From positions 1,833,211-1,897,210 of the forward strand of contig OY762213.1 in NCBI GenBank assembly GCA_963665385.1: 64,000 nucleotides of DNA. Reading direction: 5' to 3'. The notes under the pieces are model-generated. The model was not told where the DNA came from. It made no database searches and saw nothing but the letters and a program-made list of their open reading frames with translations. This DNA comes from Dehalococcoidia bacterium (lineage in GTDB: Bacteria > Chloroflexota > Dehalococcoidia > UBA6926). How positions within the stretch are numbered: position 1 is the stretch's first letter; each line of letters opens with the position of its first letter. This document shows, in pieces, positions 1 through 64,000 of the stretch. Position numbers and translations under genes: made by a program.

Positions 1-570
1 CGAAACCACGTCGCTGACCAGACCGTGCCGCAGCGCGTCGTCCGCCGTGATCATGGAGCCGGTGAACGCCATCAGCTTGGCCTTCTTCATTCCGACCAGC
101 TCCGGCCAAACCATCGGCATCATCATGCTGGCATAGCGGACAGGCGGATAGCCGAACAGCGCGTTGTCCGCCGCGATGGTGATGTCGCAGTGGCACGCCA
201 ACTGTCCGCCGCCTGCCAGCGTGAACGAATGCACCTGCGCGATGACGGGCTTCGGGTTGTTCCAGATTGCTCGGCGATACATATTCGCCGGGCCGTCCTC
301 CAAGACTGAATCAAGCGCCGGGCGGGCGCCGCCGCGCCCCGTCATCTGCACGTTCATGTCATAGCCTGCGGAGAAGCCGCGGCCCGCGCCCTTAATAACG
401 ATGCAGCGAACGTCGTCGTCCGTCGCGCCCTCGTTCAACGCCTGCTCTAGCTCCGCGAGCAGGGGTCGGCTCAGCGCATTCAGGCGCTCCGGCCTGTTCA
501 GCGTGATATACGCGACCTTGCCCTCCGCCGCGTCCTTTGTCTCGTAGATGATGTTCTCGTAATCAGCCAT
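1..570 (-). CDS. Enoyl-CoA hydratase/isomerase (crotonase) family protein; the 3' end runs off the window
   Basis: Reverse-strand translation from the ATG at 568-570 reads MADYENIIYETKDAAEGKVAYITLNRPERLNALS...VIKGAGRGFSAGYDM..., a typical crotonase-fold N-terminus. The frame stays open to position 1. Confidence 0.8.
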   Translation of the reverse strand, partial: MADYENIIYETKDAAEGKVAYITLNRPERLNALSRPLLAELEQALNEGATDDDVRCIVIKGAGRGFSAGYDMNVQMTGRGGARPALDSVLEDGPANMYRRAIWNNPKPVIAQVHSFTLAGGGQLACHCDITIAADNALFGYPPVRYASMMMPMVWPELVGMKKAKLMAFTGSMITADDALRHGLVSDVVS

Positions 571-721
571 CGTTCTCCCTCCCCGGATTCCCTTTGCGCG
601 ACTGCAATGTCGCATCCTTGTCGTCACTAGCTTGCGAATAGCTGTGGCAGACAACGCGAGTGTGGACGCGACGCCGCTAACGTGTCAAGCAACGCGCCCC
701 TATACTCATATGTAAGTCGCT

Positions 722-1432
722 ATGCTCTTCCTTCTTATCGATCTCATCCGACAGGACCCCGGCGCAGCCCTGCGTGTTGCGCCGTTCATCATGACCGCGC
801 TCGGCGCGGGGCTGCTCATCGCCCTCAGTGTTCACGAGTTCGGACATGCCTGGGTTGCCAGCCGACTCGGAGACCAGACGGCGCGTGAGATGGGGCGTGT
901 CACGCTCAATCCATTCAAGCACCTTGATCCGGCGGGGACGTTCGTGTTTTTCGTCGTTGGCTTTGGATGGGGCAAGCCGGTGCCCGTCAACTCGGCCATG
1001 TTGCGCGGGGGGCGGCGTTCGGTTGCATACGTGAGTTTCGCGGGGCCGGCATCCAACTTCATCACCGCCGCCGCATTCGGCCTCTTTATGCGGCTCTACG
1101 GCGTGGACCCTATGACAAGCGGGTTCTTTCTGCTTGACCTGAGCGTATCGGCGTGGTTGAGCACTGCGCTCTCTTTCGTCGTCCTCTACAACCTCTTGCT
1201 GGGCATTTTCAACCTTATCCCGCTCGCCCCGCTTGACGGCTCCCAGGTCGCGTTCGGCATCGCGCCGCGAGAAATCGCGAGGCAGATGCTCAGATTTCAG
1301 CCATATGCCCCCACCGTACTCTTTGGGATAATTGGCATTGACCTTATCCTGAATGTAGGGATTCTGCGCAGCATCCTCATCCCGCCCGTCCAACTTATCG
1401 GACGGCTGCTGATAGGACAGGACCTGCTATAG
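722..1432 (+). CDS. Site-2 protease family (peptidase M50) zinc metalloprotease, membrane protein
   Basis: 236 aa with several hydrophobic helices. HEFGHAW (HExxH) sits in the first TM region and there is an LAPLDG motif, both typical of the M50/S2P family. Confidence 0.8.
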   Translation: MLFLLIDLIRQDPGAALRVAPFIMTALGAGLLIALSVHEFGHAWVASRLGDQTAREMGRVTLNPFKHLDPAGTFVFFVVGFGWGKPVPVNSAMLRGGRRSVAYVSFAGPASNFITAAAFGLFMRLYGVDPMTSGFFLLDLSVSAWLSTALSFVVLYNLLLGIFNLIPLAPLDGSQVAFGIAPREIARQMLRFQPYAPTVLFGIIGIDLILNVGILRSILIPPVQLIGRLLIGQDLL

Positions 1433-1458
1433 GAGCGCGATTCCCGGGAGGAGCGGCC

Positions 1459-2448
1459 ATGACGACGGAACGGCATCGAATAGCCATCATCGGGCTTGGG
1501 CAGATTGGCGCGTCCATCGGCATGGACATGCGTGGATCGTTCAAGGGCGTGGACATCATCGGCCATGACAAGGACCCGGAGACCGCCGGTCTGGCGCGCA
1601 GACGCGGCGCGGTGGATGAGGTCGCCTACACTCTCCCCGGCGCAGTTGAGGACGCCTCCATCGTCGTCGTCGCTGTGCCCGTCACTGCCGTCCGCGAGGT
1701 ATTCACTGTCATCAGCCCCAACCTCTCCGACGGCGCAATTGTCACAGACACGGCGTCCACCAAGATGACCGTACTCCAGTGGGCGGAGGAGATACTGCCC
1801 ACGACTGTCGATTTTGTCGGCGGCCACCCCATGGCCGGCGTTGAGACGCCCGGCGTTGAGGGCGCGCAGTCCGGCATGTTCCAGGGCGCGACGTGGGCCG
1901 TCATCCCGCTCCCGCGCACTAAGCCCAAGTCCATCGACACCGTCGTTAACCTCATCAAGACGCTTGGCGGCGAGCCGTATTTCGCCGACTCCGTTGAACA
2001 TGACAGCCTCGTCGCCGCCATCAGCCACCTGCCCATTGCACTGTCGATCAACTTGATGCGCACGGCCGTCTCCTCACCGAGTTGGCGCGAGATGGCGCGT
2101 ATGGCCGCAGGCAGCTTCCGCGATGTCTCACGTCTCGCCTCCGGCTCCGTTGAAATGCACCACTCCATCTTTGCCACAAACAAGGACTTCATCCTTCATT
2201 GGATCGATACCTATGCAGACCAACTGCAGGAGATGCGAAAACTTGTGGACGAGGGCGGTGACGCCTTGCAAGAGGCCCTCCAGGAGGCGTACAACGCCCG
2301 CGACGCCTGGCTCCGTGGGCGCGTCGGCGAGACGGAGCAGGATCGACTCTATGACGAAGTGCCGACGGCAAGCGAGAGCGCCATCGGCGTGTTTGGCGGT
2401 GAACGGCTTGCCCGAATTGCCGGTCGCTTCCGCCGAGGCCGCCGCTAG
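1459..2448 (+). CDS. tyrA: Prephenate/arogenate dehydrogenase
   Basis: 329 aa with an N-terminal Rossmann motif IAIIGLGQIGASIG. The core is TyrA-like and the gene sits immediately upstream of aroA. Confidence 0.8.
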   Translation: MTTERHRIAIIGLGQIGASIGMDMRGSFKGVDIIGHDKDPETAGLARRRGAVDEVAYTLPGAVEDASIVVVAVPVTAVREVFTVISPNLSDGAIVTDTASTKMTVLQWAEEILPTTVDFVGGHPMAGVETPGVEGAQSGMFQGATWAVIPLPRTKPKSIDTVVNLIKTLGGEPYFADSVEHDSLVAAISHLPIALSINLMRTAVSSPSWREMARMAAGSFRDVSRLASGSVEMHHSIFATNKDFILHWIDTYADQLQEMRKLVDEGGDALQEALQEAYNARDAWLRGRVGETEQDRLYDEVPTASESAIGVFGGERLARIAGRFRRGRR

Positions 2449-2463
2449 AAAGGACACGCGACC

Positions 2464-3768
2464 ATGGACACCGTTCGGCTTACTGCTCCGTCGCGTCTCG
2501 AACTCGATATCGAGTCGCCCGGCGACAAGTCCATCGGCCATCGTTCCCTCATCCTGAACGCCGCCGCCAAGGGAGAGGCCACCGTGACGCGATTCCCTCG
2601 CGGCGCAGACACCCTCGCCTCCTTGGCAATTGTCCGCGCGCTTGGCGTCCGCGTTACGGAGCTGGACCGCGCGCCGGACGGACACTCGTCCACCTTCCGC
2701 GTCCGTTCCAATGGCGTGCAGGGCCTCACAGAGCCTGATCGCATCCTCAACGCCCGCAACAGCGGCACAACCATGCGCTTGATGCTCGGCCTCCTCGCCG
2801 GCGCTCCTCTCACTGCCGTTATGAACGGGGACAGCTCCTTGCGCGGCAGGCCCATGGGGCGTGTTGTTGAGCCGTTGCGGATGATGGGTGCGCACATTTG
2901 GGGGCGTAACAATGGCGCGCTTGCCCCGCTCACTGTAAAAGGCTCCAATCTCTCCGGCTTTACCTATGAGATGCCCGTCGCCAGCGCACAGCTCAAATCG
3001 TGCCTGCTTATCGCCGGCCTCTCAGCGTCGGGCAAGACGACCGTTATAGAACCCGCTCCGTCCCGTGACCATACAGAGCGCATGGTATCCGCCATGGGCG
3101 CGCGTATACACAGCGACGGCAACACGATCGAAATCGAACCATCAGAAATGACCGCCACTGATGTCATCGTGCCCGGTGACATTAGTTCCGCCGCCCCGTG
3201 GCTCGTCGCGGGCCTCGTCCATCCAAATGCCCGAATCACCATCCGCGCCGTCGGCATCAACCCCACCCGCACCGGCATCCTGGATGTCCTCCGGGAGATG
3301 GGCGCGAACATGACCATTTCCAATGAGCAGGAGGTGGGAGGCGAGCCCATCGCCGACATCACGGTCGAATCAAGTGATCTGCGCCCCGTTGAGGTGGGCG
3401 GAGCGATCATTCCGCGCCTGATTGATGAACTCCCCGTGCTCACTGTCGCAGCCGCACACGCCGGCGGTGTCAGCCGTTTTCGGGACGCTGCGGAACTTCG
3501 CGTCAAGGAGACGGATCGCATCGCGGCCACGTCCGGAGAACTCGGGAAAATGGGCGCGCGGGTTGAGGAAATCCCCGACGGAATGGTAATCTACGGCGGT
3601 CAACGACTCGGGGGGGCGGTCGTTCGCAGCCACGGGGATCATCGGCTCGCAATGACGACAGCAGTCGCGGCGATGGCAGCCCATGGTGAAACGGTCATTG
3701 AGGGGGCAGACGCGGTGGACGTGTCCTATCCCGCATTCTTTGAGCAGTTGGGTACTGCCGTTTCGTAA
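2464..3768 (+). CDS. aroA: 3-phosphoshikimate 1-carboxyvinyltransferase (EPSP synthase)
   Basis: 434 aa. Full-length similarity to EPSP synthases, including KSIGHRSLILNAAAKGEATV, LGNSGTTMRLMLG-like NSGTTMRLMLGLLAG and RPMGRVVEPL. Confidence 0.92.
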   Translation: MDTVRLTAPSRLELDIESPGDKSIGHRSLILNAAAKGEATVTRFPRGADTLASLAIVRALGVRVTELDRAPDGHSSTFRVRSNGVQGLTEPDRILNARNSGTTMRLMLGLLAGAPLTAVMNGDSSLRGRPMGRVVEPLRMMGAHIWGRNNGALAPLTVKGSNLSGFTYEMPVASAQLKSCLLIAGLSASGKTTVIEPAPSRDHTERMVSAMGARIHSDGNTIEIEPSEMTATDVIVPGDISSAAPWLVAGLVHPNARITIRAVGINPTRTGILDVLREMGANMTISNEQEVGGEPIADITVESSDLRPVEVGGAIIPRLIDELPVLTVAAAHAGGVSRFRDAAELRVKETDRIAATSGELGKMGARVEEIPDGMVIYGGQRLGGAVVRSHGDHRLAMTTAVAAMAAHGETVIEGADAVDVSYPAFFEQLGTAVS

Positions 3769-3784
3769 TCCCGCTCCTCACGAG

Positions 3785-3813
3785 TTGACAGGAGACTTTA
3801 GGTTTCCTATGCG
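3785..3813 (+). promoter_or_regulatory. Candidate sigma70-like promoter upstream of remA-gmk
   Basis: TTGACA at 3785-3790, a 17-bp spacer, then TATGCG at 3808-3813. The -10 is weak and the call rests on sequence pattern only. Confidence 0.2.
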
Positions 3814-3879
3814 GGGATGGTGGGTAAGACTTGAAATCTCTTCTCCCTGAGGGAGAGGGTTAAGGTGGGGGGGTGACCA

Positions 3880-4158
3880 GTGTTAGGTCCGGAGGTACTC
3901 CATATTGGCTTTGGCAACCACGTCATCATGAACCGTGTCATCGCAATAGTTTCTCCGGGCTCTGCGCCCACTCGCCGACTCATCCAGGAATCCCGAAGCC
4001 GTAACGCCGTCATCGACATGACAAACGGACGACGCACCAAGGCCGTGCTCATCACGGACAGCGGCCACGTCGTGCTGGCGCCCATAAACCCGGAAACAGT
4101 TGCCGGGCGCGTCTCTAACACCAAGGGCGGTAATCAGAACGGCGCATACGAGGAGTAG
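3880..4158 (+). CDS. remA: DUF370 / RemA (YlzA)-like regulatory protein
   Basis: 92 aa with [60 protein letters not shown], matching the RemA/DUF370 family. It has the conserved position immediately upstream of gmk. Confidence 0.8.
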
Positions 4159-4184
4159 CAGAGGCCACAGGCTTCGTTCCTCTC

Positions 4185-4769
4185 ATGATCGTCGTCCGGT
4201 CGGGCCCGTCCGCATCCGGCAAGGACGCCGTCGCCGATCGCATCCTGAGCGAACACGCCGACCGCATTTCGCCTGCGATTACCGCGACCACTCGTCCGCC
4301 ACGCCCCGGCGAGGAAGACGGCGTTCACTATCATTTCCTGACGCCCGATACATTTGCGGAACTGGAAGAGTCAGGCCGGTTGTTGGAATCCGCGACCGTG
4401 TACGGCTTTCGATACGGTGTTCCGCGAGAATCCGTCCGCGCAGCATTGGAAAAGACGCCGATAGCCCTGGTCAAGACGGACGTACAGGGCGCGGCCTCCA
4501 TCAAGGCCCTGATTCCGCAAGCGTTGCTGCTCTTCATCACAGTCCCCGATTTCCCCACCCTCGAACGCAGAATGCAGTCTCGTGGAGGCATGGATCAAGA
4601 GACGATGAAACGCCGCCTGCAAGAAGCCCGCAGTGAGATAGAGCGCCAAGATGAATTCGACTACGTCGTCATAAACGAGGACGGCCGCCTTGACGAAGCC
4701 GTCAACGAGACCTGGCAGATCATCGAACGGGAAGCCCCCCGCCCCGAAAGGCGGCCAACCGGCCTTTAG
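4185..4769 (+). CDS. gmk: Guanylate kinase
   Basis: 194 aa with a P-loop-like GPSASGKDAV. The core is guanylate-kinase-like (TTRPPRPGEEDGVHYHF...). It shows the remA-gmk synteny seen in Firmicutes and Chloroflexi. Confidence 0.88.
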   Translation: MIVVRSGPSASGKDAVADRILSEHADRISPAITATTRPPRPGEEDGVHYHFLTPDTFAELEESGRLLESATVYGFRYGVPRESVRAALEKTPIALVKTDVQGAASIKALIPQALLLFITVPDFPTLERRMQSRGGMDQETMKRRLQEARSEIERQDEFDYVVINEDGRLDEAVNETWQIIEREAPRPERRPTGL

Positions 4770-4814
4770 ATTTCACCGGCAGCGTTAGCCAACGCTTCTT
4801 ACAGCAGCCCCTAC

Positions 4815-5588
4815 CTACTCGTCGTCAAAATCGTCGTCATCGTCGCCGTCATCAGGAGGTGGCGCGGTTGCTCCACCTTGCGACTGTGGCAAGCGTGCCG
4901 AGGCGCGGCTTCTCCGGCGGCGCGGCTGTGACGGCACGGACAAGATGGCCTCCCGCAGGTCGGCCACGTTTGCCGCCTGCCGTGCGTCCTTGACGTCCAC
5001 GACAACGCCGCCGAATCCCATATCGCGGAGCTGCTCCATCTCGCCTGCGCCCCACGACAAGGACGCACGTGCCAGAAGGTGGCCGGTGAGGCGGCTTGCG
5101 GCGGCGGCATACTCGATGGCTTGCTCAATCGTCAGGCTCTCGCCCGGCTCCACCTCAATCAGGCTGCCCTCGAACGGTAGACGCTCTATGGCGCGTAGCC
5201 GACGCTCATCAGTCTCTGCTGGCACGATGCCGAAATAATCGATTGATTCGTCGTTCAGCAATCCCACGGGTGTCCCACCGAGAGACACAAAGAGAAAATC
5301 GCACCCGGCCTCACGCAGCTTGGCGAGATCGGAATCTGACAGCCCGTCGACCGCCGCGCCCCAATGCGCGTCTCCGGTTTTTGGTGGCGACTTCACTGCG
5401 CTTGCGCCGTCCACCAGGATGAACTCCGCCCCAGCATCAACAGCGGCTTTGACGGATTTCCCTGTCGGCTTCGTGAATGACGCGATGATGGTAAGGGCGG
5501 GGATAACGTCGCGGGAACCGGCACTGAATCCCAATGGCCGCGCGGGGCCGGACGCCGCGCGTTCGAGTCGATCTCTTAACTTGCTCAC
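4815..5588 (-). CDS. Hypothetical protein with a poly-acidic C-terminal tail
   Basis: 257-aa ORF with no recognisable motif. The C-terminus is PPPDDGDDDDDFDDE. Coding is plausible from length and position between gmk and panE, and the exact start is uncertain. Confidence 0.5.
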   Translation of the reverse strand: MSKLRDRLERAASGPARPLGFSAGSRDVIPALTIIASFTKPTGKSVKAAVDAGAEFILVDGASAVKSPPKTGDAHWGAAVDGLSDSDLAKLREAGCDFLFVSLGGTPVGLLNDESIDYFGIVPAETDERRLRAIERLPFEGSLIEVEPGESLTIEQAIEYAAAASRLTGHLLARASLSWGAGEMEQLRDMGFGGVVVDVKDARQAANVADLREAILSVPSQPRRRRSRASARLPQSQGGATAPPPDDGDDDDDFDDE

Positions 5589-5631
5589 CTTTGGATTATA
5601 GCCTCCCTATCTGGCATTTCACTTCCGATAG

Positions 5632-6576
5632 TCACCACGACAGTTGGCCGCGAGCCTTCAACTCCGAGGGCAGAAGCGCGGCATAGATGGCATCATGGGC
5701 GGGCGTCGGAACATGATGCCGTTGCCCAAGTCGCGGAATCACGCCAACTTGCGCCTCCAACTCCGACGGCCTGCCGGACGCGATGTCACGCTGCATGGAT
5801 GCTGTCCCATCTACGGGTGCCACATCAGCCAATTTCATGGCCCCCTCAACAGCATCGGACGCTAATGAGACCCCCTCCGCGGCTGCAACGGCAGCTATCT
5901 CTTCCATGCACGCTTCCAGCAGTTCCCGCGAACGCGGAACGGATCGAAAGACGCCTATCGGCACCCGCGTCACCGCGCCCACGCCTCCCAACGGCCCGAC
6001 AAACATCAACTTCTCCCACAACGCCGCGCGAATATCGGCGCGCGCCGTGGCAAATATTCCGGCATCAGAGAGCGCGGCGCGAATCTCCTCCACGGTTTCG
6101 GATGCACTGCCGTCCAGTTCCCCAACGGTGATGGTCGGCGGCACACCCGTGTGGCGAACGACGCCCGGCTCGACGATGTCGGTAAAGATACGGCACGTTC
6201 CGCCGATGACATGGCCGCCGGATACCTCTGCAGCGAGCTGGTCAGGCGCTTCCACCCCGTTCTGAAGTGGAACGACCGTCGTCTTGTCCCCCACCATCGG
6301 CCTGATCGCGACACCCGCCTCTGGCACCATCCACGTCTTGACGGTCACGAATATCGCGTCAACTCGCCCCACGTCCTCCGGGTTGTTGGTGGCCGTAAAT
6401 GCGTCCGATGACAGGTCTGCATCCCCTTCAGGACTCTCGATACGGAGTCCTCGGGTTTGCAGGGCGTTAAGATGTGGGCCGCGGGCAATCAGCGAAACAT
6501 CGTGCTTGCCGGTCTCAATGAGTCGTCCGCCAAAGTACGCGCCGACAGCCCCCGCGCCAAAGACGGCTACCCTCAC
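5632..6576 (-). CDS. panE: 2-dehydropantoate 2-reductase (ketopantoate reductase, ApbA/PanE family)
   Basis: 314 aa with an N-terminal MRVAVFGAGAVGAYFGGRL Rossmann fold. The C-terminal domain architecture is PanE-like. Confidence 0.75.
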   Translation of the reverse strand: MRVAVFGAGAVGAYFGGRLIETGKHDVSLIARGPHLNALQTRGLRIESPEGDADLSSDAFTATNNPEDVGRVDAIFVTVKTWMVPEAGVAIRPMVGDKTTVVPLQNGVEAPDQLAAEVSGGHVIGGTCRIFTDIVEPGVVRHTGVPPTITVGELDGSASETVEEIRAALSDAGIFATARADIRAALWEKLMFVGPLGGVGAVTRVPIGVFRSVPRSRELLEACMEEIAAVAAAEGVSLASDAVEGAMKLADVAPVDGTASMQRDIASGRPSELEAQVGVIPRLGQRHHVPTPAHDAIYAALLPSELKARGQLSW

Positions 6577-6584
6577 CGCGCGTC

Positions 6585-7229
6585 CTACGCCGTGCCGAAT
6601 TGGCGGTCGCCTGCATCACCCAGACCGGGCACGATGAAGCCGTGTTCGTTCAAACGCTCATCAAGCCCCGCGATGTGGATACGCACGTCAGGATGATCCC
6701 GCTGCAGCCTCTCAACACCCTCGGGCGCAGCGATGAGGCCGATGTACCGGATACGCTGCACGCCCCATTCCTTGAGCAGGTCGCATGCGGCCGATGCGGA
6801 TCCGCCCGTCGCCAACATCGGATCCATCAGCAGACACGCCTGCACGTCCGGTTCAACGGGTTTGTTGGCGTAGTATTGCATCGGCTCCAGCGTGCGCTCA
6901 TCACGACGTAGGCCGATGTGCCAGACGACGGCGTCCGGCATCATCTCCCAGAGGCCCTCAACCATGCCGAGTCCGGCCCTGAGAACCGGTACGAGACCGA
7001 TGGAGCCGCGCAAACGCTGGCCCGGCGCCTCTGCGAGCGGAGTTGAAACACTCATAGGTTCGGTTGCAAGGTCCGCTGTCGCCTCATAAGCGAGCAACAA
7101 CGTGATTTCCTTCACTAGTTCCCTGAACCGACGTGCAGGCGTCGATTCATCGCGCAAACTCGACAGCTTATCCCGCACAATGGGATGCGTGGACACATGC
7201 ACGCTTGCCTTGGCAGCAGTCTGGCTCAT
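6585..7229 (-). CDS. upp: Uracil phosphoribosyltransferase
   Basis: 214 aa. THPIVRDKLSSLRD, the PRPP-binding LLMDPMLATGGS and C-terminal FIVPGLGDAGDRQFGT are classic UPRTase motifs. Confidence 0.9.
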   Translation of the reverse strand: MSQTAAKASVHVSTHPIVRDKLSSLRDESTPARRFRELVKEITLLLAYEATADLATEPMSVSTPLAEAPGQRLRGSIGLVPVLRAGLGMVEGLWEMMPDAVVWHIGLRRDERTLEPMQYYANKPVEPDVQACLLMDPMLATGGSASAACDLLKEWGVQRIRYIGLIAAPEGVERLQRDHPDVRIHIAGLDERLNEHGFIVPGLGDAGDRQFGTA

Positions 7230-7319
7230 AGAGATAGTGTAGCGCCTGACTTACCCGCAAGCACCAATCTCGCGTGCGCCATCCTGCTAAACTCAGATAG
7301 AGGAGTGTGACTACTGAGG

Positions 7320-8333
7320 ATGACTTCGGGCCTGTCTGTTGACCTTCCGAGCGGCAAAAAAGGCCGTGTGCTTTCCGGCGCGCGGCCGACCGGTCGTTTG
7401 CATCTGGGAAACTACTTTGGCGCGCTGAAAAACTGGGTGTCCCTGCAGGACGATTACGACTGCTTCTATTTCGTCGCGGACGTACACGCCCTCACGACGG
7501 TCGAAGACACGGTGGGCCTCAAGCAAAACACCCGAGAGATGGTGCTGGATTGGCTTGCGGCTGGACTTGATCCCGATCGCAGCACCCTGTTCATCCAATC
7601 GCGCGTCCCGGAGGTGCTGGAGCTTCACGCGTACTTGAGCATGGTGACGCCGATGGGCTCGCTGCAGCGCGTCCCAAGTTTCAAGGAGCAGTTCCGGGCG
7701 CGGGCCGACAGCATGAATTACGGCCTCGTCGGCTATCCCGTTCTCCAGACGGCGGACATCATCATCTATCTGGCAAACAAGGTTCCCGTGGGCGTGGATC
7801 AGGTTCCGCACGTGGAACTCTCGCGCGAGATTGTGCGGCGGTTTAACGGGCAATTTGGCGAGGTCTTTCCGGAACCGGATGCCCTCCTGTCGGAAACGCC
7901 GAGCATCAAGGGGACGGACGGCGACCAGAAGATGTCCAAGAGCCTGGACAACCACATTGAGTTGGCCGCAACACCGGAAGAGACGGCGCAACGTGTCATG
8001 TCTATGGTGACCGATCCGCAGCGCGCTCGACGAACCGACCCTGGCCGCCCCTGGATCTGCAACGTCTATGCGCTCCACCAGATATTTTCCAATGAAGACT
8101 ATACAAAGACGGTGTATGACCAGTGCACGACGGCGGCCATTGGCTGCGTGGACGACAAGCGCGCGCTTGCGGACGCGATAAACGAGAATCTCCAAGCGTT
8201 TCGGGAGCGGCGAGCCGAACTCGCGACACAACCCAACCTCGTCGAGGATGTACTCGTGGCAGGCACGGAACGGGCGCGGGCCGTTGCCATCCAGACAATA
8301 GAAGAGGTGCGAGATCGTATCGGTTTCTTTTAG
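7320..8333 (+). CDS. trpS: Tryptophan--tRNA ligase
   Basis: 337 aa, class I aaRS. A HIGH-like motif lies in GARPTGRLHLGNYFGA and there is a KMSKS motif (KMSKSLDNHIEL). Confidence 0.92.
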   Translation: MTSGLSVDLPSGKKGRVLSGARPTGRLHLGNYFGALKNWVSLQDDYDCFYFVADVHALTTVEDTVGLKQNTREMVLDWLAAGLDPDRSTLFIQSRVPEVLELHAYLSMVTPMGSLQRVPSFKEQFRARADSMNYGLVGYPVLQTADIIIYLANKVPVGVDQVPHVELSREIVRRFNGQFGEVFPEPDALLSETPSIKGTDGDQKMSKSLDNHIELAATPEETAQRVMSMVTDPQRARRTDPGRPWICNVYALHQIFSNEDYTKTVYDQCTTAAIGCVDDKRALADAINENLQAFRERRAELATQPNLVEDVLVAGTERARAVAIQTIEEVRDRIGFF

Positions 8334-8357
8334 AGACCATTCATACAGGGCCGCATA

Positions 8358-9161
8358 GTGACCACATCTCCTGATGGGCTTCCTCTCGCCGCTACCGGCC
8401 GCACAGCGCAGTCTGTCGCACTGGAGGCGGCGCAATACGCGGGCAAGGTCCATCTCCAATATTTCCGCGGCGACCATCTCGGCACCCGGGAAAAACGGCA
8501 CGCGGATGTCGTGACAGATGTCGATGTCTCTATTGAGCGAGAGCTAAGACAGCTGCTGATGAGAGAGTTCCCGTCCGCGGGGTTTCTTGGCGAGGAGACC
8601 GGCGAATCTGAAGGCGACTCTGAATACACGTGGACGGTGGACCCAATCGACGGCACAGCGAATTTCGTGCGCGGTATCCCACACTTCGCAACAACGATCG
8701 CCCTGCTGAAGAACGACACGCCGGTGCTCGGCATCACGTATGACGCGATACGTAAAGACACCTTCTACGCCGCTGCAGGACGGGGTCTCACACTGAATGG
8801 TGTGCCGATGAAGCCAAATTACGCCACGAGTATCGAGGAGGCGAATCTCGGATTCGATATTGGGCCGGAGGAGGATCTAAACGTCCGCGCGTTCGACATT
8901 ATCAGGTCGCTCCTGCCGATGTACCGCGCGCGGCTCATGGGTTCAGGGGCGCTCGGCTTCGCCTATGCGGCAGCCGGAATAATCGATCTGTATTTCCATT
9001 TGGCGCTTAAGCCTTGGGACGTGGCGGCGGGTTTACTGTTCATCCAGGAGACGGACGCGGACGCCGTGTCAATCGACTTTGACGGCGCTCCGGCCACACC
9101 GTGGAGCGGCAGCTACCTCGTCGGCGCACGAAATCTACTGGAGCGCGTGCGCACTGCGTAA
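8358..9161 (+). CDS. Inositol monophosphatase family protein (SuhB/ImpA-like)
   Basis: 267 aa with the IMPase motifs EETGES...WTVDPIDGTANFVRGIPHFATTIAL and the WDVAAG motif. Confidence 0.88.
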   Translation: MTTSPDGLPLAATGRTAQSVALEAAQYAGKVHLQYFRGDHLGTREKRHADVVTDVDVSIERELRQLLMREFPSAGFLGEETGESEGDSEYTWTVDPIDGTANFVRGIPHFATTIALLKNDTPVLGITYDAIRKDTFYAAAGRGLTLNGVPMKPNYATSIEEANLGFDIGPEEDLNVRAFDIIRSLLPMYRARLMGSGALGFAYAAAGIIDLYFHLALKPWDVAAGLLFIQETDADAVSIDFDGAPATPWSGSYLVGARNLLERVRTA

Positions 9162-9195
9162 GGGTTAGCCAAGTCAGATTTCTCGTCGAAGTATC

Positions 9196-9245
9196 TGAAA
9201 AAAACATGGCGGGCGGCTCATATGAGCCGCCCGCCTCTTTGTTCC
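9196..9245. terminator. Bidirectional intrinsic terminator between the convergent IMPase and ACAD genes
   Basis: A near-perfect hairpin GGCGGGCGGCTCA-TA-TGAGCCGCCCGCC at 9208-9235. It is flanked by an A-tract at 9198-9205 and a T-rich TCTTTGTT at 9236-9243. Confidence 0.6.
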
Positions 9246-9278
9246 CAGTGGAACCGGCGATGTATCTACAGTTTTTGC

Positions 9279-10403
9279 CTAGATATCCATCGCCTGTGCG
9301 ACGCGCTCGCGGTGGTAGTCGCCATCACCAAAGGAGACCTCCCATGCCTTGAGGCGTCGCGTGAACAGCTGCAGGTCGTGCTCCTGTGTGAAGCCAATGG
9401 CTCCGTGGCACTGGTGCGCCGTGGCCGCCACACGCTGCGCGGAATCACTGACCCACGCCTTCGCAGAGGAGACCTCGAGGTCGGAGGGCAGGCCCTCGCC
9501 CAGACGCCAGATTGCCTGGTACGTGATGAAGCGGGAGCCATCAACGTCCGTCGCCATGTTCGCGCAATAGTGCTGTATAGCCTGGAACGAGCCGATCGGC
9601 CGACCGAATTGCACGCGGTTCTTCACGTACTCAACGGTCATGTCCAGGACCTCTTGTAGCGCGCCGACCATCTGCGTGCAACGAAGCGCCGCGCCCTTCT
9701 GGAGCAACAGCCGCAGGACGGACCAGCCGTTGCCGGCCTCGCCGAGCACGTTGCCACCGGGAACGGAGACGTTGTTGAACGTCACTTCGCACTGGTTGTC
9801 CGTGGCGATGGTCTTGAGTTTATCGACGGAAACACCGTCGCTCTGAGCATCCACCAACAGCAGTGTGATGCCATCTTCGCCGGAGCCGCCGGTGCGGGCA
9901 GCGACCAGCAGGTAGTCGGCAGCATGAGCGTTTTCGACGAACATCTTTGTGCCATTCAGCGTGTAGCCATCACCCGATGCCGAAGCTTCCAGGTTGATGC
10001 CATTGGCATCGAGGCGAGAATACGGCTCAAGGATGGCCGTGGTCGCGATTAGGTCGCCCGCCGCGATTCGAGGCAGGAACTCCGCCTTCTGCGCGTCCGA
10101 ACCGGCATCAAGGATAGCGACGGTTGTGAGCGCAGTGTTGAAGAACGGGCCTGGCATGACACCATGGCCAACCTCTTCCAAGAGGATACCCAGATCAACC
10201 AGATTCTGGCCGGTGCCGCCGTGTTCCTCGGGAACAATCAGGCCGAGCCATCCAACCTGCGCGATCTTCTGCCACATATCGGCAGTGAATCCGCGGTCAT
10301 CCTCTTCCATGTCCCGGACGAACGTGCGCGGTGTCTCTTGCTCAATGAACTCTCGCGCCATCGACCGTAGCATTTCCTGGTCTTCAGTTAGTCCCAGATC
10401 CAT
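9279..10403 (-). CDS. Acyl-CoA dehydrogenase (canonical family member)
   Basis: About 374 aa from MDLGLTEDQEMLRSMAREF, with a GGAGGGGG RBS upstream. ACAD N-terminal, middle and C-terminal domains are all recognisable. The ORF track's upstream Met is probably spurious. Confidence 0.88.
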   Translation of the reverse strand: MDLGLTEDQEMLRSMAREFIEQETPRTFVRDMEEDDRGFTADMWQKIAQVGWLGLIVPEEHGGTGQNLVDLGILLEEVGHGVMPGPFFNTALTTVAILDAGSDAQKAEFLPRIAAGDLIATTAILEPYSRLDANGINLEASASGDGYTLNGTKMFVENAHAADYLLVAARTGGSGEDGITLLLVDAQSDGVSVDKLKTIATDNQCEVTFNNVSVPGGNVLGEAGNGWSVLRLLLQKGAALRCTQMVGALQEVLDMTVEYVKNRVQFGRPIGSFQAIQHYCANMATDVDGSRFITYQAIWRLGEGLPSDLEVSSAKAWVSDSAQRVAATAHQCHGAIGFTQEHDLQLFTRRLKAWEVSFGDGDYHRERVAQAMDI

Positions 10404-10481
10404 TTCCCCCTCCTGTCTTCCTTTACTCTTTCTTGTGCCCCCCACCAATGCGGGGCTTAGTCTGTGTTCTGTATTCCCTGT

Positions 10482-11699
10482 TTAGCGCGGGAGGCCAAGG
10501 CCTCGCTGCGCAATGATGTTCTTCTGGATCTCTCGCGTGCCGCCACCGATGCTGGTACCGATGCTCTGCCAACCGCGAGCGGGCAGGAAGCCTTCATCCG
10601 GCAGCGGGAAGCGGTCGCCGTTGCCCGGCAACAGGTTCCCGTAGCCGTCCATAATCTGCGAGAGGCCTCGGTAGATGTGCTGGAAAAGCTCATCACCGAA
10701 GAACTTGACCATCGAGGATTCCTTCTGCGGGATCATGCCCTCGCTCTGCATCCAGCCGACGCGGTAGCAGAGGGAGCGCAGCGTCTCCACGCGGACACGC
10801 CACTCGGCGAGGCGATGGCGGATTTCTGCACGAGCGATGGGCGTATCGCCGCCCTCGTCGCGCACCATGCCACACCAGTCAGTAAATTGTTCCAGTGTTC
10901 GGAGCAGCTGAGCCGGGCGGCCGATGTTGGAGCGCTCAAACGAGAGCGTGGTCATTGCGGCGTACCACCCGCGATTCTCTTCACCGATGATATTGTTCGC
11001 CGGTACGCGCCAGTTCTCCATGAACAGCTCATCCCAGCGGTGATTATTCGTGCCGTCCTTAATACCGCGAACCTGGATGCCCGGCATGTAGTTGCCGTCC
11101 TCATCCTTAAGCCGCGCCAGCAGGTACGTTATGCCCCGGTGCTTGGGCGCATCCGGGTCGGTTCGCACGAGGATGTGAATCCAATCGTTTCGATAAGTGC
11201 CCCAGATCTTTTGTCCGCTGACGACATAGTCGTCGCCATCACGGACGGCGCGAGTCTTGAGTCCGGCGAGGTCGGAACCGGCATCCGGCTCGGAGAACCC
11301 TTGCGAGAACTCGATGTCCGCATTCGCGATCTGTGGCAGGAATAGCTGCTTCTGCCATTCCTGTCCATGCACCATGAGCACGGGAGCGACAAGGCCGCCT
11401 CCCAGTGCTGCCGGCGCGTCGTGGTAGGACATAACCTCGCGATACGCAAGCTGCTTCTCAATAGAAGCGTCCTGGCCGCCGTACTCACTCGGCCAGTGCA
11501 TTGTGTACCAGCCCCTATTGACCAGCTTCTTGGCGAATTGGCGTGCAACCTCGTGACCGGCTTCGCGCTCTTCCTCGCTGCCGTGCCACCCGGCGAGGCC
11601 GCCTGTCAGGTCGTAACCGGGATTCTGCCATTCGCTCTTGACGAATTCTTCAGCCTCATCTCGGACGGCCTGCGCCTCTGCCGAAAATCGAAAGTCCAC
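10482..11699 (-). CDS. Acyl-CoA dehydrogenase-fold protein, MDFRF...IIAQRGLGLPR paralog (subfamily A)
   Basis: 405 aa. Starts MDFRFSAEAQ behind an AGGAGG RBS. The ACAD-like core has KESSMVKFFGDE and the protein ends GGGTREIQKNIIAQRGLGLPR. Confidence 0.85.
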   Translation of the reverse strand: MDFRFSAEAQAVRDEAEEFVKSEWQNPGYDLTGGLAGWHGSEEEREAGHEVARQFAKKLVNRGWYTMHWPSEYGGQDASIEKQLAYREVMSYHDAPAALGGGLVAPVLMVHGQEWQKQLFLPQIANADIEFSQGFSEPDAGSDLAGLKTRAVRDGDDYVVSGQKIWGTYRNDWIHILVRTDPDAPKHRGITYLLARLKDEDGNYMPGIQVRGIKDGTNNHRWDELFMENWRVPANNIIGEENRGWYAAMTTLSFERSNIGRPAQLLRTLEQFTDWCGMVRDEGGDTPIARAEIRHRLAEWRVRVETLRSLCYRVGWMQSEGMIPQKESSMVKFFGDELFQHIYRGLSQIMDGYGNLLPGNGDRFPLPDEGFLPARGWQSIGTSIGGGTREIQKNIIAQRGLGLPR

Positions 11700-11749
11700 T
11701 CCCCCCTCCTTTGCTCTACCCCTCTTGTGGAGTTTCCCGTGATTCGTCG

Positions 11750-12952
11750 TTAGCGCGGCAGGCCAAGTCCCCGCTGCGCAATAATCTGTCGCTGAACCTC
11801 AGTAGTGCCGCCGGCGACGCTGAGCGTACCCGACATGAATGCCCGGTTATTCAGGAATCCTTCGTTCGGCATGTCGATGCCCTCCTGCGTCGGCAGCAGA
11901 TTGCCGTACTCCTGGAGGCCACGGGCAAGAGTCTTCATCGTCTTCTGATACTGCACGTCCGCCCAGAGCTTGCTCATGGAGGATTCCTTCTGTGGGATCT
12001 CCCCTCTGCTCTGCATCCAGCCGACGCGGTAGGCAATCATACGCAGGGTCTCAATCTCGATGCGGAGATTCGCCATCTGGTGGCGGAACGGCGCGTCATC
12101 CAGCGGGCTGAAGCCACGTGTGGCCTTCAATTCGCGGACAAACGCGATGTATTCCTCGATTTGGCGCTGCATTGTAGCAGGGGCCTGAATGTTGGAGCGC
12201 TCAAAGGAGAGCGTCGTCATGGCCGTATACCATCCACGGTTTTCCTCACCGAGGATGTAACGGGCGGGAACGCGCCAGTTCTCCATGAATAGCTCATCCC
12301 AGCGATGGCGTCCGAGCGCATCAGGAATCTTTCGTACCTGTACACCCGGCATGAACTCACCGTCCGCGTCCTTTAGAGGTGCGAGGAGGTAGGTGATGCC
12401 ACGGTGCTTGGGGGCATCCGGGTCCGTCCGCACCAGGATGTGAATCCAAGGGTTGCGGTATGTACCCCAGATCTTCTGGCCGCTGATGATATAGTCATCG
12501 CCGTCACGGACGGCGCGTGTCTTGAGAGACCCGAGATCGGAACCCGCATCCGGCTCCGAAAAGCCCTGCGAGAACTCGAGGTCGGCGTTCGCGATACCCG
12601 GCAGAAATTCATCCTGCATCCACTTGGGAGCCGCCAGCATCAGGACTGGAGCAACCAGACCGCCGCCGAGCGATGCAGGCGCCCCGGCGTAGGACATGGC
12701 CTCACGGTAGGCCAGTTGCACCTCAATTGAGGCATCTTGCCCACCAAACTCACTGGGCCAGTGCATTGTCCACCAGCCTTTATTGACGAGCTTCTTCTCA
12801 AACTCGTTGACGGCTTCTTCAGCCTCGTCGACCTGGTGGTGCCAGTTGACGAGGATCTGCATATCCCAATTGCCGGGCTCCCACTCTTTGCGGGTGAATT
12901 CGATGGCGTCTTGCTGTATCTGCTGCGCCTCAGGCGTGAATCGGAAGTCCAT
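11750..12952 (-). CDS. Acyl-CoA dehydrogenase-fold paralog (subfamily A)
   Basis: 400 aa, MDFRFTPEAQ...AGGTTEVQRQIIAQRGLGLPR. It lies in tandem with the previous paralog. Confidence 0.85.
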   Translation of the reverse strand: MDFRFTPEAQQIQQDAIEFTRKEWEPGNWDMQILVNWHHQVDEAEEAVNEFEKKLVNKGWWTMHWPSEFGGQDASIEVQLAYREAMSYAGAPASLGGGLVAPVLMLAAPKWMQDEFLPGIANADLEFSQGFSEPDAGSDLGSLKTRAVRDGDDYIISGQKIWGTYRNPWIHILVRTDPDAPKHRGITYLLAPLKDADGEFMPGVQVRKIPDALGRHRWDELFMENWRVPARYILGEENRGWYTAMTTLSFERSNIQAPATMQRQIEEYIAFVRELKATRGFSPLDDAPFRHQMANLRIEIETLRMIAYRVGWMQSRGEIPQKESSMSKLWADVQYQKTMKTLARGLQEYGNLLPTQEGIDMPNEGFLNNRAFMSGTLSVAGGTTEVQRQIIAQRGLGLPR

Positions 12953-13072
12953 GTGGACAATCCCCCCTCTTGTTTATCCCACAAAGCGCCGCGTGACGAC
13001 CAGCGCGCCGCCTCCCTAACTCAACCCGTGAACGATAGCATGCACGCAATGCGGCGTAAAGCCTTAGGTAGT

Positions 13073-14257
13073 TCACGGCACAGGGCCTACGACGACGTAC
13101 TTCCTATCCACAGTCCTATCCGCAACCGGCAGCACCTGTACGACGACCCTGGTCAGCCCAACAACCTCGCCATTCGCGTCAAAGCTGTAGTTCTCACCAA
13201 TAGCGCCACTCCACGTGATCTCATACAGGCAGTCGCGAAAGCCGTCAGCGTCTCGATCATCGCCCGTCTGTCTCAGACACTCGGCAGCAATATAGATATC
13301 GTCATACGCAGATCCCAGGTGCCACGGCAACGTCACATAGTCATAGCGATCCCTAAAATCCGCGAGGACCTGCTGTGCCTTTTCGTTATCAGGGTCGAGG
13401 TCGGCCGTGATAGCTTTCACGCCTGTCGCGGCCTCGCCAGCAATCTCCAATGCTGTTGTCCCGACCGACACCGTTTCCGCGTATATCGGGCCCGTATAGC
13501 CGAGTTCCCTGGCTTGCTTCATGATTGAGCCTGCTGAGAATTCAGATTGGGGAGCTATATGTATGGCATCCGGGTTGGACTGGAAGAGCTTCGTCAGATG
13601 CACCCTAAAGTCAATGGTGTCCGACTGATAGCGCTCCGCAGCCGCAACTTGGCCGCCATGCATTTCGAATTGAGCAACTGAGGTCCGCCGAACGCCCTCC
13701 GCGTAGTCTGTGGTCTCCGTGATTGTTGCAAGGGTGCGGATTCCATCTTCCCATAAGGCATTGCCAGTAACAATTCCAACCTGTACATCGCTTATCTGCG
13801 TCCTGAATATATAGTCGCCGGCATTGGCAATATCAGGGTTGCTTGCGAGACCGGAGAAGAGAATCACGCCGTCAGCTTCTGCCAGGGGCGCAACGGCAAG
13901 CATGGCACCACTACATGAGGGGCCCAGGATGATCTTCATACCATCAGCGCGGGTGAGTTTGTTGTATGCGGCGATCGCATCCTGAGCAGCGCATTTTGAA
14001 TCCTCGACAACAAACTCGAGCGGGCGGCCATCAATTCCGCCTGTGGCATTAATCTCGTCGGCAGCCATCTGCTTTGCCTGGCTTGCCACCGTGCCGTACG
14101 TCTCACCGGGACCGGTCAGCGACTCCATAACACCAATCGTGAAAGGCTCCGCTTGCTGACCCTCATCTGTCGATGTACAAGCGAGAAGGGTAAGCGCCAG
14201 CGGAAGCAAAGAGAGAGCGACACTTATTTTCGCGAGCTTACCGATAGGGAGATTCAT
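13073..14257 (-). CDS. Branched-chain amino acid-type ABC transporter substrate-binding lipoprotein (periplasmic binding protein type I, LivJ-like)
   Basis: The likely start is MNLPIGK at 14257. A lipoprotein signal ends in the lipobox LLAC. GVMESLTGPGETYG...AADEINATGGIDGRPLEFVVEDSKC is typical of the Leu/Ile/Val-binding family. No permease or ATPase genes are adjacent. Confidence 0.82.
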   Translation of the reverse strand: MNLPIGKLAKISVALSLLPLALTLLACTSTDEGQQAEPFTIGVMESLTGPGETYGTVASQAKQMAADEINATGGIDGRPLEFVVEDSKCAAQDAIAAYNKLTRADGMKIILGPSCSGAMLAVAPLAEADGVILFSGLASNPDIANAGDYIFRTQISDVQVGIVTGNALWEDGIRTLATITETTDYAEGVRRTSVAQFEMHGGQVAAAERYQSDTIDFRVHLTKLFQSNPDAIHIAPQSEFSAGSIMKQARELGYTGPIYAETVSVGTTALEIAGEAATGVKAITADLDPDNEKAQQVLADFRDRYDYVTLPWHLGSAYDDIYIAAECLRQTGDDRDADGFRDCLYEITWSGAIGENYSFDANGEVVGLTRVVVQVLPVADRTVDRKYVVVGPVP

Positions 14258-14380
14258 TTGGGATTCGGTTTGCCTCTTGATGTTCGCTGTGTTCTTGATT
14301 TCTTTGGTGGCTTCCACATAGCAGAGTAACGCAGAGGCGACCAAATGGCCGCCCCTGCCCGTTTGTCCTGCTCGAAGTAG

Positions 14381-15592
14381 CTATCGCGGCAGACCCAAGC
14401 CACGCTGGGCGATGATGTTGGGGCCCAGGGCCAGTCCGCCACCACCGCCAAAGCCTGTCGTCATGGACAACGCGTAGTTCGTGCCGTACTTGCCATCACC
14501 CGGCGCGCGGCTCTCTCCCTTGAGCAGTGCCCGATATGGCCCAATCGCCTTGGCAAGCGCGGGCCAGAAAGTGAACTTGGCTGTCGCAAGCGCACGGTAG
14601 CCGGAGATTGCCCCCTCCGCCTGAGGCACTTCACCGTTCGCCTGCATCCACGCCACGCGATAGGCCAGCATCCGATCGGCCTCCAGCGTGATTCGTGCGT
14701 CGGCAAGGATGTGTCGAATCACATCATCCTTGAGCGGCGATTCGCCGTTGAACGTGATCCCGCGCATCTCTGCAAGGTAGCGATCCAGCACGCCGATAAG
14801 CCGGGCAGCACCGTCAATGCCTGTTCGCTCAAAGTTGAGCGTCGTCATCGCGGCGTACCACCCGCGGTTGACCTCGCCGATGATCTGGTGACGCGGCACA
14901 CGGACTTCGTCCATGAACACCTCGTTCCAGCGACGACGGCCCAGCATGTCATACAGCGGGCGCAGGGTGATGCCGGGCATCTGGTTTCCCTCATCATCCT
15001 TGAGCTGCATGGCCAGATACGTGATACCACGATGCTTGGGTGCTTCCGGATCCGTGCGCACAAGTACGTGGTACCAGTTGGCGAAGTGTGAACCGGACGA
15101 CCATATCTTCTGCCCGGTGACGACAAAATCGTCTCCGTCCTCCACACCGCGCGTCGTCAGCGATGCAAGGTCCGTACCCGCATTGGGCTCGGAGAAGCCC
15201 TGCGCCCAGTTGACGGTATTGTTCTGCATTCCGGTCAGGAAGTTCTCTTTCATCCAGTCCGTGCCGTGGATCATGATTGCCCCGGCGACGTTGGCCTGCG
15301 GCTGTGAGGCGGGAGCGTTGTGGTAGGCCATCTCCTCTGAATAAACGAGTTGGCGTGAGATGGGCGCGTCCTGCCCGCCGTATTCCTCCGGCCACGCCAT
15401 CGTCCACCAGCCCCGCTCAATCAGCTTCTTCTGGAAATCCTCTGCATGATCACGAGCGCCCGGATTATCGAAGTCATACGACCAGACGTTCATCGCGTAG
15501 GCGTCGTAATCCTTGGGGTCCCACTCCGTGGCAAGGAAGTCGCGCAGTTCGGTTCGAAAGGCCTCATCGGCGGGGTTAGTCGAGAAATCCAT
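14381..15592 (-). CDS. Acyl-CoA dehydrogenase-fold paralog (subfamily B, ends GGGGG...PNIIAQRGLGLPR)
   Basis: 403 aa, MDFSTNPADEAFRTELRDF...GFGGGGGLALGPNIIAQRGLGLPR. Confidence 0.85.
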   Translation of the reverse strand: MDFSTNPADEAFRTELRDFLATEWDPKDYDAYAMNVWSYDFDNPGARDHAEDFQKKLIERGWWTMAWPEEYGGQDAPISRQLVYSEEMAYHNAPASQPQANVAGAIMIHGTDWMKENFLTGMQNNTVNWAQGFSEPNAGTDLASLTTRGVEDGDDFVVTGQKIWSSGSHFANWYHVLVRTDPEAPKHRGITYLAMQLKDDEGNQMPGITLRPLYDMLGRRRWNEVFMDEVRVPRHQIIGEVNRGWYAAMTTLNFERTGIDGAARLIGVLDRYLAEMRGITFNGESPLKDDVIRHILADARITLEADRMLAYRVAWMQANGEVPQAEGAISGYRALATAKFTFWPALAKAIGPYRALLKGESRAPGDGKYGTNYALSMTTGFGGGGGLALGPNIIAQRGLGLPR

Positions 15593-15730
15593 CCTGCCTC
15601 CCCTTCATCGTTCAACGATGACTTGGCGACGCTGTCACATCGACGGCACCGCATTCATGCGCGCAATGTAGCACCGCACGAGTGCGCGGTAAAGGCAGAC
15701 GGAGCCCTTCGAACAGGTTGAGGGCGTCCG

Positions 15731-16135
15731 CTAGGACGTTGCGCCGATAATCGTTCCCATCACGGTGAATGTGACGACGTGATAACCGGCGTTGATAACG
15801 AAGAGCGTCGGGGATTTCTTTTCGAAGAGGTAGGTAACGGCAAATGAGGCGGCGATGAACGCAGCACCGACGGTGAGTCCGATGCGCAAACCTTCGAGCA
15901 AGGATGAACCGTCACCGATGACCAGGGAGAGGACGTAACTGGCGATGAGCAGCATGACGAACGAGCCGCCAAACATGCGAATGAGATTGCCCTGGTGGTC
16001 ATCCTCCGTGAAGCCGTTCTCTCGCATCCACGGCTTGGCAAACAGGATCGGCGAGTACCAAGCGCCCCCAATCACAAACGCCACAAGCGTCGCGGCAATG
16101 ATACCGATGTAGTTGAGATCCGTATTGAAATCCAT
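15731..16135 (-). CDS. DUF1761 family small membrane protein
   Basis: 134 aa with four predicted TM helices. The N-terminus MDFNTDLNYIGIIAATLVAFVIGGAWYSPILFAKPW matches the DUF1761 pattern. Confidence 0.65.
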   Translation of the reverse strand: MDFNTDLNYIGIIAATLVAFVIGGAWYSPILFAKPWMRENGFTEDDHQGNLIRMFGGSFVMLLIASYVLSLVIGDGSSLLEGLRIGLTVGAAFIAASFAVTYLFEKKSPTLFVINAGYHVVTFTVMGTIIGATS

Positions 16136-16190
16136 GAGCCCATGTCCTTACTCCCACTGCCGACGCCCCAGTGTAGAGTAAGTAATCCTA

Positions 16191-18158
16191 TTAGTCAGTT
16201 CGAAACATGTACCGCAAGTCAAACAGACCGTAGAGTGTGGCCGTCATGTTCCCAAAGACATTGCGGACGGCGGAGATTCTCTCAGAGAGCGTCGTGTAGA
16301 TGATCGGCACGTTCTCTGCCGCTATTTCCTGCGCCTGGTGGTATAACGCTATACGCCTTTGCCGATCCAATTCCTTGCTGCCACTGATGTACAGCGCGTC
16401 GATTTCCGCCTCCCAGTCCGTAGCAGGTTCCAATTGGTTGGGGTGCCAGAGGTGTAAGCCTTCGCTGCTGTGCCAGACGTTTATTCCGCCATGGGGCTCT
16501 GTCCCGCCCGTCAAGCCGATGACAACAGTTTCCCAGTCGTAGGTGCTGGTTAGCTGTCCCACGATCTGCCCAAAATCGACCACAGTGTAGTTAACGTCCA
16601 ATCCGATGGCTTGCATTCCCTCGTGGGCGATTGAACCGACAGCCTGCCGGACGCTATTCCCCTCGTTCGTTGTTAGTGTAAAAGCTATATTCTCGCCGTC
16701 ATCATCTTCGCGGATGCCGTCGCCGTCCATATCGATCCAGCCCAGGCTGTCGAGGATCTCGTTCGCTTTGTCGAGGCTGTATTCGTACTGCCGGACGTTC
16801 GGATTGTGAAAATCGCCTGCAGCCGGGCTGATGGACGACCACTGTGGGTAGCCGAATCCGTGCTGCGCCTCATTGATGATTCGTTCCTTGTCGATGACGT
16901 GAGCGACGGCCTGCCGAAACTGAGTGTTGCTGAACCACTCATGCTTGCGAGGGTCCAGATACGGCTCACCGGTTTCAGGGTTTTGCCCGGGATTCACGTT
17001 GAATGCCAGGAAAGTCGTGCCAAAGGTTGGGCCGCGCCGATAGATCGTGAAGTTCTGGTCATCTTGCAAGGGCTCCAACTGCGCATATTCCTCGCCGAGT
17101 ACTCCATGAATATCGGTCTGACCGGACAAGAAGTAGGAGAGTTCATCCTCCAACTCGGGGACGATCAAGTGCACGACTCGATCCAGGTACGGGAGACCGT
17201 TGCCGTCGTTATCCGTCAGCCAATACCCAGGATTCCGCTCCATGACGACGCGCTCGCCCGGAATATAGGTTTCGATGGTGAACGGCCCGGTTCCGATGAT
17301 GTCTGAGGGGGCAGTGTTAATGTCCCAGGTCGAATTGAACGTGCCGTCATCCACATGCTTCTGAAGGATGTGCCTGGGATAGATGGCCGTGCCCATACTG
17401 CGCAGGAAGGGAGCGAACGGTTGCGGCAGGATGCACACAACTGTGTGCTCATCCACCGCCACGACGGTCATCGGGGATTCCCGCCATTCCCCCGTATCCT
17501 CATCCTGGAAACGGAAGTGGAAGGCGGGACGGGCGCTGGCAGGTATGTCGTGGTTATAGATGATGCTATTGAACGTAAACTCCACGTCGCGGGCCGTGAA
17601 CGGCCTATCATCGTGCCAGAAGACATCGTCACGCAAGTGGAATGTCCACGTCATCCCGTCCTCTGATGTCTCCCAGGACCTCGCCAACGACGGTTCGACG
17701 CGATCGGTCAGCCACGAGGTTTCAGTGAGTCCCTCAAAGAGATAGGACAGAACCCCGGACGAAGAGGCGTCACTCGCAATTGCCAGGTTGAACGTCAGCG
17801 GATCAGAAATCGTGGCAATTGTCAGATCTCCCCCATGGTCACCGATTGCGTATTGAAACTGCTCGGCATTGGCCTTGAGTAGATCGGTAACAGAAGGCCC
17901 CACGCTGACGTCCGGTTCGGTTAAGAGTGTCGGGGTTGCCGTTGGAGCCAGTGTTGGAATCACGATTGCCGTAGCAGATGGAATTGGAGTCACGATAGTG
18001 ACCGCCGGGACGGATGGCGAAGCATCCGAGGTGGGAGGCGTTGGCGTTGCGTCTTCACCACAGGCCACCAGGAGAAGTACCAGCGAAAGCGCCAAAATGA
18101 GTGGAATGCTGGTCAGTCTGACCGACGCAGCGCGCGTCCTTTCCCAAGCCATACGCAC
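16191..18158 (-). CDS. ABC transporter substrate-binding lipoprotein, family 5 (peptide/nickel, OppA/DppA-like)
   Basis: 655 aa. The signal plus lipobox is LLVACGED, followed by a Thr/Pro-rich linker. The family-5 SBP core includes PLTFNLAIASDASS...LFEGLTE. No cognate permease or ATPase is nearby. Confidence 0.85.
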   Translation of the reverse strand: MRMAWERTRAASVRLTSIPLILALSLVLLLVACGEDATPTPPTSDASPSVPAVTIVTPIPSATAIVIPTLAPTATPTLLTEPDVSVGPSVTDLLKANAEQFQYAIGDHGGDLTIATISDPLTFNLAIASDASSSGVLSYLFEGLTETSWLTDRVEPSLARSWETSEDGMTWTFHLRDDVFWHDDRPFTARDVEFTFNSIIYNHDIPASARPAFHFRFQDEDTGEWRESPMTVVAVDEHTVVCILPQPFAPFLRSMGTAIYPRHILQKHVDDGTFNSTWDINTAPSDIIGTGPFTIETYIPGERVVMERNPGYWLTDNDGNGLPYLDRVVHLIVPELEDELSYFLSGQTDIHGVLGEEYAQLEPLQDDQNFTIYRRGPTFGTTFLAFNVNPGQNPETGEPYLDPRKHEWFSNTQFRQAVAHVIDKERIINEAQHGFGYPQWSSISPAAGDFHNPNVRQYEYSLDKANEILDSLGWIDMDGDGIREDDDGENIAFTLTTNEGNSVRQAVGSIAHEGMQAIGLDVNYTVVDFGQIVGQLTSTYDWETVVIGLTGGTEPHGGINVWHSSEGLHLWHPNQLEPATDWEAEIDALYISGSKELDRQRRIALYHQAQEIAAENVPIIYTTLSERISAVRNVFGNMTATLYGLFDLRYMFRTD

Positions 18159-18299
18159 GTATCCCTTTCACTGACTGCGTGGAATTCCGGCTCGCCCATT
18201 CCCTGGCCGGGCCGGAGCTTGCCTCTCCCGCATTATAGGGACGTTTCCCGGAGTCGCCCCGCTTCTGAGACTATGCGCCCCACAACCAAACGTACTGGC

Positions 18300-18342
18300 C
18301 ACAAAAATGAGACTCCCGCGCCCTTGTCAGGGCACGGGAGTG
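18300..18342 (-). terminator. Intrinsic terminator downstream of ACAD paralog 18382..19593
   Basis: On the minus strand, the hairpin CTCCCGTGCCCT-GACA-AGGGCGCGGGAG (plus-strand 18313-18340) is followed by TCTCATTTTTGTGG (plus-strand A-tract 18302-18310). Confidence 0.55.
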
Positions 18343-18381
18343 CGTGACGTACCAAGCGGCCATGAATGCCGCACTGTTCTG

Positions 18382-19593
18382 TTAGCGAGGGAGTCCTAGT
18401 CCTCGTTGGGCGATGATGTTCGGGCCCAGCAGGATGCCGCCGCCGCCGCCGAATCCCAGCGACAGTGAGATGGCGTTGTACGCGCCATAGTAGCCGTTAT
18501 GGGGCGCCCTGTCCTCGCCACGATTCAGGATGCCGTAGTCTCCGATGATTTTGGCGAGTGTCGGCCAGAAGTGCAGTTTCGCTGTCACCTGGTTGCGATA
18601 GCCTGAGATTGCGCCCTCATGCTGCGGCACATCGCCGCGGGCCTGCATCCATGCCACGCGATTGGCCAGCTGCCTGTCGGCCTCGATGGTGACACGCAGG
18701 TCAGCCAGCTTGTGGCGCACCAACGGGTCCTCCAGGATGGGTTGACCGTTGAACTTTGTATCCCTGAGCAGATCCATGAAACGCTCAAGGATGCCGATGT
18801 GGCGGACGGGGCCCTCCGTGCCTGTGCGCTCAAAGTTCAACGTGGTCATGGCGGCATACCAGCCGCGGTTGACCTCACCGAGCACGTACTTCTTGGGTAC
18901 GCGCACGCCGTCCATAAAGACCTCACACCAGCGCCAGCGCCCCATCATGTCGTACAGGGGACGGAGAGTGAGTCCGTCCGGTCGCGACCCCTGCTCGTCC
19001 TTCAAATTGACGAGCAGATATGTGATGCCGCGGTGCTTGGGTGCCTCCGGGTCAGTGCGGACAAGCACGTGATACCAGTCCGCGAGATGCGCGCCGGACG
19101 ACCATATCTTCTGGCCGGTGATGACGAAATCATCACCATCCTCAACAGCACGCGTCTGGAGAGAAGCGAGATCCGTGCCAGCGTTCGGCTCCGAGAAACC
19201 CTGCGCCCACTCGATGTCGCCGTTGGCCATGCGCGGCAGGAACTCATCCTTCACTTCATCGGAGGCATGGAACATGAGCGCGCCGGTGATGTTGGACTGC
19301 GGTGAGCCGCCCGGCGCGTTGGCGTATGCCAGTTCCTCCTTGTAGATGAACTGCTGGTTAACGGGATAGTCCGTGCCGCCAAATTCCTTTGGCCACGTCA
19401 TCGTGTACCAGCCCTTATCGACAAGCTTCTTCACGAAGTCCTTATCGTTATCGCGGGACTCCTGCATATCGAAGTCCCAGGAGCGGACGGCCATGCTGTG
19501 GCCGTCAAAGCCCTTGTTGTCCCAATTGCTATTGATGAAGTCGCGCACCTCTGCGCGAAACGCCTGATCCTTGGGATCCTCTCGAAAATCCAT
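18382..19593 (-). CDS. Acyl-CoA dehydrogenase-fold paralog (subfamily B)
   Basis: About 403 aa from MDFREDPKDQAFRAEVRDF at 19593, with a GGAGG RBS. It ends GFGGGGGILLGPNIIAQRGLGLPR. The ORF-track upstream extension is probably spurious. Confidence 0.85.
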   Translation of the reverse strand: MDFREDPKDQAFRAEVRDFINSNWDNKGFDGHSMAVRSWDFDMQESRDNDKDFVKKLVDKGWYTMTWPKEFGGTDYPVNQQFIYKEELAYANAPGGSPQSNITGALMFHASDEVKDEFLPRMANGDIEWAQGFSEPNAGTDLASLQTRAVEDGDDFVITGQKIWSSGAHLADWYHVLVRTDPEAPKHRGITYLLVNLKDEQGSRPDGLTLRPLYDMMGRWRWCEVFMDGVRVPKKYVLGEVNRGWYAAMTTLNFERTGTEGPVRHIGILERFMDLLRDTKFNGQPILEDPLVRHKLADLRVTIEADRQLANRVAWMQARGDVPQHEGAISGYRNQVTAKLHFWPTLAKIIGDYGILNRGEDRAPHNGYYGAYNAISLSLGFGGGGGILLGPNIIAQRGLGLPR

Positions 19594-19731
19594 CGAGCGC
19601 CTCCTGCCCCACCCATCGCCCGCGCGATGGCGTTCACCGCGCCAGCCCACGGGTCGGCGACGGTTATCGTTTCAAAGCTAGGCGCACTCTAGCACCGACA
19701 GTGGGCAGGGTAAAGGGGCGGCCAGTCCGCG

Positions 19732-20124
19732 TTACTCGTGGTGCAGGGGTGAGATCTGCGAGTGAGGGTTAGTGGTGCACTCGAATTGGAGGTGCCAGCG
19801 GGCGCGCGCCTCCCAATACGCGGCGCGGTTCAGGGCATCCCGTCGCTGCTCCTGCGTCCAGCCGGCGTAGTCGAAGGATGTCACGTCCTCCGGGCCGTCA
19901 CGGAACCATTCCTGACGCGCCCACCATTCGAGAGGCGTCATCGTGCCGCGCTCATTCTGGCCCGTCAACGCGCGATTGCAGTCCGGGCACGCCTGCACCA
20001 AATTGGCGAGGTGATCGCACCCGCCGCGATCAAGCGGAATCACGTGTTCCCAGTTGGGCTTCGGCCCAAAGTCAGTGAACGGGTCGGCGCAGTACGCGCA
20101 CTGCGCCCATTCGCGCTCCATCAT
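19732..20124 (-). CDS. HNH endonuclease
   Basis: 130 aa with CAYC...WEHVIPLDRGGCDHLANLVQACPDCN, an HNH motif with zinc-binding Cys pairs. It sits in a lower-GC segment. Confidence 0.75.
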   Translation of the reverse strand: MMEREWAQCAYCADPFTDFGPKPNWEHVIPLDRGGCDHLANLVQACPDCNRALTGQNERGTMTPLEWWARQEWFRDGPEDVTSFDYAGWTQEQRRDALNRAAYWEARARWHLQFECTTNPHSQISPLHHE

Positions 20125-20194
20125 GGCAGCTGCCTTCCTCCATCAGCTGGTTGTCACTCGTGATGTGGGACATGCACAAGTTATACCCATCACT

Positions 20195-21253
20195 TCACCA
20201 GGCACCAGCGCATTGGCTGAAAAGCCAGACCGCACCGGCTATCCAAAATGGGATTGAAAGGATGGTTGCACAGATCTCATTGACGTGGATCCCTTGTTTA
20301 GCATCACCCCTGTTAGGCGGCCCGGCTCTGCCCCCAGTACGGCGTTTGTTAAACGCTTCCCGCAGGTCCCCAGGGTCAGGCTCTTCCGGAATCCCCCACA
20401 TTGCCCGCCGCCGCACGGACACAGAGAACGACTCGAATCCTTTTCGAACCGCCTCTTCCATAACCGCATCAAGAAACCCTGCATCACGCGCTGCTCGCAT
20501 TGCCGGATAGCCGCCGCGTCGCGCCATCTCGGAGGCGGCCCCATACTGAATCGCCTCAAACGCTCGTTTCCATGCTTCTGATTCCAATGAGTCAACAGTG
20601 TGGCTTGCGCCAAGCTGGGCGCCAACCGCTGAGGCGGTCATCCCAAGACAATGGACACTCAAATCGACAATGATGGCTTCAGTCACGGACGCTGCTCGTT
20701 CACTTAGGGCATGTCGATACGCGTACCGCGCAGCCTCACTTTCAAGAGCATTCTTTGCGGCCTCTCGAACTGAGCGTGGTTGTCCTGTAAGAAAGCTCTC
20801 ACCTACTAACGCTGACTCCAGCGCGCTTTCATATACTGCGTGCCACAACCCAGTAGGCACGTCTTCAAGACGACCAAGCGATATATGGCTCCGTCTATGT
20901 GGCGTACGTGCCCCGACGTCATACCCGAATCTAAACGCCTCACGCCCCAAAGAGAAAACCACTAAGTCTTTCGCTTTGGTCAACTCCTCCTCAGGAACCG
21001 TAAACGTCTGGTGCATCCGGTCATACGCCGCCCTCTGTTCCTCATCCCGCAGGACCTCGTATGCCTCGTTGATCTCTTGCATCCGATCAACGGCGTCCGG
21101 GCTCTTATTTAGGTCCGGATGGAACTCTCGCGCACGCTCGCGAAATGCCGTGCGAATCTCCTCGAAACTGGCGTCTTCAGTGACGCCTAGTATCTCGTAA
21201 TAGGTCCTGTTCTGGGAGGTCATAAAGAGCTGAAAACGGTAGAACGTCGCCAT
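20195..21253 (-). CDS. J-domain (DnaJ-like) protein with a C-terminal transmembrane anchor
   Basis: The J domain [33 protein letters not shown]...[19 protein letters not shown] carries an HPD motif. The middle about 230 aa is unrecognised and the C-terminus has a hydrophobic helix [19 protein letters not shown]. The true start is probably the internal Met at 21223 ([14 protein letters not shown]). Confidence 0.75.
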
Positions 21254-21297
21254 TTAGGGTACAGCTACCGTGAAAGACGAAGCCAGTAGAGCTTTGT

Positions 21298-21990
21298 CTA
21301 TCCCTTCAGAAAGTTCCAGAGGCGGGATAGTCCGCGCTGTCTATGAGCACGTGTCTCCTGTTCCTCCTCGGCTCCCGCTATGGCACTCGATGTGATACTC
21401 AACGGGGCAATGGCTTCAGTGGCCTTTTGTCCTGACACCGTCTTCATAGACTTGAAGAAGTCGTCAACGCCAATCTCCCCATCTTGAAATCTATGGACTT
21501 CTACCCGCGCTCCCTGCATAGCCCCCTCACGCGCCGCCTCAAAAACGTCCACCCAGATAGACGCCGGTGGCACCCAAGTGGACTTGGCAATCCCTAGTTT
21601 TCTGCCTGTCATGGAGGCCCACAGTCCCAAGTTTAAGGCTGCAAGTTCTGTCGCCATTGACTGAACAATCTTGTCCGGGATTCTGGAATGAAAGTTCTCC
21701 TTAATCTGTTGTCGCAGGCCTTTGTCGGTCAAAAGTTCTGGCAATTCACTGGCCATTGCGTCCGCAACTTTGCTGATACCGTCATTAATGACGACAGATC
21801 GCAGAGCAATGTCGTAAATGGGGAACCAAATGTCATGATTTTTCTCATCCAAGACGGCTCGGCCCGCCGGCGTTCCGCCAGTCTGTAAGTTCATTCCGTG
21901 GGCGTGGCCAGTCGAGAACGCAAATACTCCTAGAGCCGCCACAGCCTGTTGATGCGGCGTTATTTCAGTCTCGTCGCTATACGAAGCCAT
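21298..21990 (-). CDS. Hypothetical protein (231 aa), first gene of the low-GC HNH/J-domain island
   Basis: An ORF from MASYSDETE at 21990. The longer ORF-track version overlaps the upstream gene and is rejected. No recognisable motif, and GC is lower (about 48-52%) than the flanks. Confidence 0.5.
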   Translation of the reverse strand: MASYSDETEITPHQQAVAALGVFAFSTGHAHGMNLQTGGTPAGRAVLDEKNHDIWFPIYDIALRSVVINDGISKVADAMASELPELLTDKGLRQQIKENFHSRIPDKIVQSMATELAALNLGLWASMTGRKLGIAKSTWVPPASIWVDVFEAAREGAMQGARVEVHRFQDGEIGVDDFFKSMKTVSGQKATEAIAPLSITSSAIAGAEEEQETRAHRQRGLSRLWNFLKG

Positions 21991-22028
21991 CTTTCCTCGC
22001 TGCCTATGAATTACCCTTAGTTGTACTC

Positions 22029-23228
22029 CTAGCGCGGCAGCCCCAGTCCCCGCTGCGCGATGATGTTGCGCTGGATCTCCTTGGTGCCGCCCCCGAATGT
22101 GCGCCCTGTCGAAAGGTAGTGGTTCGCGCCGATGTACCCGCCGAGTGGCGACCATCGAGCCGGCCCGCCGGGGATGAGCGTGCCCATGTCCTGCATCAGG
22201 CGCGCGGCGGTGCGGAAAATCCGCTGCGTCGCTTCACCGGCCCAGACGCGGGCAAGTGATCCCTCCGCCTGCGGCATCTCACCTTTCGTCTGCATCCACG
22301 CGACTCGGTATGCGAGCATTCGCCCCAGCTCGATATAGACCCGCAGGTCTGCCATCTCATTTCGCACGATGGGATTTGAGGTGAACGGCTCGCCGTTCAT
22401 GTTCGTCGTCCGCAAGTAGTCGAGAACCTTCTCCCACTCACGGAGCAGGGATGCCGGGATGTCCACCGAAGCGCGCTCGAACGACAGCGTCGTCATGGCG
22501 GCGTACCACCCTCGGTTGAGTTCACCAACAAGATTGCGCGCCGGGATGCGCACGTCCTCAAGGAACCACTCCGACCAGCGTCGGCGTCCCAGCATGTCAT
22601 ACAGCGGCCGCAGGGAGATGCCCGGGGACTCCATGTCAATGAGGAAATAGGAGATGCCGCGATGCTTGGCGGCGTCCGGGTCCGTCCGCACAAGGATGTG
22701 CCCCCACTTGGCGCGGGGGTGATGGGCCGTTGACGTCCATATCTTTTGACCGTTGATCACGTAGTCGTCGCCGTCCGCGACGGCTCGCGTGGTGAGGGAC
22801 CCCAAGTCGGAGCCCGCGTTCGGTTCGGAGAATCCTTGCGCGAATTCAAACTCGCCATTGGCGAGGCGCGGGATGAAATACTCCTTCTGCCAGTCTTGAC
22901 CGTGGATCATGAGGAGAGGCGCGACGAGGCCGCCGCCAAGCGCGGACGGCGCGCCCTGGTAGGCCATCTCCTCGCGATAGACTAACTGCCGCTCAATGCC
23001 GGCGTCCTGTCCGCCAAACTCCTTCGGCCAGTGCATGGTCCACCAACCCTTTTGGACCAGTTTCTGCTCGAATTGGTGTTGGAGTTCGAGGGCGGCGTTG
23101 TCGTCGAGGTGCCATGACGTGTTCATCGTGGAGACGAGGTCATAGCCGCGGTCGTCCCACTCATTCTGGACGAACTCGCGAACCTCCTGCCGGAAGGCCT
23201 CATCCTCAGTAGAGAACCTGAAATCCAT
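22029..23228 (-). CDS. Acyl-CoA dehydrogenase-fold paralog (subfamily A)
   Basis: 399 aa, MDFRFSTEDEAFRQEVREF...FGGGTKEIQRNIIAQRGLGLPR. Confidence 0.85.
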   Translation of the reverse strand: MDFRFSTEDEAFRQEVREFVQNEWDDRGYDLVSTMNTSWHLDDNAALELQHQFEQKLVQKGWWTMHWPKEFGGQDAGIERQLVYREEMAYQGAPSALGGGLVAPLLMIHGQDWQKEYFIPRLANGEFEFAQGFSEPNAGSDLGSLTTRAVADGDDYVINGQKIWTSTAHHPRAKWGHILVRTDPDAAKHRGISYFLIDMESPGISLRPLYDMLGRRRWSEWFLEDVRIPARNLVGELNRGWYAAMTTLSFERASVDIPASLLREWEKVLDYLRTTNMNGEPFTSNPIVRNEMADLRVYIELGRMLAYRVAWMQTKGEMPQAEGSLARVWAGEATQRIFRTAARLMQDMGTLIPGGPARWSPLGGYIGANHYLSTGRTFGGGTKEIQRNIIAQRGLGLPR

Positions 23229-23330
23229 GACCTTTACCCCCTTGCCTCTCCGTCGCCTCGCAACGGTACGCGGTCATGATACAGCGCGCGGGCACAGTGT
23301 GCGTGAGCTATCTCACGTGAAGCACGTCCG

Positions 23331-23858
23331 TTAGCCGTCTTCAGTGGGAAAAGGGTCGTTCACGCTCCTCCGGCCTTGCAGTTCAGTTATCGAGACATCC
23401 GAGAAGGTCTTTCCGTTCCAGAGCGTCTTAACGTATGTCAGCACATCAATGATCTCTTGCCCCGTCAGCTTGTCTCTAAATGCTGGCATTCCGCTCTTGA
23501 AATCAGGCTGACTCGGAATTGCTCCGCCATCCCTCACGATCCGATATAGCAGTCCGTCGGAGTGGTGCCACGTGTGGCCGTCTCCATTCAGGGGTGGGGG
23601 GTTCAGCGTGCCGTCCGCGTTAGCGATTTGCCAGTCTGGATGACCCTGCCCCGCGGCCCCGTGGCACTCGGCGCAGTTTTCGGCGAACGTCTGCATTCCT
23701 GCCTGAATGAGAGTTGCGGAAGATGACTGCGTATCGCTATCCGGCGGGCCTTCCACAAAGCCGGTTGAGCAGCCCGCGCTGACGATGGCAAGAATAATCC
23801 CTACCAGAATTGAGCCCGTCGACATCCTTGCAGGAGTCCTGGGTCTTCTAGTCCACAC
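23331..23858 (-). CDS. Class I c-type cytochrome, probable lipoprotein
   Basis: A single heme-binding CAECHG (CxxCH). The N-terminal signal has Cys (ILAIVSAGCSTG) and there is a distal Met ligand region. The start may be the internal MSTGSIL at 23825. Confidence 0.75.
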   Translation of the reverse strand: MWTRRPRTPARMSTGSILVGIILAIVSAGCSTGFVEGPPDSDTQSSSATLIQAGMQTFAENCAECHGAAGQGHPDWQIANADGTLNPPPLNGDGHTWHHSDGLLYRIVRDGGAIPSQPDFKSGMPAFRDKLTGQEIIDVLTYVKTLWNGKTFSDVSITELQGRRSVNDPFPTEDG

Positions 23859-24017
23859 GGCAAGCGCTAGCTGTCATTGACCCTTTTTGACTTGTTTCTG
23901 TTCCAACTGATGCCGGAATACAAGTACGACGCGCTCATCATACAGCGCGCGGGCGAGGCGTGGGGAACGTCAATCTCGGGCCGGGCGCGTCCGTTAGCCG
24001 TCCTTAGCAGGAAAAGG

Positions 24018-25970
24018 CTATTCCTCCAGCGATCCGTCGGCGCAGAACGGAGCGCCAATTTGCCCATACGGGGGTGTGCTGCTGTAGGAAGAAAAAATCT
24101 GGCTCCTTATAGAGTCCGCTACGCATCCGGTGAGCGAGTTGCCGCCGAGTCTGAGGCGGCGCACGTAGGACATTCCGCTCAGGTCGGGTATGGGGCCGGT
24201 GAACTGATTATTCTGGAGGGTGACGACAATATAGGGCATGTCGCCGAACCAGTCGGGTATGTCGCCAGTCAGCTGGTTGTTTTCCAGAGCGACGGTATGC
24301 ACGAGGTTGGCGTTCTTGAGTTCGTCGGGGATCTTCCCGGTCAACCGGTTGTTCTGCAGGAAAAGACCGCCCAGTGCCTTGATGTTGCCCAACTCAGGAG
24401 GAATACTCCCGCTGAATTTGTTATCTGAAAGATGGAAGTGCTCGGTGTTCAGATTGCCGTATTCCGGAGGGATCGGACCGGTGAACTGGTTGTTGTTCAG
24501 GTGGATCCCCCACGCCTTGGTCAGGTTGCCCAGGCTGGCCGGAACACTTCCCGTCAGCCGGTTGTAGGACACGGACAGGTCAAAGAGGTTCGTCAGGTTG
24601 CCGATTTCGGACGGCACTCCTCCGGTCATGCCGGTTCTTTCGAGATTCAGCGTTACAAGCTCGGTCAGATTGCCTAGCACTGCGGGAATCGTGCCAGTTA
24701 GATTGTCATGGCCAAGTTCCAGGTTGACCACGCGTCGCGGATCACCACCAATTGTGACGCCGTGCCAAGCTCCGAGGGCAGTCTCCGCGTTCCACGTTGC
24801 CAGAGCGTTGCCCGCCGGGTTCAGCACATCCCTGGCCGCCCACAGGGCCCCGCAGTCGGCAACTAGTTCAGGCTTGTCGTCCGGGTTGCGGATGATAACG
24901 CCGTTGTCACACGGGGTCGTGATCTGGATTCGTATGGACTTTCCCGGCCCGCAGTCATCGCCCTCACAGGCATACACCTTTGCCACCCACTTGCCGAAGT
25001 GCGGCACCAGGACGCTGGCACTTGATGCCTTTACGGTTACACCCTCGTTCAGCTGCGTGCCGGGCGCATCCTCACGCCAACGCACCAGGTAGGAGTCCGC
25101 TCCATCTACATCGTCCCAGTCCAGCGACACGTCCAGTGAGCCGACCTCGGTACTTGCCTGCAATGCAGAGGGCTTGGCCGGCGCCAGGTCTACCTGGAAC
25201 ACTTTCAGTTCGCTCTCTCCGCAGTTGTCACCGTCACAAGCCTTCACGCTCACGGTCCACGTGCCGTCACGATCGACCGTAAAAGCCGCACTCGAGGACC
25301 GGACATCCTTCTGGCCGTGAAGCCGTATGTCCCCAATTTTTCGCCAATAGACCGAGTACCGGGTTGCGCCGCCTACGTCGTCCCAGTCCAACGTCACGTC
25401 TAGCGAGGCGGGACTGGTAGTGACCTGGAGCCCTGTGGGTTTGGCCGGGACTGGCTCCAGGATAGGTGTAGGTATCAGTAAAGGTAGCCTTGATATTGGC
25501 TTGGGAGGAGGCTCGGGCGTGGGTGCAGGCGTGGCTACGGGTGTCGATTCGGGCGCTGAGCGAACCGCGATGCGCTTGGCGGCGGGTCTTCCGCAGCCCG
25601 CGTCATTGCAAGCTTGGACCCGCACCACCCATTCGCCGTAATCGTCCACGGCAACTGAGGCCGCGGAAGATCTTATGGTGATCCCTTCGTTCAGCCGGTT
25701 GCCCGGTCCTGCCACCCGCCAGCGCACTCGATATTCCGATGCCCCGTCAACGTCGTTCCAGTCCACCGACACATTCAGCGAGCCGACCGTAGCAGTATCC
25801 TGCAACCCTGTCGGCCTGGCCGGAGGTTGTATTCCTTCCTCAGCCCCGGCGGGATTGTCACTCCAGATCAAGGCCGCGGCGGCGAAAAGGACTAGTAGCA
25901 GCGCGGCAAGGCAATACGGCAGCCATCGGCGCATCAACCTGATGCGTGCGTATGAGACGGGACGACTCAC
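24018..25970 (-). CDS. Secreted/membrane-anchored protein with three fibronectin-III-like repeats and a plant-type leucine-rich-repeat (LRR) domain
   Basis: An N-terminal hydrophobic helix. Three roughly 90-aa repeats (PAKPTGLQ...SLDV(T/S)(L/V)DWDDV(D/G)GA..Y.V.WR...). Then 8-9 tandem 24-aa LRRs of consensus LxxLxLxxNxLTGxIPxxLGNL, and a C-terminal Cys pair. Confidence 0.8.
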   Translation of the reverse strand: MSRPVSYARIRLMRRWLPYCLAALLLVLFAAAALIWSDNPAGAEEGIQPPARPTGLQDTATVGSLNVSVDWNDVDGASEYRVRWRVAGPGNRLNEGITIRSSAASVAVDDYGEWVVRVQACNDAGCGRPAAKRIAVRSAPESTPVATPAPTPEPPPKPISRLPLLIPTPILEPVPAKPTGLQVTTSPASLDVTLDWDDVGGATRYSVYWRKIGDIRLHGQKDVRSSSAAFTVDRDGTWTVSVKACDGDNCGESELKVFQVDLAPAKPSALQASTEVGSLDVSLDWDDVDGADSYLVRWREDAPGTQLNEGVTVKASSASVLVPHFGKWVAKVYACEGDDCGPGKSIRIQITTPCDNGVIIRNPDDKPELVADCGALWAARDVLNPAGNALATWNAETALGAWHGVTIGGDPRRVVNLELGHDNLTGTIPAVLGNLTELVTLNLERTGMTGGVPSEIGNLTNLFDLSVSYNRLTGSVPASLGNLTKAWGIHLNNNQFTGPIPPEYGNLNTEHFHLSDNKFSGSIPPELGNIKALGGLFLQNNRLTGKIPDELKNANLVHTVALENNQLTGDIPDWFGDMPYIVVTLQNNQFTGPIPDLSGMSYVRRLRLGGNSLTGCVADSIRSQIFSSYSSTPPYGQIGAPFCADGSLEE

Positions 25971-26379
25971 GCCGTCAGCCCCTGTATCGGGATGCTCGAG
26001 TTAAGTCGACATAAAGTGGGGGGGGTAGAACTAACGCATCGATATCGACGCCAAGGGAGCAGCACGCGCCAAGCGAGTGCGCCGCAGCGGCCGCCACCGG
26101 AGTCCATGCCGTTGTCTGTTCAGGCTCTCGTCGTACGAAACCCATTCAGACGCCTTCCACTTCGTGCAGTTACTCTCCAGCGAATTTACCACAGGTTATA
26201 TGTCTATTACGTAACTTTTACAGATATTTGTATAACTTATTGTAACGTTTCGCCGATTGCGGCCCAATTGATACTTCCGATGCCGGTTCCCACCGAGGTC
26301 GCGAGACTTACCAACGGGATCAGCGAGGCCGACTTATGCAGAAGCTGTAGTAAGTTTCCTAATCGACACGTCGGAGAAA

Positions 26380-28068
26380 CTAACTGTCAAGCAAACCCTC
26401 TTGAGGCATCGTCCAGGGCGGCTGCATCTGGCCTCTGAACATCTTGGCGCGGGGCAGCGCCAAGTCGGTCAACGGCACGTCGATTACGACCGGCTCATTG
26501 CGCGACAGGGCCTCAGGCAACAGCGTTTCAAGGTCCTCCGGACTCGTCGCCCTTATTCCCACAGCTCCGAATGATTCCGCAAATTTGACGATGTCGGGGT
26601 TCTTCAGCTCAGTGCCGTACGCGCCGCCGAAGTAGTTATCGAGATCGCGCGCGACGTTGCCGTATGAGTCATCCCGGAAAACCACCGTGACGATGTTGAT
26701 GCCATACTGCACGGCGGTTGCCAACTCTGTCGCGTTGAACATGAATCCGCCGTCCCCGCTCACACACAGGACGGGCGCATCCGGACGCGCCACTTTGATG
26801 CCCATGGCCGTTGGGAACGCATACCCCAGGTTGAAGGAATAGCCGGAATCGATGTATGTCTTTGGGCGATTAACCCGGTAGTGCGACCGCGCGTAGTAGC
26901 CAAATTGGGTGACGTCCCAGGCAATAACGGTCTCCTCGGGCAAGGTATTCCACATCATTTCCATGATGGGATATTGCGGCTCTGTATCACGAATGTCGTA
27001 GTAGGCGATGAGCCTCTTCGTGACTTCGACGGCCTCTTCGGGGGATGGGCGGTCCGCCGCTCCCGCCTCCGCAAGCAGCGGCAGCAGCGCCTCAATCGTT
27101 GCGCCCGCGTCTCCGTGTAGGGGAATCGTATTCGACTGAACCCGAGTCAACTCTGAATCGTCGATATTGATATTGATTAGTGTGGAGGTTTCTCCGGCGG
27201 GATTGCCCATAGAGAAACGCGCTCCAATCCCGATGACGACATCGGCGGAGGCCAGGACCTCATAGATCTGGTTCATCTCATCCATCTCGGCGCGCGGGCC
27301 GAAGCACGAGCCGTACGAAAAGGGATGGTCGTCAGGAATCGTCCCTTTCCCGCCGCTCGACGTCACAACCGGGATATTCGTCGCCTCCGCAAGACGAACG
27401 AGCGCATCTTCCGCATTGGACTGCGCAACGCCTCCACCGGCGTAGATGATTGGCAGACGCGAATCCATCATCACCCGAACGGCCCTGCGCAGGTCATCCA
27501 CACTGGGCACAATATGTGACACCGGAGCGGGCTCGCGGAGGACAACATCTTCGCGCTCAACGCCCGTTTCCGGCGACATCTCGATGAGGACGGGTCGCGG
27601 GCGGCCTGTTCGCATCTGTCGAAATGCCTCGGTGACGGCATCCGGCGCCTCGCGAGGTCGCAGTACATGGCGACGCCACTTGGTTACAGGACGGACCACT
27701 TCGGCCTGATCAAGGACTTCATGAACCGCGCCGATTCCCTTGCCAATCTGTGCTCGGGGGATCTGCCCGACAATCGCAAGAATCGGCGAGGATCGAGCGT
27801 ATGCGGTTGCGAAGGCAGAGGCGGCGTTGTAGAGTCCCGCGCCTGGCACGAGGAGCACGACCCCAGGCTTACCCGATACACGAGCATAGCCGTCCGCCAT
27901 ATGGGTGGCTCCCTGCTCATGTCGGGTCGTTATCAGCCGAATGGATGGCTCATCTCGCAGGGCGGCCACGATCCCGGACATGTGAATGCCGGGAATCCCA
28001 AATACAACCTCGACGCCCTCTCGAACTAGAGATGCAACAAGAGCTTCGCCGCCGCTCATTACTGTCAT
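26380..28068 (-). CDS. Thiamine-pyrophosphate-dependent enzyme (acetolactate synthase large subunit / benzoylformate decarboxylase-like)
   Basis: 562 aa. The N-terminal TPP-pyrimidine domain reads EALVASLVREGVEVVFGIPG. A central domain follows, then the C-terminal TPP-binding GDGGFMFN motif. Confidence 0.85.
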   Translation of the reverse strand: MTVMSGGEALVASLVREGVEVVFGIPGIHMSGIVAALRDEPSIRLITTRHEQGATHMADGYARVSGKPGVVLLVPGAGLYNAASAFATAYARSSPILAIVGQIPRAQIGKGIGAVHEVLDQAEVVRPVTKWRRHVLRPREAPDAVTEAFRQMRTGRPRPVLIEMSPETGVEREDVVLREPAPVSHIVPSVDDLRRAVRVMMDSRLPIIYAGGGVAQSNAEDALVRLAEATNIPVVTSSGGKGTIPDDHPFSYGSCFGPRAEMDEMNQIYEVLASADVVIGIGARFSMGNPAGETSTLININIDDSELTRVQSNTIPLHGDAGATIEALLPLLAEAGAADRPSPEEAVEVTKRLIAYYDIRDTEPQYPIMEMMWNTLPEETVIAWDVTQFGYYARSHYRVNRPKTYIDSGYSFNLGYAFPTAMGIKVARPDAPVLCVSGDGGFMFNATELATAVQYGINIVTVVFRDDSYGNVARDLDNYFGGAYGTELKNPDIVKFAESFGAVGIRATSPEDLETLLPEALSRNEPVVIDVPLTDLALPRAKMFRGQMQPPWTMPQEGLLDS

Positions 28069-28237
28069 GGCTTGCCTCTCCCGACCATCCGGTTTCCCAT
28101 GGACGATTCAACGTGATCCCGGTTCACTTTGTCTGAATAACGTTGATATTTGCACACCTCGCCCGCAGTGGGCAAAAAGGAGATAGGGGCGGCTTGGCCG
28201 CCCCTATCGTTACGATTCCAGTTGAATGAGCCGGCAG

Positions 28238-29443
28238 CTACCGGGGAAGCCCGAGACCACGCTGAGCAATCAGGCCGGGCGCAAGAAGGATGCCACCCCC
28301 GCCCGCGTAGCCCGTCACCATGGACAGCGCGTAGTTCGTGCCGTACATGCCGTTGTCCGGGGAGCGCTTCTCGCCCTGGAGCAGGGCGCGGTAGGGCCCC
28401 ATGATGTGCGCCAGGGCAGGCCAGAAATTGAACTTCGCCATCATTGAGGAGTACAGGTTGGCGATCAGGCTCTCCGACTGCGGCACTTCGCCCTTGGACT
28501 GCAGCCAGATGAGGCGCAGGGAGAGCATGCGTCCGGTCTCAACCCGAATGCGCAGGTCTGCAAGCTGATGGCGGACGTGCGGATCGTTAAGCACCGGTTC
28601 GCCGTTGAACTTGAGGTCCTTCGCCATATCGAGGAACTTCTCCAGCACGGCGACATTTCTCGCGCCCGTGCCGCCCGCGCGCTCAAAGTTGAGCGTGGTC
28701 ATGGCGGCGTACCAGCCACGGTTGACCTCGCCGATGACCTGGCGCTTGGGAACTCGGACCTCATCCATGAAGACCTCATTCCAGCGGCGGCGGCCGAACA
28801 TGTCATAGAGCGGTCGGAGAGTAATTCCGGGCATCTGCGCGCCATCATCGTCCTTCAACTGCATGATCAGGTACGTGATGCCGCGATGCTTGGGCGCGGA
28901 CGGATCCGTGCGCGTTAGGACGTGATACCAGTTGGCGTAGTGGGAGCCGGATGACCAAATCTTCTGGCCGGTGACAACGAAATCATCACCGTCCTCGACA
29001 GCGCGGGTGGTCAAGCTGGCAAGGTCTGTTCCTGCGTTCGGCTCAGAGAACCCCTGCGCCCAGTCAATATCATTCGTGGCCATCTTGGGGAGAAACTCAT
29101 TCTTGATGGACTCTTCGGCGTGGTACATCATCGCGCCGGTGATGTTGGCGCTGGGGCTGCCCTGCGGAGCGCCCGCATAGGCAAGCTCGTCCGCATAGAT
29201 CACCTGCCGGGACAACGGAAGGCCCTGCCCGCCATACTCCTCCGGCCACGCCATCGTCCAGTAGCCCTTCTCAACCAGCTTCTTCTGGAACGCCTTTGCG
29301 TCCTCGCGGTACTCGGCACTGTCAAAGTCATAGCCGAAGACGTTGAGGTCCGTGTTGTAGTCCTTCGCGTCCCATTCGCGTCGCACAAATTCTCGAATTT
29401 CCTGTCGAAATGCCTCATCTTCCGGTGCAAACGTGAAATCCAT
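28238..29443 (-). CDS. Acyl-CoA dehydrogenase-fold paralog (subfamily B)
   Basis: About 401 aa from MDFTFAPEDEAFRQEIREF at 29443. It ends GYAGGGGILLAPGLIAQRGLGLPR. Confidence 0.85.
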   Translation of the reverse strand: MDFTFAPEDEAFRQEIREFVRREWDAKDYNTDLNVFGYDFDSAEYREDAKAFQKKLVEKGYWTMAWPEEYGGQGLPLSRQVIYADELAYAGAPQGSPSANITGAMMYHAEESIKNEFLPKMATNDIDWAQGFSEPNAGTDLASLTTRAVEDGDDFVVTGQKIWSSGSHYANWYHVLTRTDPSAPKHRGITYLIMQLKDDDGAQMPGITLRPLYDMFGRRRWNEVFMDEVRVPKRQVIGEVNRGWYAAMTTLNFERAGGTGARNVAVLEKFLDMAKDLKFNGEPVLNDPHVRHQLADLRIRVETGRMLSLRLIWLQSKGEVPQSESLIANLYSSMMAKFNFWPALAHIMGPYRALLQGEKRSPDNGMYGTNYALSMVTGYAGGGGILLAPGLIAQRGLGLPR

Positions 29444-29666
29444 TGTTGTCTGTCTCCCCACTGGCGCGCGTCCCAAAAGCGCCGTCACTTGCTAACCGCC
29501 TAATGCGAAATCCTACTTGTTCCCAATCGGTGTCAGCATACCACGCGAACCATCGTGAAACGTCAGCGGGAACGGGCGAATATGGGTCGGGCTAGACAGC
29601 GCGCTCACCTACAGATGCTCAGACTATTTGCGGTCTAGTTATCCAGGCGGCTGTGGGGGAGATGGG

Positions 29667-30854
29667 CTACCGCGGAAGGCCGAGCGCCCGCTGCGCGATG
29701 ATGTTCTTTTGCACTTCTCGCGTGCCGCCGCCGATGCTAAGTCCCGTTGCGAGGATGGAGTTCACACCCATGAATCGGCCCGCCGGCGACCATTTGTCCT
29801 CCGGGCGCAGCTGTCCGTAGTCATTTAAGATAGATGCGATTCCCCGGTAGATGCCCTGATGCAGCGTGTCTCCCCACAGCTTGGTCTGAGACGACTCCTT
29901 GACGGGAATTTCCCCTCGCGTCTGCATCCACGCCACTCGATAGGAGATCATGCGCGCCACTTCAATCTGCAGGCGCATGTCGGCCAGGATGTGCCTAACG
30001 CGCACGTCATCAAGCAGCGGCTGCCCGTTCACCCTGGCGTCCCGCGCGTAGTCTATGAACTCCTCAACGGTACGCAGCATCCGCGCGGGACCGCCGATGT
30101 TGGAACGCTCAAACGACAAGTGCGTCATAGTCGCGTACCAGCCGCGGTTAACCTCGCCAACCATGTTGCGCTTGGGCACACGAACCTCATCCATGAAGAC
30201 CTCGCTCCAGCGGCGGCGTCCCAACATGTCATACAACGGACGAAGGATGATGCCCGGGGATTTCATGTCGATGATGAGGTATGTCAGGCCGCGGTGTTTC
30301 GCCGCCTCGGGGTCCGTCCGGACAAGCGCCTGTCCGTAATCGGCCATCTCCGCCATGGACGTCCAAATCTTCTGGCCCGTGACGACGAAATCGTCGCCGT
30401 CTTCCACGGCCCGCGTCTGAACGCTCGCAAGGTCTGAGCCCGCGCCGGGCTCGGACAGCAATCGGCAGAACTCGATCTCGGCGGTGGCGTAATGGGGCAG
30501 TAAGTTGTCGCGGTGCCATTCATTGCCGTGGTACATCAGGACGGGTCCCACGAGGTCACTTGCGCCGGATGAGGGCGCGCCCCAATAGGCCATCTCCTCG
30601 CGGTAAATGAGCTGGCGGGAGATGGGCGCGCCCATTCCACCAAATTGTTCCGGCCAATGCAGTGTCCACCAACCCTTATCGGCCAGTTTGAGCTGCCATT
30701 CCTTGATGAGGTCTATCGCCTCGTGGGTGTGGAGATCATAAGACGCGATGGACGCGCCAACGGAGTCGTAGCCTTTGGGATCCCATTCGGCGTTGACGAA
30801 TTCCCTTACTTCCTGACGAAACGCTTCGTCTTCTTGAGAAAATCGGAAATCCAT
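29667..30854 (-). CDS. Acyl-CoA dehydrogenase-fold paralog (subfamily A)
   Basis: 395 aa, MDFRFSQEDEAFRQEVREF...IGGGTREVQKNIIAQRALGLPR. It lies in tandem with the subfamily B gene downstream. Confidence 0.85.
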   Translation of the reverse strand: MDFRFSQEDEAFRQEVREFVNAEWDPKGYDSVGASIASYDLHTHEAIDLIKEWQLKLADKGWWTLHWPEQFGGMGAPISRQLIYREEMAYWGAPSSGASDLVGPVLMYHGNEWHRDNLLPHYATAEIEFCRLLSEPGAGSDLASVQTRAVEDGDDFVVTGQKIWTSMAEMADYGQALVRTDPEAAKHRGLTYLIIDMKSPGIILRPLYDMLGRRRWSEVFMDEVRVPKRNMVGEVNRGWYATMTHLSFERSNIGGPARMLRTVEEFIDYARDARVNGQPLLDDVRVRHILADMRLQIEVARMISYRVAWMQTRGEIPVKESSQTKLWGDTLHQGIYRGIASILNDYGQLRPEDKWSPAGRFMGVNSILATGLSIGGGTREVQKNIIAQRALGLPR

Positions 30855-30969
30855 TGCCGTTCTCCCCGCTTCTACGTCCCTTGACGCATCGCATTGTGCT
30901 CAGATTCGCCCTGTATCCGACAACTCCCGGCGAAACACGGTCGCATTACCGTGCCGTGCTCGAGTCAGA

Positions 30970-31218
30970 TCAGAGCGAGACTGAGAGGCAAGTGACGGTG
31001 CGAAGAATGCCCCCAATCGTATGGATGCGGCTAGCAACAAGGCTACCGACCGTATTGAGGTCCTCCGCTTCGATCGTCGCAATGACGTCGTACGGACCCG
31101 TCACCGCATCAACGGATGTCATCTCAGGAACCTTCTTGAGTTCATTGACAACTTCCTGCGTCTTGCCAACGGAAGTCTCTACCAATATGAAAGCGCGAGT
31201 GGTCACGTTAACCCCCAA
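30970..31218 (-). CDS. Lrp/AsnC ligand-binding (RAM) domain protein, stand-alone
   Basis: 82 aa. AFILVETSVGKTQEVVNELKKVPEMTSVDAVTGPYDVIATIEAEDLNTVGSLVASRIHTIGGILRTVT is the AsnC C-terminal fold without an HTH. Confidence 0.65.
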   Translation of the reverse strand: MGVNVTTRAFILVETSVGKTQEVVNELKKVPEMTSVDAVTGPYDVIATIEAEDLNTVGSLVASRIHTIGGILRTVTCLSVSL

Positions 31219-31279
31219 TAAATTTAGCCCACCAGAGCCGTTAAAGGCGGCTTATTCTAGGCGCGGACGGGCAAAAGTG

Positions 31280-32242
31280 TCAATTGGTTGAGCCGTTGTC
31301 GAAGCGCCATTGAAAGTACTCCGTCACCGCGTCGAGATACGCGACAGGGTGGTCACTAAAAGCCGCGCTGTGACCACCGGACGGAAAAGACTTCAAACGG
31401 GTTTCAGGGTGCGTTGCTGCCGCTGCGATACGTTCTGAGTGGTCAGTGGCGATCCTGTCGTCGTCCTCCGAGTGCGTCAGCAACAGCGGAATATCAAGTT
31501 CCCCCACGAATTCCTCAGGCTTGAGGGCCGACAGCGGAATCCCGTACCGCACTCGGGCCACAATCTCCATTCCCGGCTTCAGCACCCCTATCGTCCATTC
31601 CGGGAGCGGCGTTCGGTCAGCCACTTCGGACGCGAACAGGTCATCGATATTCGCAAAGGCGCTGTCGACGACAAGGGCACGCAGTCGCGGCTCTTCCGTA
31701 GCACCCAGCAGCGCGGCAACTCCTCCCATGGAGAATCCAAGCACGCCAATGCGCTCCGTCGGAATCCCATATCGGGTTTCGACCACATCCATCGCACCAA
31801 GCACGTCGTAACGCTCGAAGTAACCGGCGGACATTATCTCGCCGTCCGACTCTCCGTGTGCTCTCAGATCGAACATGATCACCGAGAATCCCCTGTCTCG
31901 GAGGTCTCGAATCAGCGGCATATAAAGCTCTGGGTCGCGTGCCCGGTTTGAATCCAGGCCATGAACGACAATGATCGCCGATTCCGCGTCATTGGCTTGC
32001 GCAAGTCTCGGAATCCACCAGCCTCTTAACGTTATCGGACTATCCTCTGCGCGTTCCTCCGGCATGCGCGGCAGAAACTCGATGTCCTCATAAGCCATCT
32101 CGTAGTCCAACGGTGTCACTTCGACTGGCTCACGTTCCGCAACCACAGCCTGCGAAACCATCGTCCAGGAGGCGACGGCGATGAGAGCAACAATTATGCC
32201 CACGGCCGCCATCAGGACGCGGCCCAGGAATAGGCGGCTCAT
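31280..32242 (-). CDS. Alpha/beta hydrolase with N-terminal membrane anchor
   Basis: 320 aa. The nucleophile elbow is GFSMGG; Asp and His lie later (DDD...GGHS). There is an N-terminal TM helix. Confidence 0.82.
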   Translation of the reverse strand: MSRLFLGRVLMAAVGIIVALIAVASWTMVSQAVVAEREPVEVTPLDYEMAYEDIEFLPRMPEERAEDSPITLRGWWIPRLAQANDAESAIIVVHGLDSNRARDPELYMPLIRDLRDRGFSVIMFDLRAHGESDGEIMSAGYFERYDVLGAMDVVETRYGIPTERIGVLGFSMGGVAALLGATEEPRLRALVVDSAFANIDDLFASEVADRTPLPEWTIGVLKPGMEIVARVRYGIPLSALKPEEFVGELDIPLLLTHSEDDDRIATDHSERIAAAATHPETRLKSFPSGGHSAAFSDHPVAYLDAVTEYFQWRFDNGSTN

Positions 32243-33549
32243 TCGTCCTCTGGAGCGCTGCCGGAGATCCCGGTTTCTCCCAACAGCTCAATGCGCGTCT
32301 CGTCACCGGCTTCAAGGCGCGTCACGTCTTCCGGGCAGATCGCCAACCCATTCGCCCGCGCCATCGCTGTCAGGATATTGGAGCCTTGCGGGCCGGAGAG
32401 GCGCGCGTGCATGCGACCATCGTCGCCGCGGTACACGTGAGCACGCGCGTACACCCGCCTGCCGTCCTCATTCACGATCGGATCGTCAAGGATGGCAGAG
32501 AGTGACGGAGAGTCCCACGTCTGGTGCCCCATCATCTTGCGTAGCGCCGGACGCGCGAGCATGTGGAAAACGACCATTGCGCTCACGGGGTTGCCCGGCA
32601 GGCCCAAATGTGGCACGTCTCGCCCCCACGGCGCCTCCGCCGTTCCACGCAGGATTCCGAACACCACCGGTTTGCCCGGGCGCATCCGTACCGCCCACAC
32701 GCGTAAATCACCCAGTGACTGCAGGACGTCCTTGACCAGATCGTAGTAGCCGACGGAGACGCCCGCGGACGTGATCAGAAAGTTTGCATCGCGCGCCTGC
32801 TCCACATGCCCGCGAACCGAATCCTCCGTATCGCGGGCGATGCCCAGAGGTCGAGCGATACCACCCATCTGCTGGACGAGGCCCTGCACTGTGTATGTGT
32901 TTATGTCATAGATGTGGCCGACGCCTAGCTCATCCCCGGGCGCGGCAATCTCATTGCCGGAGGCGAGGATGGCAACGACGGGGCGCGGATGGACGGGAAC
33001 GCTTGCCATACCGACGGAGGCCAACACGCCAAGGCGCGCCGGAGTCAGCTCCATCCCCTTCTCCAACACCACCGCTCCGGGTTTCACATCCTCCCCCGCG
33101 GCACGTATTGAGGTTCCAACCGCAGGAGAGGAGTAGATCGTTATGGCGTCGAGTGCCTGCCCATTCGCCCTGCGGCTTTCCTCATCGGTGTCCTCGAAAC
33201 GGACAATGGCGTCCGCGCCGGACGGGATGGGAGCGCCGGTCATGATGCGCACTGCCGCCCCCGCAACAACGGCCGGTTCGGGCGGCGATCCCGCGGCGAT
33301 CTCCCCAATCACGGGCAACTCAACCGGGGAGTCCCGTCGTGCCGCCGCCACATCCTCCGCACGAACCGCATAACCGTCCATCGCAGAATTCGGGAGCGGC
33401 GGGATGGAGATCGCGGACCGCACGTCCTCGGACAGCACCAGGCCATTGGCATCTGAAAGCGGGACACGTGTGGACGGCAGCGGCTGAATGTCACCAAGGA
33501 CGCGTTCAAGCGCCTCTTCCACCAGGATCATGCCGGTCTGTGTTGTCAT
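32239..33549 (-). CDS. moeA: Molybdopterin molybdotransferase
   Basis: 436 aa with MoeA N-terminal, MPT-binding (GGVSVG...) and C-terminal domains. AMDGYAVRAEDV is MoeA-typical. Confidence 0.88.
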   Translation of the reverse strand: MTTQTGMILVEEALERVLGDIQPLPSTRVPLSDANGLVLSEDVRSAISIPPLPNSAMDGYAVRAEDVAAARRDSPVELPVIGEIAAGSPPEPAVVAGAAVRIMTGAPIPSGADAIVRFEDTDEESRRANGQALDAITIYSSPAVGTSIRAAGEDVKPGAVVLEKGMELTPARLGVLASVGMASVPVHPRPVVAILASGNEIAAPGDELGVGHIYDINTYTVQGLVQQMGGIARPLGIARDTEDSVRGHVEQARDANFLITSAGVSVGYYDLVKDVLQSLGDLRVWAVRMRPGKPVVFGILRGTAEAPWGRDVPHLGLPGNPVSAMVVFHMLARPALRKMMGHQTWDSPSLSAILDDPIVNEDGRRVYARAHVYRGDDGRMHARLSGPQGSNILTAMARANGLAICPEDVTRLEAGDETRIELLGETGISGSAPEDE

Positions 33550-33588
33550 CGTTTCAATGCGCCTCTCGTCATGTGGGGCGCGTGACCA

Positions 33589-36051
33589 TCATGCCCGTGA
33601 GCGAAGTGTCGCGCCCGCCTCTCGTTGCAGTTTATCCAGCAACTGCGTTTCCGCCACATCAACTTCCGTATCCGTCAGCGTGCGCGTTGGTGACTGCCAT
33701 ACGAGTGAGAACGCGAGGGATTTCTTTCCGTCAGGAACCTGTGGGCCTTGATACACGTCTACGAGCGCAGACCGCACGACGGATGGGAAGTCACGGATGA
33801 TATCACCCACGGCCCCCGCCGGCGCTCCCTCGTCGACTAGTAGAGAAAGTTCCCGCAGCACGCCGGGGAATCGGGAAACCGACTGCCACGTCCGTTCAGT
33901 TTCGCGGCGGTTCTGAAGAGCCGCCTGTAGGTCAATCTCATAAAGGACGACGTGCGGAGCGCGGATATCAAGCGCAGCCAACGTGTCAGGATGCACCTCA
34001 CCGATCGTTCCAAATGGCCGGCCGCCTATCTCCGGCAAGACGTGAGCCGAGCGCCCGTGCGCCAGGATTCGGTCCTCGCCCGCTTCGTACCGCGCTCGTA
34101 CTCCGAGAGTTTCGAGCAGAGTTTCCACCAGTCCCTTTGCGTCAAAGAAGTCCAGCTCATCGGAGGCGGTATCGCTGCCGCCGATCCATGACCGGTTTGC
34201 GCGCGTCCCGGCCATCACGCCGCACACGTACGTCCGCTCCTCCGGCTGATGCCGAGGCCCATGCGGGAGGTATGCCTGCCCAATCTCGAAGAGCCGGTAT
34301 GATTCGCGGCTGATGCCACGCTCATTATTCGCAAGCGTGCGCAGCAGACTGCCACGCAGCGTGGTTCTCAAATACTCCTGGTCAGGCGACATGCGATTCC
34401 AGACGCGCAGGGGGTCCTGCGGCGCGTCCCCCGGGATGGTGGTCTGCAACAGATCCATCGGCACCAGAGGGTAGGAGATCGTTTCGCGGTGGCCCAGTTG
34501 AACGAGGGCGTCGCGCACGTCATCTTTCATCTGCGTCAGGGGTTCGGGGAGGTCAGGCTCGCCGGTAGTCGGCAGCAGTGTGACGGGGATGGCGTCATAA
34601 CCCACAATCCGCGCCACTTCCTCGATCAAGTCATCGGCGATACCGATATCCGTCCGCCAATACGGGACAGTGGCGTCGATGGTGTATTCACCGTCTGCCC
34701 GGTCTGTAGCCATCACCTCAAATCCGAGCGTGCGCAGCGTCCGTTCCGAGACCTCGCGCCCCGGGTCGCTGCCCATCACCTGCGTCATGCGCTCAGACGT
34801 CAAGGTAACCACCGCCGGTTCGTGCCTGTCAGGCCAGTCGTCTGCTATGCCTTTTGCCGCCGTTCCGCCACAGAGTTCAACCAGCATCTTGGCGGCGCGG
34901 CGCAGGCCGATGGGTGGAAGTGTTATGGGTAAGTTGCGCTCGAAACGTTGTGAAGCCTCCGTGCCGCGCTTGCCGCCCACCTCGATGCGCCGCCTTTGAA
35001 CCGTGCGTCGCGTACTGGCAAAACCAAATGACGCGGACTCCAGGATGATATTCGTGGTGGAATCCGAGACCTCTGAGTTTTCGCCGCCCATGATGCCGCC
35101 CAGTCCCACGGGACCATTCTCGTCGGCAATGACAAGGTCCTCCGTCGAGAGAACGTGCTGCCGTCCGTCCAGCGTTTCGAGCGGCTCATCCGGTGTGGCG
35201 CGGCGCACAATTAGCTTGCCGCCCGCAATTCGATCCCTGTCGAAAGCGTGAAGCGGCTGCCCTATCTCCAGCATCACGTAGTTCGTGATGTCAACGACAT
35301 TAGAGATTGGTCGCACTCCTGCAGCCTTCAACCGCATTTGCATCCAGCCCGGCGCCGGACCGACGGTCGCTCCGGTAATCAGGGCCGATGTATAGCGCGG
35401 CGCGAACTCCGGCGCGCGTAGGTCAACCAGATCCTTAGTCGTTATAGGGTCTCCGTCCTCTGCGTATTCCAGAGACGGCACACGCACCGGGTTGCCTGTT
35501 AGCGCCCCGACCTCCCAGGCCACGCCGAGCATCGACAGCCAGTCAGGCCGGTTAGCTGTAACTTCCACGTCGAGAATGACATCGCCCAGATAGTCCTCTA
35601 GGGGCATGCCGGGGACCGCATCGCCCGGCAGCACCAGGATGCCCTCATGGTCATCGCCCAGCCCAAGCTCACGCTCGGAGCAGATCATGCCCTCAGAGAT
35701 GACGCCGCGGATGCGCGCCGACTTGAGCGTCTCCCGGCTACCCGTCTGCGGATTGGTAAGCGTTGCCCCGACGCGGGCGAGCACGATATTCTGGCCGCCC
35801 TCCACATTCGGCGCGCCGCAGATGACCTCCAACTCTTCAGAGCCCGTGTTGACCCTAGCCAACTTCAGGCGGTCTGCGTTTGGGTGTGGCCCAAGCCGTT
35901 CAATATGGCCAACAAGGACGTTGTCCCAGTCGCCACCCACGCGTTCGATGGAGCCCACCTCAAGGCCGGCCATCGTCAGCCGATGGGCCAATTCCTCCGG
36001 CGTCAAATCAAAATCGACGTATTCTCGCAGCCACTTGAGCGACACGCGCAT
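33589..36051 (-). CDS. pheT: Phenylalanine--tRNA ligase beta subunit
   Basis: 820 aa. The N-terminal tRNA-binding domain reads MRVSLKWLREYVDFDLTPEELAHRLTMAGLEVGSIERV. B3/B4, B5 and C-terminal FDX-ACB domains are recognisable. Confidence 0.93.
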   Translation of the reverse strand: MRVSLKWLREYVDFDLTPEELAHRLTMAGLEVGSIERVGGDWDNVLVGHIERLGPHPNADRLKLARVNTGSEELEVICGAPNVEGGQNIVLARVGATLTNPQTGSRETLKSARIRGVISEGMICSERELGLGDDHEGILVLPGDAVPGMPLEDYLGDVILDVEVTANRPDWLSMLGVAWEVGALTGNPVRVPSLEYAEDGDPITTKDLVDLRAPEFAPRYTSALITGATVGPAPGWMQMRLKAAGVRPISNVVDITNYVMLEIGQPLHAFDRDRIAGGKLIVRRATPDEPLETLDGRQHVLSTEDLVIADENGPVGLGGIMGGENSEVSDSTTNIILESASFGFASTRRTVQRRRIEVGGKRGTEASQRFERNLPITLPPIGLRRAAKMLVELCGGTAAKGIADDWPDRHEPAVVTLTSERMTQVMGSDPGREVSERTLRTLGFEVMATDRADGEYTIDATVPYWRTDIGIADDLIEEVARIVGYDAIPVTLLPTTGEPDLPEPLTQMKDDVRDALVQLGHRETISYPLVPMDLLQTTIPGDAPQDPLRVWNRMSPDQEYLRTTLRGSLLRTLANNERGISRESYRLFEIGQAYLPHGPRHQPEERTYVCGVMAGTRANRSWIGGSDTASDELDFFDAKGLVETLLETLGVRARYEAGEDRILAHGRSAHVLPEIGGRPFGTIGEVHPDTLAALDIRAPHVVLYEIDLQAALQNRRETERTWQSVSRFPGVLRELSLLVDEGAPAGAVGDIIRDFPSVVRSALVDVYQGPQVPDGKKSLAFSLVWQSPTRTLTDTEVDVAETQLLDKLQREAGATLRSRA

Positions 36052-36060
36052 CGCGTCGTC

Positions 36061-36435
36061 TTACTCCGTTCGATCCGTATCGTCAGTATTCTCAGTCCCG
36101 ACTTCGCCGTCATCGTCAACGGCTTCGACGACGCCCCCGAATGGGGCGCCGCCTATATCCTCCTGTTGTTCTTCGCCGTGATCATGACCTTGGTGTGCGA
36201 TTGCCTCCGCAGTCGCCAGGTCATTCTGCCCCGCCGCTGCGTGCCGCATGGTGATACGAAAGCGCGGCGGCTTGTGCGAGGTTGATCGCACAAGGTACAC
36301 GTTCCCGCAGGCATGGCAATGAAAGCGATGCGGCACAAGATTCGATGGCAACTCGCTATGCCCTTCGTAGTACACCAAGGCATTACAATTGGGGCAATTC
36401 TGCTGTGTGGGAACGGAACCGCCGTGTGTCGTCAT
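36061..36435 (-). CDS. Zinc-ribbon hypothetical protein with an acidic C-terminal tail, inserted between pheS and pheT
   Basis: 124 aa. CPNCNALVYYEGHSELPSNLVPHRFHCHACGNVY gives a CxxC...CxxC ribbon. The C-terminus is EEQQEDIGGAPFGGVVEAVDDDGEVGTENTDDTDRTE. It fills most of the 733-bp pheS-pheT gap. Confidence 0.45.
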   Translation of the reverse strand: MTTHGGSVPTQQNCPNCNALVYYEGHSELPSNLVPHRFHCHACGNVYLVRSTSHKPPRFRITMRHAAAGQNDLATAEAIAHQGHDHGEEQQEDIGGAPFGGVVEAVDDDGEVGTENTDDTDRTE

Positions 36436-36468
36436 GCGGCCCTCCCGCCTCTTGCCCGACGCATATTC

Positions 36469-36729
36469 CTAGCGAAGTTGCGCAACAGTAGCCTTCTCCA
36501 AATCCTGGATTTCCCTGACGATGCTCATTCCTTCGGCGACAGACATTGGGCCGAGCATGTCCCGCTGTGCGTCTCGAAGCTTATCCGCGAGTTCGACGTA
36601 GGCCACCCGTAGCTGGTCCGCGACCGCCCGTTCCGCCGCAGCACTCAGGCAACCAAGAATCGTGCCGAACTCTTCAATCGAAAGTGACAGGTTAACCATC
36701 ACCTTCTCTGCTCGTTCCGTCATCTCCAT
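36469..36729 (-). CDS. Hypothetical small protein (86 aa) between pheS and pheT
   Basis: ORF only. It is a helical, charged protein with no recognisable motif. Confidence 0.35.
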   Translation of the reverse strand: MEMTERAEKVMVNLSLSIEEFGTILGCLSAAAERAVADQLRVAYVELADKLRDAQRDMLGPMSVAEGMSIVREIQDLEKATVAQLR

Positions 36730-36783
36730 CCTCCTTCCGATCGCGGAGCCCTTCGCTCCTTCCCTCGCGCTATTCCCACCGAG

Positions 36784-37836
36784 CTAGAATTGCTCTAGAA
36801 AATTCAAATCGTTGGCATAGAAATGCCGTATGTCGTCGATGCCGTGCCGAAGCATCGCTATCCGCTCCGGCCCCATGCCGAATGCAAATCCTGTGTACTC
36901 ATCCGGGTCATAACCCACCCGCTGCAGAATCTTGGGATGAACCATCCCTGCTCCCATAATCTCCAACCACCCTGATTGGCTACAGACGCGGCAGCCGTTG
37001 CCTTTGCAGGCGAAGCAATCGATGGCCATATCGACACCGGGTTCTACGAACGGAAAGAAGTCACATCGAAAGCGGACGCGGCGGTCAGGACCGAACATGC
37101 GCCGTGCAAAAGCGTACAGGGTACCCTTCAGATCCGCGAACGTGATGCCGCGGTCAATAGCTAGGCCCTCAACCTGGAAGAAGACGGACTCGTGCGACGC
37201 GTCCGTCGCCTCGTGCCGAAACACACGACCCGGAACGAGCACACGAATGGGTGGCTCCTGCGCCTCCATGATGCGCACCTGCATTGGAGATGTATGCGTC
37301 CGCAGCAACAGCGGCCGCTTGCCGTCATCATCCTCGATGTCCAACCACAGCGTGTCCCACTGATCGCGTGCCGGGTGGTCTGCAGGAATGTTCAACGCCT
37401 CGAAGTTGTAGTAATCCCACTCCACTTCGGGGCCTTCGACAACGGTAAACCCCATTGGCTTGAACGCGTCGATGATTTCCCTCAGTGTTTGCGTCGTGGG
37501 GTGCAGTCCGCCGGCGGGCACACGGCGCCCTGGCAGTGTCACGTCGATGGCCTCTGCGGACAGCCTCTGAGAGACGCTGGCGTGCTCAAGCACTGCGCGT
37601 CGCTCCTCATAGGCATTCTCAAGCGCAGTACGAACCCGATTGGCAAGTTGGCCCGCCTCACGCCGATCCTCAATAGGAAGCGTCGGAAGCTGTTCCAGTA
37701 GCTTCGGAAGACGACCCTGTCGCCGGCCCTGCCACGTCACACGCCATTCTTCCAACGCATCCCTGTCAGAGATGCGCTCGAGTTCAGCGAGCGCGCTGCT
37801 CTCCACGTCAGTTAGTTCATCGGTGAGTGTGGACAT
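36784..37836 (-). CDS. pheS: Phenylalanine--tRNA ligase alpha subunit
   Basis: 350 aa. The class II aaRS core has FRHEATDASHESVFFQVEGL (motif 2-like) and GAGMVHPKIL... GFAFGMGPERIAMLRHGIDDIR (motif 3). Confidence 0.93.
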   Translation of the reverse strand: MSTLTDELTDVESSALAELERISDRDALEEWRVTWQGRRQGRLPKLLEQLPTLPIEDRREAGQLANRVRTALENAYEERRAVLEHASVSQRLSAEAIDVTLPGRRVPAGGLHPTTQTLREIIDAFKPMGFTVVEGPEVEWDYYNFEALNIPADHPARDQWDTLWLDIEDDDGKRPLLLRTHTSPMQVRIMEAQEPPIRVLVPGRVFRHEATDASHESVFFQVEGLAIDRGITFADLKGTLYAFARRMFGPDRRVRFRCDFFPFVEPGVDMAIDCFACKGNGCRVCSQSGWLEIMGAGMVHPKILQRVGYDPDEYTGFAFGMGPERIAMLRHGIDDIRHFYANDLNFLEQF

Positions 37837-37988
37837 GTTCCCCGCGCTTTTGTGACTGTCCGTACTCGAAGACCAGGATCAAAAACGCCCGCCTTATGAC
37901 GGACAACAGCAGGGATTATACCCCCTCTCCTATTGAGAGGTCAATCTAATCAGGGCGCTGTTGTGTAAGCGGGTTGTTACGGGGCGGC

Positions 37989-38507
37989 TTACGCGTCGCC
38001 CACCTGACCGCCCGTTGGCTGGGATAGGCTTGCGAAACGCAGTTCCGTCATGCGCGCCTCTGCCTGAACGTAAATCTCGAACTCCTCCGGCGTCATTCCG
38101 GAGTGCCGGATAAGAGCCTTGAGTGCGCCGCGTTTAATCATTTCTGTGCCCGGCACTCCCGGCGCAGTCAGGACGGGCGGGCGTTCATCTTCAAACTCGC
38201 TCTGGCTCAGATCTCCGATGTCGACCTGGACCTCGACCGTCTCGCAGGTGAGCGGCAGGCTGTCATCCGCACGGGCGGCGAGAATTTCATACATTTCATC
38301 GCCGAGGTAGTCGACTGAATCCACCGGCGGGGCCATGTCGTCTTCGGCCCACGCAGAGAGTGACTGCTGAATGGCGGAGTGGATGGCATCAATGGCTTCG
38401 TCTCGCGTCTCGCCCTGCGCAACGCAGCCCGGCAATGCCGGGCAGTGCAGTGAGTATCCACCCGAGGGTTCGGGCTCCAGGATGACGGTGTAAGTCGCGG
38501 TGGACAT
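37989..38507 (-). CDS. HicB-like (UPF0150) antitoxin-family protein with a C-terminal extension; no adjacent HicA
   Basis: The N-terminus YTVILEPEPSGGYSLHCPALPGCVAQGETRDEAIDAIHSAI matches the HicB fold. About 100 extra C-terminal residues follow. No hicA-like ORF lies within 150 bp. Confidence 0.55.
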   Translation of the reverse strand: MSTATYTVILEPEPSGGYSLHCPALPGCVAQGETRDEAIDAIHSAIQQSLSAWAEDDMAPPVDSVDYLGDEMYEILAARADDSLPLTCETVEVQVDIGDLSQSEFEDERPPVLTAPGVPGTEMIKRGALKALIRHSGMTPEEFEIYVQAEARMTELRFASLSQPTGGQVGDA

Positions 38508-38583
38508 TGCCAGTCAATTGTATCCCGCCAATTGAGACTGGGCACTACGCTTTTGAGCCAGCCCAGCCGTTAATCTGTAGTGT

Positions 38584-39891
38584 ATGGAATCGAGGCCGAA
38601 GACGCCTGCGTCGCCCCGCATGGGACGGCGCTTTTACTACGGGTGGGTGATTGTTGCGACGATGTTTATCGTCTCGGTCGCCCAAACAGCGCAGTACAAT
38701 CCGGCGGTTAGTATCTTCGTCAAGCCAATTACCCAGGAGTTTGGCTGGAGCCGCACCACCTTCTCAACCGCAATCGGTCTTGGTGGGCTTGTCGGTGCAG
38801 CTCTCGCCCTGATTGTCGGGCCCATCCTGGATAGGCGCGGCCCACGGATACCGACGCTCATTGCATTCATGCTGCTGGGCGGGGTTGTGATGTCGCTAAG
38901 CCAGATCTCGGAAATCTGGCACTTCTACGCGATCATCGTAACGAACCGCGCCCTCATCACAGGCTTCCTTTCCATCGTTGCGGGTGTGGTCGTGTCCAAG
39001 TGGTTCATTCGACGTCGTGGCCGGGCCATGTCGTTTTCCATTACGGGCATTCGCTTTGGGCAGGCTATCTTTCCGCCCTATGCGACTTTTTTCGTCCTGC
39101 GGTCAGGCTGGCAGACTGCGGCAATCGCGCTTGGCGGATTGGTGTGGCTTATGACACTTCTGCCTGTTGCCTTGTTCTTGCGGCGGCAGCCGGAGGACAT
39201 GGGGCTGCGGCCGGACGGTGACGGCCCCCCAAGTGATGATGAGGATTTTGATTCGCCACAGGCATATGCCGCGAGCGAAGAGGCATCGTTCACGCTGTCA
39301 CAGGCCCTCCACACGCGGGCCTTCTACCTGATCCTTTTCGCAACAAGCGCCCTTGCATTCAACATCGGTGGAATCAACTTCAATCTTTTTCCCTACATGA
39401 CCGACCAGGGGATGTCAGAAGCGCAGGCCGCGATGATCTTGACGGTATGGTCACTGGTTGGCGCGACAGGGTCGCTGATTGTGGGGTTTGTAGCTGAAAA
39501 AATGCATGTGCGCTTCGTGATGGCGCTGGCCTTCTCGTTTGCAACTGTGGGTGTCGGGCTGCTCGTCATTACAGATGATGTGCCGACTGCGCTGGTGTTC
39601 TCACTCGTACATGGCCTATCGTTCGGTTCGCTGCCGATGCTGATGAACCTTGTGTGGGCGGACTACTACGGCAGGCGGCACCAGGGGACGATACGCGGTT
39701 TCACCACCCCGTTCCAGGTCATCGTGCAGGCGGGCGGCCCTATTATCGGCACACTTTCGTACGACCTCATCGATACGTACGTGCCTGCGTTCATCCTCTT
39801 CGCCGTGCTGTATATCCTCAGCGCCCTCGCGATGCTTCTGGCCAAGCCGGTCTCACTTTCCGATGTGATTGCACGCCGGAGCGCACGGTGA
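38584..39891 (+). CDS. MFS transporter (paralog of the gene at 62722)
   Basis: About 12 TM segments. FYYGWVIV is shared with the second MFS gene in the window. The start may be the internal MGRRFYYGW. Confidence 0.82.
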   Translation: MESRPKTPASPRMGRRFYYGWVIVATMFIVSVAQTAQYNPAVSIFVKPITQEFGWSRTTFSTAIGLGGLVGAALALIVGPILDRRGPRIPTLIAFMLLGGVVMSLSQISEIWHFYAIIVTNRALITGFLSIVAGVVVSKWFIRRRGRAMSFSITGIRFGQAIFPPYATFFVLRSGWQTAAIALGGLVWLMTLLPVALFLRRQPEDMGLRPDGDGPPSDDEDFDSPQAYAASEEASFTLSQALHTRAFYLILFATSALAFNIGGINFNLFPYMTDQGMSEAQAAMILTVWSLVGATGSLIVGFVAEKMHVRFVMALAFSFATVGVGLLVITDDVPTALVFSLVHGLSFGSLPMLMNLVWADYYGRRHQGTIRGFTTPFQVIVQAGGPIIGTLSYDLIDTYVPAFILFAVLYILSALAMLLAKPVSLSDVIARRSAR

Positions 39892-40007
39892 GGGCAACAC
39901 GTCCTGACGCTTGCTTAGGAATAGTCCGCAATTCTACTCTTGAAGCAATCACAGACATGTCGGAGCGGTTTGGCACGCTCCGGCCAATCAGATAAAGAGT
40001 CGGAGAG

Positions 40008-42596
40008 ATGACGACAAACGCGAATGAACGGTTCACCTTGCTTCCCCGGTCCGTGAGGCCGTCACACTACAAGCTGGAACTCACGCCGGATCTGGAAAAT
40101 GCTGCATTTACGGGGTCGGTGGCTATTGACGTTCTTGTGACGGAAATCACACAGCAGATTGTTTTAAACGCAATTGAGCTCGATTTAGGCTCTGCAACGT
40201 TCACCCCGCGCGGCGGAGAGGCCACGGCATCGACGGAGATCACGTACGACGAGGAGGCTGAGACTGCCACGATCAGTTTTGGCGAGGCTCTGCCCGTCGG
40301 TGCGGGGACACTTGAGATTCCGTTCACGGGGATCCTGAATGATCAGCTGCATGGGTTCTACCTGAGCACGTTCCGGGACAAGGAGGGGGTTGAGCGACGG
40401 ATGGCGGCGACGCAGTTCGAGGCCTCGGACGCGCGGCGGTGCTTCCCGTGCTGGGACGAGCCGGCGGTCAAGTCCACGTTCCAGGTCGACTTGATCATTC
40501 CCGAGGGATTTTCTGCGATCTCCAACACGTTGGAGTCCGCGCCGGAGCCTGAGGACGGGGGCAGGCAGCGGGTCAGCTTCCCCGCCACGCCGATCATGTC
40601 CACCTATCTCCTGGCGTTCATCGTGGGGGAGATGGACAAGATTGAGGCGCGCTCGGCCAACGGCACGCTTAACCGCGTGTGGGCGACCGTCGGTCAGGCA
40701 GAACTTGGGCAGTTTGCGCTGGAGACCTCCGTGCGTCTGCTGGACTACTACAACGACTATTTCGGCGTCGATTACCCTTTGGAGAAGCTGGACCACATCG
40801 CCCTGGCCGACTTTGCGGCGGGCGCGATGGAGAACTGGGGGGCAGTGACCTACCGCGAGGTGGCTCTGCTCTTCGATCCGGCAAGCTCCTCGCCCGGCAC
40901 GCGGCAGCGCATCGTTGAAATCATCGCTCATGAGATGGCGCACATGTGGTTCGGCGACCTTGTGACGATGGCGTGGTGGAACGACCTGTGGCTAAACGAG
41001 AGCTTTGCGTCTTGGATGGCGGCCAAAGCAACGCACACCCTGTTCCCCGATTGGGCAATCTGGACGCAGTTCATCGCCACGGACGTCGCTCCCGGCATGA
41101 GCCTGGACGGGCTGGAAAACTCCCATCCAATCGAGTCGGAGGTGCGGAATCCCAACGAGGTCAGCCAGCTATTTGACGCGATCAGCTATGAGAAGGGCGC
41201 CTCCATTCTGCGGATGCTGGAGCAACACATCGGCCCAGACGCTTTCCGCAACGGTTTGAACGGTTACATGACCGCGTTTGCCTACTCCAACGCGGAGGGG
41301 GCGGATCTGTGGCGCGCGATGGGGGACGCCTCCCAACAAGACATCCCCGGCATGATGGACTCCTGGGTCAAACAGGTTGGCTATCCCGTCGTCTCGGCAG
41401 AAACGACGCGCGGTGACTCCGGTGCGACGGTTTCGCTGACTCAGCGACGCTTCCTCTACTCCGGGCCGAATGACGATGAGACGCTGTGGCACGTGCCCGT
41501 GCGCATCACGACGCAGGGGAGTGAAGATGAGGCGAGGGCCCTGTTCACCGACCGGACGGAATCCATCGAGGTTCCGGCAGCTTCCGGGGACGGATGGATC
41601 AAGGTCAATGCCGGAGGAGCGGGGTTCTATCGCGTCGGCTACCAGCAAGACGAGCTTGACCGGTTGATCGCCGCGGTCCGGACGGGCGAATTGTCCGCGC
41701 CCGATCGGCTGACGCTGCTGGAGGACACCTACGCTCTTGCCCGCGCCCGCCATATTCCCGCCCGCAACTACCTTGAACTGGCGCAGGCATATGTAGACGA
41801 CGAGGACTTCAGCATCTGGGCGGCGATGGCATCGCAGCTCGGCGCGATTGAGGCGCTGTCCCGCAATGAGCCGTACTTGGAACGCTACCAGGAGTTCGCC
41901 CGAGGGCTAACGCAGACCGTCGCCGGCAAGGTCGGTTGGGAGCAGCCGGAGAACGAGGCGCACCTGCGAACGCTACTGCGGGCGGTAGCGCTGAGCGCGG
42001 CGGGCGGCTTCGGCGATGAAGCAGTGTTGTCCGAGGCGGCGGCGCGATTCGCGCGTTTCCTTGAGGATGAGTCATCGCTGCGGCCGGATCTGCGGGCCGT
42101 CGTCTACAACCTGACCGCCGATCAGGGCAACGACGAGATGTTCGAGACGATGAAGCGGCTGGAGCGCGAGTTTGATCTGCAGGAGGAGAAGGTCCGCATG
42201 CAGATGGCGCTCACGCAGTTCAGTCAGCCGGAACTCCTGCAAAGGACGCTCGAGATGTCCGTCGACCAGGACCAGATTCGCGTGCAGGACGCGCCACGGC
42301 TCCTAATGGGGGTGGGCGGCAATCTGCGGGGGCTGACGCTGGCATGGGAATTCATGAAGGACAATTGGCCTGAGATCGAGCGCCGTTACGCGGGCGGAGG
42401 ATTCGCGATCATGCGGCTCGTGTCCATCACGGGGGCGTTTGCGACAGCGGAGGCGGCGCAGGAGGTGCGCTCATTCTTCGAGGAGCACCCGACGCCGTCC
42501 GCGACGCGGGCCATTCAGCAGTCGCTGGAACGCATCGAACTCAACCGACTATGGCTGGAACGAAACCGGGGAGAACTCGCGGAGTGGCTGGGGTAG
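40008..42596 (+). CDS. pepN: Aminopeptidase N (M1 family)
   Basis: 862 aa. GAMEN at AAGAMENWG and zincin HEMAHMWFGDLVTMAWWNDLWLNESFA (HExxH-x18-E) are present. The ERAP1-like C-terminal domain is recognisable. Confidence 0.93.
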   Translation: MTTNANERFTLLPRSVRPSHYKLELTPDLENAAFTGSVAIDVLVTEITQQIVLNAIELDLGSATFTPRGGEATASTEITYDEEAETATISFGEALPVGAGTLEIPFTGILNDQLHGFYLSTFRDKEGVERRMAATQFEASDARRCFPCWDEPAVKSTFQVDLIIPEGFSAISNTLESAPEPEDGGRQRVSFPATPIMSTYLLAFIVGEMDKIEARSANGTLNRVWATVGQAELGQFALETSVRLLDYYNDYFGVDYPLEKLDHIALADFAAGAMENWGAVTYREVALLFDPASSSPGTRQRIVEIIAHEMAHMWFGDLVTMAWWNDLWLNESFASWMAAKATHTLFPDWAIWTQFIATDVAPGMSLDGLENSHPIESEVRNPNEVSQLFDAISYEKGASILRMLEQHIGPDAFRNGLNGYMTAFAYSNAEGADLWRAMGDASQQDIPGMMDSWVKQVGYPVVSAETTRGDSGATVSLTQRRFLYSGPNDDETLWHVPVRITTQGSEDEARALFTDRTESIEVPAASGDGWIKVNAGGAGFYRVGYQQDELDRLIAAVRTGELSAPDRLTLLEDTYALARARHIPARNYLELAQAYVDDEDFSIWAAMASQLGAIEALSRNEPYLERYQEFARGLTQTVAGKVGWEQPENEAHLRTLLRAVALSAAGGFGDEAVLSEAAARFARFLEDESSLRPDLRAVVYNLTADQGNDEMFETMKRLEREFDLQEEKVRMQMALTQFSQPELLQRTLEMSVDQDQIRVQDAPRLLMGVGGNLRGLTLAWEFMKDNWPEIERRYAGGGFAIMRLVSITGAFATAEAAQEVRSFFEEHPTPSATRAIQQSLERIELNRLWLERNRGELAEWLG

Positions 42597-42679
42597 GCAG
42601 TGCCTACTGCCCAAGGTCGCGATCAGCATTGACTGGGCTGTGGGGATAGTTCGCCGCGTTACGGTGTTTGGTGGCTCAT

Positions 42680-43137
42680 TGAGGCTTTAGATTCCTCGGC
42701 TGCGCTCGGAATGACATGGGGGGCGCGGGGGTGACGGTGGGGGGGATGACGGGCGACCCTTCGGCAGGCTCAGGGTGAGCGGGGGGGCCTCGTGTCATTC
42801 TGAGGGGCGCAGCCCCGAAGAATCTATCGTCATGATCGGCTGCCCAATGGAGGCTTTGGATTCCTCAGCTGCGCTCGGAATGACAGTGTAGGCGCCCGGA
42901 ATGACATGGGGGGCGCGGGAATGACGGTGGGAGTGCGCCCTTCGACAGGCTCAGGGTGAGCGGGGGGGCCTCGTGTCATTCTGAGGGGCGCAGCCCCGAA
43001 GAATCTACGGACATGATCGGCTGCGCCATGGAGGCTTTGGATTCCTCGGCTGCGCTCGGAATGACGGTGGGGGGCGGGAGAGGGGATTTCTTGGGGTTGG
43101 CGCTACGGTTTGGGCTATGGCAATTCTGTTGATTCTC
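42680..43137. repeat. Array A of REP/MITE-like units: about 175-bp period, each unit with roughly 30-bp terminal inverted repeats and internal GGAATGAC sub-repeats
   Basis: GAGGCTTT(A/G)GATTCCTCGGCTGCGCTCGGAATGAC recurs at 42680, 42851 and 43031. The inverted partner GTCATTCTGAGGGGCGCAGCCCCGAAGAATCT occurs at about 42805 and 42975. The tail motif GGCGCTACGGTTTGGGCTATGGCAATT lies at 43101-43127. Confidence 0.85.
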
Positions 43138-43245
43138 GTTAATGGTTATAGAACATCACCGCACTTATAGCCAGGAGTTACACATTGGTTACGATTTGTA
43201 TGTTATCTTGGCTAATAGTGTCGCCTATATATAGGTGAGGAACTT

Positions 43246-43563
43246 GTGCCGAAAGCCGCGCTCGGGGGACAACCCTTTGGAGGTGCACTGATGAAGGGGA
43301 CGGCAGCCATTCTGAGGTCACATATCGGGGTGGGGTCACTCCGGATACTTGTGCCTGTGTTGCTGGTATTGGCCGCAACAGGAGCCTTTCTCTTTGCAGC
43401 CAGTCCTGCCGCAGCGGAACCCATCGATGAAATAGTCGACCTGAATATTCCCATAGAGGTGGAGGAGTACCGGGACGCGCCGAAACGCGTGCTGCGGCAG
43501 GGTCCAGGGGACTCAGTCGTCCACGACCCTGCTGAGCAACACGGGGCAGACACCTACTTTTGA
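43246..43563 (+). CDS. Small secreted hypothetical protein (signal peptide); possibly the 5' part of one frameshifted gene with the next ORF
   Basis: MKGTAAILRSHIGVGSLRILVPVLLVLAATGAFLFAASPAAAEP is a signal peptide. It is preceded by an AT-rich promoter-like stretch at 43130-43250. TGA lies at 43561-43563. Confidence 0.5.
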   Translation: MPKAALGGQPFGGALMKGTAAILRSHIGVGSLRILVPVLLVLAATGAFLFAASPAAAEPIDEIVDLNIPIEVEEYRDAPKRVLRQGPGDSVVHDPAEQHGADTYF

Positions 43564-43564
43564 T

Positions 43565-44401
43565 TTGTCGTTCGACAGCGACCGCGCTCAGGCGTTCACC
43601 ACGGGCAGCAATAGCGCAGGCTACACGCTGACCAGCGTTGATCTGAGTCTGAAATCCACCCATACGCAGGCCATCTTCACGGTGGCCATCCACGCAGGCT
43701 CGTCCGCAGCACCGGTGGCCACGAGCCTCGGCACGCTCACGATGACGACGGCACTGACGAGCACAGGCAGCCTCGTGGGATTCGACGCATCCGGGACTGG
43801 CATCGAACTCGCCGCCAACTCGACGTACTGGGTGGTGATCGACGTGTCCGTCACCAGCGCCACCACTGCATTCCAGGTAACGACTTCGACGGATGAGGAT
43901 TCGGCCGACGGCTGGAGCATCGCGAACACCCACCGCAAGGGGGCCAACACTATCTCGGCCGCCATCCTGCTCCGCGTCAACGGCTTTGCGAAGACCTCGA
44001 CGATAGACCCCCTCTCTCAGCCGCCGCGCGCGCCAATTACAGTTACATACACCAATGCGAACGGCGAGGAAGAGACAGTCGAAATCAGAGCGGCTTCCGC
44101 GGAACGCGATACTCTCTACAGCTTCTTCTACGATTCGTGCTCTCTCCAACGGTCGGCAACGACCCTGCGCGACTACAGCTGGCGCAACGCGGATGGACAC
44201 CTGATGCAGGCCAAGAACGGCTGGAAGTATGTGGAGGTACAGAATTCCAAGGGTGAGGTCACAGGCACCAGGCGACAGACGTTGGATGAGTGCGCCAGTC
44301 ACGGCATGTACTTGAGACAGCAGAATTGCGCCAACGAGGACTGGCGTGACCGAAATCCACACCTCCTTAATTCATCGTGTCCGACGTATCGGACGTGGTG
44401 A
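43565..44401 (+). CDS. Hypothetical Ser/Thr-rich beta-type protein with a Cys-containing C-terminal domain; TTG start or continuation of the previous ORF after a +1 shift
   Basis: 278 aa with no ATG or GTG start. The +1 frame is open from 43457 and reads ...QGTQSSTTLLSNTGQTPTFDLSFDSDRAQ..., in the same compositional style. The C-terminus holds five Cys residues plus two Trp (...WRDRNPHLLNSSCPTYRTW). Confidence 0.45.
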   Translation: MSFDSDRAQAFTTGSNSAGYTLTSVDLSLKSTHTQAIFTVAIHAGSSAAPVATSLGTLTMTTALTSTGSLVGFDASGTGIELAANSTYWVVIDVSVTSATTAFQVTTSTDEDSADGWSIANTHRKGANTISAAILLRVNGFAKTSTIDPLSQPPRAPITVTYTNANGEEETVEIRAASAERDTLYSFFYDSCSLQRSATTLRDYSWRNADGHLMQAKNGWKYVEVQNSKGEVTGTRRQTLDECASHGMYLRQQNCANEDWRDRNPHLLNSSCPTYRTW

Positions 44402-44530
44402 CGCAACTGGTAGCTGCAAGGAGACTGCGTCTCAAGCCCAGTAGTCCGGCAGAGGCGCAGGGGTGGTACGGCTGGCAGGGGCGCCGACATCCTGGCCCTC
44501 CCTCTTGATGGGGGCGGGGATGCTGCGGTT

Positions 44531-44950
44531 GGCGTTACGGTGGTTGGCTGGCGCATCGGGATTCAGATTCCCGCCTGCGCGGGAATGACGGTGTGTGGGG
44601 CGTTACGAGGTTTGGTTGCGCAATTGAGATTTTAGATTCCTCGGCTGCGCTCGGAATGACAGTGTAGGCGCTCGGAATGACATGAGGACGGAGGGAGCCT
44701 CGTGTCATTCTGAGGGGCGCAGCCCCGAAGAATCTACGGACATGATTGGCTGCGCAATGGAGGCTTTGGATTCTTCGCTACGCTCAGAATGACAGTGTAG
44801 GCGCGGGAATGACGGAGGGCGGCGGGGGTGACGGTGGGGGGCGGGTTGTGGCCTGCGGGCCACGCGTGGATTCCGGCCTTCGCCGGAATGACGGGGGGCA
44901 CGGGAATGCCGGTGGGTGGGTGGGAATGGCGCCGAGGGTGTTGGGAATCT
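44531..44950. repeat. Array B of the same REP/MITE-like family, in direct orientation relative to array A
   Basis: A full unit at about 44626-44755 has AGATTCCTCGGCTGCGCTCGGAATGAC and its inverted partner CTCGTGTCATTCTGAGGGGCGCAGCCCCGAAGAATCTACGGACATGAT. There are many GGAATGAC(G/A) sub-repeats and GGATTCCCGCCTGCGCGGGAATGACGG-type palindromes. The GGCGTTACG(G/A)GGTTTGG motif is shared with the array A tail. Confidence 0.85.
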
Positions 44951-44960
44951 AGCCCCACGA

Positions 44961-45096
44961 AGGACACGGCATTCATCAGCAGGACGCCGAGCACGGCAAC
45001 ACCGCGGATTAAATCAAGGCTGAGAATCCGTTCCGATTCATTGACCGGGCCGCGGCCGGCCTCATCAGTGGTTGCTTGTGGCTGATTGTCAGTCAC
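44961..45096 (-). pseudogene. N-terminal remnant of a membrane protein gene truncated by repeat array B
   Basis: The ORF from 45096 starts with the plausible N-terminus MTDNQPQATTDEAGRGPVNESERILSLDLIRGVAVLGVLLMNAV, a TM helix. The frame then runs straight into repeat-derived sequence (...IPAKAGIHAWPAG...). Confidence 0.3.
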
Positions 45097-45102
45097 TAAC
45101 TA

Positions 45103-46533
45103 TTACGCGTACAGGCTGAGGCGGCCTTTAGCGAGAACGTCACCGACGTGTTTGCTGATGGTCTGGAGCATGGCGAAATCATCTTCGCCAACGAATGTGA
45201 CGGCCTTGCCCGCGTTGCCGATGCGGCCGGTGCGCCCAATGCGATGGATGTATTCCTCAAGGTTGCCGGGCATGTCGTAGTTGATAACGTGCGAGATCTC
45301 GGGGATGTCCAGTCCGCGTGAGGCAACGTTGGTGGCGACAAGCACCTTGAGTTCTCCGGAGCGGAATGAGCGCATCACGGCCTCGCGCTGGTTCTGCCGC
45401 ATGCCGCCGTGGATTGGCTCCACACGAATGCGGGCCCGCTGCAGACGCCGTGCCAACCGGTCCACTCCGACCTGCGTCCGGCAGAAGATCAGCGTCTTCT
45501 CGCCATCCAGGTCAGTGCGGAGTACCTCTTCCAGGCCGGCCAGCTTGTCCTGGGCAGCAACCTCGTAGTAGAGCTGTTCAATCGTGTCGGCAGCCCCTGA
45601 CTCCTCGCCAATCCCGATATGAATCGGATCGCGCAGGAATCGTTCAATCATGCGTCGAATAAAAGACGGCACCGTTGCGGAGAAGAGCGCCGTCTGTCGG
45701 GCACGTGGCGTGGCGCGGAGGATGCGGATCATATCCTCGGCAAAGCCGATGTCCAGCATCTGGTCCGCCTCATCGAGGATGGCGACCCGGATGTTATTCA
45801 GCTTGAGAGTGCCGCGCTGCATGTGGTCCTGCACACGCCCGGGCGTACCGACAATGATCTGCGGGGTTTCCTGCAGGGCCTTCAGCTGCACCTCGATCTT
45901 TTGCCCCCCGTAGAGGGTGACGACCTTCAAGCCGCGGTGCTTTGCCAGGCGGCGCAGCTCACCGGTGACCTGTACGGCGAGTTCCCGCGTCGGTGCAAGA
46001 ACGATGCCCTGCACCTCGCGGCGTGTCGGATCGAGCAGTTCCACCATCGGGATACCGAACGCGGTTGTCTTGCCTGTGCCCGTCTGGGCACGACCGACTA
46101 CGTCACGCCCCTCGAGCATGACGGGGATGGCTTCCACCTGGATTGGGGTGGGGTCTTCGTATCCCATGTCGTCGAGCGCCAGGCGAATGGGCTCGGACAC
46201 GGTGACGGTACCGAAAGTCTTGTCTCGTTCGAATGGCCCGGCCTGCAAGTCAATTGTCGGGGCGGCCTTGCGTTGACGCTCGCGGGGCTCAGATGATCCG
46301 TTTCGGGACGGTTGCTCCCCGTGGCCGTTATTCTGCGCCGGCCTGTCCTTGCGGCGGCGGCGCGGCTTTCTGCGTGCGGGAGCGCCGTCAGGGCGATCCA
46401 ACGTTGGGGTTGCAGTTCGCACGGAGGGACTCATTGGAGAGTCGATTGGGGACGGTGAAATGGGGGGAAGGGTTACTGTGGATGCCGTCGGGGACGGCGG
46501 GGCCGACGTGCGGCCTAAGATTTTTCGAAGCAC
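45103..46533 (-). CDS. DEAD-box ATP-dependent RNA helicase with an Arg/Pro-rich N-terminal extension
   Basis: Q-motif and Walker A AQTGTGKT. DEAD at ILDEADQMLDIGF, SAT, HGGMRQNQRE and HRIGRTGRIGNAG are all present. The first about 100 aa are basic and low-complexity, so the start is uncertain. Confidence 0.9.
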   Translation of the reverse strand: MLRKILGRTSAPPSPTASTVTLPPISPSPIDSPMSPSVRTATPTLDRPDGAPARRKPRRRRKDRPAQNNGHGEQPSRNGSSEPRERQRKAAPTIDLQAGPFERDKTFGTVTVSEPIRLALDDMGYEDPTPIQVEAIPVMLEGRDVVGRAQTGTGKTTAFGIPMVELLDPTRREVQGIVLAPTRELAVQVTGELRRLAKHRGLKVVTLYGGQKIEVQLKALQETPQIIVGTPGRVQDHMQRGTLKLNNIRVAILDEADQMLDIGFAEDMIRILRATPRARQTALFSATVPSFIRRMIERFLRDPIHIGIGEESGAADTIEQLYYEVAAQDKLAGLEEVLRTDLDGEKTLIFCRTQVGVDRLARRLQRARIRVEPIHGGMRQNQREAVMRSFRSGELKVLVATNVASRGLDIPEISHVINYDMPGNLEEYIHRIGRTGRIGNAGKAVTFVGEDDFAMLQTISKHVGDVLAKGRLSLYA

Positions 46534-46650
46534 AAATTCCTCTTAGATAAGTTGGCCGTCGAACGCCCGTGGCGATACTCGCTCAACTTGGTGCGATGTC
46601 GTGTACTGAGCCCCTGGTCGGGGCGGATACCATTCTGTCCAACAGGACGC

Positions 46651-47013
46651 CTAGTAGCGGTTGTTGGCACTATGGTTCCTGAAGCAGTCGGAGCAATAGA
46701 CTGGCCGATCGCCACGCGGCTGGAATGGCACTTCCGCCTCCTTACCGCAGTCGGCGCAGGTGACGGAGTACATCCGCCGCTCCCGCCTTTCGAAGTTGCC
46801 AGCGGGCGCCTGGCCCGAGGATGGCCCACCGGAGGTGTAGGTACCGCCGACGTAACCGCCTTCGCGGTCGCGCTTGCGGTTTGCTCGGCAGTCCGGGCAT
46901 CGGGTGGGTTCACGTGTGAACCCTTTGCTTGCGTAGAATTCCTGCTCACCCGCTGTGAAAACAAACTCATTGGAGCAATCACGACACGCGAGTGTCTTGT
47001 CGGCCATTGTCAT
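46651..47013 (-). CDS. Zinc-ribbon protein (zf-trcl-like, two CxxC...CxxC modules)
   Basis: 120 aa. CRDCSNEFVFTAGEQEFYASKGFTREPTRCPDCR is followed by a second module CADCGKEAEVPFQPRGDRPVYCSDCF. Confidence 0.65.
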   Translation of the reverse strand: MTMADKTLACRDCSNEFVFTAGEQEFYASKGFTREPTRCPDCRANRKRDREGGYVGGTYTSGGPSSGQAPAGNFERRERRMYSVTCADCGKEAEVPFQPRGDRPVYCSDCFRNHSANNRY

Positions 47014-47412
47014 ACTAGGTCTCTCCCTTATCTTCCTGATTCTTCCTGCGATCCCGCCTTACATACGCAAACAGGCCGGGATCTGCTGCCTGCACACGCG
47101 TCGGCCATGGTGATACTCACGGTTGCAGCGCCTACAGGTACTGGAGTGAATGAAAGCCGACTACTAGATGATGAATGTGAGCTAGAGTGCGGTAAAAGAT
47201 TCCCCTGGTTCTTGATTCGGCTCCATTGTATCAGATTTCGCCCCCTGCAGGCGGCAGACCAATACGGGCTTCCCCGTTTCTTGCCCCTTTGCCGCGCTTT
47301 TACTACAGTGAGCGCAGGATTCGAGAAAAGCGAGTACCGAAACGGCACAGGGTTTGACGGCGGATGGTTCACTGCGACCTGCTCACCAGTAGGGCGCATG
47401 GAGGAAAAGGCA

Positions 47413-48630
47413 ATGGACTTTCGATTTTCAACTGAGAATGAACAGCTCCGGCAAGAGGCGATAGAGTTTACGCGCCGCGAGTGGGACTCCAAGGGCTTGG
47501 GCGACGGACAGGGCATCTACTACGCCCTGTCATGGGACCATGAGAACCATGAGGTTGAGTCGTTAATCAGCGGCTTCGAGAAGAAGCTGGTGGACAAGGG
47601 CTGGTGGACGATGCACTGGCCGACTGAATTCGGCGGCAAGGGCGCTGACATTGAGACCCAGATGGCGTACCGCGAGGCGATGGTCTATGCAGGCGCGCCG
47701 GCGACGCTTGGCGGCGGTCTCGTCGCACCGGTTCTTATGGTGCACGGCACGGACGAGCAGAAGGAGTATTTCCTTCCCCGCATCGCGAACGCGGACATCT
47801 CGTACATCTCGCAGGGATTCTCAGAGCCGGATTCCGGTTCGGACCTGGCAAGCTTGCAGACGCGCGCCGTCCGTGACGGCGACGACTATGTCATCAATGG
47901 CCAGAAGATATGGAGCACGTACCGCGCGGAGTTCATCCATGTTCTCGTTCGTACGGATCCGGAGCAGCCGAAGCACCGAGGTATCACATACCTGCTGGCC
48001 CGGTTGAAGGACGAGGACGGCAACTACCTCCCCGGCATCAAGGTGAACGCGATCCCCGACGCGCTTGGCCGTCACCGCTGGGATGAGGTGTTCTTTGAGG
48101 ACTGGCGTGTGCCGTCGAACAACATCATCGGCGAGGAGAATCGCGGCTGGTATGCCGCGATGACCACGCTCAGCTTTGAGCGCTCCAACATTGAGGGCCC
48201 TGCCATGCTCATCCGAATCATGGAGGACTTCATCGACTACGCCAAGAACGTACGGCAATACGGCGACAGCCCGTTGGATAACCCCGTTGTTCGACACCAG
48301 ATCGCCAATCTGCGACTCGAGATTGAGGCGATGCGGATGTTGTCGTACCGGGTCGGGTGGATGCAGAGCCAGGGCGAGATCCCCGTGCGCGAGGCGTCCA
48401 TGACCAAGTTCTGGGGGGACGAAATCACGCAGAAGGTGTACCGCTACTTCTCTCATGTACTGGGTGAATACGGGCAGGTTCTGCCGACGACGGAGCTGCC
48501 GCTCAAGCTGCCGGTGGACGGGTTCCTGAACTCCAACGCACACAGTACAATCGGCATCAGCATCGCGGGCGGCACGACAGAGGTCCAGAAGAACATCATC
48601 GCTCAGCGAGGTTTGGGACTGCCGCGGTAG
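47413..48630 (+). CDS. Acyl-CoA dehydrogenase-fold paralog (subfamily A)
   Basis: 405 aa from ATG 47413, with a GGAGGAAAAGG RBS. MDFRFSTENEQLRQEAIEF...IAGGTTEVQKNIIAQRGLGLPR. The ORF-track 692-aa version is an artefact of an open upstream frame. Confidence 0.85.
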   Translation: MDFRFSTENEQLRQEAIEFTRREWDSKGLGDGQGIYYALSWDHENHEVESLISGFEKKLVDKGWWTMHWPTEFGGKGADIETQMAYREAMVYAGAPATLGGGLVAPVLMVHGTDEQKEYFLPRIANADISYISQGFSEPDSGSDLASLQTRAVRDGDDYVINGQKIWSTYRAEFIHVLVRTDPEQPKHRGITYLLARLKDEDGNYLPGIKVNAIPDALGRHRWDEVFFEDWRVPSNNIIGEENRGWYAAMTTLSFERSNIEGPAMLIRIMEDFIDYAKNVRQYGDSPLDNPVVRHQIANLRLEIEAMRMLSYRVGWMQSQGEIPVREASMTKFWGDEITQKVYRYFSHVLGEYGQVLPTTELPLKLPVDGFLNSNAHSTIGISIAGGTTEVQKNIIAQRGLGLPR

Positions 48631-48702
48631 CTACGACTGGTTAGGGTCATAAGTCGCGGGCGGGCCGAATGGTCCGCCCGCGTTGGTTTTGGCGCGTGGA
48701 AT

Positions 48703-49584
48703 TCAACCCTCCCGAGCCAGCCGCCCCCTAGCCGTCTCCACTGCTGAGGCGTTGCTGTCTATCCCGATCCAGCGGCGGCCCAATCGTTGGGCGGCAACGA
48801 GCGTGGTGCCGGAGCCGCAGAAGGGGTCCAGGACGAGGTCGTCGGGGTTGGTGCTGGCCTCGATGATGCGCTCGTAGAGGGCGAGGGGTTTCTGCGTCGG
48901 GTATCCGGTGCGCTCTTTCGCCATGTTGTTCAGCGAGGGGATGTCCCAGACGTCCGTCTCGCCCTTCATTTGGCCTTTGAGCTTCTGCGATTTGGCAGGC
49001 GTCTGCGGCTTATTGAATGTGTAGCGGTCAGACTTCGTGTAGAAGAGGATCACGTCATGCTTGCGGGAGAATGTCCGGCGCGATGAGCCGCCCAGGCCGT
49101 AGGCCCAGACAATCTCGTTTCTGAAATTGCCGATGCCAAACACGGCGTCCATGAGTTGCTTCAGATAGTGACTCGATGTCGGATCACAGTGCATGTATAT
49201 GCTTCCGTCATTCCTGAGAACGCGCCGCATCTCTATCAGGCGAACGGCCATGAAGCAGAGATAGGCAGCCATGTCCTCGCTGTAGGACGAGCGGGTGGAT
49301 TCGATGACAGGAAGGGCCGATGGGCTCACACCGGTTAAGATCGCGCGCCACTCCGGATCAACGTCGCGTTCCCAGGACCAGCGGTCGCTGAACGTGGCAT
49401 CACCCGCAGCCCTGTCGGAGTCTGCGCGAACCTCTCGCCCCTTGTTGAACGGAGGATCGGTGGCGATCAGGTTGACGGATTCGTCCCAAAGCTCGCGCAG
49501 GATGGGCAGGTTGTCTCCGTGGTGGAGGGCACATTCTTTTGTGAGCAGGGCGGACATTACCACACTATTGTGGCGGATTGGCAA
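48703..49584 (-). CDS. Beta-class amino-DNA methyltransferase (N6-adenine or N4-cytosine), orphan
   Basis: Motif IV DPPF (LIATDPPFNKG) precedes the C-terminal motif I (LDPFCGSGTTLVAAQRLGRRWIGIDSN). This is the ParB-less, beta permuted order. No restriction endonuclease gene is adjacent, and GC is lower (about 50%) than the flanks. Confidence 0.85.
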   Translation of the reverse strand: MPIRHNSVVMSALLTKECALHHGDNLPILRELWDESVNLIATDPPFNKGREVRADSDRAAGDATFSDRWSWERDVDPEWRAILTGVSPSALPVIESTRSSYSEDMAAYLCFMAVRLIEMRRVLRNDGSIYMHCDPTSSHYLKQLMDAVFGIGNFRNEIVWAYGLGGSSRRTFSRKHDVILFYTKSDRYTFNKPQTPAKSQKLKGQMKGETDVWDIPSLNNMAKERTGYPTQKPLALYERIIEASTNPDDLVLDPFCGSGTTLVAAQRLGRRWIGIDSNASAVETARGRLAREG

Positions 49585-49613
49585 CCAACAGGCAGAGGGC
49601 TTCGGTGCGCGAA

Positions 49614-49868
49614 TTACCTTACGCCGGCCGAACTCTCCTTCATAACACGCGCATGGAGGACATCTTGAGGAGTGACAGCACGAATCTGGGACGGCATTGC
49701 CGTGGCGATGCCGACAGTCTCTCCACTCGCTCCGAAGAACTCAAGGACGAATGCCTCTCCCGCAGGGTGAATGTGGACTATTACCCCGATGTCTCCGGGT
49801 CGCATGAGTTCCCCGCCATCGCTTTCGACGGCCTCGGTGAGGATGACGCGTGAATGTTCCTTGTGCAT
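49614..49868 (-). CDS. DUF4926 family small protein
   Basis: 84 aa. GDIGVIVHIHPAGEAFVLEFFGASGETVGIATAMPSQIRAV matches the DUF4926 pattern. Confidence 0.6.
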   Translation of the reverse strand: MHKEHSRVILTEAVESDGGELMRPGDIGVIVHIHPAGEAFVLEFFGASGETVGIATAMPSQIRAVTPQDVLHARVMKESSAGVR

Positions 49869-49877
49869 GATGCCTCA

Positions 49878-50209
49878 TTAGACTGCGTGCGCAGTCAAAA
49901 GTCTAGGGAAGTCCGTCCCCAGGTCAAATTGCCAAACTGTCCACACAACATGCTCGCTGCCGTCCGGCAACCGCATTGTTCCCTGCACGGTGTAGCGCAT
50001 TCCCACGGCGTGTCACGGGTCAGAATCACCTGATTCTCCCGGCCATGTCGAAGGAGGGCATCCACGAATTCAGCCGACTGATCTTGGCGAAAACCATGTG
50101 CGGTGAAGAATCTGGCCTTGGGGCCTCCATCCGGATGGTCTTCTGCCAGCAAATATCCAACGGCCTTGACGCTCGCGACAAAGGCACGGTCACTTTCCGG
50201 AAGATTCAA
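49878..50209 (-). pseudogene. DUF6883 family gene disrupted by a frameshift near 50000
   Basis: Frame A gives MNLPESDRAFVASVKAVGYLLAEDHPDGGPKARFFTAHGFRQDQSAEFVDALLRHGRENQVILTRDTPWE. The family-typical C-terminus continues in the +2 frame as MRYTVQGTMRLPDGSEHVVWTVWQFDLGTDFPRLLTAHAV, then TAA at 49878-49880. The frame-A tail CATPCREQCGC... looks non-native. Confidence 0.5.
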
Positions 50210-50247
50210 CGTGTATCTCGCTACAGGGCACGTTGTGCTGACTCACC

Positions 50248-51645
50248 CTAGAACGCCGGGCCCTCCGACAACGGGAACGGCATCGCGAAGTCCGGATATT
50301 TGTCCTGCAGTTGTTTCCATGCGCGGTGCGCGAGCTCCTCACCGCGTTGCAGGATGTCGTCCTCGTCAACGTGCAGCAGCTTGTTGTCGCGCATGACCCA
50401 GTTGCCAGCCACCATCACGGCCTCAACGTCTGAGGCCTGCCCGTTGTTCACAAAATCAGAGATGACGCGGAGCACCGGCACCATGTGAGCACGGCGCAGG
50501 TCCGTGATGAACAGGTCCGCCTGCTTGCCCACTTCGAGCGAGCCGAGCGTGTCATCCATACCCATGATGCGCGCGCCGCCGATTGTCGCCCAGTCCATCA
50601 ATTTTTCGGGCGACGGGCTGAACGGATCGTCGCGCCGCACACGTTCCACGAAGTAGCCGGTACGCACGGCCTCAACCATATCCTCGGCCATGTTGTCGGT
50701 GCCGATTCCAATCACGCAACCTGCCTCTTCAAGGTCGAGGGCGGGAGCCGCGGCGCCGCGGCGGGCGGCAATAGCGGGGTTGTTGGACACGCCGGTGCCG
50801 TGGCGCCCAAGCGCACGTATCTCGGATTCGATGACCTCGCGGCAATGCGCCACAACGAGGCGAGGGCCAAGAAACCCGTTCTGCTCCAGGTAGTGCGCGG
50901 GCAGGACGCCCCACGCGGCCATCACTCCCGCCACCTCCTGCTTGCTCTGTGACAAGTGGATGGTGTAGCCGACGCCACGCTCCTCGGCCAGCTCGCGGGA
51001 TCGGCGCAGCATAGCCGGAGAAACGGAATCGGCTGTCGATGGCGAAAAGTAGACCGTTAGCCGTCCGTCCGCCTTGCCATGCCAGGCATCGTAGACATCA
51101 ACGGCGCGTTGGTAGGCAGCATCCGCACGTTCTTCGGAGAAATCCGACGACGATTTCAGAAGCGTACCGGCACTGATGACGTTGTAGTTCACGTCGGTCA
51201 TGGGCTCGGTCAGAACGAACCGCGCGCCGGTGTCGGCCAACTGCTGCGCATAGTTCGATATGCCTAGTCCCTGCTCGAAGAACGTGGTTGTTCCGCTGCG
51301 GATGCCCTCAATTGCGCCAAGCAGGGCAAACACCTGCATCTCCTCCGCAGAGATCATGGCCGCGACCTGCTCCGGAGCGCCTAGAGGGGAGGGGAATCCG
51401 AGGTCCTCAAGGATGCCGCGGCTCAGCGTTGCTGTCAGGTGCGTATGGCAGTTGAAGAAGCCGGGAAAGACGGCCTTGCCACGCGCAGAGACAGTCTCCG
51501 CGTTGGGGTGGGCGCTGACCACCTCATCAGTCGGACCGATGGCAGCGATGTTGCCGTCGTCGCCGATGGCGATCGCACCGTCGTAGATGATGCGCCCTTC
51601 GGGATCACTCGTAACGATGATGGTGTCTCGGATTACGGTGGCCAT
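50248..51645 (-). CDS. Amidohydrolase (TRZ/ATZ chlorohydrolase / nucleobase deaminase-like)
   Basis: 465 aa with the metal-binding FFNCHTHL (HxH) motif. The remaining family Asp/His residues were not located in the translation. The amidohydrolase-1 core is recognisable. Confidence 0.82.
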   Translation of the reverse strand: MATVIRDTIIVTSDPEGRIIYDGAIAIGDDGNIAAIGPTDEVVSAHPNAETVSARGKAVFPGFFNCHTHLTATLSRGILEDLGFPSPLGAPEQVAAMISAEEMQVFALLGAIEGIRSGTTTFFEQGLGISNYAQQLADTGARFVLTEPMTDVNYNVISAGTLLKSSSDFSEERADAAYQRAVDVYDAWHGKADGRLTVYFSPSTADSVSPAMLRRSRELAEERGVGYTIHLSQSKQEVAGVMAAWGVLPAHYLEQNGFLGPRLVVAHCREVIESEIRALGRHGTGVSNNPAIAARRGAAAPALDLEEAGCVIGIGTDNMAEDMVEAVRTGYFVERVRRDDPFSPSPEKLMDWATIGGARIMGMDDTLGSLEVGKQADLFITDLRRAHMVPVLRVISDFVNNGQASDVEAVMVAGNWVMRDNKLLHVDEDDILQRGEELAHRAWKQLQDKYPDFAMPFPLSEGPAF

Positions 51646-51728
51646 AGTTGTCTTTCCCCCTCACCTTGCCCCTCTCCCGGGAGAGGGGATTTATTGTATG
51701 CCCCCAAATAGGAGGGCGACCAGCGGCG

Positions 51729-53567
51729 CTAGTTCTGTGCGAGTAGACGCGCGGCGGCCTCAATATGTGCGGCGTCGATGCCGGCCTGGGACAGCAGATC
51801 CGCCGGCTTGCCGGAGCCCGGCATCCCCTGCACGGCGATCTTGATCACGCGCGGCGGGTTTCGCAGCCCGCCAAGCGCCCCAAGCACGGCGTCGCCGATG
51901 CCACCCTCGGCCCAGTGGTCCTCCACCGTGAGTAGCGTCCCCGTGTCACGCGCAGCAGCCTCGAGTGTGTCGGAGTCGATGGGCTTGACGCTGTAGAGGT
52001 CAATCAGCCGGACGTTGATGCCGTCCGCAGCCATCGCATCGACGGCCTTGAGCGATTCATGCACCGTGATGCCGGCCGCGACGATAGTCAGTACATCGTT
52101 GTCGGAGGACCGGAGCACGCGTGAACCGCCCACGCGGAACACCTCGTCAGGTTCATAGAGAACGGGCGTCGCCTCACGGGTCGTGCGGATGTAGGAGATA
52201 CCGTCAATATCGGCCATTGCCGCGACGAGCTGCGCGGCCTGGTTGCCGTCCGAGGGATACAGGACGGTGCTGCCATTGATAGCCCGCATCATTGCGATGT
52301 CCTCGAGCGCCATCTGCGAGGGGCCATCCTCTCCGATGGAGACGCCGGCGTGTGAGCCGGAGAGCCTGATATTAGCGCGGCTGACGGCAGCCATGCGAAT
52401 GAAGTCATAGGCGCGCGTTAGAAATGCCGCAAACGTTGAGACATACGGCGTCCAGCCGCGCACCTGCATCCCGACCGCCGTGGCGACAGCCTGTTGCTCG
52501 GCAATGTAGCACTCGAAGAAGCGCTCCGGGTGCTCCTTGCCGAAGATATCCGCGTGCGTGGAATTGCTGACCTCGCCATCGAGGGCTACGACGTCGCCCC
52601 TGCGTCCGCCGATAGCTGCCAGCGCGTCGCCATAGGCACGCCGGGTTGCCATGCGCGAACCAACCTCATACTTGGGCAGGCCGCCACTCGGCGTGACCTT
52701 GAAGACATTTGCTTCAACGGAGTTGGCGGGGGTCTGTACGGTGACCGTCGCGCCGGTACTGCCGCCGAGCTCGCTGATGGCGGTGTCCGCATCTGCGATG
52801 GGACGCCCATGGAAGCCGTCCTTGTTCTCAACCGCCGATACGCCTCGTCCCTTCATGGTCTTGGCGATGATTGCGGTGGGGCGTCCCTCGGTCCCGACCG
52901 CCTCCTGGAAAGCGGCGTTGATGGCGTCGACGCTATGGCCGTCAATCTCGATGGTGTGCCAACCGAAAGCTTGCAGGCGAGCGGCATAGGCGCCCGTGTC
53001 CCAGCCGTACATCGTCTCGCCGCGCTGGCCGAGTCGATTCACGTCGATGATGGCGGTCAGGTTGTCCAGATCCCAGTGGGCGGCGTGCTCCGCCGCCTCC
53101 CACATGGAGCCCTCAGCCATCTCACTGTCGCCGCAGAAGACCCACACCCGATAGGGCAGCTTGTCCAGCCGCTTGCCGGCCAGCGCAATCCCTACGGCAA
53201 TAGGCAGGCCTTGCCCCAATGAGCCGGTTGCAACATCAACAGTGGGTAAGTTGGGAACGGGGTGGCCCTCGAGACGGCTGCCGATCGAGCGATATGTCAG
53301 GAATTCTTCGTCGTCGATCACTCCCGCGGCCTTCAACATGCTGTATATCAGCGGGGAGGCGTGGCCTTTGGAGAAAACGAGGTGGTCGTTATTCGGGGCA
53401 TCCCGGCGCTCCAGGTCATAACGCAGATAGTCACTTAGTAGCACAGAGGCCAGATCCGCCGCAGACATGCTGGACGTTGGATGTCCGGAACTAGCCTGCG
53501 CGGCCACGCGCACGGAATCGACCCTGAGTTGTTGCGCGAGACTCTCCCACGTTGCGACATCGCCCAT
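51729..53567 (-). CDS. tkt: Transketolase
   Basis: 612 aa. The TPP-binding region CGDSEMAEGSMWEAAEHAAHWDLDNL is present. Pyrimidine-binding and C-terminal domains are recognisable. Confidence 0.93.
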   Translation of the reverse strand: MGDVATWESLAQQLRVDSVRVAAQASSGHPTSSMSAADLASVLLSDYLRYDLERRDAPNNDHLVFSKGHASPLIYSMLKAAGVIDDEEFLTYRSIGSRLEGHPVPNLPTVDVATGSLGQGLPIAVGIALAGKRLDKLPYRVWVFCGDSEMAEGSMWEAAEHAAHWDLDNLTAIIDVNRLGQRGETMYGWDTGAYAARLQAFGWHTIEIDGHSVDAINAAFQEAVGTEGRPTAIIAKTMKGRGVSAVENKDGFHGRPIADADTAISELGGSTGATVTVQTPANSVEANVFKVTPSGGLPKYEVGSRMATRRAYGDALAAIGGRRGDVVALDGEVSNSTHADIFGKEHPERFFECYIAEQQAVATAVGMQVRGWTPYVSTFAAFLTRAYDFIRMAAVSRANIRLSGSHAGVSIGEDGPSQMALEDIAMMRAINGSTVLYPSDGNQAAQLVAAMADIDGISYIRTTREATPVLYEPDEVFRVGGSRVLRSSDNDVLTIVAAGITVHESLKAVDAMAADGINVRLIDLYSVKPIDSDTLEAAARDTGTLLTVEDHWAEGGIGDAVLGALGGLRNPPRVIKIAVQGMPGSGKPADLLSQAGIDAAHIEAAARLLAQN

Positions 53568-53638
53568 TAAAATTGCCCCCTTTGCCGCGTTATCTGCCCC
53601 TTACTGTCATCATCAACTTTTTTGTGCCTCGTATCAAT

Positions 53639-53658
53639 CACGATTGCTGGGAATCGTG
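53639..53658. promoter_or_regulatory. Candidate operator: inverted repeat CACGATT-N6-AATCGTG in the tkt / gamma-CA divergent intergenic region
   Basis: A perfect 7-bp inverted repeat with a 6-bp spacer inside a lower-GC stretch at 53580-53730. Confidence 0.25.
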
Positions 53659-53729
53659 CCGGATTCCTATCCCATTGTCGTCGCGTTGCCATAATCCGGA
53701 ATTGACCCCCTACCGACGCGCCGTCGATA

Positions 53730-54827
53730 ATGCGCCCAACTACCATGACCATCCGTACCGTCCAGGGCAGGACGCCCGTCATTCATCCCACCGCGTGGGT
53801 CGCCGACACTGCCTATTTGATGGGCGATGTCGAGGTTCATGAGGGCGCGAGCATTTGGCCGGGAGCCGTGCTGCGTGCCGAGGGGGGACGCATCATCATT
53901 CGCCGAAACGCTGCTGTGTTTGAACGATCCGTGGTCCATGGCGGGGGCGTTGGCGCAATATCCAGCGTGACCGAAATCGGCGAAGGCGCGCACGTGGGTG
54001 TCGGAGCGATGGTGCATTCCATGGGCGTTGGCCGCTACACACGCGTCGGCGATAACGCAACGGTGTTGGAGGCGGCGACGGTTGGCGAGTGGTGTTGGAT
54101 TGAGCCGCGCGCCGTCGTTCTTCCGCGTGCCGTGATTCCCCACTATTCGCGAGTCTCCGGCATACCCGGCGTTGCCATCCGGACGATCAACGACTTCGAG
54201 CAGCGGATCCTGTCCGTTCAGGGATACAACACCACCGCGCGCGCCGCGCAGCATCGTGATACTCAGCCGATAGGAGGATCGCCAATGATCCGGTCATTCA
54301 ACGGAAAGTCGCCGAAGATTCATCCGAAGGCGTGGGTGAGCGAGGCGGCGTACGTGGTGGGCGACGTGGAGATTGGCGAGCAGTGCACGGTTTTCCCGGG
54401 CGCGGTGATTCGCGGCGACATGGGGAAGATCGTCATCGGCGACCGCACGAACGTGCAGGACAACGCCGTCGTCCACGCCAACGGGGATATCACCATCGGC
54501 ACGGACAATACGCTGGGCCATGCCGTGACATTTCACGGTAGTAAACTCGGCAATCACTGCCTGATTGGCAACAACTCCACGGTTTCCGAGGGAGTGGAGA
54601 TTGGCGATTTCTGCGTCGTTGCGGCGGGCGGCGCTGTCGCGCCGTACGCAATCATTCCTGATGACTCATTCGCCGCGGGGGTGCCCACGGAGGTTCTGTG
54701 GCAGACGGAGCCAGCACGACGGGAGCAGATGGAGGCAACCGGCGGCGGTTACTACGCCCGACTCAGCGAGGTCTACCAGGCCGACGGCCTAGGCTCATGG
54801 CCTCCGGGAGAGGATCCGCCGGAGTAG
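53730..54827 (+). CDS. Tandem fusion of two gamma-carbonic-anhydrase/left-handed beta-helix (hexapeptide) domains
   Basis: Domain 1 reads PVIHPTAWVADTAYLMGDVEVHEGASIWPGAVLRAEGG.IIIRRNAAV... Domain 2 starts at about 54285: MIRSFNGKSPKIHPKAWVSEAAYVVGDVEIGEQCTVFPGAVIRGDMGKIVIGDRTNVQDNAVVHA. No stop codon separates them. The start may be the internal MTIRT at 53745. Confidence 0.8.
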   Translation: MRPTTMTIRTVQGRTPVIHPTAWVADTAYLMGDVEVHEGASIWPGAVLRAEGGRIIIRRNAAVFERSVVHGGGVGAISSVTEIGEGAHVGVGAMVHSMGVGRYTRVGDNATVLEAATVGEWCWIEPRAVVLPRAVIPHYSRVSGIPGVAIRTINDFEQRILSVQGYNTTARAAQHRDTQPIGGSPMIRSFNGKSPKIHPKAWVSEAAYVVGDVEIGEQCTVFPGAVIRGDMGKIVIGDRTNVQDNAVVHANGDITIGTDNTLGHAVTFHGSKLGNHCLIGNNSTVSEGVEIGDFCVVAAGGAVAPYAIIPDDSFAAGVPTEVLWQTEPARREQMEATGGGYYARLSEVYQADGLGSWPPGEDPPE

Positions 54828-54832
54828 ACGCT

Positions 54833-55522
54833 TCACTCCGACAAGGTGTTCTCGGCCAGTTCGCGTAGAATTTTGATGCGCTCAGGGACAGGCTCAGGCC
54901 GGCCATAGACTGCGGTTCCAGCAACAAACAGTCTCGCCCCCGCCCGGACGGCTTGCTCGATGGTGGTTTCGTTGATGCCGCCGTCTACCTCCAATTCAAC
55001 ATCGAGGCCACGCGAGTCGATGATGCCGCGCATTGCGGCAATCTTGGTCTCAACTTCAGGGATGTAGGGCTGCCCACCGTAGCCGGGGCTGACTGTCATC
55101 AGCAGGGCAATAGCAATCTCGTCCAGAAAGGGCAGAATGGGGTCGATGGGTGTCTCCGGCCTGACGGCCACTCCCGCCTGCACGCCGGAATCCCGCACGG
55201 CGGCAACAGTGGCGGCCAAATCTGCGCAGGCTTCGGCGTGAACAACAATAACGTCTGCGCCGGCCCTGGCGATGTGCTCTATGTGGCGCGCAGGTTCCTC
55301 AACCATCATGTGGACGACCAGAGGAACGACCCCGGCATATGGCTTGATTGCGCCAATCATCTGCGCGCCGAATGTGATGGGCGGAACAAAGTGGCCGTCC
55401 ATGACATCGACGTGGATATAGTCCGCGCCGCCCTGCACCGCTGCTGCCACGTCATCGCCGAGCCGCGCAAAGTCCGCGGCGAGGATGGACGGCGCGATCT
55501 TGATCGTGTTGTGGCGCGACAT
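54833..55522 (-). CDS. rpe: Ribulose-phosphate 3-epimerase
   Basis: 229 aa. IAPSILAADFARLGDDV...HVDVMDGHFVPPITFG and the C-terminal VDGGIN region are present. Confidence 0.92.
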   Translation of the reverse strand: MSRHNTIKIAPSILAADFARLGDDVAAAVQGGADYIHVDVMDGHFVPPITFGAQMIGAIKPYAGVVPLVVHMMVEEPARHIEHIARAGADVIVVHAEACADLAATVAAVRDSGVQAGVAVRPETPIDPILPFLDEIAIALLMTVSPGYGGQPYIPEVETKIAAMRGIIDSRGLDVELEVDGGINETTIEQAVRAGARLFVAGTAVYGRPEPVPERIKILRELAENTLSE

Positions 55523-55530
55523 TCAGCCGA

Positions 55531-56919
55531 TCAGCTTTCGCTAGATTCGAGGCGAGCACGCGCCGCAGTGATGGCATTGCGCACGCGGTTTGGCGCGGTG
55601 CCGCCAACGATGTCGCGTTTGGCAATCGCGGACTCGACTGTGATGCTCAGAACGTCCTGCTCAAAGCGCTCCGAGGCGCGGCGATAATCGTCCAGCGTGA
55701 GATCGCGCAACTGTTTGCCCTCTGCGAGTGTCGACTCCACGAGGGAGTTTACGATGCCGTGCGCCTCCCGAAACGGGACTCCCTTTGCGGCAAGATGGTC
55801 AGCCAGCTCCGTTGCCAGCAGGAAGCCGCTCTCTGCAGCGCCACGCATTCTCTCGCCATTGAATTCCAGGGTTTGAATCATGCCGCTCATCATCTCCAGG
55901 CTTCCAAACAGCGTGTCAGCCGCATCGAACAGCGGCTCCTTGTCCTCCTGCAAGTCGCGGTTGTAGGCAAGCGGCAGAGCCTTGACCGTTGTGAGAACAG
56001 AAACGAGGCTGCCAAGCACACGCCCTACCTTTCCTCGTACCAGTTCAGCAATGTCCGGATTCCGCTTCTGCGGCATGATGCTGGAGCCGGAGGCGTAGTC
56101 GCCGCCGACACGAACGAAACCGAACTCATCGGACGACCACAGGATGATCTCCTCGCACAGTCGGGAAAGGTGCGTCATGGTGAGCGCGGAGGCGGACAGG
56201 AATTCGATGATGTAGTCGCGGTCGGCGACGGCGTCCATGCTGTTGCGGCTGACGGTAGCAAAATCCAGGTCGGCGGCCAGCGCGTCACGGTCGATTGGAT
56301 AGGCCGTGCCGGTGAGAGCGGCGCTGCCAAGCGGCATGATGTCGGCGCGGGTTAGCGCATCGGCCAACCGACCCGTGTCGCGCTCGGCCATCTCAACGTA
56401 GGCGAGTAGGTGATGCGCGAGCAGGACGGGTTGGGCACGCTGCAGATGTGTGTAGCCGGGGAGTACGACATCGATGCCCTGTTCCGCCTGATCCAACAGG
56501 GCGCGGCAATAGGCATTCAGGCGCTGCAACGTGACCGCAATGACGTCCTTGACGTAGAGGCGGGTATCCGTCGCGATCTGGTCATTGCGGGAGCGGCCCG
56601 TATGGAGTTTGCCGCCAAGAGGGCCGATGAGTTCAATCAGCCGCCGCTCGACGTTGAAGTGGATGTCCTCCAACTCAAGGCGGAACGGGAACTCGCCCGA
56701 CTCAAGCTCTAGGCGGATGGACTCAAGTCCGCCGATTGTTGCTTGTAGCTCGTCGTCTGTGAGAATGCCGGCACGCGCCAATGCACGCGCCCACGCCTCT
56801 GATCCGCGCACGTCGTACGACGCCAAGCGCCAGTCATACGGTAAGGACGCGAGAAAATCCGCCGGAGTAGTACTCAATTCATCCGCCATACATACAGGAT
56901 AACGGTACGGGGGTTGCAC
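55531..56919 (-). CDS. argH: Argininosuccinate lyase
   Basis: 462 aa with the fumarate-lyase signature GSSIMPQKRNPD and a TGRSRNDQ motif. Confidence 0.93.
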   Translation of the reverse strand: MQPPYRYPVCMADELSTTPADFLASLPYDWRLASYDVRGSEAWARALARAGILTDDELQATIGGLESIRLELESGEFPFRLELEDIHFNVERRLIELIGPLGGKLHTGRSRNDQIATDTRLYVKDVIAVTLQRLNAYCRALLDQAEQGIDVVLPGYTHLQRAQPVLLAHHLLAYVEMAERDTGRLADALTRADIMPLGSAALTGTAYPIDRDALAADLDFATVSRNSMDAVADRDYIIEFLSASALTMTHLSRLCEEIILWSSDEFGFVRVGGDYASGSSIMPQKRNPDIAELVRGKVGRVLGSLVSVLTTVKALPLAYNRDLQEDKEPLFDAADTLFGSLEMMSGMIQTLEFNGERMRGAAESGFLLATELADHLAAKGVPFREAHGIVNSLVESTLAEGKQLRDLTLDDYRRASERFEQDVLSITVESAIAKRDIVGGTAPNRVRNAITAARARLESSES

Positions 56920-56978
56920 GGAGGTGGGAGTTTCGGTAACACAATAGGAGACAAGAGGACATTAGGGGGAGAGGCGAC

Positions 56979-57434
56979 GTGAGAAGCGAGGCAACAACGG
57001 CTGATGAGTACCTGACCAGCCTGCCGGAAGAGCGGCGTGAGGCGCTACAAGCAGTGCGCCAGGTGGTGCTGGACAACCTACCGGATGGATTCGAGGAGTG
57101 CATGGCATACGGGATGATTGGGTACGTCGTGCCGCTCAGCCGTTATCCGGACACGTACAATAAGCAGCCGTTGGGACTTGCCGCCCTCGCGTCTCAGAAG
57201 CGGCACATGGCGATTTACCTGACCAGCATCTATGAGGATGCGGAGACGCTGGAGTGGTTCACGTCCGAGTACTCCGCGACCGGCAAGCCGATGGACATAG
57301 GAAAATCGTGCGTACGCTTCAAGCGCGTTGATGATCTGCCGCTGGATGTAATTGGGCAGGCAATAGCGCACACAAGCCTGGACGAATTTCTGACTTCATA
57401 TGAGAAATCGCGGAGCGGGAAAAAGGGTGAGTGA
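56979..57434 (+). CDS. DUF1801 (YdhG-like) domain protein
   Basis: 151 aa. EYLTSLPEERREALQAVRQVVLDNLPDGFEECMAYGMIGY is the DUF1801 pattern. Confidence 0.65.
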   Translation: MRSEATTADEYLTSLPEERREALQAVRQVVLDNLPDGFEECMAYGMIGYVVPLSRYPDTYNKQPLGLAALASQKRHMAIYLTSIYEDAETLEWFTSEYSATGKPMDIGKSCVRFKRVDDLPLDVIGQAIAHTSLDEFLTSYEKSRSGKKGE

Positions 57435-57457
57435 AGCAGCGAGTTGATTTGGCTTCC

Positions 57458-58654
57458 CTACTCCTCCGGCCTCACTCGCGCTTGCGTCCTGATTGGCAGG
57501 CCCCAGAGGTGGATGAAGCCCGGCGAGGCTGACTGGTCAAAGACGTCGCCCTCATCGTAGGTGGCGAGGGCGTGCTGGTAGAGGGCGTAATCGCTCTTGC
57601 GGCCCACCACCATTGCGTGCCCCTTGTGCAGCTTCACCCGCACCGCGCCGGTAACGGCACGCTGGCTGCTATCGACGTACGCCTGCAGGTCCTCACGCAG
57701 CTGGCTGAACCAGAGGCCGTCATACACAAGCTGCGCGTATTCGCGAGAGACGGTCTCTCCGAATCGCACCTGGTCCTTCGTGAGAACCATGCCCTCCAGC
57801 GACCTGTGCGCGTTGATGAGAATCGTTGCCGCGGGGGCCTCATAGATCTCGCGCGACTTGATGCCGACCAGGCGATCCTCAATGTGATCAATGCGGCCAA
57901 CGCCGTGCTCCCCGCCTATCTTTGACAGCGTCTCCACCAGGTCGACAGGCCCCATCTCCGCGCCGTCCAGCGCTACGGGCACGCCCTGCTTAAATTGCAA
58001 TTCCAGATAGTGCGGCTCGTCGGGCGCCTCGTGCGGCGCGACGGTCCACTCGTAGGCATTCTCGGGCGGCTCACGCCACGCGTCCTCAAGGACTCCGGCC
58101 TCAATGCTGCGCCCCCACAGGTTGTCGTCTGTGGAATACGGCTTCTCGAGCGTAGAGGGGACGGGAATCTCGTGTTCACGGGCGTAGGCGATCTCCTCGA
58201 CGCGCGTCATGCCCCATTCGCGGGCGGGCGCAACCACCTTGAGATCAGGCGCGAGCGCGCCGACGGAGACATCCAGCCGAACCTGGTCGTTGCCCTTGCC
58301 CGTGCAGCCGTGCGCGACGGCCGTCGCGCCTTCCTGTCGCGCCGCCTCAACCATGAGGCGGGCAATCAAAGGGCGTCCGAGTGCCGTAGCGACGGGATAG
58401 ACACCCTGGTAGAGCGCGTTGGCCTTGAGTGCGGGGAAAACGAAGTCGCGGATGAACTCATCACGGACATCGGCAACGTGCGCGCCGACAGCGCCGGACT
58501 CAAGAGCGCGCTGCCGTATTTCCTCCAGGTTGTCGACGTTGCCCAGGTTCGCCGTCAGCGTGACAACGTCGTACCCATAGTTCTCCTGGATCCACCGCAC
58601 CGCAACGGACGTATCAAGCCCCCCGCTATACGCAAGAACAAGTTTGTCTGGCAT
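57458..58654 (-). CDS. argG: Argininosuccinate synthase
   Basis: 398 aa. The PP-loop is AYSGGLDTS. The core and C-terminus are characteristic. Confidence 0.93.
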   Translation of the reverse strand: MPDKLVLAYSGGLDTSVAVRWIQENYGYDVVTLTANLGNVDNLEEIRQRALESGAVGAHVADVRDEFIRDFVFPALKANALYQGVYPVATALGRPLIARLMVEAARQEGATAVAHGCTGKGNDQVRLDVSVGALAPDLKVVAPAREWGMTRVEEIAYAREHEIPVPSTLEKPYSTDDNLWGRSIEAGVLEDAWREPPENAYEWTVAPHEAPDEPHYLELQFKQGVPVALDGAEMGPVDLVETLSKIGGEHGVGRIDHIEDRLVGIKSREIYEAPAATILINAHRSLEGMVLTKDQVRFGETVSREYAQLVYDGLWFSQLREDLQAYVDSSQRAVTGAVRVKLHKGHAMVVGRKSDYALYQHALATYDEGDVFDQSASPGFIHLWGLPIRTQARVRPEE

Positions 58655-58737
58655 TGAGCCTCCGTATTACTGGTAAGTGGTTGACTAAGGAATCGTGGCG
58701 TTTGAAGCAGTCAATGAGATTAGATTGGGGACTCTAC

Positions 58738-59097
58738 CTACTCCACGTATGACAACATGCGGTGGACAAATGCGTGGACGAGTGGGCGATCTGCTTCGAC
58801 CTCAAAGTCCTCCATTTCGTCGTGGTAGAAGTTCTTGTGGAATTTCTCTGCCGCCGCAAAGCCGCCCGTGAAGAACACGTCGTCAGCTTCGCCTGCCACT
58901 AGCTGGACCACGTTCTTCATGGCGCGGTGGGAGCGGCATTCCCACCCACGTTGATCCGCCACCGCCATCACCGCGTGTGTGGCGGCGCCCCACAGCTTCT
59001 CGGACGCCTGCAGATGGTCTCCCGCAGCGAACTCCTCATCTGACACGGAGAGGAATTCCAGCGCGGTCTGTGAATGATCAGCCTGATTCATGACCAC
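58738..59097 (-). CDS. Hypothetical small helical protein (PaREP1/HEPN-like?)
   Basis: ORF only, 119 aa, acidic. It resembles PaREP1-type small helical proteins only weakly. Confidence 0.4.
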   Translation of the reverse strand: MVMNQADHSQTALEFLSVSDEEFAAGDHLQASEKLWGAATHAVMAVADQRGWECRSHRAMKNVVQLVAGEADDVFFTGGFAAAEKFHKNFYHDEMEDFEVEADRPLVHAFVHRMLSYVE

Positions 59098-59134
59098 AGT
59101 CTACCGCGCTATTGTCGGCCAGGCGTTTTAGACG

Positions 59135-59323
59135 TTACTTTGCCGCTTTGGCGGCGGTGCGGAGGCAGCGTGTGCACATGCGGACCTGCGTGCGCGTTCC
59201 ATTCTCGTCGTACTGCGAGATCTTCTGCACGTTGACGTTCCAGCGACGCCGCGTCTTGCGATGCGAGTGGCTGACGTTGTTTCCGAATTGCGGGCCTTTG
59301 CCGCAGACTTGACACTTTGCCAT
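59135..59323 (-). CDS. rpmB: 50S ribosomal protein L28
   Basis: 62 aa from the internal Met. MAKCQVCGKGPQFGNNVSHSHRKTRRRWNVNVQK...RVCTRCL matches L28. The ORF-track N-terminal extension is rejected. Confidence 0.85.
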   Translation of the reverse strand: MAKCQVCGKGPQFGNNVSHSHRKTRRRWNVNVQKISQYDENGTRTQVRMCTRCLRTAAKAAK

Positions 59324-59486
59324 GATGTTTCGTTCAATTCCGCTCGTTGGTGTGTAGTCGAACCGGCTGATTTCGCCTTGGGGCAAAGGGCCGGCTGCAT
59401 AGCTGCCGTACAGCGTCGTATGCTACCAGAGTCGGAGCATCTGGGCAACGATGCCTGGAGTACGGAACACTGTAGGAGGACTACCA

Positions 59487-61112
59487 ATGACTAGCGGCAA
59501 CAGTGCTGGCACTCTGGACGGGCAGGGGTTGCTTGATGCGTTGGCGGGCGGCGCGGAATGGCTGCAGGCAAACGTCGACGCAGTAAACGCGCTCAACGTG
59601 TATCCCGTGCCGGACGGCGACACCGGTACCAACATGATGCTCACGCTTCAGACTGCGCTCCGTGACGCGCAGGAGAACCCCGGCGACGGCACAGTCGGCG
59701 CGATGTCCGCCGTCATCGGACAGGGCGCGCTGCGCGGCGCCCGCGGCAACAGCGGCGTCATCCTTTCCCAGTATTTGAAGGGCTTCGCACAGGGTCTCGA
59801 CGGTGTCGGCACTATGGACGGCCCGGCGCTCGCACGAGGTTTACAGTCCGCCTCTGAAGCCGCATACGGCGCCATGAGCAAGCCCGTCGAGGGCACCATG
59901 TTGACCGTCGGGCGCGAGGCAGGGGAGGCGGCAAACGCCAGCGGCTCAGCAGACGTCATCGAAACCCTGCGCGCTGCCGCGAACGAGGCGGACGCATCAA
60001 CTGCGAGGACGCCGGAGCTGCTGCCCGTGCTAGCGAGCGCGGGCGTCGTTGATTCCGGCGGCCAGGGCATCGCCGTTATCCTTCGGGGCGCGCTCTCGCG
60101 ATTGACCGGGGAGGACACGGGCCCTGCACTGGAAGCGCCGACCATTGCGTCTATCGACCCAAGCCTGTACGCAGGAGAGGCCGGTGACGCGTGGGGTTAC
60201 TGCACCGAATTCGTGCTGATGGAGCCCACATCCAACATGGACACCGTCCGCGCGACGATGGCCCTGTTCGGCGAATCGGAGTCCATTGTCGAGGGTGATG
60301 GGCTGATCCGCGTTCACCTGCACACGTCTGAGCCGGAGGTTGTGCTGACCGAGGCTGAGGGGATGGGACGGCTTGAGCAAGTATCCATCCGTGACATGGA
60401 TCAGCAACACCAACAATTCCTCGCCGGACATGGGGAAGACATCGAGGACGTCGCCTGCGGCGTCGTGTCCGTCGCGTCCGGCCCCGGGTTCGTCAAGATC
60501 ATGCGCGGCCTTGGCGCCGGCTCAATCATCTGGGGCGGGCAATCTATGAATCCGTCCGCGGAAGAGATTGCGGAGGCCGTCGAATCCATCCCCGCGCCGG
60601 ACATCATCATCCTGCCCAATAACAAGAACATCGCAGCGACGGCTGAGATCTCCCGTGACCTCATCCACACCAAGACCGTCACGGTGCTACCAACGGAGTC
60701 AGTGCAGCAGGGCATCGCCGCTCTCCTGACCTACACGGCCACCGTCTCAGTGCAGGACAACATGGAGGGCATGCAGGGAGCAGTTGACGAACTCCGGTGG
60801 GCGGAAGTCACCTTTGCCGTGCGCAGCGGCCAGGCCGGCGATGTGACATATGCAGCGGAACAGCCAATCGGCCTGCTGGAGGGCGATTTAGTCGTTTCGG
60901 GTGAGACACCCGAGTCGGTGGCGCAGTCACTGGTTGAGCGCATCGCGCCGGAGGGTGAAATGATCGTCACGCTGTACTACGGCGCGGGGATCACGGAGGA
61001 GCAAGCTGAGTCCGCTGCCGAGGCCATTAGCGCCGTCTGCCCGAACGACGTAGAGGTGGAAATCCAGAGCGGCGGCCAACCGCTGTATCCGTACCTCATC
61101 TCTGTCGAATAG
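59487..61112 (+). CDS. DAK2-domain fusion protein (YloV/FakA-like), divergent from rpmB
   Basis: 541 aa from MTSGNS, with a GGAGGA RBS. The DAK2 N-terminus has LNVYPVPDGDTGTNMMLTL and the C-terminal domain is YloV-like. The rpmB/yloV neighbourhood is conserved in Firmicutes and others. Confidence 0.85.
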   Translation: MTSGNSAGTLDGQGLLDALAGGAEWLQANVDAVNALNVYPVPDGDTGTNMMLTLQTALRDAQENPGDGTVGAMSAVIGQGALRGARGNSGVILSQYLKGFAQGLDGVGTMDGPALARGLQSASEAAYGAMSKPVEGTMLTVGREAGEAANASGSADVIETLRAAANEADASTARTPELLPVLASAGVVDSGGQGIAVILRGALSRLTGEDTGPALEAPTIASIDPSLYAGEAGDAWGYCTEFVLMEPTSNMDTVRATMALFGESESIVEGDGLIRVHLHTSEPEVVLTEAEGMGRLEQVSIRDMDQQHQQFLAGHGEDIEDVACGVVSVASGPGFVKIMRGLGAGSIIWGGQSMNPSAEEIAEAVESIPAPDIIILPNNKNIAATAEISRDLIHTKTVTVLPTESVQQGIAALLTYTATVSVQDNMEGMQGAVDELRWAEVTFAVRSGQAGDVTYAAEQPIGLLEGDLVVSGETPESVAQSLVERIAPEGEMIVTLYYGAGITEEQAESAAEAISAVCPNDVEVEIQSGGQPLYPYLISVE

Positions 61113-61128
61113 GCGCGCGCCGCTTGAC
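61105..61128. repeat. Left copy of a perfect 24-bp direct repeat TCGAATAGGCGCGCGCCGCTTGAC (contains the palindrome GGCGCGCGCC)
   Basis: Identical to 62609-62632. It overlaps the TAG stop of the upstream gene. Confidence 0.9.
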
Positions 61129-61252
61129 CTATTCCGGTCGTTGAACGCGGTGTTCTCGATGAGTAAACGTGGATTTTCACACGTTCGCATGATTTGACGC
61201 TCCATCAAAACGTCTGTATTCTCACGTCAGACATACGAAAGGAGATGCTGTT

Positions 61253-62521
61253 ATGCAGATAAACACAGGTGTTGATTTGAGAAAGGTTGAGGGAACAGTT
61301 GAGGATGCCAGGCAACGGGCTATCAGTCTGGCAACGGACTCACATCGTGAAGTACTTCCTGTACGGGTCTTTACCCAGGGAGGACGCCTGATGCTGGACG
61401 GCGTGTTGCCCATTCGCGTACTAACGAGGGTACTTGCCCGCAATGCCGCTCCCAAGGGTTCCCCGGCGGCCAAGGCACTGGACCATAACAATCGACCAGA
61501 GGATCCAGCGCACAGGAAGGCAATCGAGAGATATTTGCGGCGAGCCACCGAGAAGAACGATCGCTATCTGATACCGGCCCTCACCCTGAATTGCACGCGG
61601 GACGTGTCGGTGTTCGTACCCGCCGACAGCTACACACCCATAACAGGATATGCGGTACTTCCAGACGAGGCCGCCATTTACATAACGGATGGACAACACA
61701 GATTCCTTGCCATTAAGAACGTGGCAGACGATCTGCGGGGCACGTCGGCAGGTGAACGGTTCGTGAACGATAGTGTGCCAGTCATGATGACAATTGAAAG
61801 CGACCAAGAGCAGGTCCACCAAGATTTCGCTGATGCTGGCAGAACCAAACCGTTGCCAACCTCTCTTCTGGCAGTCTACGACGTTCGTCAGCCGGGGAAC
61901 CGCGCAGTCATGAAGCTTTCAAACGAAGTAGTACTGCTCAAAAGCAGAGTGGACGCTACCTCAAGCACACTCAGCATCAATTCTCCATACGTATTCCTGA
62001 TCAATCAAGTTCGCCAGTTCGTCAAGAGCAGTTTGACAGGGAAGGCCACCACTGGGGAGGCTGCCTTTGGTACTCAAGCTGAGAGTGTGCTGGGAAACCC
62101 GGCAGCCTTTGATCGGTGGACTACTTCGCGCATAGCTTTTCTAGACGTCGCCACCAAATTGATTCCTGATTGGAGCGAGATCTGCGGTCTCTCGGCGCCG
62201 GGCGGAGAAGATGCCCCAGAAGTGCTCAGCAAAATGAAGACAATCCGGGCTAGGAAGAATGTCAGCATCGCCGCCGCGTTCCTTGTTGCCCTGGGGTTGG
62301 TGTCTTATGAAGTGCTGACGGACGCCACGAGCGGCGCAGTGGATTACAGCCAAATGTGTCAAGAGTTGACGCAAAAGCTCCAACCTCTTGAGGAAGTCAA
62401 CTGGGATCGATCCGCAGAGATTTGGCAAGGGAATCTAGTTGTGGACGATAGGATTCGCACGCAGACTCCTGCCATCAATGAGGCCGCTAAGAAACTGAAG
62501 GCTCTTCTGAGCCTGACGTAG
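61253..62521 (+). CDS. DGQHR-domain protein, DndB-like (ParB/Srx-fold), stand-alone
   Basis: 422 aa with YITDGQHRFLAIKNV, an exact DGQHR motif. Upstream HRKAIERYLRR matches the DndB/DGQHR family layout. GC is lower than the flanks and there are no dndACDE or ssp genes nearby. Confidence 0.75.
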   Translation: MQINTGVDLRKVEGTVEDARQRAISLATDSHREVLPVRVFTQGGRLMLDGVLPIRVLTRVLARNAAPKGSPAAKALDHNNRPEDPAHRKAIERYLRRATEKNDRYLIPALTLNCTRDVSVFVPADSYTPITGYAVLPDEAAIYITDGQHRFLAIKNVADDLRGTSAGERFVNDSVPVMMTIESDQEQVHQDFADAGRTKPLPTSLLAVYDVRQPGNRAVMKLSNEVVLLKSRVDATSSTLSINSPYVFLINQVRQFVKSSLTGKATTGEAAFGTQAESVLGNPAAFDRWTTSRIAFLDVATKLIPDWSEICGLSAPGGEDAPEVLSKMKTIRARKNVSIAAAFLVALGLVSYEVLTDATSGAVDYSQMCQELTQKLQPLEEVNWDRSAEIWQGNLVVDDRIRTQTPAINEAAKKLKALLSLT

Positions 62522-62541
62522 CCTTTCTACCGGTTGCGCCT

Positions 62542-62590
62542 CTGGCCAAGGGTGCCACTACCAGTGTGAACGCGTGGTACCCTTGGCCGC
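62542..62590 (+). other. Strong hairpin downstream of the DGQHR gene (terminator-like or recombination site)
   Basis: The stem is GGCCAAGGGTGCCAC with a 19-nt loop, then GTGGTACCCTTGGCC (one mismatch). No T-tract follows. Confidence 0.5.
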
Positions 62591-62608
62591 AGCTTGATAA
62601 GAACGCCT

Positions 62609-62632
62609 TCGAATAGGCGCGCGCCGCTTGAC
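62609..62632. repeat. Right copy of the 24-bp direct repeat
   Basis: Identical to 61105-61128. Confidence 0.9.
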
Positions 62633-62721
62633 AGTGGTCAGCGTTGCGCTCACGCTCACGCCAGTATTGGGGAGGGCGTGGGCCACTCGAATTGTGGCGC
62701 CCACGGATTAGCGGGCGATAA

Positions 62722-64000
62722 ATGGCGGTTGAAACGCGGTCGTCACTCGGAATACTGAATCCCCGTCGGGTGTTCTACGGGTGGTGGATCGTTCTGTCGG
62801 GTTTCCTGCTGATGCTGTTCTCCACGGGTGTCGGATTCTACGGCTTCTCGGCATTTGTGAATCCCATTGCGGACTCCATTGCGGGCGGCAGCCGTGCGAT
62901 CGTTGCGACGGCGGTGTCAATCCAGCGCGCCGAGTCCGGAATCCTGGGGCCGATCATGGGATTCCTCGTGGATCGTGTGGGGCCGCGTATCATCCTCATC
63001 GGCGGATTCGTCATCGGCGGGCTGGGATTTATCCTCGTGGCGCTGACACAGAATGTCGTCCAGTTCTACGCGGCCTATTTCTTCCTGGCGCTTGGGCTAG
63101 GCGCAGGTTCGTTCCTGATTGTCAGTACGGCGGTCACAAACTGGTTCAGCCGCATGCGTGGCCGGGCGCTGGGTTTCTTGTTCCTCGGTCCGGGGTTTGC
63201 GGGCTTCCTGGTGCTGGGCATCGTCGAACTGATCGACATGTTCGGTTGGCGATACACGTTGGCCGGAATCGGCGTGGCGATGTGGATCATCTGCATCCCG
63301 TTGGCGCTGATCATGCGGCGGGCTCCGGAGGCATACGGGCAACGCCCGGACGGTGATCCGCCGGTTGAAGGATCATCGAGCGCGCCGGTTGCCCTGACAG
63401 GAGGGGGGGTGCCGGTTTCAGAGGCATCTCTGATTGGAATCGGCAGTGTTCTGCGAAGTGCCAGCTATTACCAGTACATATCTGCGTTCGGTCTGCAGCA
63501 GATGGGATTCTCTGCGCTGGTCATCTTCCAGATTCCGGCACTGCAGACCTTCGGACTTTCTGCAACCGAGGCGGGGGTTGCCGTGCTTATCTGGACAGTT
63601 GGCGGGCTTCCCGGGCGTCTCGCCTCCGGGTTCCTGGCAGACAAATTCGATAAGCGGCTGGTGCTGGCGGCGGCGTTCATCATGCAGCTGATCGGCTTGT
63701 TCTTCTTCTTGACGACGACGAATCTGAGCGGCGCAATGCTGTACGGCGTAACGCATGGCATCGGGTGGGGTATGACAACACCGTCCCGACTGGCATTGCA
63801 AGGTGAGCTGTGGGGGCGGGCGATATTTGGTCGGCTGATGGGGATTCAGACCGGGACCTCCGCTATCGGGTCCATCATCTCGCCGATATTCGTCGGGTGG
63901 TGGTTCGATACGTTCGACGAATACAAGACTCCGATCATGTTGCTATTCCTGCCCATGTTCCTCTGCATCGTGTTGGTGCTGACAATTAGGCGGCCCCAGC
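62722..64000 (+). CDS. MFS transporter, 3' end beyond the window (paralog of 38584..39891)
   Basis: The frame is open from ATG 62722 to the end of the window. MAVETRSSLGILNPRRVFYGWWIVLSGFLLML... has multiple TM helices. It is not in the ORF track because no stop falls in the window. Confidence 0.8.
   Translation, partial: MAVETRSSLGILNPRRVFYGWWIVLSGFLLMLFSTGVGFYGFSAFVNPIADSIAGGSRAIVATAVSIQRAESGILGPIMGFLVDRVGPRIILIGGFVIGGLGFILVALTQNVVQFYAAYFFLALGLGAGSFLIVSTAVTNWFSRMRGRALGFLFLGPGFAGFLVLGIVELIDMFGWRYTLAGIGVAMWIICIPLALIMRRAPEAYGQRPDGDPPVEGSSSAPVALTGGGVPVSEASLIGIGSVLRSASYYQYISAFGLQQMGFSALVIFQIPALQTFGLSATEAGVAVLIWTVGGLPGRLASGFLADKFDKRLVLAAAFIMQLIGLFFFLTTTNLSGAMLYGVTHGIGWGMTTPSRLALQGELWGRAIFGRLMGIQTGTSAIGSIISPIFVGWWFDTFDEYKTPIMLLFLPMFLCIVLVLTIRRPQ

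Follow-up and report, generated by a model that had tools for sequence, protein, structure and literature searches.

The DNA analysed here, a 64-kb stretch from a Chloroflexota strain (the window), carries a precisely placed insertion of a single gene, accompanied by a duplication of 24 bp. Two housekeeping genes are the window neighbours of the inserted cassette. Among the five strains compared, foreign DNA lies behind the housekeeping gene in this strain only. We regard the cassette as recently acquired, non-autonomous and self-repressed, with an att-like 24-bp core and a recombinase supplied in trans, and we put the probability of this reading at about 0.5. The locus comprises these features:

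59487 to 61112, forward strand: Dak2/FakA-like (yloV-type) gene, with Pfam Dak2, FakA-like_M and FakA-like_C domains
61105 to 61128, forward strand: left 24-bp repeat, attL-type core, present as a single copy at empty sites
61129 to 62608, forward strand: inserted segment of 1,480 bp, missing from four related genomes, with GC and GC3 below the flanks
61167 to 61184, forward strand: operator-like box O1, ACGTGGATTTTCACACGT (ACGTG-N8-CACGT), immediately before the -35 hexamer
61194 to 61222, forward strand: predicted sigma-70-like promoter, TTGACG-17 nt-TATTCT, borne by the cassette
61210 to 61227, forward strand: operator-like box O2, ACGTCTGTATTCTCACGT, with one mismatch to ACGTG-N8-CACGT
61237 to 61244, forward strand: putative ribosome-binding site, GAAAGGAG, as read from the sequence
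61253 to 62521, forward strand: gene for a DndB-family/DGQHR-domain protein of 422 aa, with a ParB/Srx-fold N-domain and a helical C-domain
62544 to 62588, forward strand: downstream hairpin with 15-bp arms and a 15-nt loop, fold z = -3.7
62609 to 62632, forward strand: right 24-bp repeat, attR-type core
62722 to 63999, forward strand: MFS transporter gene (Pfam MFS_1), extending past the window end

The repeat, TCGAATAGGCGCGCGCCGCTTGAC, occurs at 61105-61128 and 62609-62632, and no third copy is present in the window even when 3 mismatches are allowed; in a shuffle control, matches appeared in 0 of 100 shuffles. It is exactly 24 nt long because the bases neighbouring its two copies differ (G/T before, C/A after), and the 10-bp palindrome GGCGCGCGCC is exactly central in it (7+10+7). 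The last 8 nt of the FakA-like gene, including its stop codon TAG (61110-61112), fall within the left copy, and the right copy lies 90 nt upstream of the MFS_1 gene start at 62722. An earlier note on this DNA had described two copies with a 10-bp palindrome, one over the yloV-like stop and one before the MFS gene, and the window search agrees on each point. The FakA-like gene probably starts at Met13 (59487) within the longest ORF, which opens at 59451, because its homologues are 541 aa long. Two kilobases upstream, the argG-rpmB slot holds three alternative cargos among strains, with no repeats.

Beyond the window, a scan of 185,579 species representatives (GTDB) found one copy of the 24-mer per related genome, while a JGI metagenome scan found no copy and an IMG/VR scan found no match to its central 20-mer. 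The 24-mer is thus not the common genome-wide repeat that the earlier note had entertained as a counter-explanation. That note had also proposed a search for empty-site alleles, and these occur in four related Chloroflexota genomes (L003, L004, L067 and L068), each with the fakA-like stop, a single 24-mer and, directly after it, the MFS gene. The flanks of these alleles are ~95-97% identical in nucleotide sequence to the window, their FakA-like orthologues are 98-99% identical, and in all four the two blastn matches, which break off at window positions 61128 and 62609, overlap by 24 nt. Given four one-copy empty alleles, the window carries a precise insertion of 1,504 bp, consisting of 1,480 bp and the duplicated 24-mer. 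No filled allele in a second strain was found among the five strains. The single 24-mer of L068 differs by one base and the two window copies are identical, a pattern that is consistent with a recent duplication.

The base composition of the insert is lower in GC than its flanks, as had been remarked before: GC is 0.51-0.58 inside the cassette versus 0.60-0.67 outside, and GC3 is 0.586 in the DGQHR gene versus 0.70-0.79 in ten neighbouring genes. A leader of 124 nt, a single intact ORF and a trailer of 87 nt make up all of the 1,480 bp, in which there are no gene fragments. With one sizeable ORF, the cassette has neither an integrase nor a transposase gene, in line with the earlier description.

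This ORF (61253-62521), the only sizeable forward one between the repeats, contains YITDGQHRFLAI, with the DGQHR motif, as well as HRKAIERYLRR, and encodes the 422 aa previously reported. Its product matches the Pfam DndB profile PF14072 at 171.8 bits (cut-off 29.1) through residues 35-421 and profile positions 1-337 of 338. When the two models singled out in the earlier note were compared, the protein passed the stand-alone DGQHR model TIGR03187 (93.2 bits versus a cut-off of 58.85) and failed the DndB equivalog TIGR03233 (59.4 bits versus a 328-bit cut-off); its identity to annotated DndB proteins is ~27%. DndB proper, the dndBCDE regulator, is ruled out by this score together with the fakA-like and MFS neighbours and the lack of adjacent dndCDE, and the 20 other annotated ORFs of the window have no dnd-type domains. 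DpdB is ruled out by 17.9 bits against the 300-bit cut-off of its equivalog NF041060, and the PADLOC DpdB match (E-value 4.8e-4) covers only a fragment. Matches in PADLOC-DB 2.0 are confined to DndB (71.5 bits) and this weak DpdB hit, without partner genes; the other known defence-system models of that database gave no match. Among 31 homologues, D146, G147, H149 and R150 never vary, nor does the conserved QR pair, Q42 and R45; Q148 shows at least 90% conservation. The N-domain has the ParB/sulfiredoxin fold that the earlier note anticipated. That note went too far in offering the locus as an undescribed system, for catalogues already list the family (TIGR03187, PF14072), as stand-alone DGQHR proteins that are uncharacterised.

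The cassette protein is one of these stand-alone proteins, which NCBI annotates in many genomes and temperate phages. What sets it apart from other TIGR03187 proteins is that its clade has a defined operator and promoter layout, and that one copy, the present one, is fresh and bounded by repeats; neither the layout nor a repeat-bounded insertion was found described in the consulted papers that mention DGQHR. DpdB, of 7-deazaguanine DNA modification, likewise combines a ParB/Srx fold and a nucleotide-binding DGQ(H/Q)R motif, as do the ParB-fold NTPase domains of the DUF262/GmrS type in SspE, BrxU and GmrSD; all of these are tied to DNA modification or defence.

The leader contains two operator-like boxes that flank the predicted promoter and rank first and second among six matches in 64 kb. 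O1 is the sole exact match to ACGTG-N8-CACGT in that stretch; O2, 43 bp from O1, overlaps the -10 hexamer. A GTCTG..CAGAC palindrome had been noted in this leader; it overlaps a feature more aptly regarded as the second ACG-N12-CGT box (61210-61227). The box is conserved approximately -80 to -100 upstream of homologues, with the consensus aaACGTG-N8-CACGTtt. In a non-redundant set of upstream DNA from 46 loci (45 homologue loci and the window), ACG-N12-CGT occurs 33 times in 10.1 kb, or 3.27 per kb versus a background of 0.24 (~14-fold), and among the spacings N6 to N18 this one alone is enriched. TTGAC and -10 hexamers likewise follow the box in L001, L005, L007 and L008, and the 43-bp spacing of boxes recurs in L007, L034 and L044.

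DndB of Salmonella (DptB/DndB) is an ATP-modulated autorepressor of the dndBCDE phosphorothioation operon, and its own promoter contains two TACG-N10-CGTA boxes to which it binds (PMC4507180). A DndB-like protein binds ATP and GTP (bioRxiv 10.1101/2025.10.10.680097). The cassette resembles that system in its full-length PF14072 match, DGQHR motif and ParB/Srx-fold N-domain, and in the duplicate palindromic ACG...CGT boxes of its own promoter region, one of them over the core promoter. It differs in its distant sequence (59 bits, as above), in its box spacing (N12 rather than N10), and in being a solitary gene with its own promoter, with no dndCDE or dndA adjacent here or in the homologue loci examined. 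The conserved arrangement of promoter and operator points in the first place to DndB-type self-repression. From sequence and by analogy, we consider it probable that the cassette is a self-contained expression unit whose protein binds both boxes as a dimer and thereby represses its own gene. A nucleotide (ATP or GTP) bound in the ParB/Srx-fold domain, at its DGQHR pocket, would modulate this DNA binding. Downstream of the gene, the strong hairpin mentioned in the earlier note is present as described (62544-62588, 15-bp arms). It has no T-run and is therefore not a canonical intrinsic terminator; it may mark the transcript end or have a recombination-related role.

The clade comprises ~118 clusters (50% identity; E <= 1e-30) of proteins of ~420-440 aa, mostly from uncultivated Chloroflexota-type assemblies. 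Its close members (50-76% identity) are always solitary and stand in unrelated contexts, and dnd, ssp and dpd genes are absent from the nine contexts inspected (L001/L002, L005/L006, L007, L008, L056, L057, L058 and the L059 group). The closest homologue (76% aa identity) is apparently in a related genome at a different locus. Gene GC is below that of the flanks in all 11 homologue loci measured, and one copy (L008) lies among TraG, TrwB and TrbL genes of a conjugative element. Flanking direct repeats above chance were found at none of 13 other homologue loci, so the repeat-bounded form does not recur as a mobile unit. Equally far upstream of the L005/L006 homologue (65% aa identity), where there is no fakA gene, stands IQSGDQQLYPYL, a relic of a fakA 3' end (E-value 1.4e-4; the sole such match in 55 loci). 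The earlier note had spoken of a site-specifically inserted single-gene cassette with target duplication: the precise insertion is borne out by the four empty alleles, whereas site-specificity amounts to one event and one fakA relic.

The cassette (61129-62608 plus one 24-mer) entered precisely at the 24-bp site over the fakA-like stop codon, a site now found at both of its ends. We tentatively suggest, at somewhat less than even odds, that this occurred by conservative site-specific (Campbell-type) recombination between a 24-bp core on a 1,504-bp circle and the identical chromosomal core. Integrase core sites typically consist of a repeat of such length over the 3' end of a gene, whose stop codon is kept. 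The enzyme would be encoded elsewhere and would most likely be a tyrosine recombinase supplied by a helper element or by the host; no recombinase was found within the cassette, among the 12 genes between 50.2 kb and the end of the window, or among ten large annotated ORFs at 16.2-48.6 kb. In attL, as in the reconstructed attP, the core lies within a 7-bp inverted repeat, GAATAGG/CCTATTC, a marginal signal that 16 of 300 shuffles equal, and attB is without the inverted arms of the reconstructed attP. No attP-bearing parent element and no second cargo at the 24-mer were found among GTDB representatives, JGI metagenomes or IMG/VR, and no circle of the cassette came to light.

Elements of comparable design are CIMEs and other integrase-less, att-flanked elements, such as Xer-dependent IMEX and pdif modules, in which, as here, small cargo sits between direct, core-sized repeats. 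The cassette has core repeats at both ends and a one-core empty site, as expected of an integrated element of the CIME kind, with which it also shares the lack of its own recombinase, its placement at a conserved gene's 3' end and the existence of precise empty sites. It differs in that no cognate integrase, ICE or second cargo was found for the core, and in being one event with a single 1.5-kb gene. On inspection against dif consensus sequences, we take the core to be unlike a dif site. Other known classes of mobile DNA were considered and rejected: a DDE transposon, MITE or mobile insertion cassette, because inverted terminal repeats do not rise above shuffle level and the duplication is of 24 bp rather than 2-15 bp, and an integron gene cassette, because the hairpin at 62544-62588 has no RYYYAAC/GTTRRRY boxes, the boundaries are not at GTT and there is no neighbouring integrase.

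Several other histories would leave a gene between direct repeats. Islands that bring their own integrase are marked by direct repeats of approximately 24 bp at a gene 3' end, and the cassette, which is without a mobility gene, could be what an internal deletion left of a larger island at the 24-bp core, namely the DGQHR gene and both att sites. This is unlikely, because the 1,480 bp are accounted for throughout, a larger element is present here in 0 of 4 relatives, and the L005 relic shows the same junction (fakA 3' end, ~130-145 nt, DGQHR gene), so that a parent island would also need a DGQHR gene abutting attL. The repeats could also be a target-site duplication, produced if an enzyme resembling a transposase or casposase, and encoded in trans, made staggered cuts 24 bp apart, symmetrically around the GGCGCGCGCC dyad, and a linear cassette was joined with gap fill-in. 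Cas1-type integrases and some IS1634-group elements do make long duplications, the centring of the 24-mer on its palindrome is as for a symmetric dimer, and no att-like homology extends beyond the 24 nt. We nevertheless judge this rather improbable, since there are no terminal inverted repeats (best end-to-end score 23 versus a shuffle maximum of 26), 24 bp greatly exceeds the usual 2-15 bp, the surroundings contain no cas1 or transposase gene, and there is a single insertion, the other family copies being without duplications. In the least conventional proposal, the cassette would be an autonomous mobile gene, a 'homing' DndB-like element whose ParB/Srx-fold, NTP-dependent protein both represses its promoter and acts as nuclease or recombinase, cutting 24 bp apart, symmetrically about the GC-rich palindrome. 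If true, this would explain solitary travel with a promoter into unrelated loci and no recombinase nearby, and we hold it to be highly improbable.

Host homologous recombination could have sufficed in this lineage, with a repeat-flanked unit that arose once elsewhere entering by allelic replacement through fakA/MFS homology, or by a RecA single crossover over the 24-bp identity, and with no dedicated recombinase. Flanks that are 95-97% identical among strains are ample for allelic exchange, the fakA-DGQHR junction is present in a distant lineage, and the repeat-less cargo swaps of the argG-rpmB slot, in their three alternatives, indicate that islet replacement is active in this region. This route is improbable all the same: it leaves the first origin of the duplication unexplained, there is no second filled strain among five, and a 24-bp tract lies at the lower limit for RecA-dependent exchange. 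Vertical inheritance with loss in the relatives appears very unlikely. Recombination between direct repeats would yield exactly the observed empty sites, and the L005 relic indicates that fakA-DGQHR adjacency is not confined to this strain, but four empty alleles stand against one filled, the window copies are perfectly identical at a site polymorphic between strains, GC3 is strongly atypical, and the closest homologue is apparently at a different locus. The source contig is apparently metagenome-derived, since an NCBI/ENA contig of 1.99 Mb is the sole listed source of the identical protein, and with a composition unlike its flanks the insert might be a foreign fragment misthreaded at a shared 24-mer. 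This is extremely improbable, because the breakpoints are clean to the base with the fakA stop codon intact, and because a false path would still require reads that connect each end of the fragment with the 24-mer, in which case a repeat-flanked unit would exist in some genome anyway.

To our knowledge, DndB-family proteins are understood only as regulators within phosphorothioation operons. Together with its relatives, this locus points to a DndB-family clade of ~118 clusters that lives entirely alone, has its own promoter with a sharply defined pair of 18-bp palindromic operators, and behaves as horizontally moving accessory DNA. Because the gene is solitary, low in GC and found at variable loci, with one copy in a conjugative element, it looks more like an accessory 'conflict' gene than a housekeeping regulator; it might serve defence against invaders, or the establishment or anti-defence of mobile DNA, and a defence role in particular is doubtful, its neighbours in the window being housekeeping genes. 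The protein, two boxes and a nucleotide make a concrete, testable model for a ParB/Srx-fold NTP switch that acts only on itself. Should the gene do nothing more than repress itself, it would be an ordinary accessory gene whose regulatory signature is tidy. The one filled and four empty alleles form a clean natural before-and-after pair for a recombinase-less single gene with a 24-bp duplication, and, given read data or a complete genome, the event could reveal the enzyme that moves minimal cassettes in uncultivated, sponge-associated Chloroflexota. A homologue from SAR202 already bears the name DGQHR domain-containing protein.

The 24-mer TCGAATAGGCGCGCGCCGCTTGAC occurs in the window sequence at 61105-61128 and 62609-62632, and no further copy is present in the 64 kb even when three mismatches are allowed (0 of 100 shuffles matched). 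The repeat is exactly 24 nucleotides long because the bases flanking the two copies differ, and the 10-bp palindrome GGCGCGCGCC occupies its exact middle (7+10+7). The last 8 nucleotides of a Dak2/FakA-like (yloV-type) gene, here called fakA, fall within the left copy, TAG stop included, and an MFS transporter gene begins 90 nucleotides downstream of the right copy. Between the copies lie 1,480 bp, the cassette, which comprise a 124-nucleotide leader, one 422-amino-acid ORF (61253-62521) and an 87-nucleotide trailer, with no second gene or gene fragment and no Rfam family. Terminal inverted repeats, as expected of a MITE or MIC, are absent from the cassette ends. GC content is 0.51-0.58 within the cassette versus 0.60-0.67 outside, and GC3 is 0.586 for the ORF versus 0.70-0.79 in ten neighbouring genes. 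The earlier note had described the repeats, flanking genes, ORF and low GC correctly in every particular, and the GC and codon comparison that it proposed agrees. The strong downstream hairpin it had seen is present in the trailer at 62544-62588 (z = -3.7), and lacks a T-tract.

Exact matching against 185,579 species, each represented by one genome, located the 24-mer in just two further genomes, one copy each: a Dehalococcoidia MAG (L003) and the Chloroflexota MAG APA_bin_32 (L004). In blastn comparisons, window positions 59133-61128 and 62609-64000 align to both at 93-97% identity. These alignments overlap by exactly the 24-mer, and therefore the fakA stop, one 24-mer and the MFS gene are contiguous there. 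Two more relatives (L067 and L068), reached via near-identical FakA proteins, have an empty site with the same breakpoints; the single 24-mer copy of L068 carries one substitution. The cassette is thus a real, precise insertion: four alleles are empty and one is filled, and the window has acquired the 1,480 bp together with a second copy of the 24-mer. Empty-site alleles of this kind had been suggested as a check, and they provide a new and clean natural experiment, filled versus empty, for a single-gene cassette. The JGI metagenome collection lacks the 24-mer, and IMG/VR lacks its central 20-mer. With two copies in the window and one per related genome, it is not a dispersed repeat, the possibility that the earlier note had raised against itself.

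The empty sites could in principle reflect loss in relatives, but this is very unlikely: the two window copies are identical even though the site is polymorphic among strains, and the codon composition is atypical, which points to recent gain rather than four losses. Campbell-type integration by tyrosine recombinases yields repeats of att-core size at gene 3' ends, with the stop codon retained. The 24-bp repeat has the size of an att core and overlaps a gene 3' end whose stop codon is kept. The corresponding circular form would have the predicted junction ...GATAAGAACGCCT-TCGAATAGGCGCGCGCCGCTTGAC-CTATTCCGGTCG... A 7-bp inverted repeat, GAATAGG/CCTATTC, surrounds a 14-nucleotide spacer in the reconstructed circle core (attP) and in the left copy (attL), and is missing from the empty site (attB), although its significance is marginal, since 16 of 300 shuffles are as good. 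A staggered cut that duplicated 24 bp would suit the exact centring of the repeat on its palindrome; we regard this origin as unlikely. Spread via host homologous recombination is, in our estimate, quite improbable.

Site-specific integration near fakA may have a parallel elsewhere. At the homologue locus L005/L006, positions 7825-7869 encode a relic of the FakA C-terminus, IQSGDQQLYPYLSDV, shortly before a DGQHR gene with 65% identity and at the same distance from it as in the window (IQSGDQQLYPYL versus IQSGGQPLYPYL, E-value 1.4e-4). No fakA gene lies near that DGQHR gene. A junction between the fakA 3' end and a DGQHR gene therefore exists, newly arisen or retained, in another lineage that is distant from this one, which hints at a possible target preference for the fakA 3' end. 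This is the sole such match in 55 loci, and ten further loci have no relic. An ATTCCC-N8-GGGAAT hairpin lies directly 5' of the relic.

Several results count against a dedicated integration system. The cassette encodes no recombinase, as the earlier note had stated for integrases and transposases. Annotation of the 12 genes between 50.2 kb and the end of the window, and of ten large ORFs elsewhere in it, also revealed none, and no other element or cargo uses the 24-bp core in any collection scanned. Flanking repeats above chance are absent from 13 other homologue loci, and therefore the repeat-bounded unit is not a recurrent element. Other indels among related strains also lack repeats (a 4.3-kb indel between L001 and L002, and the window/L003 boundaries of the argG-rpmB slot), so insertions in these genomes do not generally create repeats. 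Among the alternative origins, decay of a larger island is also unlikely, if the least so. The cassette resembles a CIME, likewise an integrase-less, att-flanked segment, but it has no known cognate recombinase or parent element. Transposon, MITE and integron cassette were all rejected as descriptions.

The 422-amino-acid protein aligns with Pfam DndB (PF14072) over the full profile, at 171.8 bits. It passes the stand-alone DGQHR model TIGR03187 (93.2 bits, cut-off 58.85), and fails both the DndB equivalog model (59 versus 328 bits) and the DpdB model (18 versus 300 bits). The choice posed by the earlier note between DndB and stand-alone DGQHR is thus decided for the latter: the protein is neither DndB proper nor DpdB, but a member of a catalogued, uncharacterised family. 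PADLOC matches are to DndB and, weakly, DpdB only. The DGQHR motif (146-150) and the QVHQDFADA and NQVRQFVK motifs are invariant or nearly so in 31 homologues; no solved structure is closely related to the helical C-terminal half.

Upstream of the window gene and its homologues, an ACGTG-N8-CACGT palindrome precedes a TTGAC-type -35 hexamer and a -10 hexamer. The 46 upstream regions compared after removal of redundancy (one from the window, 45 from homologue loci) total 10.1 kb and contain 33 matches to ACG-N12-CGT. Their density is 3.27 per kb, versus 0.24 per kb in the rest of the loci, and every other spacing between N6 and N18 stays at or below 0.7 per kb. The consensus reads aaACGTG-N8-CACGTtt, and so sharply defined a putative operator architecture is new for the solitary DndB-like clade.

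Operator-like boxes and predicted promoter in the cassette leader.
61167-61184: box O1, sole exact match in 64 kb
61194-61222: predicted promoter, TTGACG-17-TATTCT
61210-61227: box O2, one mismatch, overlapping the -10 hexamer of the predicted promoter

The boxes are 43 bp apart, as they are in L007, L034 and L044, and the distance is 21 bp in L018 and L021, which suggests binding on one helix face. A wider regulon in the window was rejected, as only the two cassette boxes stand out and the four remaining matches, with one mismatch each, are no more than chance predicts. Salmonella DndB binds two TACG-N10-CGTA boxes in its own promoter and represses its own operon (PMC4507180). ATP modulation has been ascribed to DndB in work cited in PMC10853773, and a DndB-like protein binds both ATP and GTP (bioRxiv 10.1101/2025.10.10.680097). 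Given the conserved boxes and these precedents, we infer that the cassette is probably a self-repressed unit with nucleotide-tuned DNA binding. Candidate roles beyond self-repression are defence, anti-defence or mobile-DNA establishment, or that of a mere selfish regulator.

A word-indexed search returned more than 120 clusters of homologues (47-76% identity), most of 418-440 amino acids and all with PF14072 as the sole domain. When 1.84 billion representatives were searched in full with an HMM, 791 matched at E <= 1e-3 and 118 at E <= 1e-30. Genomic context was read for nine close homologues, and dnd, ssp and dpd neighbours are absent from all nine.

Contexts of close homologues.
L001/L002: following a Fic gene, within a variable region that has Macro, TIR and PaREP1 genes
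L005/L006: after an MNT-HepT pair
L007: between lytB and CoA-transferase genes
L008: amid TraG, TrwB and TrbL of a conjugative element
L056, L057, L058, L059: beside assorted metabolic genes

In 11 of 11 loci measured, the flanks are richer in GC than the DGQHR gene. These sequence comparisons provide new evidence that the solitary DndB-like clade may travel as accessory DNA. The closest homologue (76% amino acid identity) seems to occupy another locus, on a contig of a related genome whose FakA is 89% identical; DNA similarity is restricted to the coding sequence, which rules out non-coding ends common to both. Two short contigs (L009 and L010), considered as circular or repeat-ended units, are merely fragments of L008.

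Phage and plasmid collections hold relatives at no more than 29% identity, and PHROGs contains one matching family, of unknown function. The IMG/VR viral contigs L054 and L055 (6001-6730) encode distant DGQHR proteins, 28-31% identical in the N-terminal half only, as do Salmonella SPN1S-like and Klebsiella temperate phages. The Stutzerimonas stutzeri plasmid NZ_CP073106.1 (L066) carries at 8452-10086 a solitary 544-amino-acid "DNA sulfur modification protein DndB" with no dndCDE, ~1 kb downstream of a DNA cytosine methyltransferase and near replication and partition genes; such hits are common on Pseudomonas plasmids. Four independent contigs (L062-L065) encode an identical DGQHR protein, P0027, and all start exactly 408 nucleotides upstream of the gene, corresponding to position 4593 of L059. 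This common start suggests that the assembly graph branches there, and hence that the population is polymorphic or has a repeat boundary at that point. In L001, 37 nucleotides at 11522-11558, inside an 80-amino-acid ORF (11378-11620), share 73% identity with the part of the neighbouring gene that encodes the DGQHR motif (AIYITDGQHRFL versus AHYITNEEDDFL). They may be a decayed piece of a second DGQHR gene, with no tblastn confirmation at E <= 0.01.

The 4.3-kb indel (L001 13345-17688 versus L002 13364-13366) distinguishes two co-occurring strains, lies 2 kb downstream of their DGQHR gene, carries Macro-domain, Nmad2 and 594-amino-acid genes, and shows no target duplication. Close to it are more cargo swaps (Fic versus a short ORF; TIR versus DUF4268). 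Located 2 kb upstream of the cassette, the intergenic slot between argG and rpmB is a hot spot for replacement in five related strains.

Contents of the argG-rpmB slot.
Window 58655-59133: PaREP1 (HEPN-like) gene, ORF 58738-59097, minus strand; L004 likewise
L003 2768-3866 and L068 3658-4302: membrane protein of 214-215 amino acids
L067 3653-4648: Mrr_N-domain protein

The APA_bin_32 MAG may be of sponge origin, judging from its bin name only. Eukaryote-like repeat proteins are often reported from sponge symbionts, and the window encodes one at 24018-25970 (minus strand), a 650-amino-acid protein with leucine-rich repeats, fn3 and ChitinaseA_N.
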